Of a stretch of DNA of 44,295 nucleotides, positions 1 through 44,295 are shown one piece after another. Both the position numbers and the translations under genes were made by a program. The notes beneath the pieces are model-generated. The model was not told the origin of the DNA and did no database searches. It saw nothing but the letters and a program-made list of their open reading frames with translations. The DNA is from a virus (Duplodnaviria > Heunggongvirae > Uroviricota > Caudoviricetes): IMG/VR virus record IMGVR_UViG_2734482556_000013; one strand, 5' to 3'. Positions within the stretch are counted from its first letter, which is position 1; the number at the start of each line of letters is the position of its first letter.

Positions 1-2993
<2,993 letters not shown>

Positions 2994-3053
2994 TCGTCAT
3001 GCTCCATAAACGATAAAACCGCCCGGAGGCGATTTCACATAAAACATTTTGCA

Positions 3054-3602
3054 TCAGCGACCAATCACCACAACCTGACCACCGTCCCCTTCGTCTGCCG
3101 TGCTGATCTCCTGAGATACCACACGTGACCCCACGCGCATTTCACCATACAGAACAGGCATAACATTGCCCTGGGCAACCATGTTATCCAGTGAGGAGAA
3201 ATAGGTGTTCTGCTTACCGTTATCCGTTGTCTGTGTGCGGGGAGTTCTGGCTTTCGGTGCCAGCATCTGAGCCACACCGCCGAGCACCATACTGGCACCG
3301 AGAGAAAACAGAATGCCGGTCATACCACCGGCACCAATGGCAGCCCCCCATGCTGCAAGGGTGGCTCCGGCGGTAAAGAATGATCCGGCAATGGCGGCTG
3401 CTCCCAGGACAATCTGGAATACACCACCTGACTTGGCCCCGGCGACTCTGGGAACAATATGAATCACAGCGCCGTCAGGCAGAGCCTCATGTAACTGTGC
3501 CGTTAATCCGGACGTGCTAACATCCTGCCCGGCAATACGCACCTGATACCAGCCGTCGCTCAGCTTCTGACGAAACGCAGGGAGCTGTGTGGCCATCGCC
3601 CG
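3054..3602 (-). CDS. Tail assembly protein I-like, second divergent copy (N-terminus lost in gap)
   Basis: Translation ...TQLPAFRQKLSDGWYQVRIAG...GEMRVGSRVVSQEISTADEGDGGQVVVIGR matches gpI from about residue 45 to the end; frame is open up to the gap edge. Confidence 0.6.
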   Translation of the reverse strand, partial: RAMATQLPAFRQKLSDGWYQVRIAGQDVSTSGLTAQLHEALPDGAVIHIVPRVAGAKSGGVFQIVLGAAAIAGSFFTAGATLAAWGAAIGAGGMTGILFSLGASMVLGGVAQMLAPKARTPRTQTTDNGKQNTYFSSLDNMVAQGNVMPVLYGEMRVGSRVVSQEISTADEGDGGQVVVIGR

Positions 3603-3852
3603 NNNNNNNNNNNNNNNNNNNNNNNNNNNNNNNNNNNNNNNNNNNNNNNNNNNNNNNNNNNNNNNNNNNNNNNNNNNNNNNNNNNNNNNNNNNNNNNNNN
3701 NNNNNNNNNNNNNNNNNNNNNNNNNNNNNNNNNNNNNNNNNNNNNNNNNNNNNNNNNNNNNNNNNNNNNNNNNNNNNNNNNNNNNNNNNNNNNNNNNNNN
3801 NNNNNNNNNNNNNNNNNNNNNNNNNNNNNNNNNNNNNNNNNNNNNNNNNNNN
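3603..3852. other. Assembly gap (run of N) between two gpI-like sequences
   Basis: 250 consecutive n characters. Confidence 1.
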
Positions 3853-4438
3853 AAACCACACGTGACCCCACGCGCATTTCCCCGTACAGAACAGGCAGAA
3901 CATTACCCTGGGCAACCATGTTATCCAGTGACGAGAAATACGTGTTCTGTTTGCCGTTATCTGTACTGGCTGCCGTGGGCGTCCTGGCTTTCGGTGCCAG
4001 CATCTGCGCCACACCACCCAGGATCATACTGGCCCCTGCTGCATACATACCCGATACAGCCGCGGCCCCCAGCCAGCCCACAGGGTTCCACCATGCCACC
4101 GCAATCAGCGCCGCACCCAGCACCGCCTGAAACACACCGCCACTTTTGGCACCCGCCAGACGCGGAACGATGTGGATCACGGCACCATTTGCCAGCGGTT
4201 CATTAAGACGGGCAGATAATTCATTTTCGCCTGCATCACGCCCGGCAATGCGCACCTGATACCAGCCGTCGCTCAGTTTCTGACGAAATGCCGGGAGCTG
4301 TGTGGCCAGTGCCCGGATGGCTTCGGCCCCCGTTTTCACACGAAGGTCGATGCGGCGGCCAAATCGCTGCAAATCCCCGTAAAGGCAGATGCGTGCCATG
4401 CCCGGTGACGCCAGAGGGAGTGTGTGCGTCGCTGCCAT
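3853..4438 (-). CDS. I: Tail assembly protein I (C-terminus lost in gap)
   Basis: Starts MAATHTLPLASPGMARICLYGDLQRFGRRIDLRVKTGAEAIRALATQLPAFRQKLSDGWYQVRIAG..., lambda gpI-like; runs into the N-gap. Confidence 0.7.
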
Positions 4439-5079
4439 TTGTCGGTATACCTCTCTCGTTTGCTCAGTTGTTCAGGAATATGGTGCAGCAGCTCGCCGTC
4501 ACCACAGTAAATGGCGGCATGATTCGGCACCGATGAACCAAAACAGCACAGCAGCACATCGCCCGGCTGCGCCGTTGACAACGGCACCTGATACAGCCCT
4601 GTAGCCTCCAGATTATCCAGATAGAGATTCTGACCATTACGCCACCAGTCGTCCTCACGATGAAAATCTGGCATCTCAATTCCCGCCAGATGGTAAGCGT
4701 CCCGGAACAGCGTGTAACAGTCCGTCACCCCGTGCTCAAAGCGCCGCCCGGTGAGATGCGGCACACAGCGGAACTTGTGAATCGCCCCGCGGCAGACCAG
4801 CCACCACGACAAATCACTCTGCACCTGCAGCCGCCGGTCGGCCTCACTCAGCCAGGGCAGACCACCGGGGTGGCTGTGGACCAGCGCCACAATCTCACCC
4901 TGCATCTCTGCCTGCAGCCAGTCCTCCGGAGCCATCCGGAAATACTCCTCCGGCTCACCGGAAATATTCACGCAGGGAAAATATCTTTCCCCCTCCGGTG
5001 TTCTCACCACGAAGCCGCACGACTCCGCTGGCGCACATCGCCGGGCGTGCGCCAGAATCGCTGATTCTGTCTGTGTCAT
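4336..5079 (-). CDS. K: Tail assembly protein K (NlpC/P60 plus JAB/MPN-like)
   Basis: Translation MTQTESAILAHARRCAPAESCGFVV...HSHPGG... matches lambda gpK; 3' end overlaps the start of I as in lambda. Confidence 0.85.
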   Translation of the reverse strand: MTQTESAILAHARRCAPAESCGFVVRTPEGERYFPCVNISGEPEEYFRMAPEDWLQAEMQGEIVALVHSHPGGLPWLSEADRRLQVQSDLSWWLVCRGAIHKFRCVPHLTGRRFEHGVTDCYTLFRDAYHLAGIEMPDFHREDDWWRNGQNLYLDNLEATGLYQVPLSTAQPGDVLLCCFGSSVPNHAAIYCGDGELLHHIPEQLSKRERYTDKWQRRTHSLWRHRAWHASAFTGICSDLAAASTFV

Positions 5080-5084
5080 GGGAT

Positions 5085-5783
5085 TTACTGCGAAAGTTTG
5101 TTAATGGAAAGGAAGCCGCCAAAGTTGCCGACGTTATTGCGGAACTTACAACCGCTCAGGCATTTGCTGCATTTATCCTTCGTGATATCGGACGTTGGCT
5201 GGTCATATTCATCCGCGACAGCCGGACCGTGATAACCGCACTCATCACCGCGATAGGTCCAGGTGCAGGTATTAGCAAGCATGATGCGCCCCGGAAAAAC
5301 AGCGCCGTCCGTTTCCGTCGGCGTGGACAGTACAAAGGAGGCACTGACCGCGCTCAGTTCGCTGCACTGCTCAATACGCCAGCGGCTGATCACCTCCTGC
5401 TCCGGATCGGCGTCACTGTTTCCGTTGACGAAGTTCACCGCATCCAGAAAACGGGCGTAAACCTTACGCCTGACCACCGTTCCGCCGACCAGACTCTGCA
5501 GGTCTTCCGCCATCCCGGTGACCATGCCGTGCAGATTAGAGACTTTCAGCGTTGGCCTTGCACTGGCACCTTTGCCGTTCATCTCAAATCCACTCCCCTG
5601 AATGGGATAGGCCTGATACTGCCGACTCTGCCAGGTGACAGACTCTCCTTTCTCGTTCTGCTCATTGCAGAAAAAGTAGCGATCCCCGCCTACCTCGGTC
5701 AGGTCGATTTCCCAGAGCACCACGCTGGCCGACTGCTCCGCACGAATGCATTCATTCAGCGTTTCCTGTTGTATGTCCTGCAT
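5085..5783 (-). CDS. L: Tail tip protein L
   Basis: 232-aa translation with Cys-rich C-terminus (CTWTYRGDECGY...CSKCLSGC), lambda gpL-like; sits between M and K. Confidence 0.85.
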   Translation of the reverse strand: MQDIQQETLNECIRAEQSASVVLWEIDLTEVGGDRYFFCNEQNEKGESVTWQSRQYQAYPIQGSGFEMNGKGASARPTLKVSNLHGMVTGMAEDLQSLVGGTVVRRKVYARFLDAVNFVNGNSDADPEQEVISRWRIEQCSELSAVSASFVLSTPTETDGAVFPGRIMLANTCTWTYRGDECGYHGPAVADEYDQPTSDITKDKCSKCLSGCKFRNNVGNFGGFLSINKLSQ

Positions 5784-6121
5784 CAGATCACCACTTCGTC
5801 AAACTGACACGAAAAATCGGTATAGGTGATATGTTCTGTCGCTGACCACGTTCGACACACCACTCTGATTTTTCTGTTAATACCCGGCGGGCGCCAAAAA
5901 AAAGATTTATAGCCTTCATGCCGGGCTAAAAATTTTTCAAATGAATCACGTTCATTCGCCTCAACTTTGAAATCACAGGTGAAAACGCGCAGAGAATGAT
6001 TAAGTCCATTTGGACTTCGTTGCTCATAACCATCACCAAATCTTACAGTTTTTATCGATGGTTTATTTTCTGTTTTCATTCCATCCTCTGGTAACCAGTG
6101 AAATTCTTCCGTATTAGCCAC
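5783..6121 (-). CDS. M: Tail tip protein M
   Basis: 112-aa ORF directly downstream of the tape measure gene and upstream of L, overlapping both. Confidence 0.75.
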
Positions 6122-9100
6122 TTAACATTCCCCCATCACGTCGCATATTTAACAGATTGCCCTGCACCCGCTGATCAACCATCCCCATAAGTGCTTTTAT
6201 TGCCTGAGGGCCAATCTCTCCATTCTGGCCGTCATTTTGAATAGTGATTTGGTATACAGGGGCATAGGTAATATCTCCGCCTCCATTACCACTTTTACTA
6301 TTAATAGCTCTGACACCAAGAGAACCATCGGAAGTTCGTGTTAATGGCATAATGGCTTCCGGTCCAGCCTCACCAAAAACACCAGCCCCTTTTGCAAAAG
6401 CAAAAAATTGCGGGGAATCATAAATACCGTTCGAATACGTGCTCAATGACGGAGACTCATAAACACCGCCCTTTGCATTCGGAATAAATTTACTAATAGC
6501 ACTCCCGATAGTTCCTAAAATCCCCCCAGAAGAACTGTTACTAATGCTGTCGAAAATCCCAGTAATTGAAGCCTTTAATGCTATTCGACTAAGATCCGAA
6601 ATCACGGAAGTAGCGAAAGAACGAAAATTTGCCTTGCCTGTCGTGACAAAATCACCCAGCGCATCGGTCATCCCATCAAACATCTGAGTCGTGGTTGATT
6701 TTATCTGCTCACTGATATCCTTAGTGTCATCCAGCCAGTTATTGAATCCCTGGGAGGCACCACTAACCCAGTCTCCTGCCTGAATATCGAGCTGCTCGTT
6801 TTTCTGTCTGACAATTTCTTTTTCCCGTTCCAGAGCATCATTCAGAGCCTGCATTTTCTCTTGAAAAACATGATCTGACATTCCACGGGATTTATCTGCA
6901 TAGTCACGTTCAAGTTGCAGACGCTGATTGTTATATCCATGTTCAATCCGCAGTAATTCCTGCTGGCGTTGCTGATTTTTATCGCCAACCCCATAACCAG
7001 CAATCTGAATATCATACCCCTGCTGACGATTATCAATCGAAGCCTGCAATGAATCACGCCATGCTGTTATTTCGGCGGATTCCTTGATTAGCCTGTTATT
7101 TTTTTCAATCGCAACATTTTTCTCCATCAACGTGGTTATTTCTTCCCGGTGTAAGAGAAGCGATTTCTGATCCTGGGTTAATTTCGATGATGGTCGTGAC
7201 TCTAGGTCGGCAATCCGCTGACGCCACTTAACCAGTTCCTGTTCAGAGGAACTTAATTTAACGGTCAACTCAGCTTGTGAACTTAGTAACGCATTCTGTT
7301 GATTCAGATGATCAATCATTCGTTGGGCTGCATCATCAGAATAACCTTTCGCCTTTGGTTGCTTTGGATCTTTATAACGCTCATTTATTTGAGCGATAAG
7401 ATTATTATATTCTTCCTTTGAATACTGATTCTTTAGCTTTTCCAGTTTTGCAAGTTCACTAGCTCTCTGCTGCTCCCGGGTCTGATATTGTTTTGAAAAG
7501 GCATCTGCTCTCTGTCTGAGTTCAATTCCTTCCTGTTGTCGCTTGTTGTAATCGTTTATTGATGAATTTAGTACGTCCTGAGCAATTTTTTCTGCTTGAA
7601 GTACGCCCAATTGCTGCTTTAATCGTGCCAGCCTTTTATTTTGAGCTCCGCCATCTCCAATGCCACCTAACCCGAAAACTCCGGGTCGGGTATTTTTTTC
7701 TATTTCATCAATTTGACGGAGAACATCTGAGATTTTTTGATCAAGGGAGGCCTCACGGCCAATATCCAGCATGGAATCCCATGCCCATTTTGCGGAGTCT
7801 GCGACAGCTTTCCATGCAGTCTCAAGATAACCAAGATTTTCTTTAATCTGGTTGGTGCGCTGGATCATTGAGGATGAGTATTCTTCTGTCGCAATGCGGG
7901 CGGCCTCCTGCTGGTTCCCTTCATCCTGTAGCGCCTTAATCTGGTTATAAGTCGCAAGTGTCAGAAAATGGTACTGATCATTAAGTTTTGATATGGCACT
8001 GACAGGATCCTTTGCAATTTCATTGAAGTCATTAACCAGTTGTTCGGTTGATATTCCTGTTACTTCGCTCGTTTTTACTATCGCTGTCGTCACTTGCTCC
8101 AGCGAACTGCTCGCTACCTTTCCCGAACGCACAAGCTGATTTAATACTGCCGCCGCAGCACCAGTTGTCGAATCAGCCGCATTCCCGGCACGTTGAGCTA
8201 TATCGCCCAATTGCCCGCTGGTTGTCCCCAACTGATTTCCGGTAAGAATAAGAGATTTATTAAATTCGTCCTGCTCCTGAGAGCCTTTATAGTAAGCCAG
8301 TCCTAAGACCCCAACGGCTGCTGCGGCCAGGGTAAAAGGATTAATTAATCCCAGCACATAAGAACCTACACCTTTGATCGCCGGGCCAATCCCACCGAAC
8401 ATATCTTTTAGCTGGCCGCCCTGCTGCATTAACACCATAAATGGCGACTGACCAGTGGACAACCCAACAACAATATCCGTCATTTGTACAGGCAACATGC
8501 GCATAGCAAAAGCCGTTTGTTTTGCCGACATTCCGGTTTTGCTTAATTGTGATTGAGTAACCTCAAGCTCACTCCGCATAGCACGAAGTTTTCCAGAAAG
8601 CTCCTCATACATTTCAGGAGAAAGCATCCCCTTAGCTTTTGCTTCATTGAGCTGTTTCTGTTGTTCTACCAGACGATTAAAAGCAGTTCCGACAGGATCA
8701 AGTTGAGCAATCAGACGTTGCAAAGCAACAACCTGTTCATCATGCGCTTTTGCTGCTTCTCGCTCTGCCTGAGCCTCTCCGGTAAGCTCTCGCCGTGTTT
8801 CCTGTATTTTTCGGCTATAATTCTCAAACTGAGAACCATTTATTTTCCCGGATGCAAACGCAGCATTAAGTTCATCATGCTGTTGTTCAAGATTTCTTAG
8901 CGCCGCAGCCAGAGGGTCGATCTTGTCCAGCATTCTTTGAAAGGCCTGAGCCTGCGCTTCCTGCTGGGCGGCAGCAAGTTTTCCGGCCTTCTCGGCTTCT
9001 CTCTGCGCTTGCGCAACCCCGCTCAATTCCTCTGTGGTTTCATTAAGTTTACGGACAAGAAATTCATATTCTTCTTTATCAATAAGCCCTTTATCGAAAA

Positions 9101-9347
9101 ATTTCTTTAATTCAGAATAGCGTCGACCGACAGTATCAATTGCGGCACCAACTGGATCAATAGCTGCTTTTAATTTTGCGAGCGCGTTCTTCTCATCTTC
9201 TGTTGCCTTAGTCACTTTCCCTGCGCTATTTGCAGCAGTTTCCCCAGCCTGCGTCATTTTGACTAATGAGGAGGTCAGATTGTCAGCATTATTTTTCGCT
9301 CCAGTGCTATCAATAATTATTGCGAGACGCGAGGTTTGCTCTGCCAT
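6114..9347 (-). CDS. Tail tape measure protein
   Basis: 1077-aa ORF, coiled-coil and Gln/Ala-rich, Gly-rich C-terminal region; ATG at 9345-9347 preceded by GGAG; position after G/GT. Confidence 0.9.
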
Positions 9348-9365
9348 TTATTAAAACTCCTGACA

Positions 9366-9392
9366 ACAAAAAACCCACCGCGAAGTGGGTTT
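9366..9392 (-). terminator. Intrinsic terminator-like hairpin between G/GT and the tape measure gene
   Basis: On the minus strand: stem CCCAC, loop TTCGCG, stem GTGGG, then TTTTTTGTTG. Confidence 0.4.
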
Positions 9393-9512
9393 CAGGCGAC
9401 ATAATAGTAGATATAGCGATTACGAGGCCACGCAATGCTTTTCTCCAGGAGCATCATCGATTTAATTAAAGACACCATCACATCTCTGTAACAGAGTGTA
9501 CGTAATTAACAA

Positions 9513-9833
9513 CTACACACACTGCTCCTGAAAATACTGGTCATCCAGTGCAAAGATCACTGCTTCAAATTCATCGCGCTCAATCAATACCGGATGAGTG
9601 GCTAAATATTCATTTATCTCTGTCAGAGATAAAGGCAAAGGCACCCCAGCCATTCCAGCATAACGTCGGGCACGGGATATTACCGAATAGGCGTACAACA
9701 ACTCCTTAAGCACCGGGTCTATTTCTGGTTCCGGTATCGGTGGCAACCTGAGTTTTTCTCGCTTCCATCTTGCCTTTTCCCCCCTTTCTCCCCCGAACTC
9801 CGATAACCACCGCTGGGCAGCTATGGCTTTTTT
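9513..9833 (-). CDS. Tail assembly chaperone GT, -1 frameshift extension (T portion)
   Basis: The -1 frame is open from the slippery site at 9827-9833 to the stop at 9513-9515; the ORF-track frame at 9513-9746 is this extension. Confidence 0.7.
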   Translation of the reverse strand, partial: KKAIAAQRWLSEFGGERGEKARWKREKLRLPPIPEPEIDPVLKELLYAYSVISRARRYAGMAGVPLPLSLTEINEYLATHPVLIERDEFEAVIFALDDQYFQEQCV

Positions 9834-10282
9834 ATCGTATCCTGCTTCTGCTGCTCTTTACCCTGGGCGATGCTGGCTGCTTCTGCAAGGATCTGCCAGT
9901 ACAACTCTGGATTCTGCTTAAGCAGCGCGATCCCTCGTTCTGCCGTATATTCCAGTGCAACCTCAACACCATTAACCAGTTCACCAACCCCTTTCCAGTC
10001 TTTCAGCAGATAACGAGCGGCATTATCAATGAGTAAATCATCAACAGAATCCACCTCGGAAACCTTTGAAATATCAAACTCCTTCGTTCCGACGTGCAAA
10101 CTGGCATCCATTTTCTCAATGTGGCGACGGATTAATGCATTACGGGAGCGATACTGATCGTTATCGCTGCTTGCCACCAACAGTTTTAACCCGTCTACAG
10201 GTTTTAAGTCCTTCATTGGCGTAAACCAGCGTTCTCCACCAATGATAATTTTCTGATTAAGAATAAACATCCATAACCTCAT
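9821..10282 (-). CDS. Tail assembly chaperone G
   Basis: 153-aa acidic protein between major tail protein and tape measure; ends with the slippery heptamer. Confidence 0.75.
   Translation of the reverse strand: MRLWMFILNQKIIIGGERWFTPMKDLKPVDGLKLLVASSDNDQYRSRNALIRRHIEKMDASLHVGTKEFDISKVSEVDSVDDLLIDNAARYLLKDWKGVGELVNGVEVALEYTAERGIALLKQNPELYWQILAEAASIAQGKEQQKQDTIKKP
9827..9833 (-). other. Programmed -1 ribosomal frameshift slippery heptamer A AAA AAG
   Basis: Minus strand reads ...GAT ACG ATA AAA AAG CCA TAG at the end of G; a -1 slip enters the open T frame. Confidence 0.7.
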
Positions 10283-10330
10283 TCAATGCGTCCCCCTGTA
10301 GGGCAGTACCACAGGAGGAATAACGGAAAA

Positions 10331-11293
10331 TCAACTAATCGCCTCAGCACTGGCTTTTGCGATCACGGCAGCCGGGGAATTTTTTTTTCTGGTTATCGTA
10401 GGTGCTTCATCTGCTGCGGTAATGCTCAATTGAACCTGGATAATGTCGCTATTACCCCCATCAGGCCATTCACCTGACACCTGAACCTTCGGGAAACTGA
10501 AAGTGTATGCCCCCTCTCCATTCGAAAGCGTGAAGCTGAACGGAACTGTTTCTCCAGTCAGTGTTTTACTCCAGATTTCCCACGCGGCTTTAGACCATGA
10601 AAGCGTCACCGTACCGGACGGTGTAAAAGTAGTCGGAATATTTGCTCCTGCATAAGGCGAGCCAGTCCCGATACAACGCTGTGTCTGGAGTTTGTTATCG
10701 AACTGAATATCAAAACTGTCGATACAAAAACCGTTACCTCCGGCAACACCATTCAGGCTTACTGCTGAAACCTCCTTAAACGAATAACGTAGCTTTCCTG
10801 CACTATCCACAGGTTCGCCTTTGATAAAATTCGTATCATCGGCCTTTGATTCCCAGTCCAGTCCGGCAAAGGTTACGGTCGCTGTAATATCGCCGTCGTT
10901 AGGGATCTGCATTTTCCATGAGCCAACCTGCGCTCCTCTGACGACAGAGGCAATTCCGACATCGGACGCATAGGTCGCCAGAGAAAATGTTATTCGCTCA
11001 TTCCCCATTGTCAGAGAATCGCCTGACCATTCCGCGCCGAAACAGGATGCAAGAAAATCATCATGTTGACCCCAGCGAAATTTGGTACCAACATCACCGC
11101 CGACATCCACAGTGCCAGGCGTCGCCCCCTGAGCCATCCGGGAGCCACCAATCTCATTATTTTCGCCTTTATTCTGGGTGGGTTTTACTCCCCAGCTTGT
11201 GCGTTTTAATAAACTCCAGTCACCACTTGCTGGCGTAGTGCCTGCAACCGTCTCCCGGATAAATGCCGAGATAACCTTTGCACCTGAACTCAC
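10331..11293 (-). CDS. Major tail protein (V-like, with C-terminal Ig-like extension)
   Basis: 320-aa ORF in the canonical position upstream of G; Ser/Thr/Gly-rich C-terminal part resembles Big_2-type decoration domains. Confidence 0.8.
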   Translation of the reverse strand: MSSGAKVISAFIRETVAGTTPASGDWSLLKRTSWGVKPTQNKGENNEIGGSRMAQGATPGTVDVGGDVGTKFRWGQHDDFLASCFGAEWSGDSLTMGNERITFSLATYASDVGIASVVRGAQVGSWKMQIPNDGDITATVTFAGLDWESKADDTNFIKGEPVDSAGKLRYSFKEVSAVSLNGVAGGNGFCIDSFDIQFDNKLQTQRCIGTGSPYAGANIPTTFTPSGTVTLSWSKAAWEIWSKTLTGETVPFSFTLSNGEGAYTFSFPKVQVSGEWPDGGNSDIIQVQLSITAADEAPTITRKKNSPAAVIAKASAEAIS

Positions 11294-11319
11294 AGGAGCC
11301 TCCTATGTCATTAATTGCG

Positions 11320-11712
11320 CTAGAGCGCGCGATATGGAATTTGAAGATTAAGCTGGAACCAGCCATTCTTTTCGCCAACGGCTATTGAGGAAACAGCCTG
11401 GTAACTGAGACGATCGTCATCCTGAAACTCAAACAGTTCCCGCAATTTATCGGCTGTCTCAGTAATGAGTTTTGAACCAGAACCTGCGGGGACAAATAAC
11501 TGAATAATGATTATCCCCGTGCGATAAACAACCGGCCCCGCGCCAATTTCATTAACTCCAGCCTGCCCGGGAATATTACTTAACCGCGCCCAGATTAACT
11601 TACCGGAAGGATCGAACGTTGGCCCGTTCGGATACAATACGTCTTTTCCATCAATAATCGTCTGTGCCGTCATTCTGGAAATAACCGTATTTCTGATTTC
11701 AGTAAACTTCAT
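11320..11712 (-). CDS. Tail terminator / minor tail protein (U-like)
   Basis: 130-aa ORF immediately upstream of the major tail protein gene; assigned by synteny. Confidence 0.55.
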   Translation of the reverse strand: MKFTEIRNTVISRMTAQTIIDGKDVLYPNGPTFDPSGKLIWARLSNIPGQAGVNEIGAGPVVYRTGIIIIQLFVPAGSGSKLITETADKLRELFEFQDDDRLSYQAVSSIAVGEKNGWFQLNLQIPYRAL

Positions 11713-12089
11713 TTGTAAGCCTGTAAAACACCATGAAAAGCGTTGGCATACACGCCAGTTGGCGCTTGTTGTGAATGACCGTTTTCAAGAGCCTCTGCAT
11801 AAGGAAGGTTATTCTGGATATAAATAACCCCGTAATTTGCAGCTTTCGAAATAACCCCGATCCCACGCTGAACAGCAATCGTACCGTTCGGATCCACGTT
11901 ATCAGATATACCAAAATCGGGATGCTGTAACGACACCAGGTTGTTATTTCTGAAACGTCCGGTATCAACCGGAGCAGCAATATCAATAGCAGTAAGAATC
12001 TGCATAGCGATGTAGCGAATCTTCAGCCCTACATCTTCCTCAATCATCCCGGCAAATATTGACGGTTCTATATCCCATGCCTTTGCCAT
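11709..12089 (-). CDS. Tail completion / head-tail joining protein (HK97 gp10-like)
   Basis: 126-aa ORF overlapping its neighbours by 4 nt; assigned by synteny. Confidence 0.55.
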   Translation of the reverse strand: MAKAWDIEPSIFAGMIEEDVGLKIRYIAMQILTAIDIAAPVDTGRFRNNNLVSLQHPDFGISDNVDPNGTIAVQRGIGVISKAANYGVIYIQNNLPYAEALENGHSQQAPTGVYANAFHGVLQAYK

Positions 12090-12473
12090 TTACGCTCTCC
12101 TTAACTGGATAGAGTAAACTGATGCGGAAGGATCTACACTTGCTGTAATTACCTCGTATCGTTGTAACTGCCTTGATACAGGATCATAAATCTCAATAAT
12201 ATGGTCGACAGCTGGTTTATCCGTAACCTCGCATACCAGAGCGGTTAATTTAAGGTCACCATGCAAAATATTAATCCCATCAATTCTGCCCAGCTTATAA
12301 CGTGTCAACACGCCTCGCCCGGTATAGATTGCGGTGGATTCGCCGCCAGTTTCCGTCACAGGATCCCAGTGCCGGTGCGTAACGTAAGAACCAGAAAAAT
12401 CACTCACGGCGTCCGCTAAATCCTCATCAAAAGCAGCGGCAACCTCTGACTGAATCTCTTCACGAAGCCCCAT
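12090..12473 (-). CDS. Head-tail joining protein
   Basis: 127-aa ORF abutting the neighbouring gene; assigned by synteny. Confidence 0.5.
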   Translation of the reverse strand: MGLREEIQSEVAAAFDEDLADAVSDFSGSYVTHRHWDPVTETGGESTAIYTGRGVLTRYKLGRIDGINILHGDLKLTALVCEVTDKPAVDHIIEIYDPVSRQLQRYEVITASVDPSASVYSIQLRRA

Positions 12474-12868
12474 TATCCCCCCCTCACAACCCTGACTTGT
12501 GAGCGACTAAGTCCGTACGGTTTCAGCAGTGCTATCGCAAGCTGTAAATCGGGTTCAAGCAATGCAGTGCTGTTTGCTGGCAACTCAGAAAATGATTTCG
12601 ATACACTGACCCCGTCAGCCGACACGGCTTTACTGATAACAACGCCAGAATCATTTTTCTGCTGAAACAACTTACCGAATGAGGCAATTCTGGCTGCATA
12701 TGCTCCCGCAAGTTTTACCTCTTCCGGAATACGGGATGGGTTAATTTTCAGGTTGAAGCCATTAAGCCAGGCATTAGCCATTAAAACAGCTTTATTTTTA
12801 GCGTTCTCACTCGTCCAGGCGTTCCCAAACGCATTATCAACGTCATCACAGGTCACGTAAGTGATCAT
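12473..12868 (-). CDS. Head-tail connector / head completion protein
   Basis: 131-aa ORF, ATG at 12866-12868 preceded by GGAG; assigned by synteny. Confidence 0.5.
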   Translation of the reverse strand: MITYVTCDDVDNAFGNAWTSENAKNKAVLMANAWLNGFNLKINPSRIPEEVKLAGAYAARIASFGKLFQQKNDSGVVISKAVSADGVSVSKSFSELPANSTALLEPDLQLAIALLKPYGLSRSQVRVVRGG

Positions 12869-12871
12869 GTG

Positions 12872-13048
12872 TTACTCCTGAGTTTTCCAGCCCATAGCCT
12901 TCCAGTTGTCAACTTCATCAGGATGAACATTAGCGATAGTTGGTGCGCCGGGAAACATCTGATAATCGGTCACCATAACCACTAACTCAATTTGCGTTTT
13001 TTGTGCGGCTTCACGCTGTGCTCTTTGCTCTTTAGTTAATCCGGCCAT
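12872..13048 (-). CDS. Small hypothetical phage protein (58 aa), absent from the ORF track
   Basis: ATG at 13046-13048, TAA at 12872-12874; translation MAGLTKEQRAQREAAQKTQIELVVMVTDYQMFPGAPTIANVHPDEVDNWKAMGWKTQE; stop lies 3 nt before the next gene start. Confidence 0.4.
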   Translation of the reverse strand: MAGLTKEQRAQREAAQKTQIELVVMVTDYQMFPGAPTIANVHPDEVDNWKAMGWKTQE

Positions 13049-13054
13049 ATGCCC

Positions 13055-13080
13055 CCCATTAAAAATGGGGCCGAAGCCCC
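13055..13080 (-). terminator. Intrinsic terminator-like hairpin downstream of the major capsid gene
   Basis: Minus strand: GGGGC TTCG GCCCC followed by ATTTTTAAT. Confidence 0.45.
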
Positions 13081-13090
13081 GTTTGAATGT

Positions 13091-14230
13091 TTAACCAAGA
13101 ATCAGACAACCATGTGCCGGCTTCACTGATGAAACACCCCATGCCAGTCCAACTTCATAGCGCACCTGGCGATACTGACGATACAGTGCAATCTGGAACG
13201 TAATCCCTGAAATCGGGTCCGTAACATTCATTACATCATCAGCATTATCGCCACCTTCCGGCATTGCCGGAGTACGGGATGCCAGCAGAAACGCGTTGCG
13301 ATCAAACGCCATATTTGCAGTAAAGGCCCCAACAACTGTGATGGCAGTATCATCGGCCAGATCCTGACGCAGTCCGGGCGCTGCAAGAGTAATCAGATTG
13401 CTGGTCGCTGCTGCCACAACATACTGATTCGGATCACCAGCGAACGTAACAATCTGACCTGCAGAAATACTCCCCGAACCAGTATCAATGGAAATAAGAA
13501 CATCGCCTTCTTTTTTCTCTCCATTCACGAGATAACCAGTTGCAGCAACCTTTGGCGCTCGTTTCACACCTGCCGAACTGTGAATATTGAATCCCTCCAG
13601 ACGCCCCAACACGCCCTCACGCAGTAGCTGTTCAGTGCCGGATTCATTCACTTTAAACAATACAGACTGTTTTCCGCGCAAATTAGCAATGGCAGTGGAG
13701 CCAAGCACCATCTGCAGATCGGTTGTCGGTGCGCCGTTATCCTCCAGAACCTGACGAGCCAGAGCAGCATCAGAAAGATCATCTTTAACACCAAACGGCG
13801 TTGTCCCTGCGGTTCCCACGGCGCGGGAAGCACCGAAATACAACGCACCAAGATCAGCCTCAACCTCGTTTGCAAGGGCGCGAAAAGCCTGCTTGAACTG
13901 ATCAGCCAGAATGGTGTTGTAAGTCCCTGAAGGGCCAAGAGCCAGTTGTTCTTCACCATTCCATTTAACCGGTGCCATTTTGGATTTAGTAATTTTTACA
14001 TCAACAGTGCCAATATTTTGATCACCGGTATTCGGAGCTGACGGCCCCGGTACGATATCTTCGGTTTTCGCCTCAGGCGCAACTGGCGCGGTTACCGTCT
14101 GATCTTTTGCTGCGGCGTCAGCTTTTGCGTTTTTTGCTACCGCAGGGATAAAACCTACCTGCTCACGGGATACAACATCCAGGGCGGTATAAATAGTCGG
14201 GATCAACCCGGTCAGGGTATTTCCAGCCAT
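13091..14230 (-). CDS. Major capsid protein
   Basis: ORF 13091-14323; preferred start is the ATG at 14228-14230 (MAGNTLTG...) preceded by TAAGGA; position after the scaffold gene. Confidence 0.8.
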   Translation of the reverse strand: MAGNTLTGLIPTIYTALDVVSREQVGFIPAVAKNAKADAAAKDQTVTAPVAPEAKTEDIVPGPSAPNTGDQNIGTVDVKITKSKMAPVKWNGEEQLALGPSGTYNTILADQFKQAFRALANEVEADLGALYFGASRAVGTAGTTPFGVKDDLSDAALARQVLEDNGAPTTDLQMVLGSTAIANLRGKQSVLFKVNESGTEQLLREGVLGRLEGFNIHSSAGVKRAPKVAATGYLVNGEKKEGDVLISIDTGSGSISAGQIVTFAGDPNQYVVAAATSNLITLAAPGLRQDLADDTAITVVGAFTANMAFDRNAFLLASRTPAMPEGGDNADDVMNVTDPISGITFQIALYRQYRQVRYEVGLAWGVSSVKPAHGCLILG

Positions 14231-14328
14231 AATTAAATATTCCTTAAAAATTTGCGTAATTGTGAATAGATGGAGTAATGAGCTATCCAGCCCTGACACC
14301 AGCTCCCATCCGGAAGCTGACAAATGTG

Positions 14329-15093
14329 TTAATCAACGATTGTGATACCGTCTTTCAATGCGTTTTGCTTACCTGCAACATCCAGTGCATCAAAAGCAGA
14401 GCGTTTCATCGTTTTCTGACCAATATCATGCTGTGTCGGACGGGAGCCGCCGCCATTGTTGCCACTGGCTTTCAGGATGTAGTCTTTCTGAGGGTAATTT
14501 TCGACAAGGAACTCCAGCGCCTCATCAAACTGCGCCAGTTCGCCAGGCTTCGCGCGGGAATAAATTTTGTTGCCGGAAGCGTCATAAGCAACGATCCTCC
14601 CTTCTTCCACTTTGAATGCCTGCCCGAAGCGGGCTTGTAATAAATCTGCCGGGATCGCAATTTTATCGGCAATATATTTTGAACCCGCAAAACTACCGCC
14701 AATCATAGAATCGTAAAGCTGCTTCTCCAGCATCTGAGAGCGTTGCTTTTCTTCATCTAATTGCTGCTGAAAATTTTTCGTAATTTCTGCCTTAACCTGG
14801 TCAACCTGTCCCGCATCGAGCAGCTTTTTCTGGTCGATTTTTGACAGCATTTCCAGTGCCTCGATCGCCTTCTTCGGGTCTTCGATAGCGGCAAACTTAG
14901 CCAGTTTTTCCTCTGCAGCTTCTTTAGCCAGGCGATGATTTTTTGCCTCGCCATTAAGCTCTGTAATTTTTTTTGTCGCCAGCGGTGCATCGAAGCCAAT
15001 TTCTTTACCATCGTCGTGCACATAAACTGGCAGGCCAGCAGTATCAATTTCTGCGTATTGTTTTCCGTTAATCTCGACCGTTTTCAGTTTCAT
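14329..15093 (-). CDS. Capsid scaffolding protein
   Basis: Highly charged, coiled-coil-rich protein between head morphogenesis and capsid genes; start taken at MKLKTVEINGKQ (ATG 15091-15093). Confidence 0.7.
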   Translation of the reverse strand: MKLKTVEINGKQYAEIDTAGLPVYVHDDGKEIGFDAPLATKKITELNGEAKNHRLAKEAAEEKLAKFAAIEDPKKAIEALEMLSKIDQKKLLDAGQVDQVKAEITKNFQQQLDEEKQRSQMLEKQLYDSMIGGSFAGSKYIADKIAIPADLLQARFGQAFKVEEGRIVAYDASGNKIYSRAKPGELAQFDEALEFLVENYPQKDYILKASGNNGGGSRPTQHDIGQKTMKRSAFDALDVAGKQNALKDGITIVD

Positions 15094-15197
15094 ATTAGTA
15101 CCTGGTTTAAGTCTTCCGACAGTTACGCTGCTCACCATCCGGATCGCAGCAATAAAAAAGGCCACCCGAAGGTAGCCTGTTGTAATAAATGATTTAT

Positions 15198-16313
15198 TTA
15201 AATCCCTGCTTTTCTGAATACCTGTGCATCACGCTCACGGAGCTGCTTCAGCGTCAGCCATTCGCCTTTATCGGTGTAAAATTCATCTGGCGACATACCA
15301 CCATCCCGAATCAGCTTTGCTCGGCTTTCCCCCACAATCTGTTTTTGTCTGGTGTAAGGCTGACGCAAAAACCATTCCCTGTAGGTTGTATCTCCGGCCA
15401 CCACGCCATCCATGCTGGCCCGCTCAGCCGGGGAAATATCGCGAACATCAATACCCAGTTCCTTCGCTGATTTCAGAATGAACGTTTCCGTTGAGCGGCA
15501 GCAGAAATGAATTTTTCCCGGCCCCTGCAAATAAGGCACGCTGTGACCTACAGGTTTATTATTCAGCGTATATTTGAGGCGATCCCTGATTCGACATTGT
15601 GGCGTAGTACGATTATCAAGCGTTGATAACCATTGCTTACCCTTAATCAAATCATTATTCGCGCTGGCAAAACTCTCACGGGCAGTAGCAGCAAGATGTC
15701 CAACCGCTGTTTTTGCAATGCTGGCCGCATTAGCCCGGCTCATCTGCAATGCACCATCCTGAAATCCCTTACTGACATGTCCCCGAATTTTTCTTGCGAT
15801 CTGCTCATTGGTATCCCCCAGCAAAAAACCCTGACGCACTGTATTTGTTATGCGTCTGAGCCGATCCGCCTCAAGATCTGAGGCCCACTCACTGAGCAGT
15901 CGTCCCTGGAATGGTCGCGCCATTGCAGCGGCATAAAGTGCATCAGGAGAGATACCAACCAGAGGGTGAACATCAGCAACAAAATCAGGTAGCATAGAAT
16001 CAAACAGACTTAACTGATAACCAGCCTCATAAATTGCCAGCTCGTTCAGCTCTCCGGAGAGACTGGTAAACATGCTGTTAATAGCAGTGCGGTTAACCTC
16101 TCTGACGCTCGCCAGAAGTGACTCCAGGCGCTTAACGGTAAAACTACCTGGATCGAGGCTGTCCAGTGCTATCAGCAGGCGAGCAGTAAGTTCCGCATCG
16201 CTGTCATTCAGTATTTTCACCATTCTGGCAGCCACGCCAGTGCTATAGCGGGATATCCAGACTGCATGAGCAATTGATTCATCACGCAGCCGTTCATTCA
16301 CGGTTTGCATCAT
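15198..16313 (-). CDS. Head morphogenesis / minor head protein (Mu F / SPP1 gp7-like)
   Basis: 371-aa ORF directly after the portal gene. Confidence 0.7.
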   Translation of the reverse strand: MMQTVNERLRDESIAHAVWISRYSTGVAARMVKILNDSDAELTARLLIALDSLDPGSFTVKRLESLLASVREVNRTAINSMFTSLSGELNELAIYEAGYQLSLFDSMLPDFVADVHPLVGISPDALYAAAMARPFQGRLLSEWASDLEADRLRRITNTVRQGFLLGDTNEQIARKIRGHVSKGFQDGALQMSRANAASIAKTAVGHLAATARESFASANNDLIKGKQWLSTLDNRTTPQCRIRDRLKYTLNNKPVGHSVPYLQGPGKIHFCCRSTETFILKSAKELGIDVRDISPAERASMDGVVAGDTTYREWFLRQPYTRQKQIVGESRAKLIRDGGMSPDEFYTDKGEWLTLKQLRERDAQVFRKAGI

Positions 16314-17700
16314 TGATTTCCATCAGCATTACACTCTGATTTTTTAATTCATCGATCACTTCCTCTGGACGGGAATCCTGATCGATAAATTTCAACGCCT
16401 GCAACACCCGAACCGCATCAATCTGACGTATATCACCGCCCTGACGCAATGACTGAACAGCCAGCGCGGAGGATGAGTCAAACACCTGGGCAGATACATC
16501 CAGTTCAGTGCGCACATCCACATTGCCACCGCAACTCTCTCCGATCCATTCCGCCATTATCTGGAGAATATTATCGAGGGCATCTTCGAGGGAGTTCGCC
16601 ATTGTATAAAGCGGCGAGTTTTCCTGCATTCGCTCTTCATTAGTCTGATCAACAGATTTGGTGGATGTATTTTCAGCACGCAGAAGTTTAGCGCCGGCAT
16701 GACGCATCTGATTTTCCAGCTTCTCAAGTGATGTTTCGCCAGATTCTATCGCTGCGCCACTATGTTCAACATATTCGAGGCCATTTTTTGTTCTGTCCTC
16801 AAAAATCGTAGCGGTGGATGCACCAACCGTCAGTTCTTCATTCCTGTCCAGCCCGTAGGCCACCAGCAATGGAACGCGGGCAACATGAAGAATATTGTCC
16901 TGCTCGCTCTGGCTTTGCCAGTGCTTGATATTCAGCAAGCCAAGATTAAGCAATGGCGGTGTACCACGCATAAATCCTGTTTTCTTCGTGTACAGTGTTA
17001 CCAGAGGAATATCATCACGGCTGGTATTCCATGACTCATGAAGCGTCCAGACAGATTCGCCATTAGTGCCTTCGCTACGTCGATAAATTTCAACTCGACG
17101 GGGCATAATATGGCGGATCTGCTCCACCTTCTTCTGCCCGAAATCATCACCATCAATAATGATGACCTCTTTTATACGCAAATCAGTGAGAACAACTTTC
17201 CCTTTTTCAACTTTCGATTTCCATCCAATAACCTGGCGTGGATTCAGCATCGTAACGTACGGACGACCACCGGTCGCGTTTTCATCGGCTTTTGTCCGAA
17301 TCTCTTTCATATCCGTTCGTGGATAGTCCACCAGCGCATGTGCCACACCATACTGAAATGCGAGGCTGAAAAATTGCTGCGCCCACACATCCAGTCGGCT
17401 CCCCTCCATGTCGATATTTTCTGCATATTCCCTGATTTTTGCCGGCGTTTCCTCACTCAATACTGTCGGCTCTGCAAATATGCGCCCAATATTTTGCTTG
17501 ATGCTTTCTTCATACACAGGAAGTAGCGTAGCCACAGACAGGCGTTTTTTATAAGCGTCTTCATCTTCGTTAGGCCATTTTGGGAGATAATTTTCCCCCT
17601 GCCTGCGCATTTCAAGCGTACCGCCCATCAGTGCGTCGTTAATATCCCACGCCTCCAGCATATCGTTATAGTCGAGGTTGGGTGTTGATATATCAGCCAT
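16294..17700 (-). CDS. Portal protein
   Basis: 468-aa ORF immediately downstream of the terminase large subunit, acidic C-terminus. Confidence 0.8.
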   Translation of the reverse strand: MADISTPNLDYNDMLEAWDINDALMGGTLEMRRQGENYLPKWPNEDEDAYKKRLSVATLLPVYEESIKQNIGRIFAEPTVLSEETPAKIREYAENIDMEGSRLDVWAQQFFSLAFQYGVAHALVDYPRTDMKEIRTKADENATGGRPYVTMLNPRQVIGWKSKVEKGKVVLTDLRIKEVIIIDGDDFGQKKVEQIRHIMPRRVEIYRRSEGTNGESVWTLHESWNTSRDDIPLVTLYTKKTGFMRGTPPLLNLGLLNIKHWQSQSEQDNILHVARVPLLVAYGLDRNEELTVGASTATIFEDRTKNGLEYVEHSGAAIESGETSLEKLENQMRHAGAKLLRAENTSTKSVDQTNEERMQENSPLYTMANSLEDALDNILQIMAEWIGESCGGNVDVRTELDVSAQVFDSSSALAVQSLRQGGDIRQIDAVRVLQALKFIDQDSRPEEVIDELKNQSVMLMEINDANRE

Positions 17701-17702
17701 AA

Positions 17703-19013
17703 TTAAATCCGAAGTGATGTGACTCTTCCGGTCGGTTTGACAATAGGGAATTGCTTAACGATGAAATAACCTCCGGCATCATTCGGGTGATCATTGCCAG
17801 ATTTTTTATCAGGCTCCCCCTTCTCATCCCAGACCTGTTGCTCCAGAGATTCGGCATATAACGGGCAACGCTTCACATTAACTTTATAGCGACGCTCACC
17901 ATTGGCATTGCAGAACATTGCATTCATTGAGTTAACGCGATCTTTTACTGGCGGGTTCGAGCTGTTCACCACAACGTTAAAACCAGCCTGCTTAAGCTGG
18001 GCTATATCCGTCGTACTTGCGTTACTTGATTTTCTGGAATCCCCGGAAGCATCTGGATAAATATAAATTTCCCTCACTTTCCGGTAATCATTCCCATCAT
18101 ACAGCCAGAAGCGTTCTTTAATGATGCGGATCATATCCGGCGTATCGTAGGCATTGATGATTTCAGTTACCGCACATGGAAGCCCCAAACGCAGCACATG
18201 GACGATTCCCGCCATCTTTCCAACGTTAAAATCCATCCCAATATAAATCGGCTCCCCTGGCTGCTCCACTTCTTCGCAATTATTCAGTTTCCGGTCAAAC
18301 TGATGGTAAACAGTACCACTTGTCAGGTTAGTAAACTGTCCTCGAAGATAGGCTTTAATCAGCTCTGGAGGGTATGATTCAAGAAGCGAAGGAATGTAAT
18401 CTGCTGGCAGGTTCTTTTCATTATCGAAAGTAGATGCCTGCACCAGACCATACAGTGAGGCCAGCTCTGTTTTTTCACGCACGGCTTTAACAAACTGCTC
18501 GTAGACAAATTTGAATCCTTCCGGCGTGGTTGTAACGTCAATACCGTTGCGAAGTCCATCAATCTTATAACGCATACGTGCAATTATCTTGCGCCACGCC
18601 GTTCTGGCTTTTTCCTTCGGCAAAATGTCCAGTTCATCCACCAACGCATTACCAATTTTGAAACCGACGATCGTTTGTGGCTTCTCCATCGATCTGCAGA
18701 TAGTGGTTCCCCGATACTGGCGTCCGTAATAAAAGTGAACCTCTTTATTTCCCTCATTAATTTTTACGTTCAATCCCCAGTCAGCAGCAACTTCTTCCAC
18801 TGTAGGGTAAAAAATATCGCGAATTTGGGGATACGTTGGCGCAAAATATCCCTGATTTATACCTGGATGCTCCCAAATCCCCTTGCATATGCCGCCACAC
18901 CCAACCCATGTTTTGCCCGAGCCAAAACCAGCAATATAGGCTTTAAATTTATGGGGCATTGAAAGAAATCGCGCCTGAGGCACATTAAGCGTCGGAGAGA
19001 TCATCTTCATCAC
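17703..19013 (-). CDS. Terminase large subunit
   Basis: 436 aa with Walker A motif GFGSGKT near the N-terminus and an acidic nuclease-type C-terminal half. Confidence 0.9.
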   Translation of the reverse strand: MMKMISPTLNVPQARFLSMPHKFKAYIAGFGSGKTWVGCGGICKGIWEHPGINQGYFAPTYPQIRDIFYPTVEEVAADWGLNVKINEGNKEVHFYYGRQYRGTTICRSMEKPQTIVGFKIGNALVDELDILPKEKARTAWRKIIARMRYKIDGLRNGIDVTTTPEGFKFVYEQFVKAVREKTELASLYGLVQASTFDNEKNLPADYIPSLLESYPPELIKAYLRGQFTNLTSGTVYHQFDRKLNNCEEVEQPGEPIYIGMDFNVGKMAGIVHVLRLGLPCAVTEIINAYDTPDMIRIIKERFWLYDGNDYRKVREIYIYPDASGDSRKSSNASTTDIAQLKQAGFNVVVNSSNPPVKDRVNSMNAMFCNANGERRYKVNVKRCPLYAESLEQQVWDEKGEPDKKSGNDHPNDAGGYFIVKQFPIVKPTGRVTSLRI

Positions 19014-20079
19014 TCCTTACTCTGGCATCAACCACATTAATATTGATCGCCACAGGCTGGGGATGTTCATTATCTTCCACCGTTTCGATCTCTTTGCGCA
19101 GCTTCTGGTTTTCCATTCTGCGCCGTTCAATTTCCAGTTCCCGTAGCCGCTTATCTGCACATAAAGCCCCGCCAGCAGAAAACAAACGCAACAATTCACG
19201 CCGGGCGGCAGCCTTATCCTCCAGCAGGATCTCAACGCCGAATTTTCCGAATTTTGCCCCTGCATATAATTGCCGCGCATCCCCATCAAGCAGAGTGGTA
19301 TCAGCCATATAAAGCTGTCCCGTTCCCTCACCGCAGCACTTCGGGCAGTCCGGATTGGGTATGGCGTTATCAACAAAGCCGAGGCCTCCATATTCCGGTT
19401 CGGGTTTGCCATCTCTGGAAGCCTGCGCCGCTGCCTTGTCGAATTCTGCTATATCGCGCCACTGGTAGAGATGATTCTCGCCCCAGCAATAACGGCAGTT
19501 AACACGGCGAAATTGTGCAAGCTGATTGGGGTCGGCCAGGACAATAGCCATCAACTGACTCACTAGTAAATCCAGGTCTGCGGTATAGCGTTTCTGGTAC
19601 TGATTGCGGAAGTAGCTGATAGCGCGAAAAACCCTGGCATTTCTAAGCATACGACTGGCGTTGCTGTTAGCTGTCGCACCTTGCCCCTCATAACCGGCTA
19701 GTCGGTACGCCTCTGTCGGCTTTTTACCCTGAGCAACAAGCATCGCAAACTTAGCCTGCTGGTCAGAAATGCCGAATTCATCGGGACAGAACGAAAATTC
19801 CTCCGCGTCGCCCTCATTCAGGCCCGCATCGAATACTGGCTTTTTTTCCTGAGATTTTTCGTTCCGCTTTTGTGCAGTCTGCGCAGATTTTTTCTGCGCA
19901 CTTTTTTGCGCAGTTTTGCACATTTCTGTCTGCGCATTTTTCGGAGTTTTTTTGATGTAACGACGGGCTGTTGCGTAATTCAGTCCCCTTGCTTCACACC
20001 ATGCCACCGGAGATATACCGGAGCGGGTGTATTCAGCAATATACTCCTGCTGCAACGCCCCCCAGTCCGGTCTGCTCAT
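18985..20079 (-). CDS. Terminase small subunit (gpP-like, N-terminal HTH)
   Basis: N-terminus MSRPDWGALQQEYIAEYTRSGISPVAWCEARGLNYATARRYIKK is typical of terminase small subunits; overlaps the large subunit start. Confidence 0.75.
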   Translation of the reverse strand: MSRPDWGALQQEYIAEYTRSGISPVAWCEARGLNYATARRYIKKTPKNAQTEMCKTAQKSAQKKSAQTAQKRNEKSQEKKPVFDAGLNEGDAEEFSFCPDEFGISDQQAKFAMLVAQGKKPTEAYRLAGYEGQGATANSNASRMLRNARVFRAISYFRNQYQKRYTADLDLLVSQLMAIVLADPNQLAQFRRVNCRYCWGENHLYQWRDIAEFDKAAAQASRDGKPEPEYGGLGFVDNAIPNPDCPKCCGEGTGQLYMADTTLLDGDARQLYAGAKFGKFGVEILLEDKAAARRELLRLFSAGGALCADKRLRELEIERRRMENQKLRKEIETVEDNEHPQPVAININVVDARVRSDEDDLSDA

Positions 20080-20082
20080 CAG

Positions 20083-20292
20083 TTAGTCCTGATTTTTATC
20101 CACCCTGAGTAGTTCGCGCAGAGCAAAGGCATCCCCTTTTCTGGCAAGCTTAAACAATGCCGCTCGTAACTCGGCTTCACCTTTCGCTCTGCCCTTACGG
20201 ATGGCCGCATAAAAATCTGTCATTGCTTCCCGATTTTCTTTCAGTCGGTTCAGATCAACATCCAGAACGTCAGCGATTTGTTGTGCAGTCAT
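20083..20292 (-). CDS. Small hypothetical protein (possible DNA-binding)
   Basis: ORF 20083-20334; basic, helical; overlaps the upstream gene, so the start is uncertain. Confidence 0.3.
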   Translation of the reverse strand: MTAQQIADVLDVDLNRLKENREAMTDFYAAIRKGRAKGEAELRAALFKLARKGDAFALRELLRVDKNQD

Positions 20293-21220
20293 CCGGCACG
20301 CTGCCAGAGACTCGACTTTCGAATACGGAATCATTTGTCACCCCCATTGATATGCAGGGTGTCTTCTTCCTGTATTTTTCGTGAAGGATTTTTACTGCAG
20401 CGTTGTTCCAGGTGACCTGATGGTGAATGCGTTTATGACTGGCACCCATAAGTGAGATTTTTACGCACGACGGCGCATACATGACGGAGTAAAAACTTTT
20501 AACGTAGGTTCCGGAATCCAGATACAGCTCGGTCATTCCGCCGCTGTTTTTCTGCGTCTGTTTCTGCCCTAACTGGACAGCACCGATCGTCATAAACAAT
20601 TCACCACAGCGACCGAGATTCGTGTACGTATTCACATCCTCGTTAATGCGCCCCATGAATGAGAACGGTCGATCAACCGAACAGATAAAGCTGTTCATTG
20701 CCTTGCGTTTCACCCACGAAGCATGGCCGCCATTGTCACCAAGAAAATCCCCGCCCTGCGACATAGCGATGGAAAGAGCAGGTATTGATTCGTAGTACGC
20801 AAGCATTTCAGAAAGGATCTCATCCAGTTTCCTTATCGGGAAATAGGCCTGGTCATAGTTGCGATCCACCCGAAACTGGAACTCGTGATAATCATCATCG
20901 AGCTGAATGAAGTATTTACACCCGACCAGTTTTGCCTGGTCGAAACAGGCATTACGGGCGTAAAAAATTGAGCGGCGGTCACTAAAATTATCGGCTTCGT
21001 CAAAACGACTAGCAATATCGGCTTTGGAAAATACCAGCACCTGTTCACCAAATTCAGCCATGTACTGATGCCGTGTCTTATCTTCATCATCAACAACGAT
21101 AAAAATTTTCCCGGTATAGCCAGCACGACGCAACGTCCGGTAAGTCAGAACTTTGTCCGGTCGCCCGTGAGTCAGAATAAAGGCGCAAAAATCATCACGC
21201 ATATTCCTCCTCCCCGCCAT
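20270..21220 (-). CDS. Conserved phage protein with GT-A-like DxD motifs, function unknown
   Basis: 316 aa; N-terminal ...AFILTHGRPDK...IFIVVDDEDK... and later QLDDD resemble glycosyl/nucleotidyl-transferase signatures; translationally coupled to the upstream ParB-like gene. Confidence 0.55.
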   Translation of the reverse strand: MAGRRNMRDDFCAFILTHGRPDKVLTYRTLRRAGYTGKIFIVVDDEDKTRHQYMAEFGEQVLVFSKADIASRFDEADNFSDRRSIFYARNACFDQAKLVGCKYFIQLDDDYHEFQFRVDRNYDQAYFPIRKLDEILSEMLAYYESIPALSIAMSQGGDFLGDNGGHASWVKRKAMNSFICSVDRPFSFMGRINEDVNTYTNLGRCGELFMTIGAVQLGQKQTQKNSGGMTELYLDSGTYVKSFYSVMYAPSCVKISLMGASHKRIHHQVTWNNAAVKILHEKYRKKTPCISMGVTNDSVFESRVSGSVPDDCTTNR

Positions 21221-21983
21221 GCATGATCTCCACCATGCGCTGCGTCATTCGGACAAATCCATTTTCAATAGCCTGCTGATAATCAATGATCACCAGCGCC
21301 GACTCCTCGAAAAGGCACTGAATTTCAGCGGGGGCATGAGCGTAATAGTCCGCAATTCTGCTGAAATTAAACACCGTGTGACGTTCTGCTGCACACAGGA
21401 GGAATTTCTCAATATCAGGATCAAGGGACGCCGAACGTATCCGGCTGATCAGCTCCTGAGTTTTCGTATCGTCGTACAGTTCACTGATATCCGGTTTACC
21501 GCCTGACGGCTCATAAACAGGCGTATCAATTTTCGTCGTATACGGCTCCTCCTCATTTCCTGTACCGGGCAAAACATCCGTCAACAGTTCATCAATTTCT
21601 GCCGGGATGAAGCCTGTCAGGGAGACATCAAAATCAGCATTGATTAGGTCCGACAGCTCCATCCGCAACAGATCTTCATCCCAGCCAGCATTCATCGGCA
21701 GGCGATTATCTGCCAGGCGGTACGCCTTTTTCTGCTCATCCGTCAGGCCAGACAGAACAATGACCGGAACAGAATCCATTTTGAGCATTTCAGCCGCCAT
21801 AACACGACCGTGACCCGCAATAATTTCGCCCTTTTCGTCAATCAGCACCGGATTAGTCCAGCCGAATTGCTTAATACTTTCTACCAGTTGTGCCACCTGC
21901 TCAGTACTGTGCGTCCTGGCGTTGTGCGCATACGGTGACAATTCTTGTAATGGGCGATAGACTATCTTTAATTTCTCGCTCAT
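21195..21983 (-). CDS. ParB-like nuclease domain protein
   Basis: N-terminus ...LSPYAHNARTHSTEQVAQLVESIKQFGWTNPVLID...IIAGHGRVMAA... carries the ParB/Srx signature (GHGR). Confidence 0.75.
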   Translation of the reverse strand: MSEKLKIVYRPLQELSPYAHNARTHSTEQVAQLVESIKQFGWTNPVLIDEKGEIIAGHGRVMAAEMLKMDSVPVIVLSGLTDEQKKAYRLADNRLPMNAGWDEDLLRMELSDLINADFDVSLTGFIPAEIDELLTDVLPGTGNEEEPYTTKIDTPVYEPSGGKPDISELYDDTKTQELISRIRSASLDPDIEKFLLCAAERHTVFNFSRIADYYAHAPAEIQCLFEESALVIIDYQQAIENGFVRMTQRMVEIMHGGEEEYA

Positions 21984-22120
21984 ACAGCCTTGCTTTATGA
22001 ATAAAACGCACCCCAGCAGCCAGTGCTACTGGGGGCGGAGGTGTTGCTGGTAAAGTTAGGTATTGGATCAATGAGTGAGTCAACATAATATTAAACTCAC
22101 AATTATAAATCAGCCATATA

Positions 22121-23578
22121 TTAGGAGCGCCAAAAAAAACCTGAAAACAATATAATAACAGGATAAATTTCAAGGCGACCAAGAATCATAGCTATGCACA
22201 TTAAATATTTTGCAATGTCATTAAGCACTCCGAATGACGATGCAGTAGCCCCAAAACCTAATCCCATATTATTAATACATGCAGCCACTGTTGCAAATGA
22301 TGTAAGAAAATCATATCCCATACCATTTAACACCAGTATAAAAAACACCGTGAAGAGAGTATAAAGAAAAAAGAAACTCCATACAGACCTCATTACACGA
22401 TCTGTAACTATCTTCCCTCCTACATTTACACTCAACAACGCTCTGGGATGAGAAAGCTGATTTATCTCGTGTTTGCTTTGTTTGAAAAGTATAAGAAATC
22501 GAAGTGACTTAATTCCACCACAGGTTGAACCTATACATCCCCCAAAGAAACTTGACAACAGCAAAAACACTATCGTGTGCGTGGGCCAGTTTGCATAATC
22601 CTGCGTAGCTAAACCATTATCAGTGAGCATGGAGCTGGCAAGAAAAAACGAATGAATAAAACTTCCATGCAAGTCATACATACCTATATGCCAGACCTGG
22701 AAAGAGGTAACAATGATCACCCCTAAGGCTATTAACAGAAAGAAACGAAGTTCAATATCTCTGATTAAAGGTTTTATCGTTTTTCTGCTAATAACAATAT
22801 ACCAAAGAGTGAAGTTGAAAGCCGATAGCAGGGAAAAAGAACCAGCCACCAGCTCAACCAAATAGTTATTAAAATATCCGATACTCTCGCTATGAGTTGA
22901 GAAACCACCAAGCGAAACTGTGGAAATCCCGTGACAAATAGCATCAAACAAAGGCATTCCTGCAAGTCTATAACAGACAATACAAGCAATACCTAATAAA
23001 GAATAAGTTATCCACAGTGTCCGTGACGTATCGGCCAGGCGGGGAGTGAGTTTGTCATCCTTAAATGGCCCCGGCATTTCTGACTGATAAAGCTTTGCAC
23101 CACCAATACCCAATAATGGCAATACTGCAACCGCCAGAACAATAACTCCTAAACCACCTATAAAATTTAACTGTGACCGATAGTACAAATATGCCCGAGG
23201 TAATGAACTAACATCATCAATTACAGTTGCTCCTGTTGTTGTTATTCCAGAAACCCCTTCAAACAGAGCATCAATGAACGTTAAATTAAGTTCTGAGTCA
23301 ATCCATAAAGGGAATGCACTAATAACAGAAAACAAAATCCAAAACATTACAATTATAATAAACCCATCACGGGTACGTAATTGAATGCCAGATTTCTTAG
23401 TTGTATACCACGCTCCGCCACCAATGCAAAAAAATATAACGAAAGTTATAAAGAAAACGAACAGGCTTTTTTCTTTATAAAACAATGCTACAACCATTGG
23501 TGGCAACATTGAAAGACTATAGAGCCAAACCAGGAACCCACACATATGAGTAACAACTCTTACATGAGATGTATTCAT
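22121..23578 (-). CDS. trkG: TrkH-family potassium uptake protein TrkG
   Basis: Polytopic membrane protein starting MNTSHVRVVTHMCGFLVWLYSL... (ATG 23576-23578), matching K-12 Rac-encoded TrkG; visibly AT-rich gene. Confidence 0.9.
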   Translation of the reverse strand: MNTSHVRVVTHMCGFLVWLYSLSMLPPMVVALFYKEKSLFVFFITFVIFFCIGGGAWYTTKKSGIQLRTRDGFIIIVMFWILFSVISAFPLWIDSELNLTFIDALFEGVSGITTTGATVIDDVSSLPRAYLYYRSQLNFIGGLGVIVLAVAVLPLLGIGGAKLYQSEMPGPFKDDKLTPRLADTSRTLWITYSLLGIACIVCYRLAGMPLFDAICHGISTVSLGGFSTHSESIGYFNNYLVELVAGSFSLLSAFNFTLWYIVISRKTIKPLIRDIELRFFLLIALGVIIVTSFQVWHIGMYDLHGSFIHSFFLASSMLTDNGLATQDYANWPTHTIVFLLLSSFFGGCIGSTCGGIKSLRFLILFKQSKHEINQLSHPRALLSVNVGGKIVTDRVMRSVWSFFFLYTLFTVFFILVLNGMGYDFLTSFATVAACINNMGLGFGATASSFGVLNDIAKYLMCIAMILGRLEIYPVIILFSGFFWRS

Positions 23579-23715
23579 ATCTAAATATTCTTTCAATTAT
23601 AACCACCTTGCTGCAATATTATGATTATACTGTATAAAATTTAACTCCTCTTAGATCTTACTTCACTGTTCCTTATGAAACAATCATCAAAATGAATCAT
23701 ATTGTAGTTAAGATT

Positions 23716-24180
23716 TTACTTTAAACACTGCTCGGTTATGTATTGCTGAGCACCTTCAAGTTGGGCCTGCATCATTACCAGTCGTTCCCGGAGGGTGAAA
23801 TAATCCCGTTCAGCGGTGTCTGCCAGTCGGGGGGAGGCTGCATTATCCACGCCGGAGGCGGTGGTGGCTTCACGCACTGACTGACAGACTGCTTTGATGT
23901 GCAACCGACGACGACCAGCGGCAACATCATCACGCAGAGCATCATTTTCAGCTTTCGCATCAGCTAACTCCTTCGTGTATTTTGCATCGAGCGCAGCAAC
24001 ATCACGCTGACGCATCTGCATGTCAGTAATTGCCGCGTTCGCCAGCTTCAGTTCTCTGGCATTTTTGTCGCGCTGGGCTTTGTAGGTAATGGCGTTATCA
24101 CGGTAATGATTAACAGCCCATGACAGGCAGACGATGATGCAGATAACCAGAGCGGAGATAATCGCGGTTACTCTGTTCAT
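23716..24180 (-). CDS. Spanin, inner membrane subunit Rz
   Basis: Translation [50 protein letters not shown]... is lambda Rz-like; ATG overlaps the endolysin stop (ATGA). Confidence 0.85.
23775..23960 (-). CDS. Spanin, outer membrane lipoprotein Rz1 (embedded in Rz in the +1 frame)
   Basis: [52 protein letters not shown]...; lipobox VVGC and proline-rich tract as in lambda Rz1. Confidence 0.8.
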
Positions 24181-24673
24181 TGCTGACCCCACAAACAGAT
24201 TTCACGCTCAATCTCACGACGAGTCATGAGACCTTTCCATTGCTTACCGCCAGCATATGTCCAGCGACGTAGCTGATCACATGCGCCTTTGATATCGCCC
24301 TGGTTTATTTTGCGAAGAAGCGTCGATGTTCTGAAATTGCCAGCGCCCACGTTGTAAACGAACGAGTAAAGAGCGCCGCGCGTTGTTTCCGGTATATCGA
24401 CTTTGATGTACGGGTTAATTTGTCTGGCGACAGTGGCAAGGTCTTTATTCAAGAGTGTTTTGCATTCTGCTTTGGTATACGTTTTACCGAGCATGATGTC
24501 TTTTCCTGTATGCCCGTGACATACAGTCCATACACCAANATATCTTTGTATGGTATGTAGCTGACACCTTCCAGACCATCGTTACCACTTGGGCCAGTGA
24601 TTAACACTGATGCTATAGCAATTGCTCCGCCACCAATAGCAGCAGCAACGACTTTTCGTAATGATGGAGGCAT
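24177..24673 (-). CDS. SAR endolysin (phage 21 R-type lysozyme); frame disrupted at ambiguous base 24539
   Basis: N-terminal piece [44 protein letters not shown] (SAR domain) and C-terminal piece ...[30 protein letters not shown]... are in different frames either side of the n; total length 497 nt is one base short of a multiple of three. Confidence 0.75.
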
Positions 24674-24888
24674 TATTCACCTCTCGCAGCCTTGCGCTTA
24701 TCTTCTTTAATCTTGAAATAAAGGTTTGTCAGGTACGTCAGCAGGCCAAATACCAGACTACCCAGCACACCGATTGCAGCCCACTGTGACGGAGTTACTC
24801 TATCGAGCAACTGTAAAAACCAGTAGCCAGCACTGCCTGCGGAGGTGCCGTAGGCAATGCCTGTTGAAATTTTGTCCATGGATTTCAT
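24673..24888 (-). CDS. Pinholin (phage 21 S-type holin/antiholin, dual-start)
   Basis: [71 protein letters not shown], 71 aa, two TMDs; stop overlaps the endolysin start. Confidence 0.8.
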
Positions 24889-25139
24889 AGCCTCACCTCC
24901 GCACGGAACGGATGGCATAGTTATTATGTGTAGGCTTTCAGACACATCAATCAGAGCCTTAATTGATATATATGCTGGAGACGATGCAATATAAAAAGCT
25001 CGCCGTAGCGAGCTAATAAAATGTATTTCTCTGATATTATGTTTATTTGTATTAGCTCAGACTTGACATCACAGGTTTCGTATATAGAACATCATCAAAT
25101 CTGTCAGTTTGCTATGAATGAGATATAGTAATTGAAGAG

Positions 25140-25535
25140 CTAACCTCGCATGTCAAAGCCAGATTTCTGAAAATCTCTGTAGACTTCCGGATTGTTGAAG
25201 GCCGGAAATTTGGCTTTATGAGCTGCGGACTTTATCGCTTCGCAATAGGCTTTATCACCGTTACTGGTAGATATTTTTAACGCCGTGCCATCCTGAGAGA
25301 ATTCCATATGCAACCTGCATTTTTTCCCTTTCCAGTTATGCGGCTCATCAAGTTTGGCATTAATTGCAGCTCTGATTCCCCGCGCTTGCGCCCCCCATTC
25401 ATCCTGATCATCCCAGCGTCCTGAACTGCAACTACCTGTAGCAGTAGTTTTGTGGCAATCTGAAGGGTGTAAAGGTGTGCATCCCGCAACAAAACCGACC
25501 CAAAAAGTCAACATAACGATTTTCTTTAATCCCAC
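25140..25535 (-). CDS. Lipoprotein with TolA C-terminal (domain III)-like fold, paralog 1
   Basis: GTG start at 25533-25535 preceded by GAGGAG; signal peptide plus lipobox VAGC; C-terminal ...KGKKCRLHMEFSQDGTALKIS...YCEAIKSAAHKAKFPAFNNPEVYRDFQ shares the pattern of paralog 2. Confidence 0.6.
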   Translation of the reverse strand: MGLKKIVMLTFWVGFVAGCTPLHPSDCHKTTATGSCSSGRWDDQDEWGAQARGIRAAINAKLDEPHNWKGKKCRLHMEFSQDGTALKISTSNGDKAYCEAIKSAAHKAKFPAFNNPEVYRDFQKSGFDMRG

Positions 25536-25685
25536 TTCTTGCTCCTCAATCCATTAAAATCTCAGCAATAGTAGTTGTTACGTCCGCCACTGGCTCAGAG
25601 CTGACTATCCGCTAAATTTAGCTCAGTGCCGTAGCTGTGTCAGAACAAACCTAAGCCGAAACCGTTTATTACAAAACAATAAATA

Positions 25686-26114
25686 TCAGGGTTTAAAATC
25701 CAGCACCCCATTTTGAAATACTTTATATACTTCCGGCGAAGGGGGGGCAGGTATATCAGCATTCTTTATCGCATTCATCGCTTCACGACATAAATCGAGG
25801 TCTCCACTTTCTCTTTTAACCTCCAGTAGAAGGCCATTCGGGGCCATATGCATTCTCAGTGTACACTCTTTTCCTGAATACTTACTCGCATCCCCGAACT
25901 GTTTTTCGATGGCGCTCTTGATTTGATGGGCATACAGACGGATATCCTCACTAACATCAGAAGTACGTTCAGATGAACTCACATACTGTGTCTCTATTGC
26001 TTTATCGGAGTAATATGATGTACGGTCATGATAATTTGTCGATACAGCATCAGTGCACCCGATAATAATCCCACTAATAATCAACGTAAGAATTGATGCG
26101 CTACGAAAACCCAT
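25686..26114 (-). CDS. Lipoprotein with TolA C-terminal (domain III)-like domain, paralog 2
   Basis: ATG preceded by GAGG; lipobox IIGC; C-terminal YAHQIKSAIEKQFGDASKYSGKECTLRMHMAPNGLLLEVKRESGDLDLCREAMNAIKNADIPAPPSPEVYKVFQNGVLDFKP closely parallels the remembered C-terminus of E. coli TolA. Confidence 0.65.
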   Translation of the reverse strand: MGFRSASILTLIISGIIIGCTDAVSTNYHDRTSYYSDKAIETQYVSSSERTSDVSEDIRLYAHQIKSAIEKQFGDASKYSGKECTLRMHMAPNGLLLEVKRESGDLDLCREAMNAIKNADIPAPPSPEVYKVFQNGVLDFKP

Positions 26115-26702
26115 TTTTCCTCACATATGTCATATAGTAAAGGATTATATATACCGTTGTTTTGGACGCTCAAACAGCGAATCAGATCAAATAAAACGCA
26201 CATTTGTTAACATTTACACAAAGTCTGCGTGGGATATTCTGAAAGAATATCCATAATGTGGAGAGAATCTATTGAAGTGCATGGTGCCGGGTGCCTCCCG
26301 GTGAACAAAATGTTCGTGATACCTGTCGGCGACAGAAAAGGTTAATGGTATCACCCCACCGCACAGGGGGATTCACCATGCAGGAGTTTTCTTAGCAAAC
26401 TCACTGCGCGCCCGGCAACTCCCAACCACATAAAATGCGGAGTTTGTGGCATTTATGCATATAACTCGCAGGAATTATCTTAAAAAACTGATGTCGATCC
26501 GGATTAAAAAGAAGCAGGTCATCATCAGATGACTGGAAAAAAGGAAAACAAAAAATACTCATCATACAGTTTTGATTGCAGGGATGAGCCTGCTATGCAC
26601 AATATGCAGAATATAAGCAAGATAAAAATATGCAGGCATATTATTTCGGATCTTGTTATTAACACAACCTTTTTAATAATCATTTGGCATACAATAAACC
26701 AG

Positions 26703-26731
26703 CCCAAAAAGAACCGCCTAAACAGGCGGTT
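26703..26731 (-). terminator. Intrinsic terminator-like hairpin in the Q to late-gene intergenic region
   Basis: Minus strand: AACCGCC TGTTTA GGCGGTT followed by CTTTTTGGG. Confidence 0.45.
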
Positions 26732-27048
26732 GGTCAATACAAAGGATGCTTCGTCTTTATTATAGTAATCTGAGGCGTCGGGTGTCTTGTATCAGACAAC
26801 ATATTGTCCCGCTAAACAGCGAATTACAAACCACCCTGCAATGATCTCTCATCTCATTTTATATGAGTTGACGACATCAGGATAACGCATCATCAGCCCC
26901 TGCCAAGAAATATCAAAACTCCCGCCAGCAATGTGTTATCACAATATTGTAAAAAAAACACAGCACCGAAACTATAACTGGTCTCTGTTATAATTTGGAG
27001 CAGAAAGACCAGTTGCCCAACTAGCAGCATTCTCCCCTGCTTTCCTGA

Positions 27049-27080
27049 CGTAAAAAAACCGCATTAAGCGGTTTTTTTAC
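27049..27080. terminator. Bidirectional intrinsic terminator just downstream of Q
   Basis: AAAAAAACCGC ATTAA GCGGTTTTTTT: GC stem flanked by an A-run and a T-run, so it has a U-tract on either strand. Confidence 0.6.
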
Positions 27081-27158
27081 GATGTCCATGTCTGCAATCC
27101 GCCTCGCGATACAGCTTTGCGAAGCATAGCAAAATTGAAGCAGTTTATACGTAAGAAA

Positions 27159-27701
27159 TCAAGCCATTTTCTCAGCAAATGATTCACGCATGGGAATATA
27201 TAGGGCATACTCAGCAACAGCTAACCAATTAGCAATCCGTTTTTCGCATGTGCTAAAACACCACTCTGGGTGTGCATCATTTAGCAATTCAGCCATTTTG
27301 CGCTTAGTCATCCCCCGCCCTTCATAGCGTTGCCGGAGAATGCAAATCAATCCTGGATGCTCTGCCAGCACCTCACTTATGACTCGATCAATACATAACG
27401 CCTCTGCATCAGTACAATGCGCCAGCCAGCTCTTTTGCTTGCCGTTGATCATCTCTCGCAAAAACGCTTCCAGCTCAGCTTTCTCTATTCCCGCTTTTTT
27501 CATTCTGCGCAGGGCTTCATTAATGGCTGTTTTCGTCAGTTTTTTGGATGCCAACAACTGATTGAACATATTCCCTGACCTGCCACCGCCAATATACGAC
27601 CAGCGCCCCCACATACGTAGTTTTCCCTGAATCCAGACACTTTCCAGCGTGGTGAGGCGAAGGTGTTCTCCGCTTTTTCCTGTATTCGTTGGGTAAATCA
27701 T
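27159..27701 (-). CDS. Late-gene antitermination protein Q
   Basis: 180-aa protein at the end of the early-right operon immediately upstream of the late region; contains a Cys/His cluster (HCTDAEALCIDR...); family assignment from position and recollection. Confidence 0.7.
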   Translation of the reverse strand: MIYPTNTGKSGEHLRLTTLESVWIQGKLRMWGRWSYIGGGRSGNMFNQLLASKKLTKTAINEALRRMKKAGIEKAELEAFLREMINGKQKSWLAHCTDAEALCIDRVISEVLAEHPGLICILRQRYEGRGMTKRKMAELLNDAHPEWCFSTCEKRIANWLAVAEYALYIPMRESFAEKMA

Positions 27702-27988
27702 AAATGACCTTTCTTTCTCCAGATTTCTTGTGTGCGAAAAACCCCTTCAGCATGCATCAGGCGCAATTCTTCTTTGGTGTAATCGCTGGTTTTTACCCGC
27801 CCGTCGATTAGATCGTGGCATGAGCTACAGGCTATCGCCGCCTGCATATCATGTGGTTTTGTCGCTGTTCCGCACGTCCCCGCCAGCCTGTAATGCGCCA
27901 GCACAGAGGTTTCGGGATTGTGATTGCAGTAGCCAGGGATTCTGATCTGGCACATCTGGCCTTTAGCCGCTTTACGTAAATTCACCAT
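27698..27988 (-). CDS. YbcO-like nin-region protein (DUF1364, Cys-rich putative nuclease)
   Basis: MVNLRKAAKGQMCQIRIPGYCNHNPETSVLAHYRLAGTCGTATKPHDMQAAIACSSCHD... parallels remembered DLP12 YbcO. Confidence 0.7.
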   Translation of the reverse strand: MVNLRKAAKGQMCQIRIPGYCNHNPETSVLAHYRLAGTCGTATKPHDMQAAIACSSCHDLIDGRVKTSDYTKEELRLMHAEGVFRTQEIWRKKGHL

Positions 27989-28587
27989 TACGCAAACTCC
28001 AGTAGTTGTGCGGCCACATTTTCAACTTCCTCCTGAGAGGAGAATTTACGGAACAGAATCCAGTTCCACAGCACATTCAGTACAGATTTATAAACCTGCT
28101 GAAACTCGACTTCGTCCATATTCGCAAAAGCGATGGATTTTGCCCGACGCCCACGGCTACCGTCCGGATAAATATGCTCGGTGTAAAATCCGGCCTGAAT
28201 GGTTACCCACTCGCGGAAAGCCTCAAACGACTTTAGCAACGCCGTATCCCGGGTTCTACGAGTCGCAACGGTGTTAAGGTATTGCTCTGCGGCATCACTC
28301 AGGGCTGGCGTGTGTTCCCGACCAACTGATTCGCACAGGTAATCAACGAAACCAGACAGCAGTTCTCGTTCGCGAGGCGTGATCGCCCCACCGACCGGAG
28401 TCCAGTAATCGAATCCCAGTTGCAGGAGTTTGAAAAAACGCTTGTGGAATGCGTAGTTACGCACACGCTTAAAGTCTGCGTGTATCCACTCACCTATTTT
28501 GATTTGATGCAGAAAATCGCAACTCTCCGGCGTCGCCGGGAGAAGTAAACCAGAAGAGGTTTGTTTGACCAGTTGTATATGCGCCAT
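27988..28587 (-). CDS. Nin-region phage protein (DUF1367-like), function unknown
   Basis: 199-aa ORF with ATG at 28585-28587, translationally coupled to the ybcO-like gene. Confidence 0.6.
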   Translation of the reverse strand: MAHIQLVKQTSSGLLLPATPESCDFLHQIKIGEWIHADFKRVRNYAFHKRFFKLLQLGFDYWTPVGGAITPRERELLSGFVDYLCESVGREHTPALSDAAEQYLNTVATRRTRDTALLKSFEAFREWVTIQAGFYTEHIYPDGSRGRRAKSIAFANMDEVEFQQVYKSVLNVLWNWILFRKFSSQEEVENVAAQLLEFA

Positions 28588-28867
28588 TTCTCAATCTCTC
28601 GATGGCGCAGCGCAGCAGATGCCAGTTGTTCAGGCTGACGAATAAAGTATAAATAAACTGGCTATGGTGTAAAGCCCCACATAGCATGAACAAACACTAC
28701 ATATCAAATAGCTGGTACAAGGATAGAAATACGACACTTATTATTAAAAACGATTAGATAAATTACATTTTAATGTTATGCAAAAGTTCTTTTTTATCAT
28801 AACATTTCAATAAAAGCATTACAGATGCAATCATCCCGTCATCATCAATTATTTAAGGTGGTTAAAC

Positions 28868-28954
28868 ATGGAAAATAACAAGTTCGCACATCTCGCTCCT
28901 TTTTTATCCGTAATCCTTTTCGCTTGTTGTTTTATATGGGCATTATTTTTATAA
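28868..28954 (+). CDS. Candidate small hydrophobic peptide (28 aa)
   Basis: AAGGTGG Shine-Dalgarno 6 nt upstream of ATG 28868; translation MENNKFAHLAPFLSVILFACCFIWALFL; in AT-rich DNA, so chance ORF not excluded. Confidence 0.3.
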   Translation: MENNKFAHLAPFLSVILFACCFIWALFL

Positions 28955-29361
28955 AGTAGCCACATGATAAGTTGCTGGAATCATATTTCCCACTCAAGTC
29001 ATTAACATTTGATAAGATATATCTAAAAGGACGCCTTTACATTATTTATGCGTATATAATTTATTTATATACACAGTAAAGGTATCCTGGGAAAATATTT
29101 ATCGTTAAAAAATACATCATAAATAATTAAGCTGAAATTTCAGAACACAACTAATACACACAATAAGGTTCAGTAACAGTAATCTATGTGGACTACATCG
29201 AGATTTTTTGATTAAACTTTAATAACTTATTCCTAACACACAGAATGCATAAACTAAAAGTAAAACAAATAGTTATACGAAAAACAACCATATTTATTCT
29301 ATCTTCTCCTCTAATCAACATATCAATTATGTGTTTCATAACAGCTTGACATAACCCTCCA

Positions 29362-29386
29362 AAAGATGCATTTTTAATGCATGTTT
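29362..29386 (+). promoter_or_regulatory. Paired ATGCAT half-sites (NsrR-box-like) with an upstream TTGACA, preceding the yeaR-like gene
   Basis: AAGATGCATTTTTAATGCATGTTTT lies just before the Shine-Dalgarno; TTGACA at 29346-29351. Confidence 0.4.
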
Positions 29387-29400
29387 TGGAGGAGGTGGTT

Positions 29401-29739
29401 ATGACACACAAGAGAATTCCTAAAGATTGGGTAATCAAACGCTCAACTCCGTTCTTCACAAAAGAGAACGTACCTTCAGCGTTATTAACACATCATAATA
29501 CAGCAGCAGGTGTTTTTGGGCAGTTGTGCGTAATGGAAGGCACTGTAACATATTATGGTTTTACTGATGAGAATGCTACTGAACCGGAGATAAAAGTAGT
29601 CATTAATGCTGGCGCTTTTGCAACAAGCCCACCACAATACTGGCACCGTGTTGAACTAAGCGATGATGCTCAGTTTAATATTAACTTTTGGGTCGCTCCA
29701 GACTTTTCGGGCGAAAAAGTCTATAGCACCAAAAAATAG
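29401..29739 (+). CDS. YeaR-like protein (DUF1971 family)
   Basis: GGAGGAGGTGG Shine-Dalgarno before ATG 29401; translation MTHKRIPKDWVIKRSTPFFTKENVPSALL...YWHRVELSDDAQFNINFWVAPD resembles E. coli YeaR. Confidence 0.75.
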   Translation: MTHKRIPKDWVIKRSTPFFTKENVPSALLTHHNTAAGVFGQLCVMEGTVTYYGFTDENATEPEIKVVINAGAFATSPPQYWHRVELSDDAQFNINFWVAPDFSGEKVYSTKK

Positions 29740-29768
29740 ATGATCATATTAAAAATGCTTTAACAGTC

Positions 29769-29806
29769 AGACCCGGCAGGGCTATCCCCGACGGGTCTCA
29801 TTTTTG
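29769..29806 (+). terminator. Intrinsic terminator of the yeaR-like gene
   Basis: AGACCCG ... CGGGTCT stem followed by CATTTTTG, about 30 nt after the stop codon. Confidence 0.55.
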
Positions 29807-30359
29807 TAAATATATTGGTTCTACATTGACAGGAGACTTCAACCATAAGAAGTAATCTGAATACTTGAGCAATAAATTTACTTAAGATTAATGAGCGCAC
29901 CTTGCCGGACAAAGATAAACCAAGGTAACACCTTTTTTCTAGCCAGTATGTAATCAATCAGAAAGCCGCTCCATAAGAACAACAGCAAGACAATAAATTG
30001 CCATTACAGCCGCAATAGCCAGCGCACATTTGAGAACCAGCACGACAACCCCCTGTATTAGACGCACACCAGTCCTGATAAATATGAGGCTGTCTCGTCA
30101 GTGATTCAATACAACTATTGGGTATAGTTTCTGTGATTTTATTCTGTAGAAATGGAACACAACAACCAGTCACCACCAGCACTTCCTTAAATGCTCTAAG
30201 TCAGAAACAAGCCAACATTTTAGTCCGCTTTGAGCGATCTGCAGACATTGCTAGCAGCCTTCTGTGTGAATTCTCAGGGAGCAGGTCGGCATAGCATCAC
30301 GTTGAGGCTCTTACCCTACTTGTTCACACCAACCCTAACTCCACAGACTGATTCATAAA

Positions 30360-31361
30360 TTAGTAATCTGCGTGTTTCGCACTTTTCAGAAATGCTTTCA
30401 TATTTTCATTAGGTCGCTCAATTTCGAAGTTACTTCCATATAACTCTTGTAATTTTGGCCATAACTTACTTAATAACCCTCTCCTGCGATAAAATGGATG
30501 TATCCAAACGGTAGATAGGTACGGAGAATTTGCATTTGAATTGTTTATTGTGACCAGCCCAACTAAACATTGTCGATAACCACTATTATCCATTGATTGT
30601 ATTTCTTCGACGAATGGATACGCGATTACATCAGTCCAACCATGATCGGTTGTATCCCATTGCATTCCGTCATGACATTCCTTCGACTGATAGCGGCGTA
30701 AAGCTACACACGCGAGCTTTTGCCAATCTGGAGAATTAATTGTGATCTCTTCATCGTATGACGCGCCTATTGGAGCGGGTATTGGTCTGATTAATCCAGC
30801 ATGGCATTCATCATAGAACTTCATGTTTCCCTCAGAAACGTTGTGTACGTTGGGTTGCTCCATGTGTGCGCCATTCAAAAATAGCTCTGATAGTAGTGTA
30901 TCTACACTGTAATCTTTATTGATTATTGTCGGCTTAGAGTTTTTCTTATTAAGGCCGCGAGTAACGATTTTTTGATCAATGTTAACAACATGGAATAATC
31001 CGTCGGGGAGGCTAGCGAACCACGATGGGGCATCGGACCAGAATAGCATGCCTTTTGTACTTCTTAAGAGTTTAATTAAGTTAATACAAGCTTCTTCACT
31101 AGTCTTGCCGTTGATGCGAAGTATGTTAGGACTAAAGTAATATTCATCCATATCAGGGAATGCAGCTTCGCAAAACTCCTGTACATAATTTAGCACCTGG
31201 ATTCTACAGAGATCATCATAGCTGGTAATAACTAAGGGGGTATCTTCATTACTATTATGATTATCAATAATGCAATCTATAGCGAGACTTACTGCTTTGC
31301 GTATCACTTCAGTTGAATCTAACGACTCTAAAAATTTTGTCTTTCGTGTGCGAATATCCAT
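30360..31361 (-). CDS. Hypothetical protein with C-terminal GNAT-like acetyltransferase motif (cassette gene B)
   Basis: 333 aa; C-terminal ...YRQCLVGLVTINNSNANSPYLSTVWIHPFYRRRGLLSKLWPKL resembles GNAT motif A; ATG lies 16 nt after the stop of gene A; AT-rich. Confidence 0.7.
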   Translation of the reverse strand: MDIRTRKTKFLESLDSTEVIRKAVSLAIDCIIDNHNSNEDTPLVITSYDDLCRIQVLNYVQEFCEAAFPDMDEYYFSPNILRINGKTSEEACINLIKLLRSTKGMLFWSDAPSWFASLPDGLFHVVNIDQKIVTRGLNKKNSKPTIINKDYSVDTLLSELFLNGAHMEQPNVHNVSEGNMKFYDECHAGLIRPIPAPIGASYDEEITINSPDWQKLACVALRRYQSKECHDGMQWDTTDHGWTDVIAYPFVEEIQSMDNSGYRQCLVGLVTINNSNANSPYLSTVWIHPFYRRRGLLSKLWPKLQELYGSNFEIERPNENMKAFLKSAKHADY

Positions 31362-31376
31362 GTATGACCTGCGCTA

Positions 31377-32399
31377 TTAAAATTCATGAATGAACGGTTT
31401 GTCATCTGGTTGCAAAATGGTGGTTTTATTCGTTGCTACATTTAAACTGTTGTAGAGCATAATTGCCAGGTTCGATGCATTTTCAATCAGCGTTTCAAGA
31501 TCCTGGTCTGTAATCACTACGAGGTTCCCTTCTTTATCCTTTCCACCACGATGCACTAAGTGATTTCGATTGAGGGTTGCCAATTCAATAGCTTCTATCG
31601 GACAGTCTTTTTGTACTTTTATATCGAATGTAGCTTCATAGCGGTCGATTACCTTTTTAGTGCTATGCCAGCTTGCACTGATCAAGTGTTCCTTGATTGA
31701 CCTGATTAGCTCTCCCCTAATTTTCTCGATGGGTTCACCCTTGAAAGGCAACGCAGCAATATCTTTGCTTACTTTAAATTCAGTCTTACCTTTTTCTATA
31801 CAATTGGCTATGTAGACATCATCTTTCTCTATAGAATTAATGAATAGCTCAACATAAAGCGTTTCCAAAGCTGTAATAACATTCGTGTAGAGCAAACTAA
31901 GCAAGTGGTTTTTTTGCTGTTGTTCAGTTTTATCTTTTGCAAGTTTTTTTATTTTATCGATATTATCAATGAATTTTAAATACGGATTACCGGAAGACGT
32001 TACAGCGTCGTAGATATCATCATCGTACCAATCATCTATATTATTTGAGTTTCCAGACCAGTCAAAACATTGTGTTTGTAATTCATCTACTAATTCCTCA
32101 ATATACTCAGATTTAACATATTGACCGAAGATGGATTGTAGTTCTTCGCTCGCATCATACGGCCCGCCATATATGTAAGCATAGCCACCTTCTCTACTTT
32201 CATACGGACAAGCATTTGCCGGATCTTCAAAGTTTTCAAAGAACCAGTTTTTCATTACTTCGAGTTGATCTTTTTTGCTTATGTATTTTAAAGATTTTAG
32301 TGGAACTTTCTTTCCATTAACCTCGAAAACAATTTTCACGATGTAACGCTCCCTTGTATCAATTGCGCAACTATTATACCACAGCGAAATACAGGGCAT
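31377..32399 (-). CDS. Hypothetical protein with C-terminal Rx4H (HEPN-like) motif (cassette gene A)
   Basis: Preferred start ATG 32397-32399 (MPCISLWYNS...) preceded by TAAGGAGG; 340 aa; motif RNHLVH at 31551-31568; AT-rich; ORF track extends to 32468. Confidence 0.7.
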   Translation of the reverse strand: MPCISLWYNSCAIDTRERYIVKIVFEVNGKKVPLKSLKYISKKDQLEVMKNWFFENFEDPANACPYESREGGYAYIYGGPYDASEELQSIFGQYVKSEYIEELVDELQTQCFDWSGNSNNIDDWYDDDIYDAVTSSGNPYLKFIDNIDKIKKLAKDKTEQQQKNHLLSLLYTNVITALETLYVELFINSIEKDDVYIANCIEKGKTEFKVSKDIAALPFKGEPIEKIRGELIRSIKEHLISASWHSTKKVIDRYEATFDIKVQKDCPIEAIELATLNRNHLVHRGGKDKEGNLVVITDQDLETLIENASNLAIMLYNSLNVATNKTTILQPDDKPFIHEF

Positions 32400-32537
32400 A
32401 ACCTGCCTCCTTAAACTAACATACCATGAGCCAGCAATGTCCGCTATTGGCACAAAGCGGACAACCACGCTAGCTCTCCCCTGTGCCAGAAAAATGTCAA
32501 TTTACATATGAACTAATGCTCTTTGATCTAGTAACGT

Positions 32538-32954
32538 CTATAAATACCGAAGATTTCCTTGATAAAATGCCAGTACACGTTTCATAACTTCACTCTTCCG
32601 GCACTCGCGACAGATTATGTTCTGACGCCTGTCATAGCGGCGTATTTCTCCGTCTGGTAATGACCAGATAAGGTCAGGATCAACCACAACCGTTTTTTTC
32701 ACCTTTGCCCTGGATAGTTTTTTGCGGGCGTTTTTCCAATCCTTACGAGCCTGTTCAGACGGGAATAACCCATAGCCAGAGTTGTATACATCGCCACTGG
32801 CAACCAACTCTCTGGCAAGAATGCTCATCAGATATCTTGTCGCACCTGTCTTGGCCTCCAGTTGCCTTAACGTCTCGCGCCCACTCTGGCGTACCAACTC
32901 AACAACCTGCTCCTTAATTTTTTCACGCTCTTCCTGTGTAAAAACTTTTGCCAT
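32538..32954 (-). CDS. Hypothetical nin-region protein
   Basis: ATG at 32952-32954 preceded by GGAGG; translation MAKVFTQEEREKIKEQVVELVRQSGRETLRQ... with a small Cys cluster (ICRECRKS). Confidence 0.55.
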   Translation of the reverse strand: MAKVFTQEEREKIKEQVVELVRQSGRETLRQLEAKTGATRYLMSILARELVASGDVYNSGYGLFPSEQARKDWKNARKKLSRAKVKKTVVVDPDLIWSLPDGEIRRYDRRQNIICRECRKSEVMKRVLAFYQGNLRYL

Positions 32955-32969
32955 AAGCGCCTCCGGCAA

Positions 32970-33731
32970 TCACTTTTCCGACACAATACGACTGGAGGAA
33001 TCGACAATCTGTCGGACAATATCCCGGTGCTTGTTCAGCTCCCGCAGCGCGGCGCAGACTCGCTCCCACTTCTGGACATGATTTTTCGCCCGACGCAGTT
33101 CGCGGTTTGCCATATGCAGCGATGGTAAAACTAGGTCATCCGCTTGCGTTTCAGTAAACGATGGCAGCGACTGCACAATGTCCGCCACAGTTTCTGTTTT
33201 AATATCTTCCTGTGTTGCCGCTTCCTGTACTGGTAACGCAACACCGGCTGGCTGAGGAAAGGCTTTACCATCAGTTTCCGCTACCGATGCAGCTTTCGGC
33301 TCTGCTGGTAAATTATCGCCCGGCATGCAGTAACGAAATTTACTGTTCTGGTTTACGCGAATCAGGCGTCCTTTGCTGATTGCCATTGCCAGCGTTGAAG
33401 CAACTTTGCGGGATGTTGTACCGAACAGCGTAGCCAGTTCATCCGCCGTTTGTGGTCCGCGTTGTTCAATCGTCGCGGTTAAATCGCACTCTGAGATTTT
33501 CACTACAGTTGCCGTGGTGGTTTCTTCCGGCAGTTCTGCCTGCATTGGCTGTTCCTGCTGAACGTTGTTATCAGCCACACGCCAGGTGTACGCGCTTTTA
33601 TCAACGAAACCAGCTTTTTTCAGTTCCCATAGTTCGTTCAGCACTTCTTCACGACTGATATCAAGTCGCGCAGCAAGTTCTATGGATGTGGCTTTTCCCA
33701 TTGCTTTCAGTGCGTCAAAAACAGTCTCCAT
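32970..33731 (-). CDS. Hypothetical phage protein with N-terminal winged-helix-like region (possibly YdaW-like)
   Basis: Preferred start [43 protein letters not shown] (ATG 33729-33731) preceded by GGGAGGAAA; immediately downstream of the DnaC-like gene. Confidence 0.55.
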
Positions 33732-33753
33732 AAAAATTTCCTCCCGGTAAAAA

Positions 33754-34500
33754 TTACTTCTCAATTCCTGGCTGGACGACATTCGGACGCCAGCTCTCCC
33801 AGTTAAAATTCACCCATCGCCCGCCGTTCATGGTCATGCGATCCATAATCCGCTCGCCGAGCAATGTTTTCATGGCCTCATAGTTCAGGTTTGTCAGCAT
33901 CCCCACGCTGCGCATCGACGCTGTCCGGCGATCAACAATCTGGTGCAGCACCACCTGCTCGTTTTTCGTCTCGCGCTGAATGCCAATTTCATCAAGAACC
34001 AGCAGATCCACTTCGCATAGTTCCCGCAAAAATTTTTCGCCTGACTGCCCATCGTCATAGCTGGCGTGCAGGGCACTCATAACATCAGCCACGGTAACCA
34101 CAATCACTGTCTGACCGTCTTTCAGCAGGCGATTCCCGATAGCTGCCGCTAAGTGGTTCTTCCCGGTACCAGGTTTTCCGCTGAACGCAAAATTTGTACA
34201 CCCGGTCATCAGTTCATCAGCGATGGATTTCGCCTGACTCAACGCGTATCGCTGCGCTTCGTTCTGCACCTGGTAATTCGAAAACGAGCATTTGCGGTGC
34301 AATGGCTGGATGCCAGAGCGATTCAGAATTTTTTCCACCCGCAACTGACGATTCTGACGGTTGATCTCCTCACAACGTTTCTGGCCTTCGGAAAGTTGCC
34401 ACTCGCGCCACTCCGCTACCGTCTTGAATGGCGCGGTTACATGTGACGGGGCCAGTCTGCGGATACGTTCAAGAACGTCGCCTGTCGCAATATTTTTCAT
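33754..34500 (-). CDS. DnaC-like helicase loader / replication protein (YdaV-like)
   Basis: AAA+ ATPase with Walker [16 protein letters not shown] and Walker B LLVLDEIG. Confidence 0.85.
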
Positions 34501-34506
34501 GGTCAG

Positions 34507-35313
34507 TTACCCCCTGAAGCCTGGCGGGATCGCACTATCCGGTAACGAGACGGTGTTAACCTGTCGGAGTAACGTCTCAGGTCGAACACCTTTCGGCGCG
34601 AACAAGCCCTGGTATTCATTGGCGATGCTGTGTCGAATCACCTGCTCAGGTGAAAAACCCTGCTGGCGGAATTTTTCCAGCTCCCGTATCGCCCCGTTAG
34701 CGCCCTGCTCCGTTCGAATCGGTTTTCGCAATGCCTGGCGAAATTCAACCCACTCACGCCAAAGCGAGACAGAAATCCAGTTCGGCAAAGCAATATCCAG
34801 AGGGTCAAACTTTTTGACACCTCGATTCCCCCGGGGGGGATTTAGGGGGGGATCTGTTTTTAGATCTTTATCTGTATCTTTATTAGTTGCCTTTGTGTTG
34901 ACATCATGTTCAAACACCACTTCAACATCTGTTTGAACACCTGTTAAATTTCTCTCTTGTTTTGTTTGAACATCTGCTTCCTTTCTGCTTCTTCTGGCCT
35001 GAACAGATGCTTTTCCTGCGGCTGATTTTTTGGTTAATTTTTCCCTGACTGATGCCAGATCTTCCTCAATCCGAAGATGCACCCATTCCTCGCCGTTATC
35101 GCAAAAAAACTCCTGCAAGGATGGTTCAACATCAGCCCATCGCTCGTTAGTCAGACGGGCAATTTTTGCCAGCCTGTTTTTAGGTATTGGCTTTCCTGTT
35201 TGCCAGTAATTGAACATCAGCAACAAATACGCACCATGCTCCTCTGCTGACAAATGCATGGTGTCAGCCAGGTAATCAGCTATGTACAGTTGCATGTATG
35301 GTAATGCGGCCAT
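34507..35313 (-). CDS. Replication protein (YdaU-like, DUF1376)
   Basis: ORF 34507-35364; preferred start MAALPYMQLYIADYLADTMHLSAEEHGAYLLLMFNYWQ (ATG 35311-35313); position upstream of the DnaC-like gene. Confidence 0.65.
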   Translation of the reverse strand: MAALPYMQLYIADYLADTMHLSAEEHGAYLLLMFNYWQTGKPIPKNRLAKIARLTNERWADVEPSLQEFFCDNGEEWVHLRIEEDLASVREKLTKKSAAGKASVQARRSRKEADVQTKQERNLTGVQTDVEVVFEHDVNTKATNKDTDKDLKTDPPLNPPRGNRGVKKFDPLDIALPNWISVSLWREWVEFRQALRKPIRTEQGANGAIRELEKFRQQGFSPEQVIRHSIANEYQGLFAPKGVRPETLLRQVNTVSLPDSAIPPGFRG

Positions 35314-35376
35314 AATTGCCCCGTATGATGCTGCCCGGTGGCTTAGAATAAGCACAAACAGCATGGAAACTTTTGC

Positions 35377-35799
35377 TTAATGAACAATGACAGAATCGTC
35401 GGAAGACCCGCCGCCGCTGAAATGCGCTTTCCGGTAAACGGCTTGGACTGCATCATCATGCGCATCAATTGCCGTACTTAACGCTTCCTGCGCCGCCAGT
35501 AATGCACGGCGTTCCAGGGTATCGAAGATGCAGAGTCGGTGACGCAGCTCGCGCGGAAGGATTGCCAGAATTGCTGGGATCAGCTTCTGAATTTTTTCTC
35601 TTTGCGTTTTCGTTTCACCTTTCAACCAACGGTGATAGATATTCTGCTGATTATTCCAGTCCTTGCCTGGTACCAGGGGCAATTCGCCGCCCCCCTGGCG
35701 CAGATATTCTTCAGTAATGGCATTGGCTACCCATGCCTGCCCTTTTTCGGCTGCCAGGGCTAACAACACTGACTCGATGTGCTCATGCTTGATTTTCAT
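35377..35799 (-). CDS. ydaT: YdaT-like protein (Rac prophage toxin family)
   Basis: 140 aa starting MKIKHEHIESVLLALAAEKGQAWVANAITEEYLRQGG...; translationally coupled to ydaS (ATGA overlap). Confidence 0.75.
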   Translation of the reverse strand: MKIKHEHIESVLLALAAEKGQAWVANAITEEYLRQGGGELPLVPGKDWNNQQNIYHRWLKGETKTQREKIQKLIPAILAILPRELRHRLCIFDTLERRALLAAQEALSTAIDAHDDAVQAVYRKAHFSGGGSSDDSVIVH

Positions 35800-36050
35800 G
35801 AATCAACTCCCATCAGCTTTTTCGTAGTAGTTTTATTTCTGCCAATAGTTAAAATTACATCAGCAGAAAATAATCCGTTTGATGCATGAGCGATTTTTTC
35901 AGCGTAATTTGTTTCGCCGGTATATTCTGTGCGAGGCAATTTTCCGTTATCCATCCATTTGTAGATTGCTCTTTGGCTGACACCACAAACGTCGGCCACA
36001 ACAGAAACGCGAACAGTTTTGATTACATCTTCAAGTGTTTTCTGGTTCAT
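35796..36050 (-). CDS. ydaS: Cro-like HTH regulator YdaS
   Basis: Preferred start MNQKTLEDVIKTVRVSVVADVCGVSQRAIYKWMDNGKLP (ATG 36048-36050) preceded by GAGGGTG; divergent from racR; ORF track extends to 36122. Confidence 0.65.
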   Translation of the reverse strand: MNQKTLEDVIKTVRVSVVADVCGVSQRAIYKWMDNGKLPRTEYTGETNYAEKIAHASNGLFSADVILTIGRNKTTTKKLMGVDS

Positions 36051-36111
36051 ATCACCCTCACAATGTGAACTTTGAGTACATGCTATAACAGAACTGACAG
36101 TACATTCAAGA

Positions 36112-36549
36112 GTGAATATCATTGAACTTATGGTTCATGAAGATAAAGCGCGTAAAGAGTTCGCCAGTAGGCTTGCGCTAGCCTGTGAAAACGCTGGTTA
36201 TGAACAACATGGAAGGCAGGCAGAAATTGCCCGTCGAATGAAATTAACACCAAAAGCGGTTAGCAAATGGTTTAATGGCGAAACAATTCCTCGCCGAGAG
36301 AAATTAAGGGAATTAGCAACACTCATTGGAACAACACCAACCTATCTTTTGGGAGAGGATACAGAAGAAAGTGGACAGGTACGTTTCTATCAGGAGTTAA
36401 ATCCAAGACAAAAAATCATCATTGACCTTCTGGACGAGCTCCCTGACAGTGAGACAGATGAACTTTTAAAAACTCTTGAGGAGAAAAAACAGAAGTACAA
36501 TGCAATTTACGAAGAGCTAGCACGAAAGAAAAAACAAAAAGCCTCTTAA
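36112..36549 (+). CDS. racR: Prophage repressor RacR (HTH)
   Basis: HTH segment ...RQAEIARRMKLTPKAVSKWFNGETIPRREKLRELATLIG...; start uncertain between GTG 36112 and ATG 36130. Confidence 0.75.
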   Translation: MNIIELMVHEDKARKEFASRLALACENAGYEQHGRQAEIARRMKLTPKAVSKWFNGETIPRREKLRELATLIGTTPTYLLGEDTEESGQVRFYQELNPRQKIIIDLLDELPDSETDELLKTLEEKKQKYNAIYEELARKKKQKAS

Positions 36550-36839
36550 ACCAGCATAAATCCGGTAGCGTCCCCCTCCGGGTTTGTGCTTCACTTTATC
36601 CCATCTCATTTTTTTACACACAAAATGTACTTATAGTACTTTACATCAATGAACACAAAGTACATTATATACCTACCAACCCACCCCGCCCCACAGAACG
36701 CAGGGCAATACTTCGAGTTACCAGGCAGTGGTCAGGGGTTAAGTAGCCAGCCCGAGGCGTATGAACATGACGGCAGGGTTCAGATTTTGCAGTGCAGCAG
36801 GTTTCAGTTCCGCCACCCGGCGTTAAGGGGAGAGATAAG

Positions 36840-36974
36840 ATGGTGCATTACGAAGTAGTTCAGTATTTGATGGATTGTTGCGGTATCACTTACAACCAGG
36901 CTGTGCAGGCTTTACGCAGCAACGACTGGGATCTCTGGCAGGCAGAAGTCGCTATACACAGCAACAAGATGTGA
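36840..36974 (+). CDS. ydaG: Small Rac protein YdaG-like (44 aa)
   Basis: ATG 36840 preceded by GGGGAGAG; translation MVHYEVVQYLMDCCGITYNQAVQALRSNDWDLWQAEVAIHSNKM. Confidence 0.5.
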   Translation: MVHYEVVQYLMDCCGITYNQAVQALRSNDWDLWQAEVAIHSNKM

Positions 36975-36984
36975 GATTCGCAAA

Positions 36985-37140
36985 ATGCAAAAAATCGACC
37001 TCGGCAACAACGAATCCCTGGTGTGCGGCGTGTTCCCCAACCAGGATGGAACGTTCACTGCCATGACGTATACCAAAAGCAAAACATTTAAAACCGAAAC
37101 TGGTGCGCGCCGATGGTTGGAGAAGCACACAGTAAGCTAA
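36985..37140 (+). CDS. ydaF: Small Rac protein YdaF-like (51 aa), below ORF-track cutoff
   Basis: ATG 36985, TAA 37138-37140; translation MQKIDLGNNESLVCGVFPNQDGTFTAMTYTKSKTFKTETGARRWLEKHTVS. Confidence 0.5.
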   Translation: MQKIDLGNNESLVCGVFPNQDGTFTAMTYTKSKTFKTETGARRWLEKHTVS

Positions 37141-37625
37141 CGATTAAAACGTCTACTCCTGCTGTTCCAGAATAACTTCATAAAATGGGAGTATTTTTCG
37201 GTGACGAGATAATAAGAACAGTTTGCGCTATCACTCTGATGTTGAATGATGCCCTTCCGTTCTAATTTTTTCATAACCGGGTTACGGCAAGGAGAAGTGA
37301 TAATAAGATTTCCTGTTTTAAGGAAATCTTTAAATACAGCGATTTCTTTCTCAGATAAACGAAGCAATACTCGTTGCTCTGGTAGTAATGAATAATGCTT
37401 TTGAATATGTGCTCGCAATCTTGAGAAGGAAATGGCGACCACGAAAGAAAAGGCAAAAACGATAATCTGAAAGAGCCAAGGTATTTCAGTATAAGCATTG
37501 AATGCGACAGTAAACTCTTTCGGTATCAGCCAGAGAGTGAGACCAAAAATGATAATCGTATACATAAGTATTTCGAGTGGCTCGTTAGCAAAAAGTTTCA
37601 ACAATGGAGTAAATACATCCAACAT
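37137..37625 (-). CDS. sieB: Superinfection exclusion protein SieB
   Basis: Preferred start MLDVFTPLLKLFANEPLEILMYTIIIFGLTLWLIPKEF (ATG 37623-37625); membrane protein; ORF track extends to 37748. Confidence 0.75.
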   Translation of the reverse strand: MLDVFTPLLKLFANEPLEILMYTIIIFGLTLWLIPKEFTVAFNAYTEIPWLFQIIVFAFSFVVAISFSRLRAHIQKHYSLLPEQRVLLRLSEKEIAVFKDFLKTGNLIITSPCRNPVMKKLERKGIIQHQSDSANCSYYLVTEKYSHFMKLFWNSRSRRFNR

Positions 37626-38066
37626 ATCAATAACTCTCAACTGTAAGGGTATTGAAATGTTAACACAAGCTCTCGCTGTAGGGGTATAGCCGAGACCACC
37701 GAAGCCCGGAGGTGGTGAAATAAAACCGGGCACAACACGAAGGCGCATTTCCGATATCCATAAAGAGTCGGTCTTGTCTGTTAAATTTAAATGGTGGGAG
37801 TGCGCCTCCGGTTGTAAATAACGACATTGCTGTGTGTAGTCCTGGCGGCATCAGTTTTTTTCTTGAAGTTCGGCTGATGTCCGCCCTTTTTAAAGTGAAT
37901 TTTGTGATGCGGTGAATGCGGCTAAGCGCACGTGGCACAGTTAAAAGTCATGTTAGTCCTTATTGGTTTGGGTGGGAAAGCCGACTGTAATTGTTAACTG
38001 GTTGCAGTCACCTGGAGGCACCAGGCACCGCATCAACAAAGTTCATTTGTAAAAATGGAGATAATT

Positions 38067-38288
38067 ATGATTGCACATCACTTCGGAACTGATGAAATAC
38101 CACGTCAGTGTGTGACTCCTGGCGATTATGTTCTTCATGAAGGCCGGACATATATTGCCTCGGCAAACAATATTAAAAAGCGAAAACTATATATTCGTAA
38201 CCTGACCACAAAAACATGCATTACTGACCGCATGATTAAAGTCTTCCTCGGTCGTGATGGTTTACCTGTAAAGGCGGAGTCATGGTGA
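38067..38288 (+). CDS. kilR: Cell division inhibitor KilR
   Basis: [48 protein letters not shown]...[12 protein letters not shown], 73 aa; GGAG 8 nt upstream of ATG 38067. Confidence 0.8.
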
Positions 38289-38458
38289 TGACTAAGAAAA
38301 TAAAATGTGCTTACCACCTTTGCAAAAAAGACGTTGAAGAAAGCAAAGCTATTGAAAGAATGCTTCACTTCATGCACGGGATTTTATCAAAAGACGAACC
38401 GAGAAAATATTGCAGTGAAGCTTGTGCCGAAAAAGACCAGATGGCACATGAACTTTAA
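38288..38458 (+). CDS. ydaE: Small Cys-containing protein YdaE-like (56 aa)
   Basis: ATG overlaps the kilR stop (TGATG); translation [56 protein letters not shown]. Confidence 0.6.
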   Translation: MTKKIKCAYHLCKKDVEESKAIERMLHFMHGILSKDEPRKYCSEACAEKDQMAHEL

Positions 38459-38532
38459 TTAATTGACTATTCGAAACTGAATTTATGCCAGAAATGGCAG
38501 GTATTCGCTCAACCTTAATTAAGGAGAAAAAC

Positions 38533-38808
38533 ATGATTACCAATTATGAAGCCACTGTTGTAACTACCGATGACATTGTTCACGAGGTGAATCTGGAAGG
38601 AAAGCGCATTGGCTACGTAATTAAAACAGAAAATAAAGAAACCCCATTCACTGTGGTTGATATCGATGGTCCATCAGGCAACGTAAAAACACTTGATGAA
38701 GGTGTCAAAAAAATGTGCCTGGTGCATATCGGAAAGAATCTGCCCGCAGAAAAAAAAGCCGAATTTCTGGCAACTCTAATTGCAATGAAATTAAAAGGTG
38801 AAATCTGA
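38533..38808 (+). CDS. racC: RacC protein
   Basis: AAGGAG Shine-Dalgarno before ATG 38533; translation MITNYEATVVTTDDIVHEVNLEGKRIGYVIKTENKETPFTVVDIDG..., 91 aa. Confidence 0.75.
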   Translation: MITNYEATVVTTDDIVHEVNLEGKRIGYVIKTENKETPFTVVDIDGPSGNVKTLDEGVKKMCLVHIGKNLPAEKKAEFLATLIAMKLKGEI

Positions 38809-38909
38809 AAGAAATAGCCTGCGTATGGCGCAGGCTATGAACAGTGTGTATCCGGCAAGATCATTCACTGAACAAAACGAATTTTAATCTGAGTTGAGGT
38901 TAAAAAACA

Positions 38910-41510
38910 ATGAGCACAAAACCACTCTTCCTGTTACGGAAAGCGAAAAAATCATCCGGTGAACCTGACGTCGTCCTGTGGGCAAGCAACGATTTTGAAT
39001 CGACCTGTGCCACTCTGGACTACCTGATCGTTAAGTCAGGTAAAAAACTGAGCAGCTATTTTAAAGCTGTTGCCACGAATTTTCCTGTCGTTAATGACCT
39101 GCCCGCTGAAGGTGAGATCGATTTTACCTGGAGTGAACGCTATCAACTCAGCAAAGACTCCATGACATGGGAACTAAAACCGGGAGCAGCACCAGACAAC
39201 GCTCACTATCAAGGCAATACCAACGTCAACGGCGAAGACATGACTGAGATTGAGGAGAATATGCTACTCCCAATTTCTGGCCAGGAACTGCCCATTCGTT
39301 GGCTTGCTCAACACGGCAGCGAAAAACCGGTAACGCACGTTTCACGCGACGGACTCCAGGCATTACACATTGCTCGGGCTGAAGAACTACCGGCTGTTAC
39401 TGCCCTGGCTGTTTCCCACAAAACCAGCCTGCTCGACCCGCTGGAAATTCGCGAACTCCACAAACTGGTTCGTGACACTGACAAAGTTTTCCCTAATCCT
39501 GGTAATTCAAACCTGGGACTGATAACTGCTTTTTTCGAAGCATACCTGAACGCTGACTACACCGATCGAGGACTGCTGACAAAAGAGTGGATGAAGGGTA
39601 ATCGTGTTTCACACATCACTCGCACGGCTTCCGGTGCTAATGCTGGCGGCGGAAACCTCACCGATCGCGGCGAAGGTTTCGTACACGATCTGACGTCACT
39701 GGCGCGGGACGTAGCCACTGGCGTACTGGCCCGTTCAATGGATCTGGACATCTATAACCTTCATCCGGCACACGCTAAACGCATTGAGGAAATTATCGCT
39801 GAAAATAAACCGCCCTTTTCTGTTTTCCGCGACAAATTCATCACCATGCCTGGCGGGCTGGATTATTCCCGCGCCATCGTGGTTGCGTCCGTAAAAGAAG
39901 CACCAATTGGGATCGAGGTCATCCCCGCGCACGTCACTGAATATCTGAACAAAGTACTGACTGAAACCGATCATGCCAACCCTGATCCGGAAATCGTGGA
40001 TATTGCCTGCGGTCGCTCCTCTGCCCCGATGCCGCAGCGAGTAACAGAAGAAGGAAAACAGGATGATGAAGAAAAACCGCAACCATCTGGAACAACGGCA
40101 GTTGAACAGGGAGAGGCTGAAACAATGGAACCGGACGCAACTGAACATCATCAGGACACGCAGCCGCTGGATGCTCAGTCACAGGTAAATTCTGTTGATG
40201 CGAAATATCAGGAACTGCGGGCAGAACTCCATGAAGCCCGGAAAAACATTCCATCAAAAAATCCTGTCGATGCCGATAAATTGCTTGCTGCATCACGTGG
40301 TGAATTTGTTGACGGAATTAGCGACCCGAACGATCCGAAATGGGTAAAGGGGATCCAGACTCGCGATTGTGTGTACCAGAACCAGCCAGAAACGGAAAAA
40401 ACCAGCCCGGATATGAATCAACCTGAGCCAGTAGTGCAACAGGAACCGGAAATAGCCTGCAATGCCTGCGGCCAGACTGGCGGGGATAACTGCCCTGACT
40501 GTGGTGCGGTGATGGGCGACGCAACATACCAGGAAACATTCGATGAAGAGAGTCAGGTTGAAGCTAAGGAAAATGATCCGGAGGAAATGGAAGGCGCTGA
40601 ACATCCGCACAATGAGAATGCTGGCAGCGATCCGCATCGCGATTGCAGTGATGAAACTGGCGAAGTCGCAGATCCCGTAATCGTAGAAGACATAGAGCCA
40701 GGTATTTATTACGGAATTTCGAATGAGAATTACCACGCGGGTCCCGGTGTCAGTAAGTCTCAGCTCGATGACATTGCTGATACTCCGGCACTGTATTTGT
40801 GGCGTAAAAATGCCCCCGTGGACACCACAAAGACAAAAACGCTCGATTTAGGAACCGCTTTCCACTGCCGGGTACTTGAGCCGGAAGAATTCAGTAACCG
40901 CTTTATCGTAGCACCTGAATTTAACCGCCGGACAAACTCCGGAAAAGAAGAAGAGAAAGCGTTTCTGAGGGAATGCGCAAGCACAGGAAAAACGGTTATC
41001 ACTGCCGAAGAAGGCCGGAAAATTGAACTCATGTATCAGAGCGTTATGGCTTTGCCGCTGGGGCAATGGCTTGTTGAAAGCGCCGGACACGCTGAATCAT
41101 CAATTTACTGGGAAGATCCTGAAACAGCAATTTTGTGTCGGTGCCGTCCGGACAAAATTATCCCTGAATTTCACTGGATCATGGACGTGAAAACTACGGC
41201 GGATATTCAACGATTCAAAACCGCTTATTACGACTACCGCTATCACGTTCAGGATGCATTCTACAGTGACGGTTATGAAGCACAGTTTGGAGTGCAGCCA
41301 ACTTTCGTTTTTCTGGTTGCCAGCACAACTATTGAATGCGGACGTTATCCGGTTGAAATTTTCATGATGGGCGAAGAAGCAAAACTGGCAGGTCAGCTGG
41401 AATATCACCGCAATCTGCGAACCCTGGCTGACTGCCTCAATACCGATGAATGGCCAGCTATTAAGACGTTATCACTGCCCCGCTGGGCTAAGGAATATGC
41501 AAATGACTAA
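38910..41510 (+). CDS. recE: Exodeoxyribonuclease VIII (RecE)
   Basis: 866-aa ORF; nuclease core in the C-terminal third; translationally coupled to recT. Confidence 0.9.
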
Positions 41511-42312
41511 GCAACCACCAATCGCAAAAGCCGATCTGCAAAAAACTCAGGGAAACCGTGCACCAGCAGCAATTAAAAATAACGACGTGATTAGTTTTAT
41601 TAACCAGCCATCAATGAAAGAGCAACTGGCAGCAGCTCTTCCACGCCATATGACGGCTGAACGTATGATCCGTATCGCCACCACAGAAATTCGTAAAGTT
41701 CCGGCGTTAGGAAACTGTGACACTATGAGTTTTGTCAGTGCAATCGTACAGTGTTCACAGCTCGGACTTGAGCCCGGTAGCGCCCTCGGTCATGCATATT
41801 TACTGCCTTTTGGTAATAAAAACGAAAAGAGCGGTAAAAAAAACGTTCAGCTAATCATTGGCTATCGCGGCATGATTGATCTGGCTCGCCGTTCAGGTCA
41901 AATCGCCAGCCTGTCAGCCCGTGTTGTCCGTGAAGGTGACGAGTTTAATTTCGAATTTGGCCTTGATGAAAAGTTAATACACCGCCCAGGAGAAAACGAA
42001 GATGCCCCTGTTACCCACGTCTATGCTGTCGCAAGACTGAAAGACGGAGGTACTCAGTTTGAAGTTATGACGCGCAAACAGATTGAGCTGGTGCGCAGCC
42101 AGAGTAAAGCTGGTAATAACGGGCCGTGGGTAACTCACTGGGAAGAAATGGCAAAGAAAACGGCTATTCGTCGCCTGTTCAAATATCTGCCCGTATCAAT
42201 TGAGATCCAGCGTGCAGTATCAATGGATGAAAAGGAACCACTGACAATCGATCCTGCAGATTCCTCTGTATTAACCGGGGAATACAGTGTAATCGATAAT
42301 TCAGAGGAATAA
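41503..42312 (+). CDS. recT: Single-strand annealing recombinase RecT
   Basis: Start [36 protein letters not shown] (ATG 41503 overlapping the recE stop); 269 aa. Confidence 0.9.
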
Positions 42313-42367
42313 TTCAGCCTGGCGGTGTAATGCACCGCCAACTTGAAATATTTTTATGAGAAAAATT

Positions 42368-42526
42368 ATGAGATATGACAATGTTAAACCATGTCCATTT
42401 TGTGGTTGTCCATCAGTAACGGTGAAAGCCATTTCAGGATATTACCGAGCGAAGTGTAACGGATGCGAATCCCGAACCGGTTATGGTGGAAGTGAAAAAG
42501 AAGCACTCGAACGATGAAATAAACGA
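42368..42526 (+). CDS. ralR: RalR/Lar restriction-alleviation toxin-like protein, apparently truncated by an in-frame TGA
   Basis: MRYDNVKPCPFCGCPSVTVKAISGYYRAKCNGCESRTGYGGSEKEALER then TGA at 42524-42526; the frame stays open for 15 more codons (NKRTTGNNNGGVHV) to TAA. Confidence 0.6.
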
Positions 42527-42542
42527 ACCACTGGAAATAATA

Positions 42543-42743
42543 ATGGAGGTGTTCATGTATAAAATTACCGCCACTATTGAAAAGGAAGGTGGCACTCCTA
42601 CTAACTGGACAAGATATTCAAAATCTAAACTAACGAAATCAGAATGCGAAAAAATGCTCTCAGGTAAAAAAGAAGCAGGCGTTTCCAGAGAGCAGAAAGT
42701 AAAACTGATAAATTTTAATTGCGAGAAACTTCAGTCCTCGTGA
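42543..42743 (+). CDS. ydaC: Small Rac protein YdaC-like
   Basis: ATG 42543 preceded by GGA; translation MEVFMYKITATIEKEGGTPTNWTRYSKSKLTKSECEKMLSGKKEAGVSREQKV... Confidence 0.5.
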   Translation: MEVFMYKITATIEKEGGTPTNWTRYSKSKLTKSECEKMLSGKKEAGVSREQKVKLINFNCEKLQSS

Positions 42744-42842
42744 ATTGCATTGTATTCAAATTAAAACTTCATAGCTGATTATTAATAATCAACATCGGGC
42801 GTCAATTTAAGTCTAACATTGGCGCCTGCCAGAGGTGATGCG

Positions 42843-43058
42843 ATGGCACAAGTAATCTTTAATGAAGAGTGGATGGTTGAATACGGCCTGATGCTTCGCA
42901 CTGGTCTGGGGGCCAGACAAATTGAAGCATACCGCCAGAACTGTTGGGTGGAAGGCTTCCACTTCAAACGAGTATCTCCTTTAGGGAAGCCAGACAGTAA
43001 GCGAGGGATTATCTGGTATAACTATCCAAAGATAAATCAGTTTATCAAAGACTCATGA
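42843..43058 (+). CDS. xisR: Excisionase (Xis / YdaQ-like)
   Basis: GAGGTGA before ATG 42843; translation [71 protein letters not shown]; directly upstream of int. Confidence 0.75.
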
Positions 43059-43059
43059 T

Positions 43060-44295
43060 ATGTCTAAATTACCAACAGGTGTCGAGATTCGAGGTAAATA
43101 CATTCGCATCTGGTTCATGTTTCGAGGAAAACGATGTCGGGAAACATTGAAAGGCTGGGAGGTTACTAACAGTAACATTAAAAAAGCCGGGAATTTAAGA
43201 GCGTTGATAGTTCATGAAATCAATTCCGGTGAGTTTGAGTATTTAAGACGTTTTCCCCAGTCCAGCACTGGGGCAAAAATGGTGACAACGAGGGTCATAA
43301 AAACGTTCGGGGAGCTTTGTGATATCTGGACAAAAATTAAAGAAACAGAGTTAACAACAAACACAATGAAGAAAACGAAATCACAATTAAAAACACTCAG
43401 GATAATAATTTGTGAGAGTACTCCGATATCGCATATTCGTTATAGCGATATCTTAAACTACCGGAATGAACTGCTGCATGGAGAAACGCTTTACCTGGAT
43501 AATCCAAGATCCAACAAAAAAGGAAGAACCGTGCGCACAGTTGATAACTATATCGCCCTGCTCTGTTCGTTGTTACGTTTTGCGTATCAGTCGGGATTTA
43601 TATCAACCAAACCATTTGAAGGAGTAAAGAAATTACAGAGAAACAGAATAAAGCCTGACCCGTTATCTAAAACAGAATTCAATGCATTAATGGAAAGTGA
43701 AAAAGGACAGAGCCAGAACTTGTGGAAATTTGCCGTATACTCCGGGCTTCGTCACGGGGAACTGGCTGCTCTGGCGTGGGAGGATGTGGATTTCGAGAAG
43801 GGAGTTGTGAATGTCAGAAGAAACCTGACGATACTGGATATGTTCGGTCCCCCAAAAACAAATGCGGGGATCCGGACGGTAACACTACTGCAGCCTGCTC
43901 TTGAAGCACTGAAGGAGCAATACAAACTGACCGGGCATCATCGCAAAAGCGAAATCACTTTTTATCATCGGGAGTACGGCAGAACCGAAAAGCAAAAACT
44001 GCATTTTGTTTTCATGCCCAGAGTGTGTAACGGAAAACAGAAACCTTATTACTCGGTAAGCAGTTTGGGTGCGAGATGGAATGCAGCAGTAAAACGTGCT
44101 GGTATTCGCCGCCGTAATCCGTACCATACGCGGCATACTTTTGCCTGCTGGCTGTTGACGGCAGGAGCGAACCCGGCGTTTATAGCCAGCCAGATGGGGC
44201 ATGAAACTGCGCAGATGGTGTATGAAATTTACGGTATGTGGATTGATGACATGAACGACGAACAGGTAGCCATGTTGAATGCGCGGTTATCGTAG
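43060..44295 (+). CDS. intR: Tyrosine site-specific integrase IntR
   Basis: 411 aa; C-terminal catalytic region ...HTRHTFACWLLTAGANPAFIASQMGHETAQMVYEIYGMW... with the R...H-x-x-R...Y signature; stop codon is the last triplet of the window. Confidence 0.9.
   Translation: MSKLPTGVEIRGKYIRIWFMFRGKRCRETLKGWEVTNSNIKKAGNLRALIVHEINSGEFEYLRRFPQSSTGAKMVTTRVIKTFGELCDIWTKIKETELTTNTMKKTKSQLKTLRIIICESTPISHIRYSDILNYRNELLHGETLYLDNPRSNKKGRTVRTVDNYIALLCSLLRFAYQSGFISTKPFEGVKKLQRNRIKPDPLSKTEFNALMESEKGQSQNLWKFAVYSGLRHGELAALAWEDVDFEKGVVNVRRNLTILDMFGPPKTNAGIRTVTLLQPALEALKEQYKLTGHHRKSEITFYHREYGRTEKQKLHFVFMPRVCNGKQKPYYSVSSLGARWNAAVKRAGIRRRNPYHTRHTFACWLLTAGANPAFIASQMGHETAQMVYEIYGMWIDDMNDEQVAMLNARLS

Follow-up and report, generated by a model that had tools for sequence, protein, structure and literature searches.

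The element described here is a Rac-type E. coli prophage. The window, by which we mean the whole 44,295-nucleotide stretch of DNA that was analyzed, carries two intact minus-strand genes, here called A and B. In the product of each, a predicted signal peptide and a linker precede a TolA domain III (TolAIII) that stands alone. Around them, in the direction of transcription, we found the following features.

27159..27701, minus strand: gene at the Q position (DUF1133), with a borderline Pfam Phage_antitermQ match that reaches the cut-off
26225..26411, minus strand: sRNA element of the STnc100 family that adjoins A on its upstream side (Rfam RF02076; 86.6 bits, gathering threshold 47)
26144..26173, minus strand: sigma-70 promoter-like site (TTGAGC and TATAAT, separated by 18 nt), some 30 nt before the A start codon
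25686..26114, minus strand: gene A, a predicted 142-amino-acid lipoprotein with a signal peptide, a disordered linker of about 30 residues, and a TolAIII domain (from the ORF, Pfam TolA_C, PDB TolA chains, AlphaFold2/Foldseek, and dN/dS)
26055..26114, minus strand: A signal peptide and lipobox, MGFRSASILTLIISGIIIGC, then TD; Cys20, Thr at +2 (from the sequence; the Cys is nearly invariant in the family)
25689..25952, minus strand: A TolAIII domain, amino acids 55 to 142, corresponding to E. coli TolA 334 to 421
25140..25535, minus strand: gene B, a predicted 131-amino-acid lipoprotein whose signal peptide is followed by a conserved linker with cysteines and then by a divergent TolAIII domain
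25479..25535, minus strand: B signal peptide and lipobox, MGLKKIVMLTFWVGFVAGC, then TP; Cys19, Thr at +2
25404..25478, minus strand: B conserved linker, TPLHPSDCHKTTATGSCSSGRWDDQDEW, with two extra cysteines (from family alignments; low pLDDT in the AlphaFold2 model)
25143..25403, minus strand: B TolAIII domain, amino acids 45 to 131, with β3 strand F-D-M-R
24990..25014, minus strand: intrinsic-terminator-like hairpin, AGCTCGC-TACG-GCGAGCT then TTTTTAT, between B and the holin gene
24673..24945, minus strand: holin gene of the P21 holin S family (Pfam PF04971, 119.9 bits; essD in RefSeq)
24686..26305, minus strand: mosaic cassette comprising the 3′ part of STnc100, A, B, the terminator, and the holin gene

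By its Pfam match and its position, the product of 27159..27701 is a borderline member of the Q family; a search for relatives of this protein in the PDB returned none. Directly past the gene, at about 27050 to 27080, lies a strong hairpin with a T-run. Downstream of A and B, the holin gene is the first of the lysis genes, and lysozyme and Rz/Rz1 lie beyond it. The original prediction had placed the pair between Q, with its terminators, and the holin, at the cargo position of Stx phages. The order Q, hairpin, A, B, holin is what we found, but the slot is not exactly that of stx. The same zone of Stx2 phages holds stx2 plus STnc100 (PMC12370729), with stx2 just upstream of STnc100, whereas A and B lie just downstream of it.

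The promoter-like site at 26173..26144 came from a consensus scan, in which it scored 10 of 12 matches and is to be read as a pattern match only. With this candidate promoter upstream and a candidate terminator downstream, the layout of A and B within the late operon appears moron-like. In a blastn comparison of 80 IMG/VR prophage loci, the cassette was 99% conserved among prophages that differ on their Q and lysozyme sides, and both genes were intact in 74 of the loci. The left boundary of the cassette (26305) falls within STnc100, and STnc100 copies bracket an A variant in one locus (L126). Related prophages carry other cargo, or A alone, in this slot, and the pair therefore appears dispensable. 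The G+C content of the region, 0.42 to 0.46, does not stand out from that of the flanks.

Gene A starts with ATG, 5 nt behind the Shine-Dalgarno sequence GAGGA, and gene B starts with GTG, 7 nt behind GAGGAG. The N termini read MGFR-SASILTLIISGI-IIGC in A and MGLKK-IVMLTFWVGF-VAGC in B; in both, a basic n-region leads into a hydrophobic core that ends in a lipobox. The two tandem lipoprotein ORFs with lipoboxes IIGC and VAGC that had been described at this locus are both there, on the minus strand. (That description gave the lipoboxes in transcription order, but its "first" and "second" ORFs followed the plus-strand coordinate.) We examined the lipoprotein signal at the level of a pattern, [LVI][ASTVI][GAS]C. 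A lipobox of this form is present in 59 of the 77 complete short family members, and its Cys is at least 90% conserved in family alignments. None of the 59 lipobox-bearing members has Asp at +2. Since neither A nor B has Asp at this position, the Lol avoidance rule predicts outer-membrane sorting for both, and judging from their sequences both are probably anchored in the outer membrane.

The C-terminal domains were compared with TolA by profile, sequence, and model. Pfam TolA_C (PF06519, gathering cut-off 25) matched A with 82.6 bits over profile positions 4 to 96 of 96 and B with 54.6 bits over positions 10 to 92 of 96. When searched with phmmer against the PDB TolA chains, A gave E = 5e-28, with residues 55 to 142 aligned to TolA 334 to 421, and B gave E = 5e-9; an alignment to TolA residues of about 330 to 421 had been proposed as a check. 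The A domain shares about 60% identity with E. coli TolAIII, and no short lipoprotein from outside its own family is as similar to A. The B domain is about 32 to 34% identical to TolAIII, and A and B are 29% identical to each other. The C-terminal parallel to TolA that the original prediction drew for its second ORF belongs to A, which contains all of the strings quoted in support (YAHQIKSAIEKQF, GKECTLRM, PNGLLLEV, and VYKVFQNGVLDFKP), and its "more divergent paralog" is B. In A, the C-terminal strand LDFKP is identical to that of TolA, and the disulfide cysteines (C84/C109) are kept.

Structure prediction, the other check proposed, gave a TolAIII fold in both AlphaFold2 models, with pLDDT of about 85 to 98 across the two domains. 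The best Foldseek match of A was E. coli TolAIII 2x9a_B (TM 0.96, rmsd 0.7 Å), and the best matches of B were E. coli TolAIII 3qdp/2x9a (TM about 0.9, rmsd 1.1 Å). Sequence comparison and models together confirm that A and B share a genuine TolAIII fold (α-β-β-α-α-β), with a likeness to TolA far beyond chance. In PHROGs, both proteins fall into phrog_5772, annotated "unknown function."

The full-length TolA architecture is absent from both proteins, in which a predicted lipoprotein signal replaces domains I and II. The NCBIfam model of full-length TolA, NF007065, gave A 107.8 bits and B 53.7 bits, far short of its cut-off of 213, and matched only at about positions 293 to 387 of the model. With TIGR02794, A reached 75.6 bits, above the cut-off of 59.45, yet over positions 265 to 362 only, and B reached 47.2 bits. 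With 142 and 131 amino acids and without this architecture, the proteins are misnamed as "TolA" and "tolA pseudogene" in the databases, and these labels conceal a family of lipoproteins with TolAIII domains. RefSeq (PGAP) lists A as "tolA, incomplete, missing N-terminus" and gives B a shortened start.

The cassette is common in E. coli: 773 of 5,426 complete genomes (14%) carry it at 99% identity or more. Variants of A with 66 to 91% identity occur in other prophages and retain the architecture. A B-type gene is found on IncI1 plasmids, about 70 to 100 bp downstream of the relaxase gene nikB and co-oriented with it. B-type genes are also present on pO157 and on the chromosomes of Enterobacter, Serratia, Leclercia, and others, where synteny is genus specific; the B-family proteins are 78 to 89% identical across genera. 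Altogether, the lipoprotein plus TolAIII architecture is represented in at least 59 clusters at 50% identity. Purifying selection is strong across copies (dN/dS about 0.1), with values of 0.09 to 0.24 for the A domain against the prophage variants and 0.07 to 0.12 for B. The linker of B (residues 20 to 49) is constrained like the domain itself, with a dN/dS of 0.02 to 0.13.

Among 50,697 sequenced phage genomes, tblastn gave a single match, mEp460_ev081. The description of A and B as phage lipoproteins holds in that they are prophage-borne, but they are not phage specific, given this single match and the plasmid and chromosomal members of the B family. A Foldseek search of the BFVD viral structures returned no significant match, and PADLOC-DB v2 returned none for A or B at E values up to 1. 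In full-text literature searches we found no published study of these lipoproteins; the apparent matches were author names or concerned chromosomal tolA. A ciprofloxacin-induced "TolA-type" gene has been described in prophage CP-933O (PMC11125564). We considered this gene of EDL933 as a relative and rejected it: the 75 kb around it contain no TolA-like gene, and the description concerns a tail-fibre gene.

We then mapped the ligand-binding edges of TolAIII onto A and B, using the residues stated in PMC3365938 and PMC4339652 and placing them through alignments. In TolA, the β3 substitutions D418P or K420P abolish binding of ColN, g3p-N1, and TolB (Ridley & Lakey, PMC4339652), and the affinity of TolB for TolA is weak, about 40 µM (PMC4339652). 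At this TolB/g3p/colicin N edge, the β3 strand of A includes the D418 and K420 equivalents and is the same as in TolA. The colicin A edge of TolAIII, formed by L375-P380, K379, and K396 (PMC3365938), is mostly retained in A. In B, the FDMR strand is a conservative change at β3, while the colicin A contacts are substituted (K368E, D377K, K379S, K396H), and all three cation-π lysines and D377 are lost. The disulfide pair (TolA C363/C388) is invariant in all family alignments, and a TolA-type C-terminal LDFK strand is kept in the family consensus. Since B has lost the residues that contact colicin A and also carries a strongly conserved Cys-containing linker, its ligand may differ. A phmmer search with this linker against all PDB sequences gave no match. 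Its segment …GSCSSGRWDDQDEWG may resemble the colicin TolB box, DGSGWSSE…WG, but this is speculation.

In the Tol-Pal system, domain III of TolA is the tip that transmits force, and group A colicins and filamentous phages of the Ff, If1, IKe, and CTXphi types all use it as their entry point. From sequence and models, our tentative reading, which we regard as plausible though somewhat short of probable, is that A and B are outer-membrane-tethered competitive mimics that intercept Tol-dependent invaders. In the periplasm, both would present a domain III detached from the rest of TolA and offer the same β-sheet edges as TolAIII for β-strand augmentation. Without TolA domains I and II, they would not be coupled to the TolQR motor. 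From filamentous phages (Ff, If1, IKe) they would capture the g3p N1 domain, and from Tol-dependent colicins and similar bacteriocins the translocation domain, in each case before the ligand reaches the real, inner-membrane-anchored TolA. A would act as a close mimic, and B would supply a divergent second specificity. The outcome would be a lysogen or plasmid host tolerant of such invaders, that is, a moron-type lysogenic-conversion function. Since invaders bind TolAIII at about 1 µM, compared with about 40 µM for TolB, decoy at modest levels could intercept them while disturbing the TolA-TolB cycle only weakly. For A and B, then, we infer an outer-membrane location, ligand binding, expression in the lysogen, and a protective phenotype.

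The original prediction had suggested a decoy giving superinfection exclusion or colicin tolerance, or else Tol-Pal modulation, and several observations make such a function plausible. In work of 1993 (J Bacteriol 175:222, cited in PMC8928145), Levengood-Freyermuth, Click, and Webster reportedly found that periplasmic TolAIII makes cells tolerant of colicins E1, E2, E3, and A but also leaves the outer membrane leaky. A keeps LDFKP with D418/K420 and most of the colicin A edge, and both proteins have predicted outer-membrane sorting. On IncI1 plasmids a B-type gene adjoins the relaxase gene, and the pili of these plasmids serve as receptor for If1, a TolA-dependent phage: If1 attaches to IncI pili (PMC3102678; PMC7911639), and its co-receptor is TolAIII (PDB 2x9a). 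One of the B-type copies in Serratia adjoins GmrSD and HEPN defense genes. The reading also draws on the TolAIII fold, the lipoprotein features, the intact and selected genes, and the moron-like layout. The near-absence of the pair from sequenced virions fits a benefit to the resident host, not a lytic-cycle function. On the other side, a decoy would carry a cost, since overproduced free TolAIII is harmful and gives a tol-like leaky phenotype, and the position downstream of pR' implies that bulk expression of A and B may be limited to lytic growth. Also against a decoy, stable chromosomal B-type genes in Enterobacter, Leclercia, and Serratia could mean a housekeeping envelope role, PADLOC has no matching model, B has lost its colicin A site, and a simple decoy needs no constrained linker such as that of B.

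Another possibility is that the proteins, especially B, have a different ligand or a physiological role in the envelope. The TolAIII/TonB-C fold serves quite generally as a module for β-strand augmentation, and the partner of B, with its conserved disulfide-type linker, could be a TonB-box-like segment of an outer-membrane protein, a peptidoglycan-associated factor, or another class of bacteriocin; mobile elements would merely have picked up a host function. The conserved genus-specific neighborhoods and high protein identity of the chromosomal B-family genes argue for this, as do the selection on the B linker, the loss of the colicin A site in B, and a weak Pfam TonB_2 match of A (23.6 bits). 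The identity between A and TolAIII, however, argues for a TolA-like specificity, and the family consensus keeps the LDFK strand. The B linker has no sequence match in the PDB. On balance, we regard this explanation as somewhat unlikely. That A and B are non-functional debris, decaying fragments of a captured tolA, is very improbable. The PGAP calls for both genes would suit it, and in some strains the Rac element that hosts them has partly decayed. But the ORFs are complete, with Shine-Dalgarno sequences and with canonical lipoprotein signal peptides, a feature absent from TolA, most copies are intact, and the A variants keep the architecture. Purifying selection and the recurrence of the architecture across clusters effectively refute decay.

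A tethered TolAIII might also antagonize or modulate Tol-Pal. It would bind the TolB N terminus (or Pal or CpoB), and compete with TolA, with weaker Pal mobilization and a looser outer membrane as the result. In the prophage, the effect would set in mainly when Q switches the late operon on, aiding envelope disruption, vesiculation, or release beside holin, endolysin, and spanin, and tolerance would be a side effect. Free TolAIII reportedly causes periplasmic leakage and detergent sensitivity (the 1993 work again). Consistent with a role in lysis, A and B are the first ORFs of the late operon, just upstream of the holin gene and in one mosaic cassette with it, and TolB uses the β3 edge that is conserved in A (PMC4339652). 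Yet B-type genes are kept on conjugative plasmids, or alone on the chromosome, without lysis genes. The promoter-like site and terminator flank the pair as in lysogen-expressed morons, sequenced phages that actively propagate almost never carry the pair, the Rz/Rz1 spanins already handle the outer membrane, and TolA binds TolB weakly. We consider this role unlikely, though it is the main rival of the decoy reading.

A close known counterpart of both proteins is E. coli TolA domain III (about residues 334 to 421; PDB 1S62, 1TOL, 2X9A, 3QDP/3QDR), which has the same fold (TM 0.9 to 0.96). Unlike TolA, A and B have no N-terminal transmembrane anchor, no long helical domain II, and no TolQR/proton-motive-force coupling, and instead have a lipoprotein signal peptide and a short linker. 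The artificially secreted TolAIII fragment of the 1993 work, which reportedly gave tolerance to group A colicins, is likewise a free periplasmic domain beside wild-type TolA, and A and B are essentially its natural counterpart; they differ from it in being lipid anchored (as predicted), diverged, present as two paralogues, and under their own or phage expression signals. Small outer-membrane lipoproteins of other mobile elements, namely, Cor of phi80 and N15, Llp of T5, and TraT of F, shield their carriers from phages or DNA by way of the entry receptor. No sequence relationship is known between these and A or B. They mask an outer-membrane receptor (FhuA, OmpA) and have unrelated folds, whereas A and B would imitate a periplasmic co-receptor. 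Lambdoid late cargo, such as stx in Stx phages and bor and lom in lambda, is likewise non-essential, lies between Q/pR' and the lysis genes, and has its own promoter-like and terminator-like signals; A and B differ from it in function and family. Finally, g3p made in infected cells leads to colicin tolerance and superinfection resistance, according to PMC3102678, which cites Boeke, Model & Zinder 1982. The same g3p-TolAIII interaction would be targeted here, with opposite polarity: g3p occupies the host TolA, whereas A and B would occupy the TolA-binding site of the invader.

A natural, widespread, mobile, lipid-anchored copy of TolAIII would be a ready-made dominant competitor. If A and B are protective, they would account for some of the variation in sensitivity to colicins and inoviruses among natural E. 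coli. They would also represent a new principle of phage and bacteriocin defense, in which a co-receptor is imitated instead of a receptor being masked, and show how IncI1 plasmids might offset the cost of pili exploited by filamentous phages. If they tune Tol-Pal instead, they would give mobile elements a lever on outer-membrane integrity and vesiculation, which is relevant to pO157 and to antibiotic permeability.

A broader proposal, which we hold with considerable doubt, is that stand-alone TolAIII lipoproteins form an unrecognized class of envelope defense, "periplasmic co-receptor mimicry." Encoded on prophages, IncI1 plasmids, pO157, and chromosomes of many Enterobacterales, they would intercept filamentous phages and Tol-dependent bacteriocins that have passed the outer membrane. 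A and B would then be decoys that differ in the ligands they catch, the copy on IncI1 would counter If1 and be co-expressed with the transfer genes, and the STnc100 repeats would be recombination joints that shuffle cargo, stx included, among lambdoid phages.

Both ORFs that the original prediction placed in this region are present, with exact coordinates, on the minus strand:
26114..25686, minus strand: gene A, ORF of 142 aa
25535..25140, minus strand: gene B, ORF of 131 aa with a GTG start
Each follows a good Shine-Dalgarno sequence and encodes, as had been claimed, a lipoprotein signal peptide with a basic n-region, a hydrophobic core, and a lipobox (IIGC-T in A, VAGC-T in B). Every TolA-like peptide string quoted earlier was found, and all are in A. 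In E. coli, sorting of lipoproteins is governed by Asp at position +2, the Lol-avoidance rule. In A and B alike, Thr follows the lipobox Cys, and Asp is found at that position in 0 of 59 lipobox-bearing family members. Since Asp is missing from +2, the rule predicts that A and B are anchored in the outer membrane.

We then compared both proteins with the TolA C-terminus, as the original prediction had proposed. The Pfam TolA C-terminal domain scores 82.6 bits in A and 54.6 bits in B, and both pass the gathering cut-off of 25. A search of PDB sequences aligned A, with no gaps, to residues 334-421 of E. coli TolA (E = 5e-28) and B to residues 341-419 (E = 5e-9). Over the domain, A shares 60% identity with E. 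coli TolAIII and B shares 34%, which agrees with the expectation of one ORF close to TolA and a more divergent paralog. A and B share only 29% identity, too little for a recent duplication. AlphaFold2 modelled residues 51-142 of A and 45-131 of B with pLDDT of roughly 85-98, and the linkers with low confidence. By Foldseek, the model of A matches solved E. coli TolAIII (2x9a_B) with TM 0.96 and rmsd 0.7 Å. The model of B superposes on 3qdp/2x9a (TM about 0.9, rmsd 1.1 Å), and the C-terminal domains of TonB come up only as distant matches. A missing TolA-III fold, named beforehand as a refuting outcome, was not seen, since both models superpose on the solved domain.

Judged by sequence, A and B are something other than TolA. 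Their scores against NF007065, the full-length TolA equivalog, are far under the cut-off, with the match limited to the last ~90 model positions, and TolA domains I and II are missing. RefSeq/PGAP labels A an "incomplete tolA pseudogene" of only 261 bp (6687-6947 in comparison locus L001) and starts B at an internal Met (6141-6515 in the same locus), which removes the n-region of the signal peptide; relatives elsewhere go under the name "cell envelope integrity protein TolA." Such labels conceal a distinct lipoprotein family. For the A domain, comparison with two prophage variants gives a dN/dS of 0.09-0.24; for B, comparison with six homologues gives 0.07-0.12. Both genes are intact in 74 of 80 prophage copies in IMG/VR loci, and the other 6 are cut at contig ends or were missed by the string match used for intactness. 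The intact signal peptides, the purifying selection, and the number of intact copies contradict the RefSeq annotation; that the pair is pseudogene debris is effectively excluded.

To place the binding edges, published contact residues were transferred through ungapped alignments with PDB TolA sequences. D418 and K420 of TolA sit in the β3 strand, and with proline at D418/K420 TolA no longer binds colicin N, g3p-N1, or TolB, and cells show a full tol phenotype (PMC4339652). A carries the TolA sequence LDFKP unchanged in this strand; the B counterpart reads FDMR. Colicin A contacts TolA along an edge formed by L375-P380 together with three cation-π lysines, K368, K379, and K396 (PMC3365938). A has L-L-E-V-K-R here, retains K396, and carries His for K368; in B the edge is rewritten (K368E, D377K, K379S, K396H). 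The A linker is relaxed (dN/dS 0.5-0.6), and the linker segment of B is as constrained as its domain (0.02-0.13). The post-anchor segment of B, with two extra cysteines, is conserved in B and its closer relatives as C-x-P-L-H-P-S-x-C-H-K-T-T-A-x-G-S-C-S-S-G-R-W-D-D-Q-D-E-W. Taken together, these results show that A and B are lipobox-bearing, predicted-exported, selected proteins presenting a TolAIII fold, and that A keeps the ligand-binding edge.

The window carries a Rac-family prophage with recET, kilR, sieB, trkG, ynaK, ydaY, and the RalA sRNA, and the full-length RalA confirms this identity. Its RNA and signal elements are as follows:
42561-42739, minus strand: full-length RalA antitoxin sRNA (Rfam RF02694, 225 bits)
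27050-27125, minus strand: strong hairpin and T-run directly after the Q-position gene, from sequence; an isrK-like match is sub-threshold (21.6 bits against a gathering cut-off of 50)
26703-26788, minus strand: promoter-like site (AAGACA, 18-nt spacer, TATAAT), then a terminator hairpin within ~40 nt, from sequence pattern
26225-26411, minus strand: STnc100-family sRNA element immediately upstream of A, from an sRNA family match
Upstream of A and B are DUF1367, YbcO, and a DUF1133 protein that barely attains the Pfam Phage_antitermQ cut-off; downstream are a P21-type holin, lysozyme, and Rz/Rz1. With this borderline antitermQ gene and a hairpin on one side and the holin on the other, the pair does lie between Q with terminators and the holin, as claimed. 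The site and hairpin at 26703-26788 may be a late promoter with a leader terminator. Another consensus promoter-like site (TTGAGC, 18-nt spacer, TATAAT) lies ~30 nt ahead of A, and a clean terminator-like hairpin separates B from the holin. By pattern matching, this looks like the layout of a moron.

A block at 26305..24686, running from the 3' part of STnc100 through A, B, and the terminator to the holin, is 99% conserved in the 80 IMG/VR prophage loci. In roughly 35 of them, neither the Q side nor the lysozyme side is related to the window; mEp460_ev081 illustrates such a differing background. The left junction (26305) is inside STnc100. Variants of A with 91% and 66-72% identity occur between Q and holin of other lambdoid prophages, without B, one of them in a typical Stx-phage late region (NanS-type esterase, DUF1378, DUF826, holin). 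In comparison locus L126, three STnc100 copies (5704-5877, 6599-6803, 6854-7061) bracket an A variant. Further copies are at:
L129 (EDL933) 8039-8211: STnc100
L002 (comparison locus) 5444-5634: STnc100
The EDL933 order is tRNAs, TerB-family gene, DUF3927 gene, STnc100, esterase. On either side of the late-region cargo slot in lambdoid prophages lie STnc100-family elements, which may be homologous joints for cargo exchange, stx included. In Stx2 phages, STnc100 is 75 nt downstream of stx2AB (PMC12370729). It is upstream of A, so the A/B slot neighbours that of stx; the "Stx-equivalent" position proposed earlier holds for the common cargo zone and gives way to a neighbouring slot relative to STnc100.

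In related prophages the Q-to-holin slot has other occupants as well: a TfpB-like gene and an AraC-family regulator (L122-L124, 3636-5539), a PmrD-like gene adjoining an IS200-type (Y1_Tnp) transposase (L125/L127, 3943-4877), and, in EDL933 (L129, 7439-8034), the TerB-family and DUF3927 genes with tRNA-Ile and tRNA-Arg ahead.

The 1.3-kb A/B region is present at ≥99% identity in 773 of 5,426 complete E. coli genomes; of 50,697 sequenced phage genomes, a single one has it, and Foldseek found no TolAIII-like fold in BFVD. A B-type gene (88% nucleotide identity) is carried by ~600 plasmids, for example:
L003 6004-6435: B-type gene, IncI1 plasmid
L013 5004-5435: B-type gene, IncI1 plasmid
L012 5003-5434: B-type gene, pO157
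On IncI1/B/O plasmids it is directly downstream of the relaxase gene nikB and co-oriented. On pO157 it adjoins toxB, between toxB and hok/psiAB, and because nikB remnants lie alongside, this copy appears to derive from an IncI1-like segment. Two ~8-kb contigs, L101 (CAAFVW010000016.1) and L102 (CAVCKO010000060.1), come from bins for Lachnospiraceae and Treponemataceae MAGs. They hold an IncI1-type nikB segment with a B-type gene, have ORF clusters in common with L003, and are probably pieces of enterobacterial plasmids placed in the wrong bin.

B-type proteins of 78-89% identity occur in Citrobacter, Enterobacter, Klebsiella, Raoultella, Serratia, Leclercia, Lelliottia, Buttiauxella, and Yokenella, where the genes are lone and chromosomal, in genus-specific synteny, with phage genes absent nearby. 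In Serratia marcescens (L008-L011, ~8001-10736) the gene lies between nrdDG and GmrSD-like (DUF262-type) and HEPN-domain genes, a defence island-like neighbourhood. A profile search of 1.84 billion representatives gave 589 relatives. Among the best 150 of these, 96 are ≤170 aa; 77 of the 96 appear to be complete, and a lipobox is present in 59 of those 77. Named members, from Serratia, Kosakonia, and Dryocola, are all labelled "TolA." In a rough neighbour-joining ordering, long true TolAs group together, with the A group adjacent and the B group far off.

TolAIII is the co-receptor for Ff and If1 g3p and for colicins A and N, and the TolB N-terminus docks at the same β3 edge. In 1993, Levengood-Freyermuth reportedly found that a secreted TolAIII fragment makes wild-type cells leaky and tolerant to colicins E1, E2, E3, and A. 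The affinity of TolAIII is ~1 µM for ColN and ~40 µM for TolB (PMC4339652); If1 binds TolAIII (PDB 2x9a), and IncI pili are its attachment site (PMC3102678, PMC7911639). With a predicted tether to the outer membrane, A and B could be competitive TolAIII mimics that catch invaders ahead of the real TolA. Given the affinity gap, the cell might be protected without a strong tol defect, and the IncI1 copy beside transfer genes would fit a countermeasure against pilus-dependent filamentous phages. A probably binds TolAIII ligands; defence by competitive mimicry, as a full reading, is the one we favour, though tentatively.

A late operon and linkage to the holin would also suit Tol-Pal antagonism, with the envelope loosened during lysis, or vesiculation, but plasmid and chromosomal copies exist and the genes are nearly absent from sequenced virions, and we consider this unlikely. 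The loss of the colicin A site in B, its constrained linker, and the chromosomal synteny of B-type genes would favour another ligand or a physiological envelope role, for B above all, which seems somewhat improbable.

The TolAIII domain itself is already known, and databases annotate it as a domain: Pfam, the NCBI name "TolA C-terminal domain-containing protein," and phrog_5772, "unknown function." Our full-text literature searches turned up no description of a lipid-anchored stand-alone TolAIII or a proposed role, of the tandem pair, or of how the architecture is distributed over prophages, IncI1 plasmids, and pO157. What we infer beyond this pre-existing annotation is function. A and B would resemble the artificial TolAIII fragment in their way of working and the exclusion lipoproteins Cor, Llp, and TraT in proposed purpose; those mask a receptor, whereas A and B would imitate a co-receptor. 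The genes are common and cheaply testable, and bear on colicin and inovirus ecology and Tol-Pal biology.

One ambiguous base (N) at 24539 breaks the lysozyme (rrrD) frame into two ORF calls; in the RefSeq genome with 100% identity, rrrD is whole. The window also has two long runs of N close to its start (859 onward and 3603 onward).

Follow-up and report, generated by a model that had tools for sequence, protein, structure and literature searches.

A mosaic AT-rich stretch in the early-right operon of a Rac-family prophage as a likely occupied variable cargo slot

The AT-rich stretch at 28590-32530 of the DNA analysed here (the 44,295-nt Caudoviricetes record IMGVR_UViG_2734482556_000013, hereafter the window) is a mosaic of independently circulating modules and not one island. 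It is likely that it represents a variable cargo slot in its occupied state, one that Rac- and Qin-type prophages have in the nin-like portion of their early-right operon, here holding an abortive HEPN RNase (gene A), an acetyltransferase-fold protein (gene B), an NsrR-controlled DUF1971 moron and two small peptides.

In regard to base composition, the initial annotation had described a sharp drop by eye, and the computed values bear this out. The GC content of 28590-32530 is 0.377, compared to 0.491 for the leftward three genes (27159-28587) and 0.483 in the 3.9 kb to the right. It is the lowest-GC 3.9 kb of the window, as only 0.4% of equal-length windows are as low, all of them overlapping it, while the other very low GC bins (501-1500 and 3501-4000) are artefacts caused by stretches of N (859-1162 and 3603-3852). 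Codon usage likewise marks the stretch as foreign, with a GC3 of 0.35 for the three island genes against 0.47-0.61 in the flanking phage genes. The four features initially read from the stretch were all recovered, as a 28-codon hydrophobic ORF, a DUF1971/yeaR-like gene, a HEPN-type gene and a GNAT-type gene. The proposed limits of 28590-32530 fit the AT-richness but not the left edge, since comparison with other prophages places the start of variable DNA at 28956; segment 28588-28955 is AT-rich, yet common to other Rac-like prophages in diverged form. The same comparison puts the right edge at about 32549-32560 for some relatives; for others it coincides with the repeat 32439-32462.

Rac- and Qin-type prophages occur in most E. 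coli. The host element is a complete, full-length Rac-family prophage, with intR, recET, kilR, sieB, ydaSTUV and trkG present, and the AT-rich stretch is placed in its early-right operon between the DUF977 and DUF1367 genes. The location, foreign composition and non-core content claimed for an accessory island in this operon hold, but a single 3.9-kb insertion does not, because at least three separately distributed modules with mapped breakpoints, together with a widespread 299-bp linker, make up the stretch. Of 5426 complete E. coli genomes, 13 have the complete arrangement, 209 the unit of genes A and B (A+B), 450 the DUF1971 module and 1718 the linker. The rarity of the arrangement and the different slot genes in other Rac- and Qin-type prophages and phages agree with acquired, non-core cargo. 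Among the carriers of A+B are uropathogenic UTI89 and a number of APEC (avian pathogenic) isolates. Alignment with K-12 Rac, which had been suggested for defining the insertion boundaries, was not usable because everything from ydaW to rzpR has been lost there.

More than 12 strains and phages were sampled, and while the slot flanks are shared among them, the cargo varies, the slot extending from DUF977 to hokD in Qin-type and from DUF977 to DUF1367 in Rac-type prophages. PADLOC models were matched by six of ten scanned alternative-cargo proteins from eight other strains and phages, namely IetS (E 9e-302), IetA (E 9e-143), PD-T7-3 (E 2.5e-159), AbiU (an AbiU-like AIPR protein) and the candidates PDC-S39 and PDC-S15. 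PD-T7-3 was protective in experiment (PMC9519451). The same slot is thus occupied in other strains by the validated anti-phage systems IetAS and PD-T7-3, as well as by candidate ones, and because of these occupants it is a defence-enriched hotspot. Non-defence genes are also found there, including an MFS transporter, gamma-glutamylcyclotransferase, LysR, flxA in K-12 Qin and DUF1971 itself. As its flanks are conserved, its content varies and some of its occupants are known defence systems, the slot is a prophage defence/moron hotspot, a further member of a kind that is already known. The defence hotspots of other prophages and of satellites, namely the P2/P4 hotspots (Rousset et al. 2022) and P2 hotspots (Vassallo et al. 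2022), similarly combine conserved phage flanks with hypervariable low-GC cargo, and in both some occupants are known defence systems and others hypothetical genes. Unlike these hotspots, the present slot belongs to lambdoid prophages of the Rac and Qin types, where it separates DUF977 from DUF1367 or hokD, is bounded by 24-nt inverted-repeat hairpins, and takes non-defence morons too.

These 24-nt hairpins bracket the slot on both sides. The upstream boundary repeat (32439..32462) matches the core GTCCGC-N12-GCGGAC exactly, is situated within a 46-nt two-tier hairpin (32430-32475; RNA fold -21 kcal/mol, z -3.3), and represents one arm of the region's longest inverted repeat and the homology breakpoint in all cargo variants. 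On the backbone side of the slot, a conserved leader (32463..32537, minus strand) extends from the DUF977 stop codon to this repeat; prophages whose cargo is unrelated have it in common (UTI89, E47, AIPR and SMEK variants), their homology ending right after the repeat. The downstream repeat (30223..30246) has one mismatch to the core and lies within a 46-nt hairpin (30210-30255; RNA fold -15.2 kcal/mol, z -2.6), where cargo-variant homology begins. A+B occupies the space between the repeats in prophages of the Rac and Qin types, as well as on a plasmid and within a genomic island of Serratia; in K-12 Qin it is flxA that occupies it. A bolder and rather unlikely reading would be that the slot is a dedicated cassette-exchange site, in which units delimited by the paired, oppositely oriented 46-nt two-tier hairpins move as exact repeat-to-repeat blocks by a hairpin- or site-specific mechanism so far undescribed in lambdoid phages, with A+B as a new HEPN-acetyltransferase anti-phage system. 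In most cases, homologous exchange via the conserved flanks would suffice as an alternative. Integron gene cassettes and IS200/IS605-type PATEs are comparable as discrete cargo units with structured, imperfectly palindromic ends that are identical in unrelated flanks and lack target-site duplication. In contrast to them, no integrase or HUH transposase is associated with the slot, and its repeats do not resemble attC or IS608 ends.

The main cargo of the prophage would be the 2.24-kb A+B unit. Gene A (31377..32339, minus strand; 320 aa, GTG start at 32339) has a HEPN/RES-NTD1-type N-terminal domain followed by a C-terminal HEPN domain, and the alpha-helical HEPN fold is present. Its Rx4H motif is R258-N-H-L-V-H263, and across 51 homologues with identities as low as 26%, R258, H263 and R264 do not vary. 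To our knowledge, the HEPN/RES-NTD1 family is a computational prediction from 2013 with no member tested. HEPN proteins fused to this domain (the MAE_18760/MAE_28990 group) were defined by Anantharaman et al. 2013, who noted an Abi-like architecture (PMC3710099), and gene A shows their domain order, an N-terminal domain of about 100 aa and then HEPN with a conserved Rx4H, with PF18870 matching its N-terminal domain below the curated Pfam cut-off (22.2 bits against 27.4, E 1.9e-4). PF18735 of Pfam is not matched by gene A of the window; precomputed annotation assigns PF18870 and/or PF18735 to many of the homologues with 30-70% identity. Only noise-level matches of gene A to PADLOC 2.0 models were obtained (E 0.009 or worse), and genes A and B are both listed as unknown in PHROGs.

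The gene A family is normally stand-alone, with no conserved partner gene. At 45 of 47 species-level loci with a full-length homologue gene B is absent, and these 45 loci have no conserved neighbour, none being common to more than two of them; gene A also occurs solo in E. coli. HepS of the Salmonella prophage Gifsy-1 is a solo HEPN abortive-infection protein (PMC13043305) that occupies the equivalent accessory position of its prophage, thus providing a precedent. Gene A resembles HepS and Tha of S. aureus prophages in lacking a conserved partner, but differs from them by the extra HEPN/RES-NTD1 domain, its 320 aa, and a putatively co-transcribed GNAT-fold partner in this lineage. Gene A has no detectable sequence relationship to HepS or Tha and no specific structural homology to HepS, and a profile search of PDB sequences gave no matches. 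According to the favoured model, gene A would be a self-contained HEPN ribonuclease held inactive by its conserved N-terminal domain until a phage cue, after which it would cut RNA and abort the infection, as HepS and Tha do.

Gene B (30360..31361, minus strand; 333 aa) lies 15 nt downstream of gene A and combines an N-terminal domain of about 170 aa that is specific to its family with a C-terminal domain in which the GNAT fold is present, PF00583 scoring below its curated cut-off (19.9 bits against 20.7). Its acetyl-CoA loop, H288-P-F-Y-R292-R-R-G-L-L, is only loosely canonical compared to R/Q-x-x-G-x-G/A, as R292 is invariant and the glycine positions are not. The family of gene B is very small, and its N-terminal domain is unique. 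No PADLOC 2.0 model matched gene B or the DUF1971 gene. Assignment to the GNAT-RHH toxin-antitoxin type (TacT/AtaT) was rejected, as gene B has 333 aa with a unique N-terminal domain, compared to about 170 aa in GNAT toxins of that type, and no small DNA-binding gene is adjacent that could be the RHH antitoxin. Gene B would be an acetyl-CoA-dependent acetyltransferase-fold protein, co-transcribed with gene A, that either modulates it or acts as a second, independent effector.

Alternatively, A+B could be a toxin-antitoxin or addiction pair that stabilises the prophage instead of sensing phage, and in which the GNAT protein neutralises the HEPN RNase toxin by covalent modification, comparable to AMPylation of HEPN toxins by MNT nucleotidyltransferases. 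The tight operon is in line with this, as Aeromonas has the A-B pair of E. coli at 87% and 78% identity and with the same 15-nt spacing, there beside TIR and SIR2-STALD genes; in Serratia the pair adjoins McrBC-like genes. The best structural neighbours of gene A are HEPN toxins of HEPN-MNT systems (5yep, 7ae2, 8xdj), which are likewise two-gene operons with a modifying-enzyme partner, and in Citrobacter a solo gene B is followed by a gene for a 150-aa protein with an Rx4H-like RNNLFH motif. However, that protein has no Pfam HEPN match, an antitoxin-type DNA-binding domain is absent, gene B homologues also occur without gene A, and the 45 B-less loci of gene A speak against an obligatory pair. 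A system of the HEPN-MNT type itself was rejected, since the partner has a GNAT fold and not that of a nucleotidyltransferase and A-B adjacency is absent at most loci; in addition, the toxin comes first in gene order. Taken together, an addiction pair seems unlikely.

Transcription of A+B would start from its own promoter, a predicted extended -10 element (TGgTATAAT; 32373..32381, minus strand) that was read by eye and not called by a simple consensus promoter scan. It is kept as TGnTACAAT upstream of gene A in Serratia and Aeromonas, where the GTG start is conserved too. This conserved predicted promoter bears on another possible explanation, that the cargo serves the phage and not the lysogen. 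Genes A and/or B would then act in counter-defence or host takeover during lytic growth or superinfection, for example by acetylation of a host or defence protein or by breakdown of host RNA, and be read through from the early-right promoter. Such a role could be expected from the sense orientation of both genes within the early-right operon, in the part that separates the replication genes from Q, from the proteins and small molecules that GNAT enzymes commonly modify, and from gene B homologues directly downstream of primase-like genes in satellite or integrative elements. Against it, besides the promoter, stand the non-phage occurrences of A+B, both on plasmids and in chromosomal contexts that resemble defence islands, its antisense orientation to the phage operon on a plasmid Qin fragment, and the defence systems among its slot neighbours, and we regard it as quite improbable.

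The DUF1971 gene (YeaR / TehB N-terminal type; 29401..29739, plus strand, 112 aa) is antisense to the phage operon and gives a full-length match to PF09313 (E 2.6e-26, 91.9 bits, cut-off 23.1), as well as a partial NCBIfam TehB match. Its module, which includes a very AT-rich, non-coding spacer (28956..29345, about 30% GC), is also present in the isolated phages vB_EcoS-666R9, -673R7 and -613R10. As initially annotated, the gene has its own ribosome site (GGAGG) and terminator, the latter an intrinsic-terminator-like hairpin with a U-run (29769..29806, plus strand; -19.4 kcal/mol, z -2.05). Between a TTGACA hexamer (29346-29351) and the ribosome site lies an 11-1-11 palindrome of the NsrR type, AAGATGCATTTTTAATGCATGTT (29363..29385, plus strand). 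NsrR sites were modelled as 11-1-11 inverted repeats near AAGATGCATTT-N-AAATGCATCTT in a promoter, and the palindrome has two mismatches to AAGATGCATTTNAAATGCATCTT, with 0.00 such sites expected by chance. It agrees with the ytfE site at 20 of 23 positions (list in PMC5320621, Table 4), and its core GCATTT-N-AATGCAT is kept in variants of the module. The small gene is thus probably regulated by nitric oxide, and the predicted extended -10 at the HEPN gene together with this predicted operator suggests dedicated expression signals in place of H-NS silencing. Alternatively, the palindrome could function at the RNA level, as a hairpin that would sequester the ribosome site (-26.1 kcal/mol, z -5.0). 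The chromosomal, NsrR-associated yeaR-yoaG and tehAB of E. coli share the DUF1971 domain and an 11-1-11 NsrR-type palindrome just upstream; unlike these, the DUF1971 gene of the window is phage-borne and has no yoaG partner, its NsrR regulation being read from sequence only. In the preferred model, this oppositely oriented gene would be a separate moron, repressed by NsrR and induced by nitric oxide as chromosomal yeaR is.

Two small hydrophobic peptides would be additional products expressed in the lysogen. The first is encoded by a 28-codon ORF (MENNKFAHLAPFLSVILFACCFIWALFL; 28868..28954, plus strand) with the Shine-Dalgarno ribosome site TAAGGTGG. Relatives of only about 76% identity preserve its reading frame and length as well as its start, stop and ribosome site, while their upstream DNA contains indels, and its stop codon marks the end of homology with other Rac-like prophages. 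The second, an unannotated 29-codon ORF (VLVLKCALAIAAVMAIYCLAVVLMERLSD; 29954..30043, minus strand; GTG start, AGGGGG ribosome site), lies in the 299-bp conserved linker (29939..30237, minus strand), which in Rac- and Qin-type prophages delimits the variable slot downstream and is never annotated in RefSeq. Among variants of this ORF, which are not phylogenetically independent, 11 synonymous and 10 non-synonymous substitutions were counted in frame, compared to 2 and 18 in each other frame; GenBank records give its product as a putative membrane protein of 29-42 aa. When both were considered as possible type I toxin-like peptides, the ORFs proved to be conserved with a coding-type pattern, and neither has an Rfam or NCBIfam match.

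H-NS prefers very AT-rich DNA. The whole stretch could accordingly be seen as inert baggage, acquired AT-rich DNA silenced by H-NS, as initially suggested for the lysogen, and without current function, with which the GC content of 30-35% over 28588-29376 and the patchy distribution among genomes would be consistent. The conservation of the cargo, however, makes this highly improbable: 208 of the 209 genomes matching A+B show at least 99% identity with intact ORFs (205 with at least 80% of the unit), the catalytic residues of gene A are invariant across phyla, there is conservation of the predicted promoter and operator as well as of the ribosome sites and terminator, substitutions in the small ORFs follow a coding-type pattern, and isolated, viable phages carry the modules.

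An accessory slot delimited by repeats has been located precisely in prophages of the Rac and Qin types. Because two experimentally validated defence systems are among its occupants, the many hypothetical ones are good candidate immunity genes, and the HEPN+GNAT unit, present in 209 of 5426 complete genomes, is one such candidate immunity unit. The two unannotated small membrane-peptide genes represent annotation gaps, the one in the linker being present in a third of E. coli genomes. Finally, an NsrR-type operator on a phage-borne DUF1971 gene would link a prophage moron to the nitric-oxide response of the host.

The window holds a full-length Rac-family prophage whose early-right operon is encoded on the minus strand, and its sequence from position 3853 onwards shares 99.3% identity with the prophage integrated at ttcA in E. 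coli JP538. The annotation of the JP538 prophage comprises intR, xisR, ralR, recT, recE, racC, kilR, sieB, ydaT/U/V, DUF1627, DUF977, DUF1367, DUF1364 (YbcO-like), a DUF1133 Q-like protein, TolA-like morons, lysis genes and trkG, together with a complete head and tail set. The stretch under study, 28590-32530, lies in the nin-equivalent region, flanked by the genes for DUF977 (32538-32969) and DUF1367 (27988-28587). In regard to its base composition, the sharp drop described in the initial annotation was confirmed, as GC content is 37.7% compared with 49.1% and 48.3% in the adjoining phage genes. It is the 3.9 kb of lowest GC in the window (0.4th percentile), matched only by stretches that overlap it, and its three genes have a GC3 of about 0.35, versus 0.47-0.61 in the flanks. 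Runs of N (859-1162, 304 bases; 3603-3852, 250 bases) account for the even lower GC bins around 1 kb and 3.7 kb, and a single N is present at 24539. Around the 250-base run, two tail-assembly (gpI-like) frames that are partly duplicated, 3054-3596 and 3560-4438, abut, and the window also differs from JP538 in the J region.

All genes that had been listed for the AT-rich stretch are present, and its reading as horizontally acquired accessory DNA proved right, but the view of a single 3.9-kb island did not hold, since the stretch is a mosaic of pieces with differing genome counts and internal breakpoints. Among 5426 complete E. coli genomes, the whole arrangement, queried as 28000-33000 so as to take in some 0.5 kb on either side, was found in only 13, the HEPN+GNAT gene pair (30360-32340) in 209, including UTI89 and three plasmid copies, and the DUF1971 segment (28600-29940) in 450 at a coverage of at least 80%, a distribution that rules out conserved-core content. 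The 299-bp linker between them (29939-30237) was present in 1718. Pairwise comparisons placed breakpoints at 28955/28956, 29939 and 30223-30237, and a fourth one at the upstream, replication-proximal edge, where some relatives have it at 32462 and others at about 32550. The segment 28588-28955 is AT-rich, yet it represents a diverged backbone-associated piece common to other Rac-like prophages. The Rac prophage of K-12, suggested earlier as a boundary reference, was uninformative because everything from ydaW to rzpR has been lost there. The AT-rich stretch is best explained as a repeat-delimited cargo slot, a hotspot for defence genes and morons.

The longest inverted repeat of the region, 46 nt with 72% identity, brackets the 2.24-kb unit formed by the HEPN-type gene (gene A) and the GNAT-fold gene (gene B), with its arms at 30210-30255 and 32430-32475, each of which is predicted to fold as a two-tier hairpin. 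Its 24-nt core, GTCCGC-N12-GCGGAC, is present at both edges of the unit, with zero mismatches at 32439-32462 and one mismatch at 30223-30246. Away from the unit, the window has two weaker matches to the core, at 25582-25605 with one mismatch and at 35991-36014 with two, and the total of four is not above chance, with 2 of 100 shuffles reaching it. The repeat pair is retained in every cargo variant examined, including that of phage Evi and the nearly empty A20 site, and it marks the break in homology between cargo variants. The unit with identical ends, 30223-32462, occurs within three different flanks, namely the slot of Rac/Qin prophages, an island in Serratia and a Qin fragment on a plasmid. 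In the Qin prophage of K-12, with flanks as on the plasmid, the same repeat pair (5982-6005 and 6973-6996 of comparison locus L141) surrounds ydfV'-flxA, and the orientation of the unit to the backbone is the reverse of that in the UTI89-type arrangement. No target-site duplication was seen. The repeats may represent recombination sites or short homology arms for exchange of the RecET/Red type, or they may be functional hairpins that merely coincide with the breakpoints.

Judged by coordinates alone, the motif copy at 25582-25605 sits just below a TolA-like moron ORF (25686-26114), and it may be another cargo boundary or a chance match. Other low-GC accessory stretches of the prophage are 22121-23596 (37-39% GC), to which trkG was assigned by coordinate mapping to JP538, and 25686-27000 (about 38-42% GC), with TolA-like genes downstream of Q assigned in the same way; the prophage thus has several separate cargo sites. 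A match to the STnc100 sRNA (26225-26411, minus strand; 86.6 bits, gathering score 47) was located in the low-GC stretch that separates the Q-like gene from the TolA-like morons. It was the only Rfam family to reach its gathering score in 26000-33000, with none inside the island.

Strains and phages that have the flanks of the slot in common with the window carry different cargo. We found IetA/IetS in strain c1-17, a 406-aa protein in FORC_082, an AIPR protein in 2020S05-013-31, a DUF4209 protein in 3347558, a SMEK-domain protein with a methyltransferase in ECO2947, a KilA-N protein with a Hok peptide in AR_0067, a 269-aa hypothetical protein in EC50 and a set of MFS transporter, gamma-glutamylcyclotransferase and LysR genes in 13KWH46, as well as an acetyltransferase with a regulator in phage Evi and a 444-aa protein in phage Tritos. 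Strain E47 carries a protein annotated as HEPN domain-containing, which was considered as a solo homologue of gene A and discarded, as its sequence is unrelated. In K-12 Qin, flxA occupies the equivalent place, beside relBE-hokD. The slot is enriched in defence genes: six of the ten alternative-cargo proteins scanned matched PADLOC models (IetS, IetA, PD-T7-3, AbiU, PDC-S39 and PDC-S15). IetAS, named as an anti-phage system in the PGAP annotation, corresponds to the ietAS system of Gao et al. 2020. The PD-T7-3 model was matched with an E-value of 2.5e-159, and this system was protective in experiment (Vassallo et al. 2022, PMC9519451). In the Rac prophage of FORC_082, PD-T7-3 (6957-8177 of comparison locus L003) occupies the same slot, directly adjoining the same DUF1971 module, and its RefSeq label is hypothetical protein only.

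Gene A (31377-32339, minus strand, 320 aa) belongs to a family of 122 clusters that extends from Enterobacterales to Acidobacteriota and Chloroflexota. Its invariant residues R258, H263 and R264 fall in and next to RNHLVH, a canonical Rx4H motif, and an N-terminal block, WFxxNFEDP...PY...EGGY.YI.GGPY, is also conserved. In Pfam, HEPN_RES_NTD1 was matched below cut-off, and homologues carry PF18870 and PF18735; no sequence relative was found among solved structures. Such an architecture was predicted computationally and termed Abi-like by Anantharaman et al. 2013 (PMC3710099). PADLOC, NCBIfam and PHROGs gave no useful match for naming genes A and B, and nothing was found in literature searches, whether by protein accession or for a defence system combining HEPN and GNAT. 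The real start is GTG at 32339, preceded by AAGGGAG. Readings of 363 and 340 codons were rejected, as an ATG further upstream, chosen as the start in some annotations, is not in frame in Serratia and does not exist in Aeromonas, and also because the DNA upstream of the GTG appears to be a promoter: a predicted extended -10 element, TGgTATAAT, lies at 32381-32373, and its conserved form, TGnTACAAT, is present in both Serratia and Aeromonas, while a simple consensus scan missed it. A sigma-54 or sigma-70 promoter within the conserved leader (32463-32537, minus strand) was rejected by direct reading, as the spacing is unfit.

Gene B (30360-31361, minus strand, 333 aa) starts 15 nt past the stop codon of gene A. 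The pair is found with the same spacing in Serratia grimesii (98% and 95% identity), adjoining McrBC-like genes, and in Aeromonas (87% and 78% identity), adjoining TIR and SIR2-STALD genes. However, among 47 species-level loci with a full-length A homologue and enough downstream sequence, gene B was present in only two, no other neighbour was common to more than two of the 45 remaining loci, and in E. coli a homologue of 71% identity stands alone too, within an integrative element. The A family is therefore a stand-alone unit; an obligate pair is ruled out for the family at large, with the pair conserved in one sublineage, and we conclude that gene A does not need gene B. The B family is small, with 66 clusters, gammaproteobacterial throughout. 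The N-terminal 170 residues are confined to this family among 1.84 billion representative proteins, and Foldseek against the PDB found the GNAT part alone. Solo B genes follow primase-like genes of satellite or integrative elements and also occur in an ICE. In Citrobacter, the gene after a solo B homologue of 86% identity encodes a 150-aa protein (5392-5844 of comparison locus L130) that contains an RNNLFH (Rx4H-like) motif and matches nothing in Pfam; this may be a second, independent link of this GNAT family to HEPN-like proteins. Gene B may modulate A or act as a second effector.

The DUF1971 module (28956-29938) is also carried by the isolated phages vB_EcoS-666R9, -673R7 and -613R10. Its gene (29401-29739, plus strand), a solid member of PF09313, is antisense to the phage operon and comes with a ribosome site and a terminator of its own. 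Downstream of a TTGACA hexamer and ahead of the ribosome site, there is a putative NsrR-type palindrome, AAGATGCATTTTTAATGCATGTT (29363-29385, plus strand), with two mismatches to the 11-1-11 NsrR consensus, where none was expected by chance, and agreement with the ytfE site of the published CFT073 NsrR list at 20 of 23 positions. The same list includes yeaR and tehA (PMC5320621); the DUF1971 domain is carried by TehB, the operon partner of tehA. The core of the palindrome is retained in diverged variants of the module. In modelled folding, the same palindrome could also form an mRNA structure that hides the ribosome site (-26.1 kcal/mol, z -5.0).

Two small hydrophobic ORFs accompany these genes. 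The first, of 28 codons (28868-28954, plus strand), runs antisense to the early-right operon behind a strong ribosome site and may encode a small membrane protein or a type I toxin. Rac-like relatives with only about 76% identity have preserved its reading frame and length, both its start and stop codons and its ribosome site, while the DNA upstream contains indels; homology ends at its stop codon. The second (29954-30043, minus strand, 29 codons) lies within the linker, which in Qin-type prophages is located between the variable cargo and hokD. Its frame shows 11 synonymous and 10 mostly conservative substitutions, compared with 2 and 18 in each other frame, these counts being non-independent. 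This substitution pattern, along with an indel that shifts the frame in one variant, led to its preference over an overlapping 74-codon Cys-rich ORF (29958-30182), which was thereby ruled out. Some GenBank records annotate it as a membrane protein, and RefSeq never annotates the linker or this ORF.

Taken together, the best explanation is that the slot here combines an uncharacterised solo-type HEPN effector and the GNAT-fold protein that accompanies it with a DUF1971 moron of the NsrR type and a pair of small membrane peptides. A defence hotspot in a prophage is known biology; the particular cargo and the repeat architecture are the new details, and both are worth an experiment.

What the first reader, a model, noticed from the sequence alone, without database searches (positions are those of the whole stretch)
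30360..32399. Tightly coupled two-gene operon (HEPN-like Rx4H protein plus GNAT-like protein) in an AT-rich island: candidate novel anti-phage or toxin module
Two minus-strand genes are separated by only 16 nt (stop of A, then ATG of B). Gene A (340 aa, strong TAAGGAGG ribosome site) carries a C-terminal RNHLVH motif, the Rx4-6H signature of HEPN RNases common in abortive-infection and toxin proteins. Gene B (333 aa) ends in a GNAT-like motif A (VWIHPFYRRRGLLSKLW) after a roughly 230-aa N-terminal region I cannot place. Both sit in visibly AT-rich DNA inserted in the nin region between the replication genes and Q, a classic moron and defense hotspot. I do not recognise a described defense system with this HEPN plus GNAT pairing.
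Basis: partly seen in the sequence, partly recalled or inferred. Interest (0 to 1): 0.8.

Follow-up and report, generated by a model that had tools for sequence, protein, structure and literature searches.

The report
Mobile HEPN RNase plus acetyltransferase cassette
Two co-transcribed prophage genes, a predicted RNA-cutting HEPN enzyme and an unusual acetyltransferase, form a small mobile cassette of the kind that elsewhere carries proven anti-phage systems, so it is a credible but untested immunity module whose two genes can also exist apart.

Summary
Gene A has a HEPN fold and an invariant Rx4H motif. Gene B has a GNAT fold at its C-terminus. Both lie in AT-rich DNA in the nin-like region of a Rac-type prophage. 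Two corrections: the spacer is 15 nt, and comparative data favour a GTG start at 32339, giving 320 aa rather than 340.

A combines the HEPN/RES N-terminal domain 1 with a RiboL-PSP-type HEPN domain. This makes it the HEPN counterpart of aRES, a stand-alone anti-phage protein reported in 2026. B is a rare protein with an orphan N-domain and a GNAT domain that most resembles protein lysine acetyltransferases.

The pair co-diverges and occurs together in 209 of 5426 complete E. coli genomes. It moves as a 2.24-kb unit (window 30223-32462) bounded by hairpin-containing inverted repeats that I call T1 and T2. The same repeats bound cassettes carrying 3HP, DRT-UG17/SLATT and PD-T7-1 homologues (PADLOC profile matches) and SMODS/SLATT genes, sometimes at the same prophage site.

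The two genes are separable. Relatives of A at 76% identity or less are solo, and B survives and spreads after clean deletion of A.

Verdict: a probable defence cassette and a new variant of a known kind. An obligatory toxin-antitoxin relationship is unlikely. Any functional link between A and B is unproven.

The parts
30223..32462 (-). Whole mobile cassette: T1 repeat, leader, gene A, gene B, conserved 3' untranslated region, T2 repeat
   Evidence: Homology to more than 10 loci with unrelated flanks starts and stops at these positions. The ends are 26/33-identical inverted repeats, read directly.
32439..32462 (.). T1 end repeat, GTCCGC-N12(GTGCCA)-GCGGAC hairpin; the conserved part continues inward as ATTGCT
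   Evidence: Exact palindrome match. Forms a hairpin of -10.5 kcal/mol, z -2.5. The same motif starts cassettes with other cargo.
32340..32438 (-). Leader: extended -10 TGGTATAAT (32381-32373) and AAGGGAG ribosome site (32355-32349); also holds the non-conserved ATG 32399 with its AAGGAGG site
   Evidence: Read. The leader is kept in B-only derivatives. The promoter is inferred from consensus only; the scan tool did not list it.
31377..32339 (-). Gene A, 320 aa from GTG: HEPN/RES N-terminal domain 1 plus HEPN RNase domain
32040..32339 (-). A residues about 1-100: HEPN/RES-NTD1 (PF18870-like), with invariant P45 and G58-G59-P60
   Evidence: Pfam 22 bits, E 2e-4, below the gathering score of 27.4. 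36 of 54 family members hit it. 43-51% identical to the same domain in proteins that pass the threshold.
31416..31985 (-). A residues about 119-308: HEPN domain
31551..31568 (-). Rx4H catalytic signature RNHLVH (R258..H263), followed by invariant R264
   Evidence: Invariant in 54 sequences down to 26% identity.
30360..31361 (-). Gene B, 333 aa: orphan N-domain plus C-terminal GNAT domain
30852..31361 (-). B residues about 1-170: alpha/beta domain with no recognisable family (invariant D29, C30, N34, R135, N138)
   Evidence: No Pfam, PDB-sequence or PADLOC match. Only 23 clusters among 1.84 billion representatives; the full-length hits are all about 330-345 aa.
30363..30851 (-). B residues about 171-333: GNAT fold, with motif A at 30459-30509
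30223..30359 (-). Conserved 3' non-coding region ending in the T2 repeat (core 30223-30246; about 70 nt conserved among cassettes with different cargo)
   Evidence: No Rfam match.

Best explanation
The locus is a 2.24-kb mobile cassette of the kind that carries anti-phage systems, inserted in a variable spot of a Rac-type prophage. Gene A is a HEPN ribonuclease with the same N-terminal domain as the stand-alone defence protein aRES, but with HEPN in place of RES. I infer that A is held inactive until infection and then cuts RNA, stopping growth of the infected cell (abortive infection). Gene B is transcribed from the same leader. It is a two-domain acetyltransferase that resembles protein lysine acetyltransferases. 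B has a function that does not require A, either as a second effector or as an accessory that tunes the response. It is not an antitoxin that A needs. Shown here: the folds, the motifs, co-inheritance, separability of the two genes, and the cassette vehicle with its other cargo. Inferred: RNase activity, acetyl transfer, phage triggering, and any defence phenotype.
For: A's HEPN fold and invariant Rx4H motif. Pfam RiboL-PSP-HEPN and NTD1 hits in homologues. aRES is NTD1 plus RES, is stand-alone, and protects E. coli with growth arrest. A's wider family has no conserved neighbour. Its 56-76% identical relatives sit alone in prophage or satellite-like variable regions, next to what look from their sequences like P2-type portal/terminase genes or an integrase; these neighbours were not profile-searched. 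The cassette ends T1 and T2 also bound 3HP, DRT RT_UG17+SLATT and PD-T7-1 homologues and an HNH protein that matches PADLOC's type IV restriction model. The same DUF977-hokD site holds genes annotated as AbiH, SMODS+SLATT, FRG and DUF5677 in other strains. In other loci the A-B cassette lies next to Gabija-like genes (by Pfam) and dynamin-family genes (by Pfam), and beside genes that read as dGTPase and Dam. B's GNAT fold. B-only derivatives keep the leader after internal deletion of A, arose at two or more junctions, and occur in at least three contexts as intact genes. Distant B homologues lack A.
Against: No experiment bears on this cassette. Neither protein matches any PADLOC v2 model. This protein's own Pfam scores fall just below the curated cut-offs. 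The pair is tightly linked: 15-nt spacer, one leader, 209/209 co-occurrence in E. coli, and monotonic co-divergence. That linkage would fit a true two-protein system equally well. Location in a hotspot is association, not proof. B's motif A glycine is not invariant.
Confidence: 0.5

Rival explanations
1. A and B form one obligatory two-protein immune system. The acetyltransferase gates or directs the HEPN RNase, for example by acetylating A, a host target or a phage protein, and neither works properly alone in this lineage.
For: Single leader, 15-nt spacer, and no internal T2-T1 junction. 209/209 co-occurrence in E. coli. Strict co-divergence, from A 99.7/B 100 down to A 83.8/B 77.8%. The pair moves as a unit into more than 10 contexts. 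Paired A proteins form a separate clade at 84% identity or more; they are 320 aa, whereas the solo relatives are mostly 304-314 aa. Other cassettes of this type hold one multi-gene system each, such as 3HP and DRT+SLATT.
Against: B stays intact and spreads after A is deleted. A's relatives, and aRES, work or persist as single genes. B's distant homologues have no A and no conserved partner. I could not run a complex prediction.
Confidence: 0.25
2. This is a toxin-antitoxin or addiction module. A is a HEPN toxin that B neutralises enzymatically, analogous to AMPylation of HepT by MntA. Its main role is to stabilise the cassette or the prophage.
Against: Solo A homologues at 56-76% identity, and across many phyla, lack any partner. 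B is a large two-domain enzyme with no DNA-binding domain, and it spreads on its own. There is no MNT or RHH partner.
Confidence: 0.1
3. The cargo is not host immunity. It is a phage-benefit moron: for example, B acts as an anti-defence or host-modifying acetyltransferase and A as an RNA-processing or host-shutoff nuclease used by the prophage itself.
For: The location is a prophage moron region. From my own knowledge, GNAT proteins can be anti-CRISPRs (AcrVA5). B's nearest folds are protein acetyltransferases.
Against: The cassette also sits in non-prophage chromosomal islands. Its vehicle carries homologues of known defence systems. A's family has the architecture of conflict-system effectors.
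Confidence: 0.1

Closest known systems
aRES (antiphage RES-domain protein; Osterman et al., bioRxiv 10.64898/2026.01.28.702374)
   Same: It has the same N-terminal domain, PF18870 HEPN/RES-NTD1. It has a two-domain sensor-plus-effector layout. The wider families of both are stand-alone genes in defence islands of Enterobacteria. Protection comes with growth arrest.
   Different: The effector in aRES is RES, which converts NAD+ to ADPR-1P; here it is a HEPN RNase domain. Gene A in this lineage is co-transcribed with a GNAT gene. No phenotype is known for A.
HEPN/RES-NTD1 + HEPN architecture and the Ribo L-PSP-HEPN family (Anantharaman et al. 2013, PMC3710099)
   Same: The domain combination was catalogued computationally (example KPK_1764, Klebsiella). 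It has an active Rx4-6H motif and is distantly related to AbiD/AbiF.
   Different: That paper does not tie a GNAT partner, a cassette vehicle or any experiment to this architecture (its GNAT passages were not displayed). The paper and Pfam differ on the subfamily (MAE_18760/28990 versus RiboL-PSP).
Tha, the tail-activated HEPN system of S. aureus prophages (PMC11087260)
   Same: It is a prophage-encoded HEPN-domain defence that is activated by a component of the incoming phage.
   Different: The sequence family and host are unrelated. I took this only from the abstract listed. It has no acetyltransferase partner.
HepT/MntA (HEPN-MNT) toxin-antitoxin systems
   Different: The partner there is a nucleotidyltransferase, not a GNAT, and toxin and antitoxin are obligatorily paired. 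A is 320 aa with an extra N-domain and is mostly solo.
GNAT toxins TacT/AtaT/ItaT/KacT (my own knowledge)
   Same: GNAT enzymes of mobile two-gene modules that stop translation by acetylating aminoacyl-tRNA.
   Different: Those are single-domain proteins of about 170 aa paired with RHH antitoxins. B is 333 aa with an orphan N-domain, has no RHH partner, and its closest folds are protein lysine acetyltransferases.
Integron gene cassettes, and MITE-like or TIR-bounded non-autonomous elements (as a comparison for the vehicle)
   Same: Promoter-proximal cargo is bounded by imperfect palindromic repeats. Cassettes form tandem arrays. Cargo is swapped at one site. No transposase lies inside.
   Different: There are no RYYYAAC/GTTRRRY core sites and no adjacent integron integrase. 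The ends are inverted repeats of each other. I saw no target duplication. The mobilising enzyme is unknown.

Membership tests
HEPN superfamily (RiboL-PSP-HEPN, PF18735) | All-alpha four-helix HEPN fold | tested here: met
HEPN superfamily (RiboL-PSP-HEPN, PF18735) | Conserved Rx4-6H motif | tested here: met
   R258-N-H-L-V-H263 is invariant in 54 sequences.
HEPN superfamily (RiboL-PSP-HEPN, PF18735) | Profile match above Pfam's gathering score | tested here: inconclusive
   The window protein gives no PF18735 hit. 25 of 54 aligned homologues do, and P0101 scores 36.1 bits against a cut-off of 28.4.
HEPN superfamily (RiboL-PSP-HEPN, PF18735) | Metal-independent RNase activity | not testable with these tools
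   Needs biochemistry.
aRES-type stand-alone defence proteins | HEPN/RES N-terminal domain 1 (PF18870) | tested here: met
   22 bits, E 2e-4, below the gathering score of 27.4 for this protein. 36 of 54 family members hit it. The domain is 43-51% identical to the same region in proteins that pass the threshold.
aRES-type stand-alone defence proteins | RES NADase effector domain | tested here: not met
   The C-terminal domain is HEPN, not RES. A is therefore not an aRES, only its HEPN counterpart.
aRES-type stand-alone defence proteins | Acts as a single gene | tested here: inconclusive
   The wider family is solo. This clade is always followed by B.
GNAT acetyltransferases (PF00583) | GNAT fold | tested here: met
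GNAT acetyltransferases (PF00583) | Motif A, Q/R-x-x-G-x-G/A, for acetyl-CoA binding | tested here: inconclusive
   The sequence is R292-R-R-G295-L-L. R292 is invariant. G295 is replaced in a few homologues, and the last G/A is absent.
GNAT acetyltransferases (PF00583) | Profile match above the gathering score | tested here: inconclusive
   19.9 bits against a cut-off of 20.7 for this protein. P0164 scores 27 bits. 12 of 43 homologues hit at E of 1e-3 or better.
Toxin-antitoxin module (HEPN-MNT or GNAT-RHH type) | The toxin is always accompanied by its cognate antitoxin gene | tested here: not met
   A homologues are solo at 76% identity or less and across phyla. B is solo after A is deleted.
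Toxin-antitoxin module (HEPN-MNT or GNAT-RHH type) | An MNT nucleotidyltransferase or RHH DNA-binding partner | tested here: not met
   No such domain appears in either protein.
Catalogued defence systems (PADLOC-DB v2.0.0) | Significant match of either protein to a system model | tested here: not met
   Best E-value is 0.01 for A and there are no hits for B. DefenseFinder and later PADLOC models were not available.
Integron gene cassette (for the vehicle) | attC with RYYYAAC/GTTRRRY cores, and a nearby integron integrase | tested here: not met
   The end sequences read lack these cores. Homology breaks fall at the outer GTCCGC/GCGGAC. No integron integrase was seen in the arrays.

The most novel reading that the evidence does not exclude
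A and B are a genuinely new two-protein immune system in which a HAT1-like protein acetyltransferase and an aRES-like HEPN RNase cooperate. This would be acetylation-gated RNA cleavage, an acetyl analogue of HepT/MntA control. It travels on a previously undescribed family of hairpin- and inverted-repeat-bounded cassettes that shuttle whole defence systems between lambdoid prophages, P2/P4-like elements and chromosomal islands.
Probability: 0.2. Interest if true: 0.8.

Novelty: new variant of a known kind. Interest (0 to 1): 0.6.

Why it matters
If the cassette protects against phages, A would extend the aRES principle to RNA cleavage: one N-terminal sensor-like domain with interchangeable effectors (RES, HEPN, PIN). 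That gives a direct test of what the shared domain senses.

B would add an acetyltransferase with an orphan domain to the short list of acetylation-based conflict enzymes. It also has natural A-less variants that can serve as ready-made controls.

The repeat-bounded vehicle may matter more than the pair. It offers a sequence signature, T1 and T2, for finding unannotated defence cargo, and it may explain how systems are swapped at prophage hotspots. About 4% of complete E. coli genomes carry this cassette, including the type strain and ExPEC/APEC strains.

Tried and rejected
- **Catalogue searches.** PADLOC, NCBIfam and PHROGs gave no functional name. The PHROGs hits (17908, 16994) are of unknown function.
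- **Literature.** Searches by protein accession, HEPN+GNAT, Pfam accessions and hotspot terms found nothing on this pair or on the repeats.
- **B's N-domain.** No match in Pfam at E up to 10, in a PDB sequence profile search, or in a profile search of 1.84 billion proteins. The last found only the family itself.
- **Conserved partner for A.** I looked for a neighbour shared across 55 diverse loci and found none.
- **Conserved partner for distant B homologues.** None. One locus has an AAA_13 ATPase and others have unrelated genes.
- **Empty insertion site in E. coli.** None among 5426 genomes.
- **Non-coding ends.** No Rfam family matches them.
- **Consensus scans.** The promoter/terminator scan found no more sites than in shuffles. 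The extended -10 is my own reading of the sequence.
- **Integron attC model for the ends.** Rejected on core-site sequence.
- **340-aa start.** Rejected on comparative grounds.
- **Tandem-GNAT origin of B's N-domain.** Considered from the secondary-structure order and not pursued.
Full report

Yes. Two minus-strand ORFs fill the region. B is 30360..31361. A's stop ends at 31377 and B's ATG begins at 31361, so the spacer is 15 nt. GC is 0.37-0.42 across the pair, against about 0.50 in the replication genes to the right.

An E. coli record (NCTC10444) that is 99.9% identical to a 20-kb stretch of the window around the pair shows the setting is a Rac-type prophage. It carries recET, kilR, sieB, ydaT/U/V, DUF1627 and DUF977, then the pair, then a DUF1971 gene on the other strand, then DUF1367/DUF1364/DUF1133, the lysis genes and trkG. 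NCBI's pipeline annotates both genes as hypothetical proteins (WP_014639476.1 and WP_000354966.1).

**2. The start of gene A**

The 340-aa reading with the strong AAGGAGG site is open in this allele but is not the conserved start.

- All 54 aligned homologues begin at MK(I/V)VFxxNGKKVPL.
- PGAP starts the gene at GTG 32339, giving 320 aa.
- In diverged cassette copies the upstream extension is shortened (L099, L101) or has no room to be open (L090-L092, L102). L102 has an ATG exactly at the GTG position.
An AAGGGAG site lies 9 nt before the GTG.
- The consensus scan did not list this promoter, so it remains my own reading.

**3. Gene A**

R258, H263 and R264 of RNHLVHR are invariant down to 26% identity. 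So are E159 and W224-H225.

The window protein on its own gives only a sub-threshold hit to HEPN/RES N-terminal domain 1 (PF18870; 22 bits against a cut-off of 27.4). The family evidence is stronger:

- 36 of 54 family members hit PF18870.
- 25 of 54 hit RiboL-PSP-HEPN (PF18735), with a best E-value of 7e-11. P0101 scores 36 bits against a cut-off of 28.4.
- The N-domain is 43-51% identical to the same domain in proteins that pass Pfam's threshold. Some of those carry other effectors, such as a PIN_8 domain.

The architecture HEPN/RES-NTD1 plus HEPN was catalogued in 2013, with a Klebsiella example. Ribo L-PSP-HEPN was described there as active and distantly related to AbiD/AbiF (PMC3710099).

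A 2026 preprint shows that proteins with PF18870 plus a RES domain, named aRES, are stand-alone anti-phage proteins of E. coli, Klebsiella and Enterobacter. They deplete NAD+ and arrest growth. Gene A is the HEPN counterpart of that design. It is not an aRES, because the RES domain is absent.

**4. Gene B**

Foldseek puts HAT1 first, over 250-306 alignment columns, then MYST enzymes and ESCO1. The TM-scores are low at about 0.25, so the protein-lysine-acetyltransferase resemblance is a lead and not a finding.

PF00583 scores 19.9 bits against a cut-off of 20.7 for this protein, and 27 bits for homologue P0164. 12 of 43 homologues hit it. In motif A, R292 is invariant, G295 is usually kept, and the final G/A is missing.

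The first 170 or so residues are an alpha/beta domain with invariant D29, C30, N34, R135 and N138. This domain matches nothing in Pfam, in PDB sequences or in PADLOC. A profile search of 1.84 billion representative proteins found only 23 clusters. The full-length hits were all about 330-345 aa and matched from their N-terminus; the rest were fragments, plus one weak 998-aa hit. B is therefore a rare, self-contained family.

**5. Are the two genes a unit?**

Evidence for linkage:

- In complete E. coli genomes, A occurs in 209 and B in 209 of 5426, at 99% identity or more. A is truncated in four genomes.
- In metagenomic and viral contigs the pair recurs in Enterobacterales and Aeromonas.
- A and B co-diverge smoothly. 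Identities to the window proteins run A 99.7/B 100, 96.9/93.1, 91-92/84-88, 87.2/80.5 and 83.8/77.8%.

Evidence against obligatory coupling:

- Every A homologue at 76% identity or less is solo. This holds in all 17 loci examined: ten viral contigs and seven genome loci. Several lie beside genes that, from their sequences, look like P2-type portal/terminase genes or an integrase; I did not profile-search these neighbours.
- Across 55 loci from Acidobacteriota, Chloroflexota, cyanobacteria and other phyla, no neighbouring gene family is shared by more than three loci.
- B homologues at 56% identity or less, mostly marine, have no A and no common partner.
- B-only loci at 86% identity (L097, L144, L145) are internal deletions of the cassette. 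The leader is joined to the last 60 or so nt of A. There are two different junction sets, at cassette positions 334-338/1261-1263 and 295/1283.
- That B-only form (cluster P0129, 142 member sequences) is intact in at least three further contexts.

So A does not need B to be tolerated, and B does not need A to be kept.

**6. The vehicle**

Homology between the window and more than ten loci with unrelated flanks begins and ends at the same bases, window 32462 and 30223. The ends are 26/33-identical inverted repeats. Each contains the palindrome GTCCGC-N12-GCGGAC. Shuffled copies of the window give 0.025 classified motifs on average, against three observed.

There are two versions:

- **T1**, at the promoter end: GTCCGCnnnGTGCCAGnAGCGGACATTGCT.
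- **T2**, at the far end: about 70 conserved nt ending ...GCTGTTAGCAATGTCCGCnnnTCGCTCAnAGCGGAC.

A scan of viral contigs found the motif in 42 stretches, about half of them without A or B. In those, T1 and T2 bound other cargo and form tandem arrays with T2-(about 18 nt)-T1 junctions.

PADLOC profile matches identify the cargo as homologues of known systems:

- 3HP (Hp1-3), in L204.
- DRT RT_UG17 plus SLATT, in L208.
- PD-T7-1, in L206.
- An HNH protein that matches the type IV restriction-enzyme model, in L215.

L204 sits at the same place after DUF977, with the same outer flanks as the window. L208 sits between a yedK-like gene and umuC, the same site as the A-B cassette in L090/L092. I identified those flanking genes from their sequences.

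In other E. coli prophages, the DUF977-hokD interval holds other cargo immediately before a T2 repeat. T1 was also found in LF82, ETEC-2265, B1_2 and A19, but not in STEC308:

- An FRG-domain gene (LF82).
- A 269-aa unknown (ETEC-2265).
- SMODS plus SLATT (B1_2).
- AbiH plus an unknown (A19).
- A DUF5677 gene (STEC308).

No E. coli genome has the two outer flanks joined. Solo A homologues are not inside such cassettes.

I found no transposase inside, no target duplication, no integron core sites and no Rfam family. None of the papers I searched describes these repeats. How the cassettes move is unexplained.

**7. What it most likely does**

The best-supported reading is a defence-type cassette. 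Three lines point to A as a stand-alone abortive-infection effector that cuts RNA once triggered:

- Its fold and invariant catalytic motif.
- Its shared N-domain with aRES.
- The solo life of its relatives in variable regions of prophages and satellite-like elements.

B shares A's transcript but has a function of its own. It could be a second effector or a modulator. A target protein is more likely than a small molecule, but only weakly so.

The tight linkage keeps a true two-protein mechanism alive as the main rival. A classical toxin-antitoxin reading fits the order of decay, with A lost first, but it fails the test of obligatory pairing. A phage-benefit or anti-defence role for B cannot be excluded.

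**8. Novelty**

A is a new, untested member of a catalogued architecture whose RES sibling has just been validated. B is an orphan family. The pairing is not in PADLOC v2 or in the literature I could search.

I rate the pair as a new variant of a known kind.

Noticed in passing
window 30223-30246 and 32439-32462; also L204, L206, L208, L210, L214, L215, L222, L224, L246-L251, L254-L256: A family of cassette-end repeats. T1 is GTCCGC..GTGCCAG..GCGGACATTGCT. T2 is ..GCTGTTAGCAATGTCCGC..TCGCTCA.AGCGGAC. They bound unrelated cargo (3HP, DRT UG17+SLATT and PD-T7-1 homologues, an HNH type IV REase-like protein, SMODS+SLATT) and form tandem arrays. There is no internal transposase. The mechanism of movement is unknown, and I found no description in the papers searched.
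   Followed up: partly
window about 30223-32540 (between DUF977 at 32538-32969 and the right flank); L246-L248, L254-L256: The interval after the DUF977 gene of Rac/Qin-type prophages is a cargo-swapping hotspot. Different E. coli strains carry FRG, AbiH, DUF5677, SMODS/SLATT, 3HP or this HEPN+GNAT pair there. No empty site exists in 5426 genomes.
   Followed up: partly
L097 1422-2682, L144 5817-7075, L145 5878-7188, L249-L253: B-only derivatives of the cassette. The coding region of A is deleted cleanly, at two different junction sets. The leader and B are kept intact and have spread to several contexts (cluster P0129, 142 member sequences).
   Followed up: yes
L116 5881-9411 (TARA marine contig): A 46%-identical B homologue lies with a 754-aa AAA_13 ATPase between a T2 and a T1 repeat. 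The repeat family and the B family therefore both reach marine gammaproteobacteria.
   Followed up: partly
window 25582-25605: A third, diverged copy of the palindrome (GTCCGCCACTGGCTCAGAGCTGAC). From the matching position in L001, it lies in the tolA-like moron region between the antiterminator-like gene and the lysis genes.
   Followed up: no
window 28600-30220 (DUF1971 gene at 29377-29739, + strand): The most AT-rich stretch (GC 0.29 at 29001-29500) lies next to the cassette. It holds a DUF1971 gene on the opposite strand. In related prophages, hokD occupies this side instead.
   Followed up: no
window 32397-32412: A strong AAGGAGG-N6-ATG lies upstream of A's conserved start, inside the leader. 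It is open for 20 codons in this allele but is lost or shortened in diverged cassettes. Part of this stretch is shared with the T1-proximal leader of at least one other cassette (L210).
   Followed up: partly
L071, L077, L199, L200, P0117: HEPN/RES-NTD1 is also fused C-terminally to PIN_8 nucleases. In one ORF it accompanies an RNase E/G-like region. This suggests a shared module with interchangeable nuclease effectors.
   Followed up: partly
E. coli records NZ_CP084096.1, NZ_CP073936.1, NZ_CP012631.1: IS2 and ISSen4 lie within the matched 2.4-kb region in two strains, and IS1A lies within the gene B match in a third. In that third strain NCBI names one of the features under the match a GNAT family N-acetyltransferase.
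   Followed up: no
window 3501-4000, 501-1500 and 22001-23500: Other low-GC islands in the window (GC 0.29, 0.39-0.40 and 0.37-0.39). By alignment with L203, the last corresponds to trkG. The first two were not examined.
   Followed up: no
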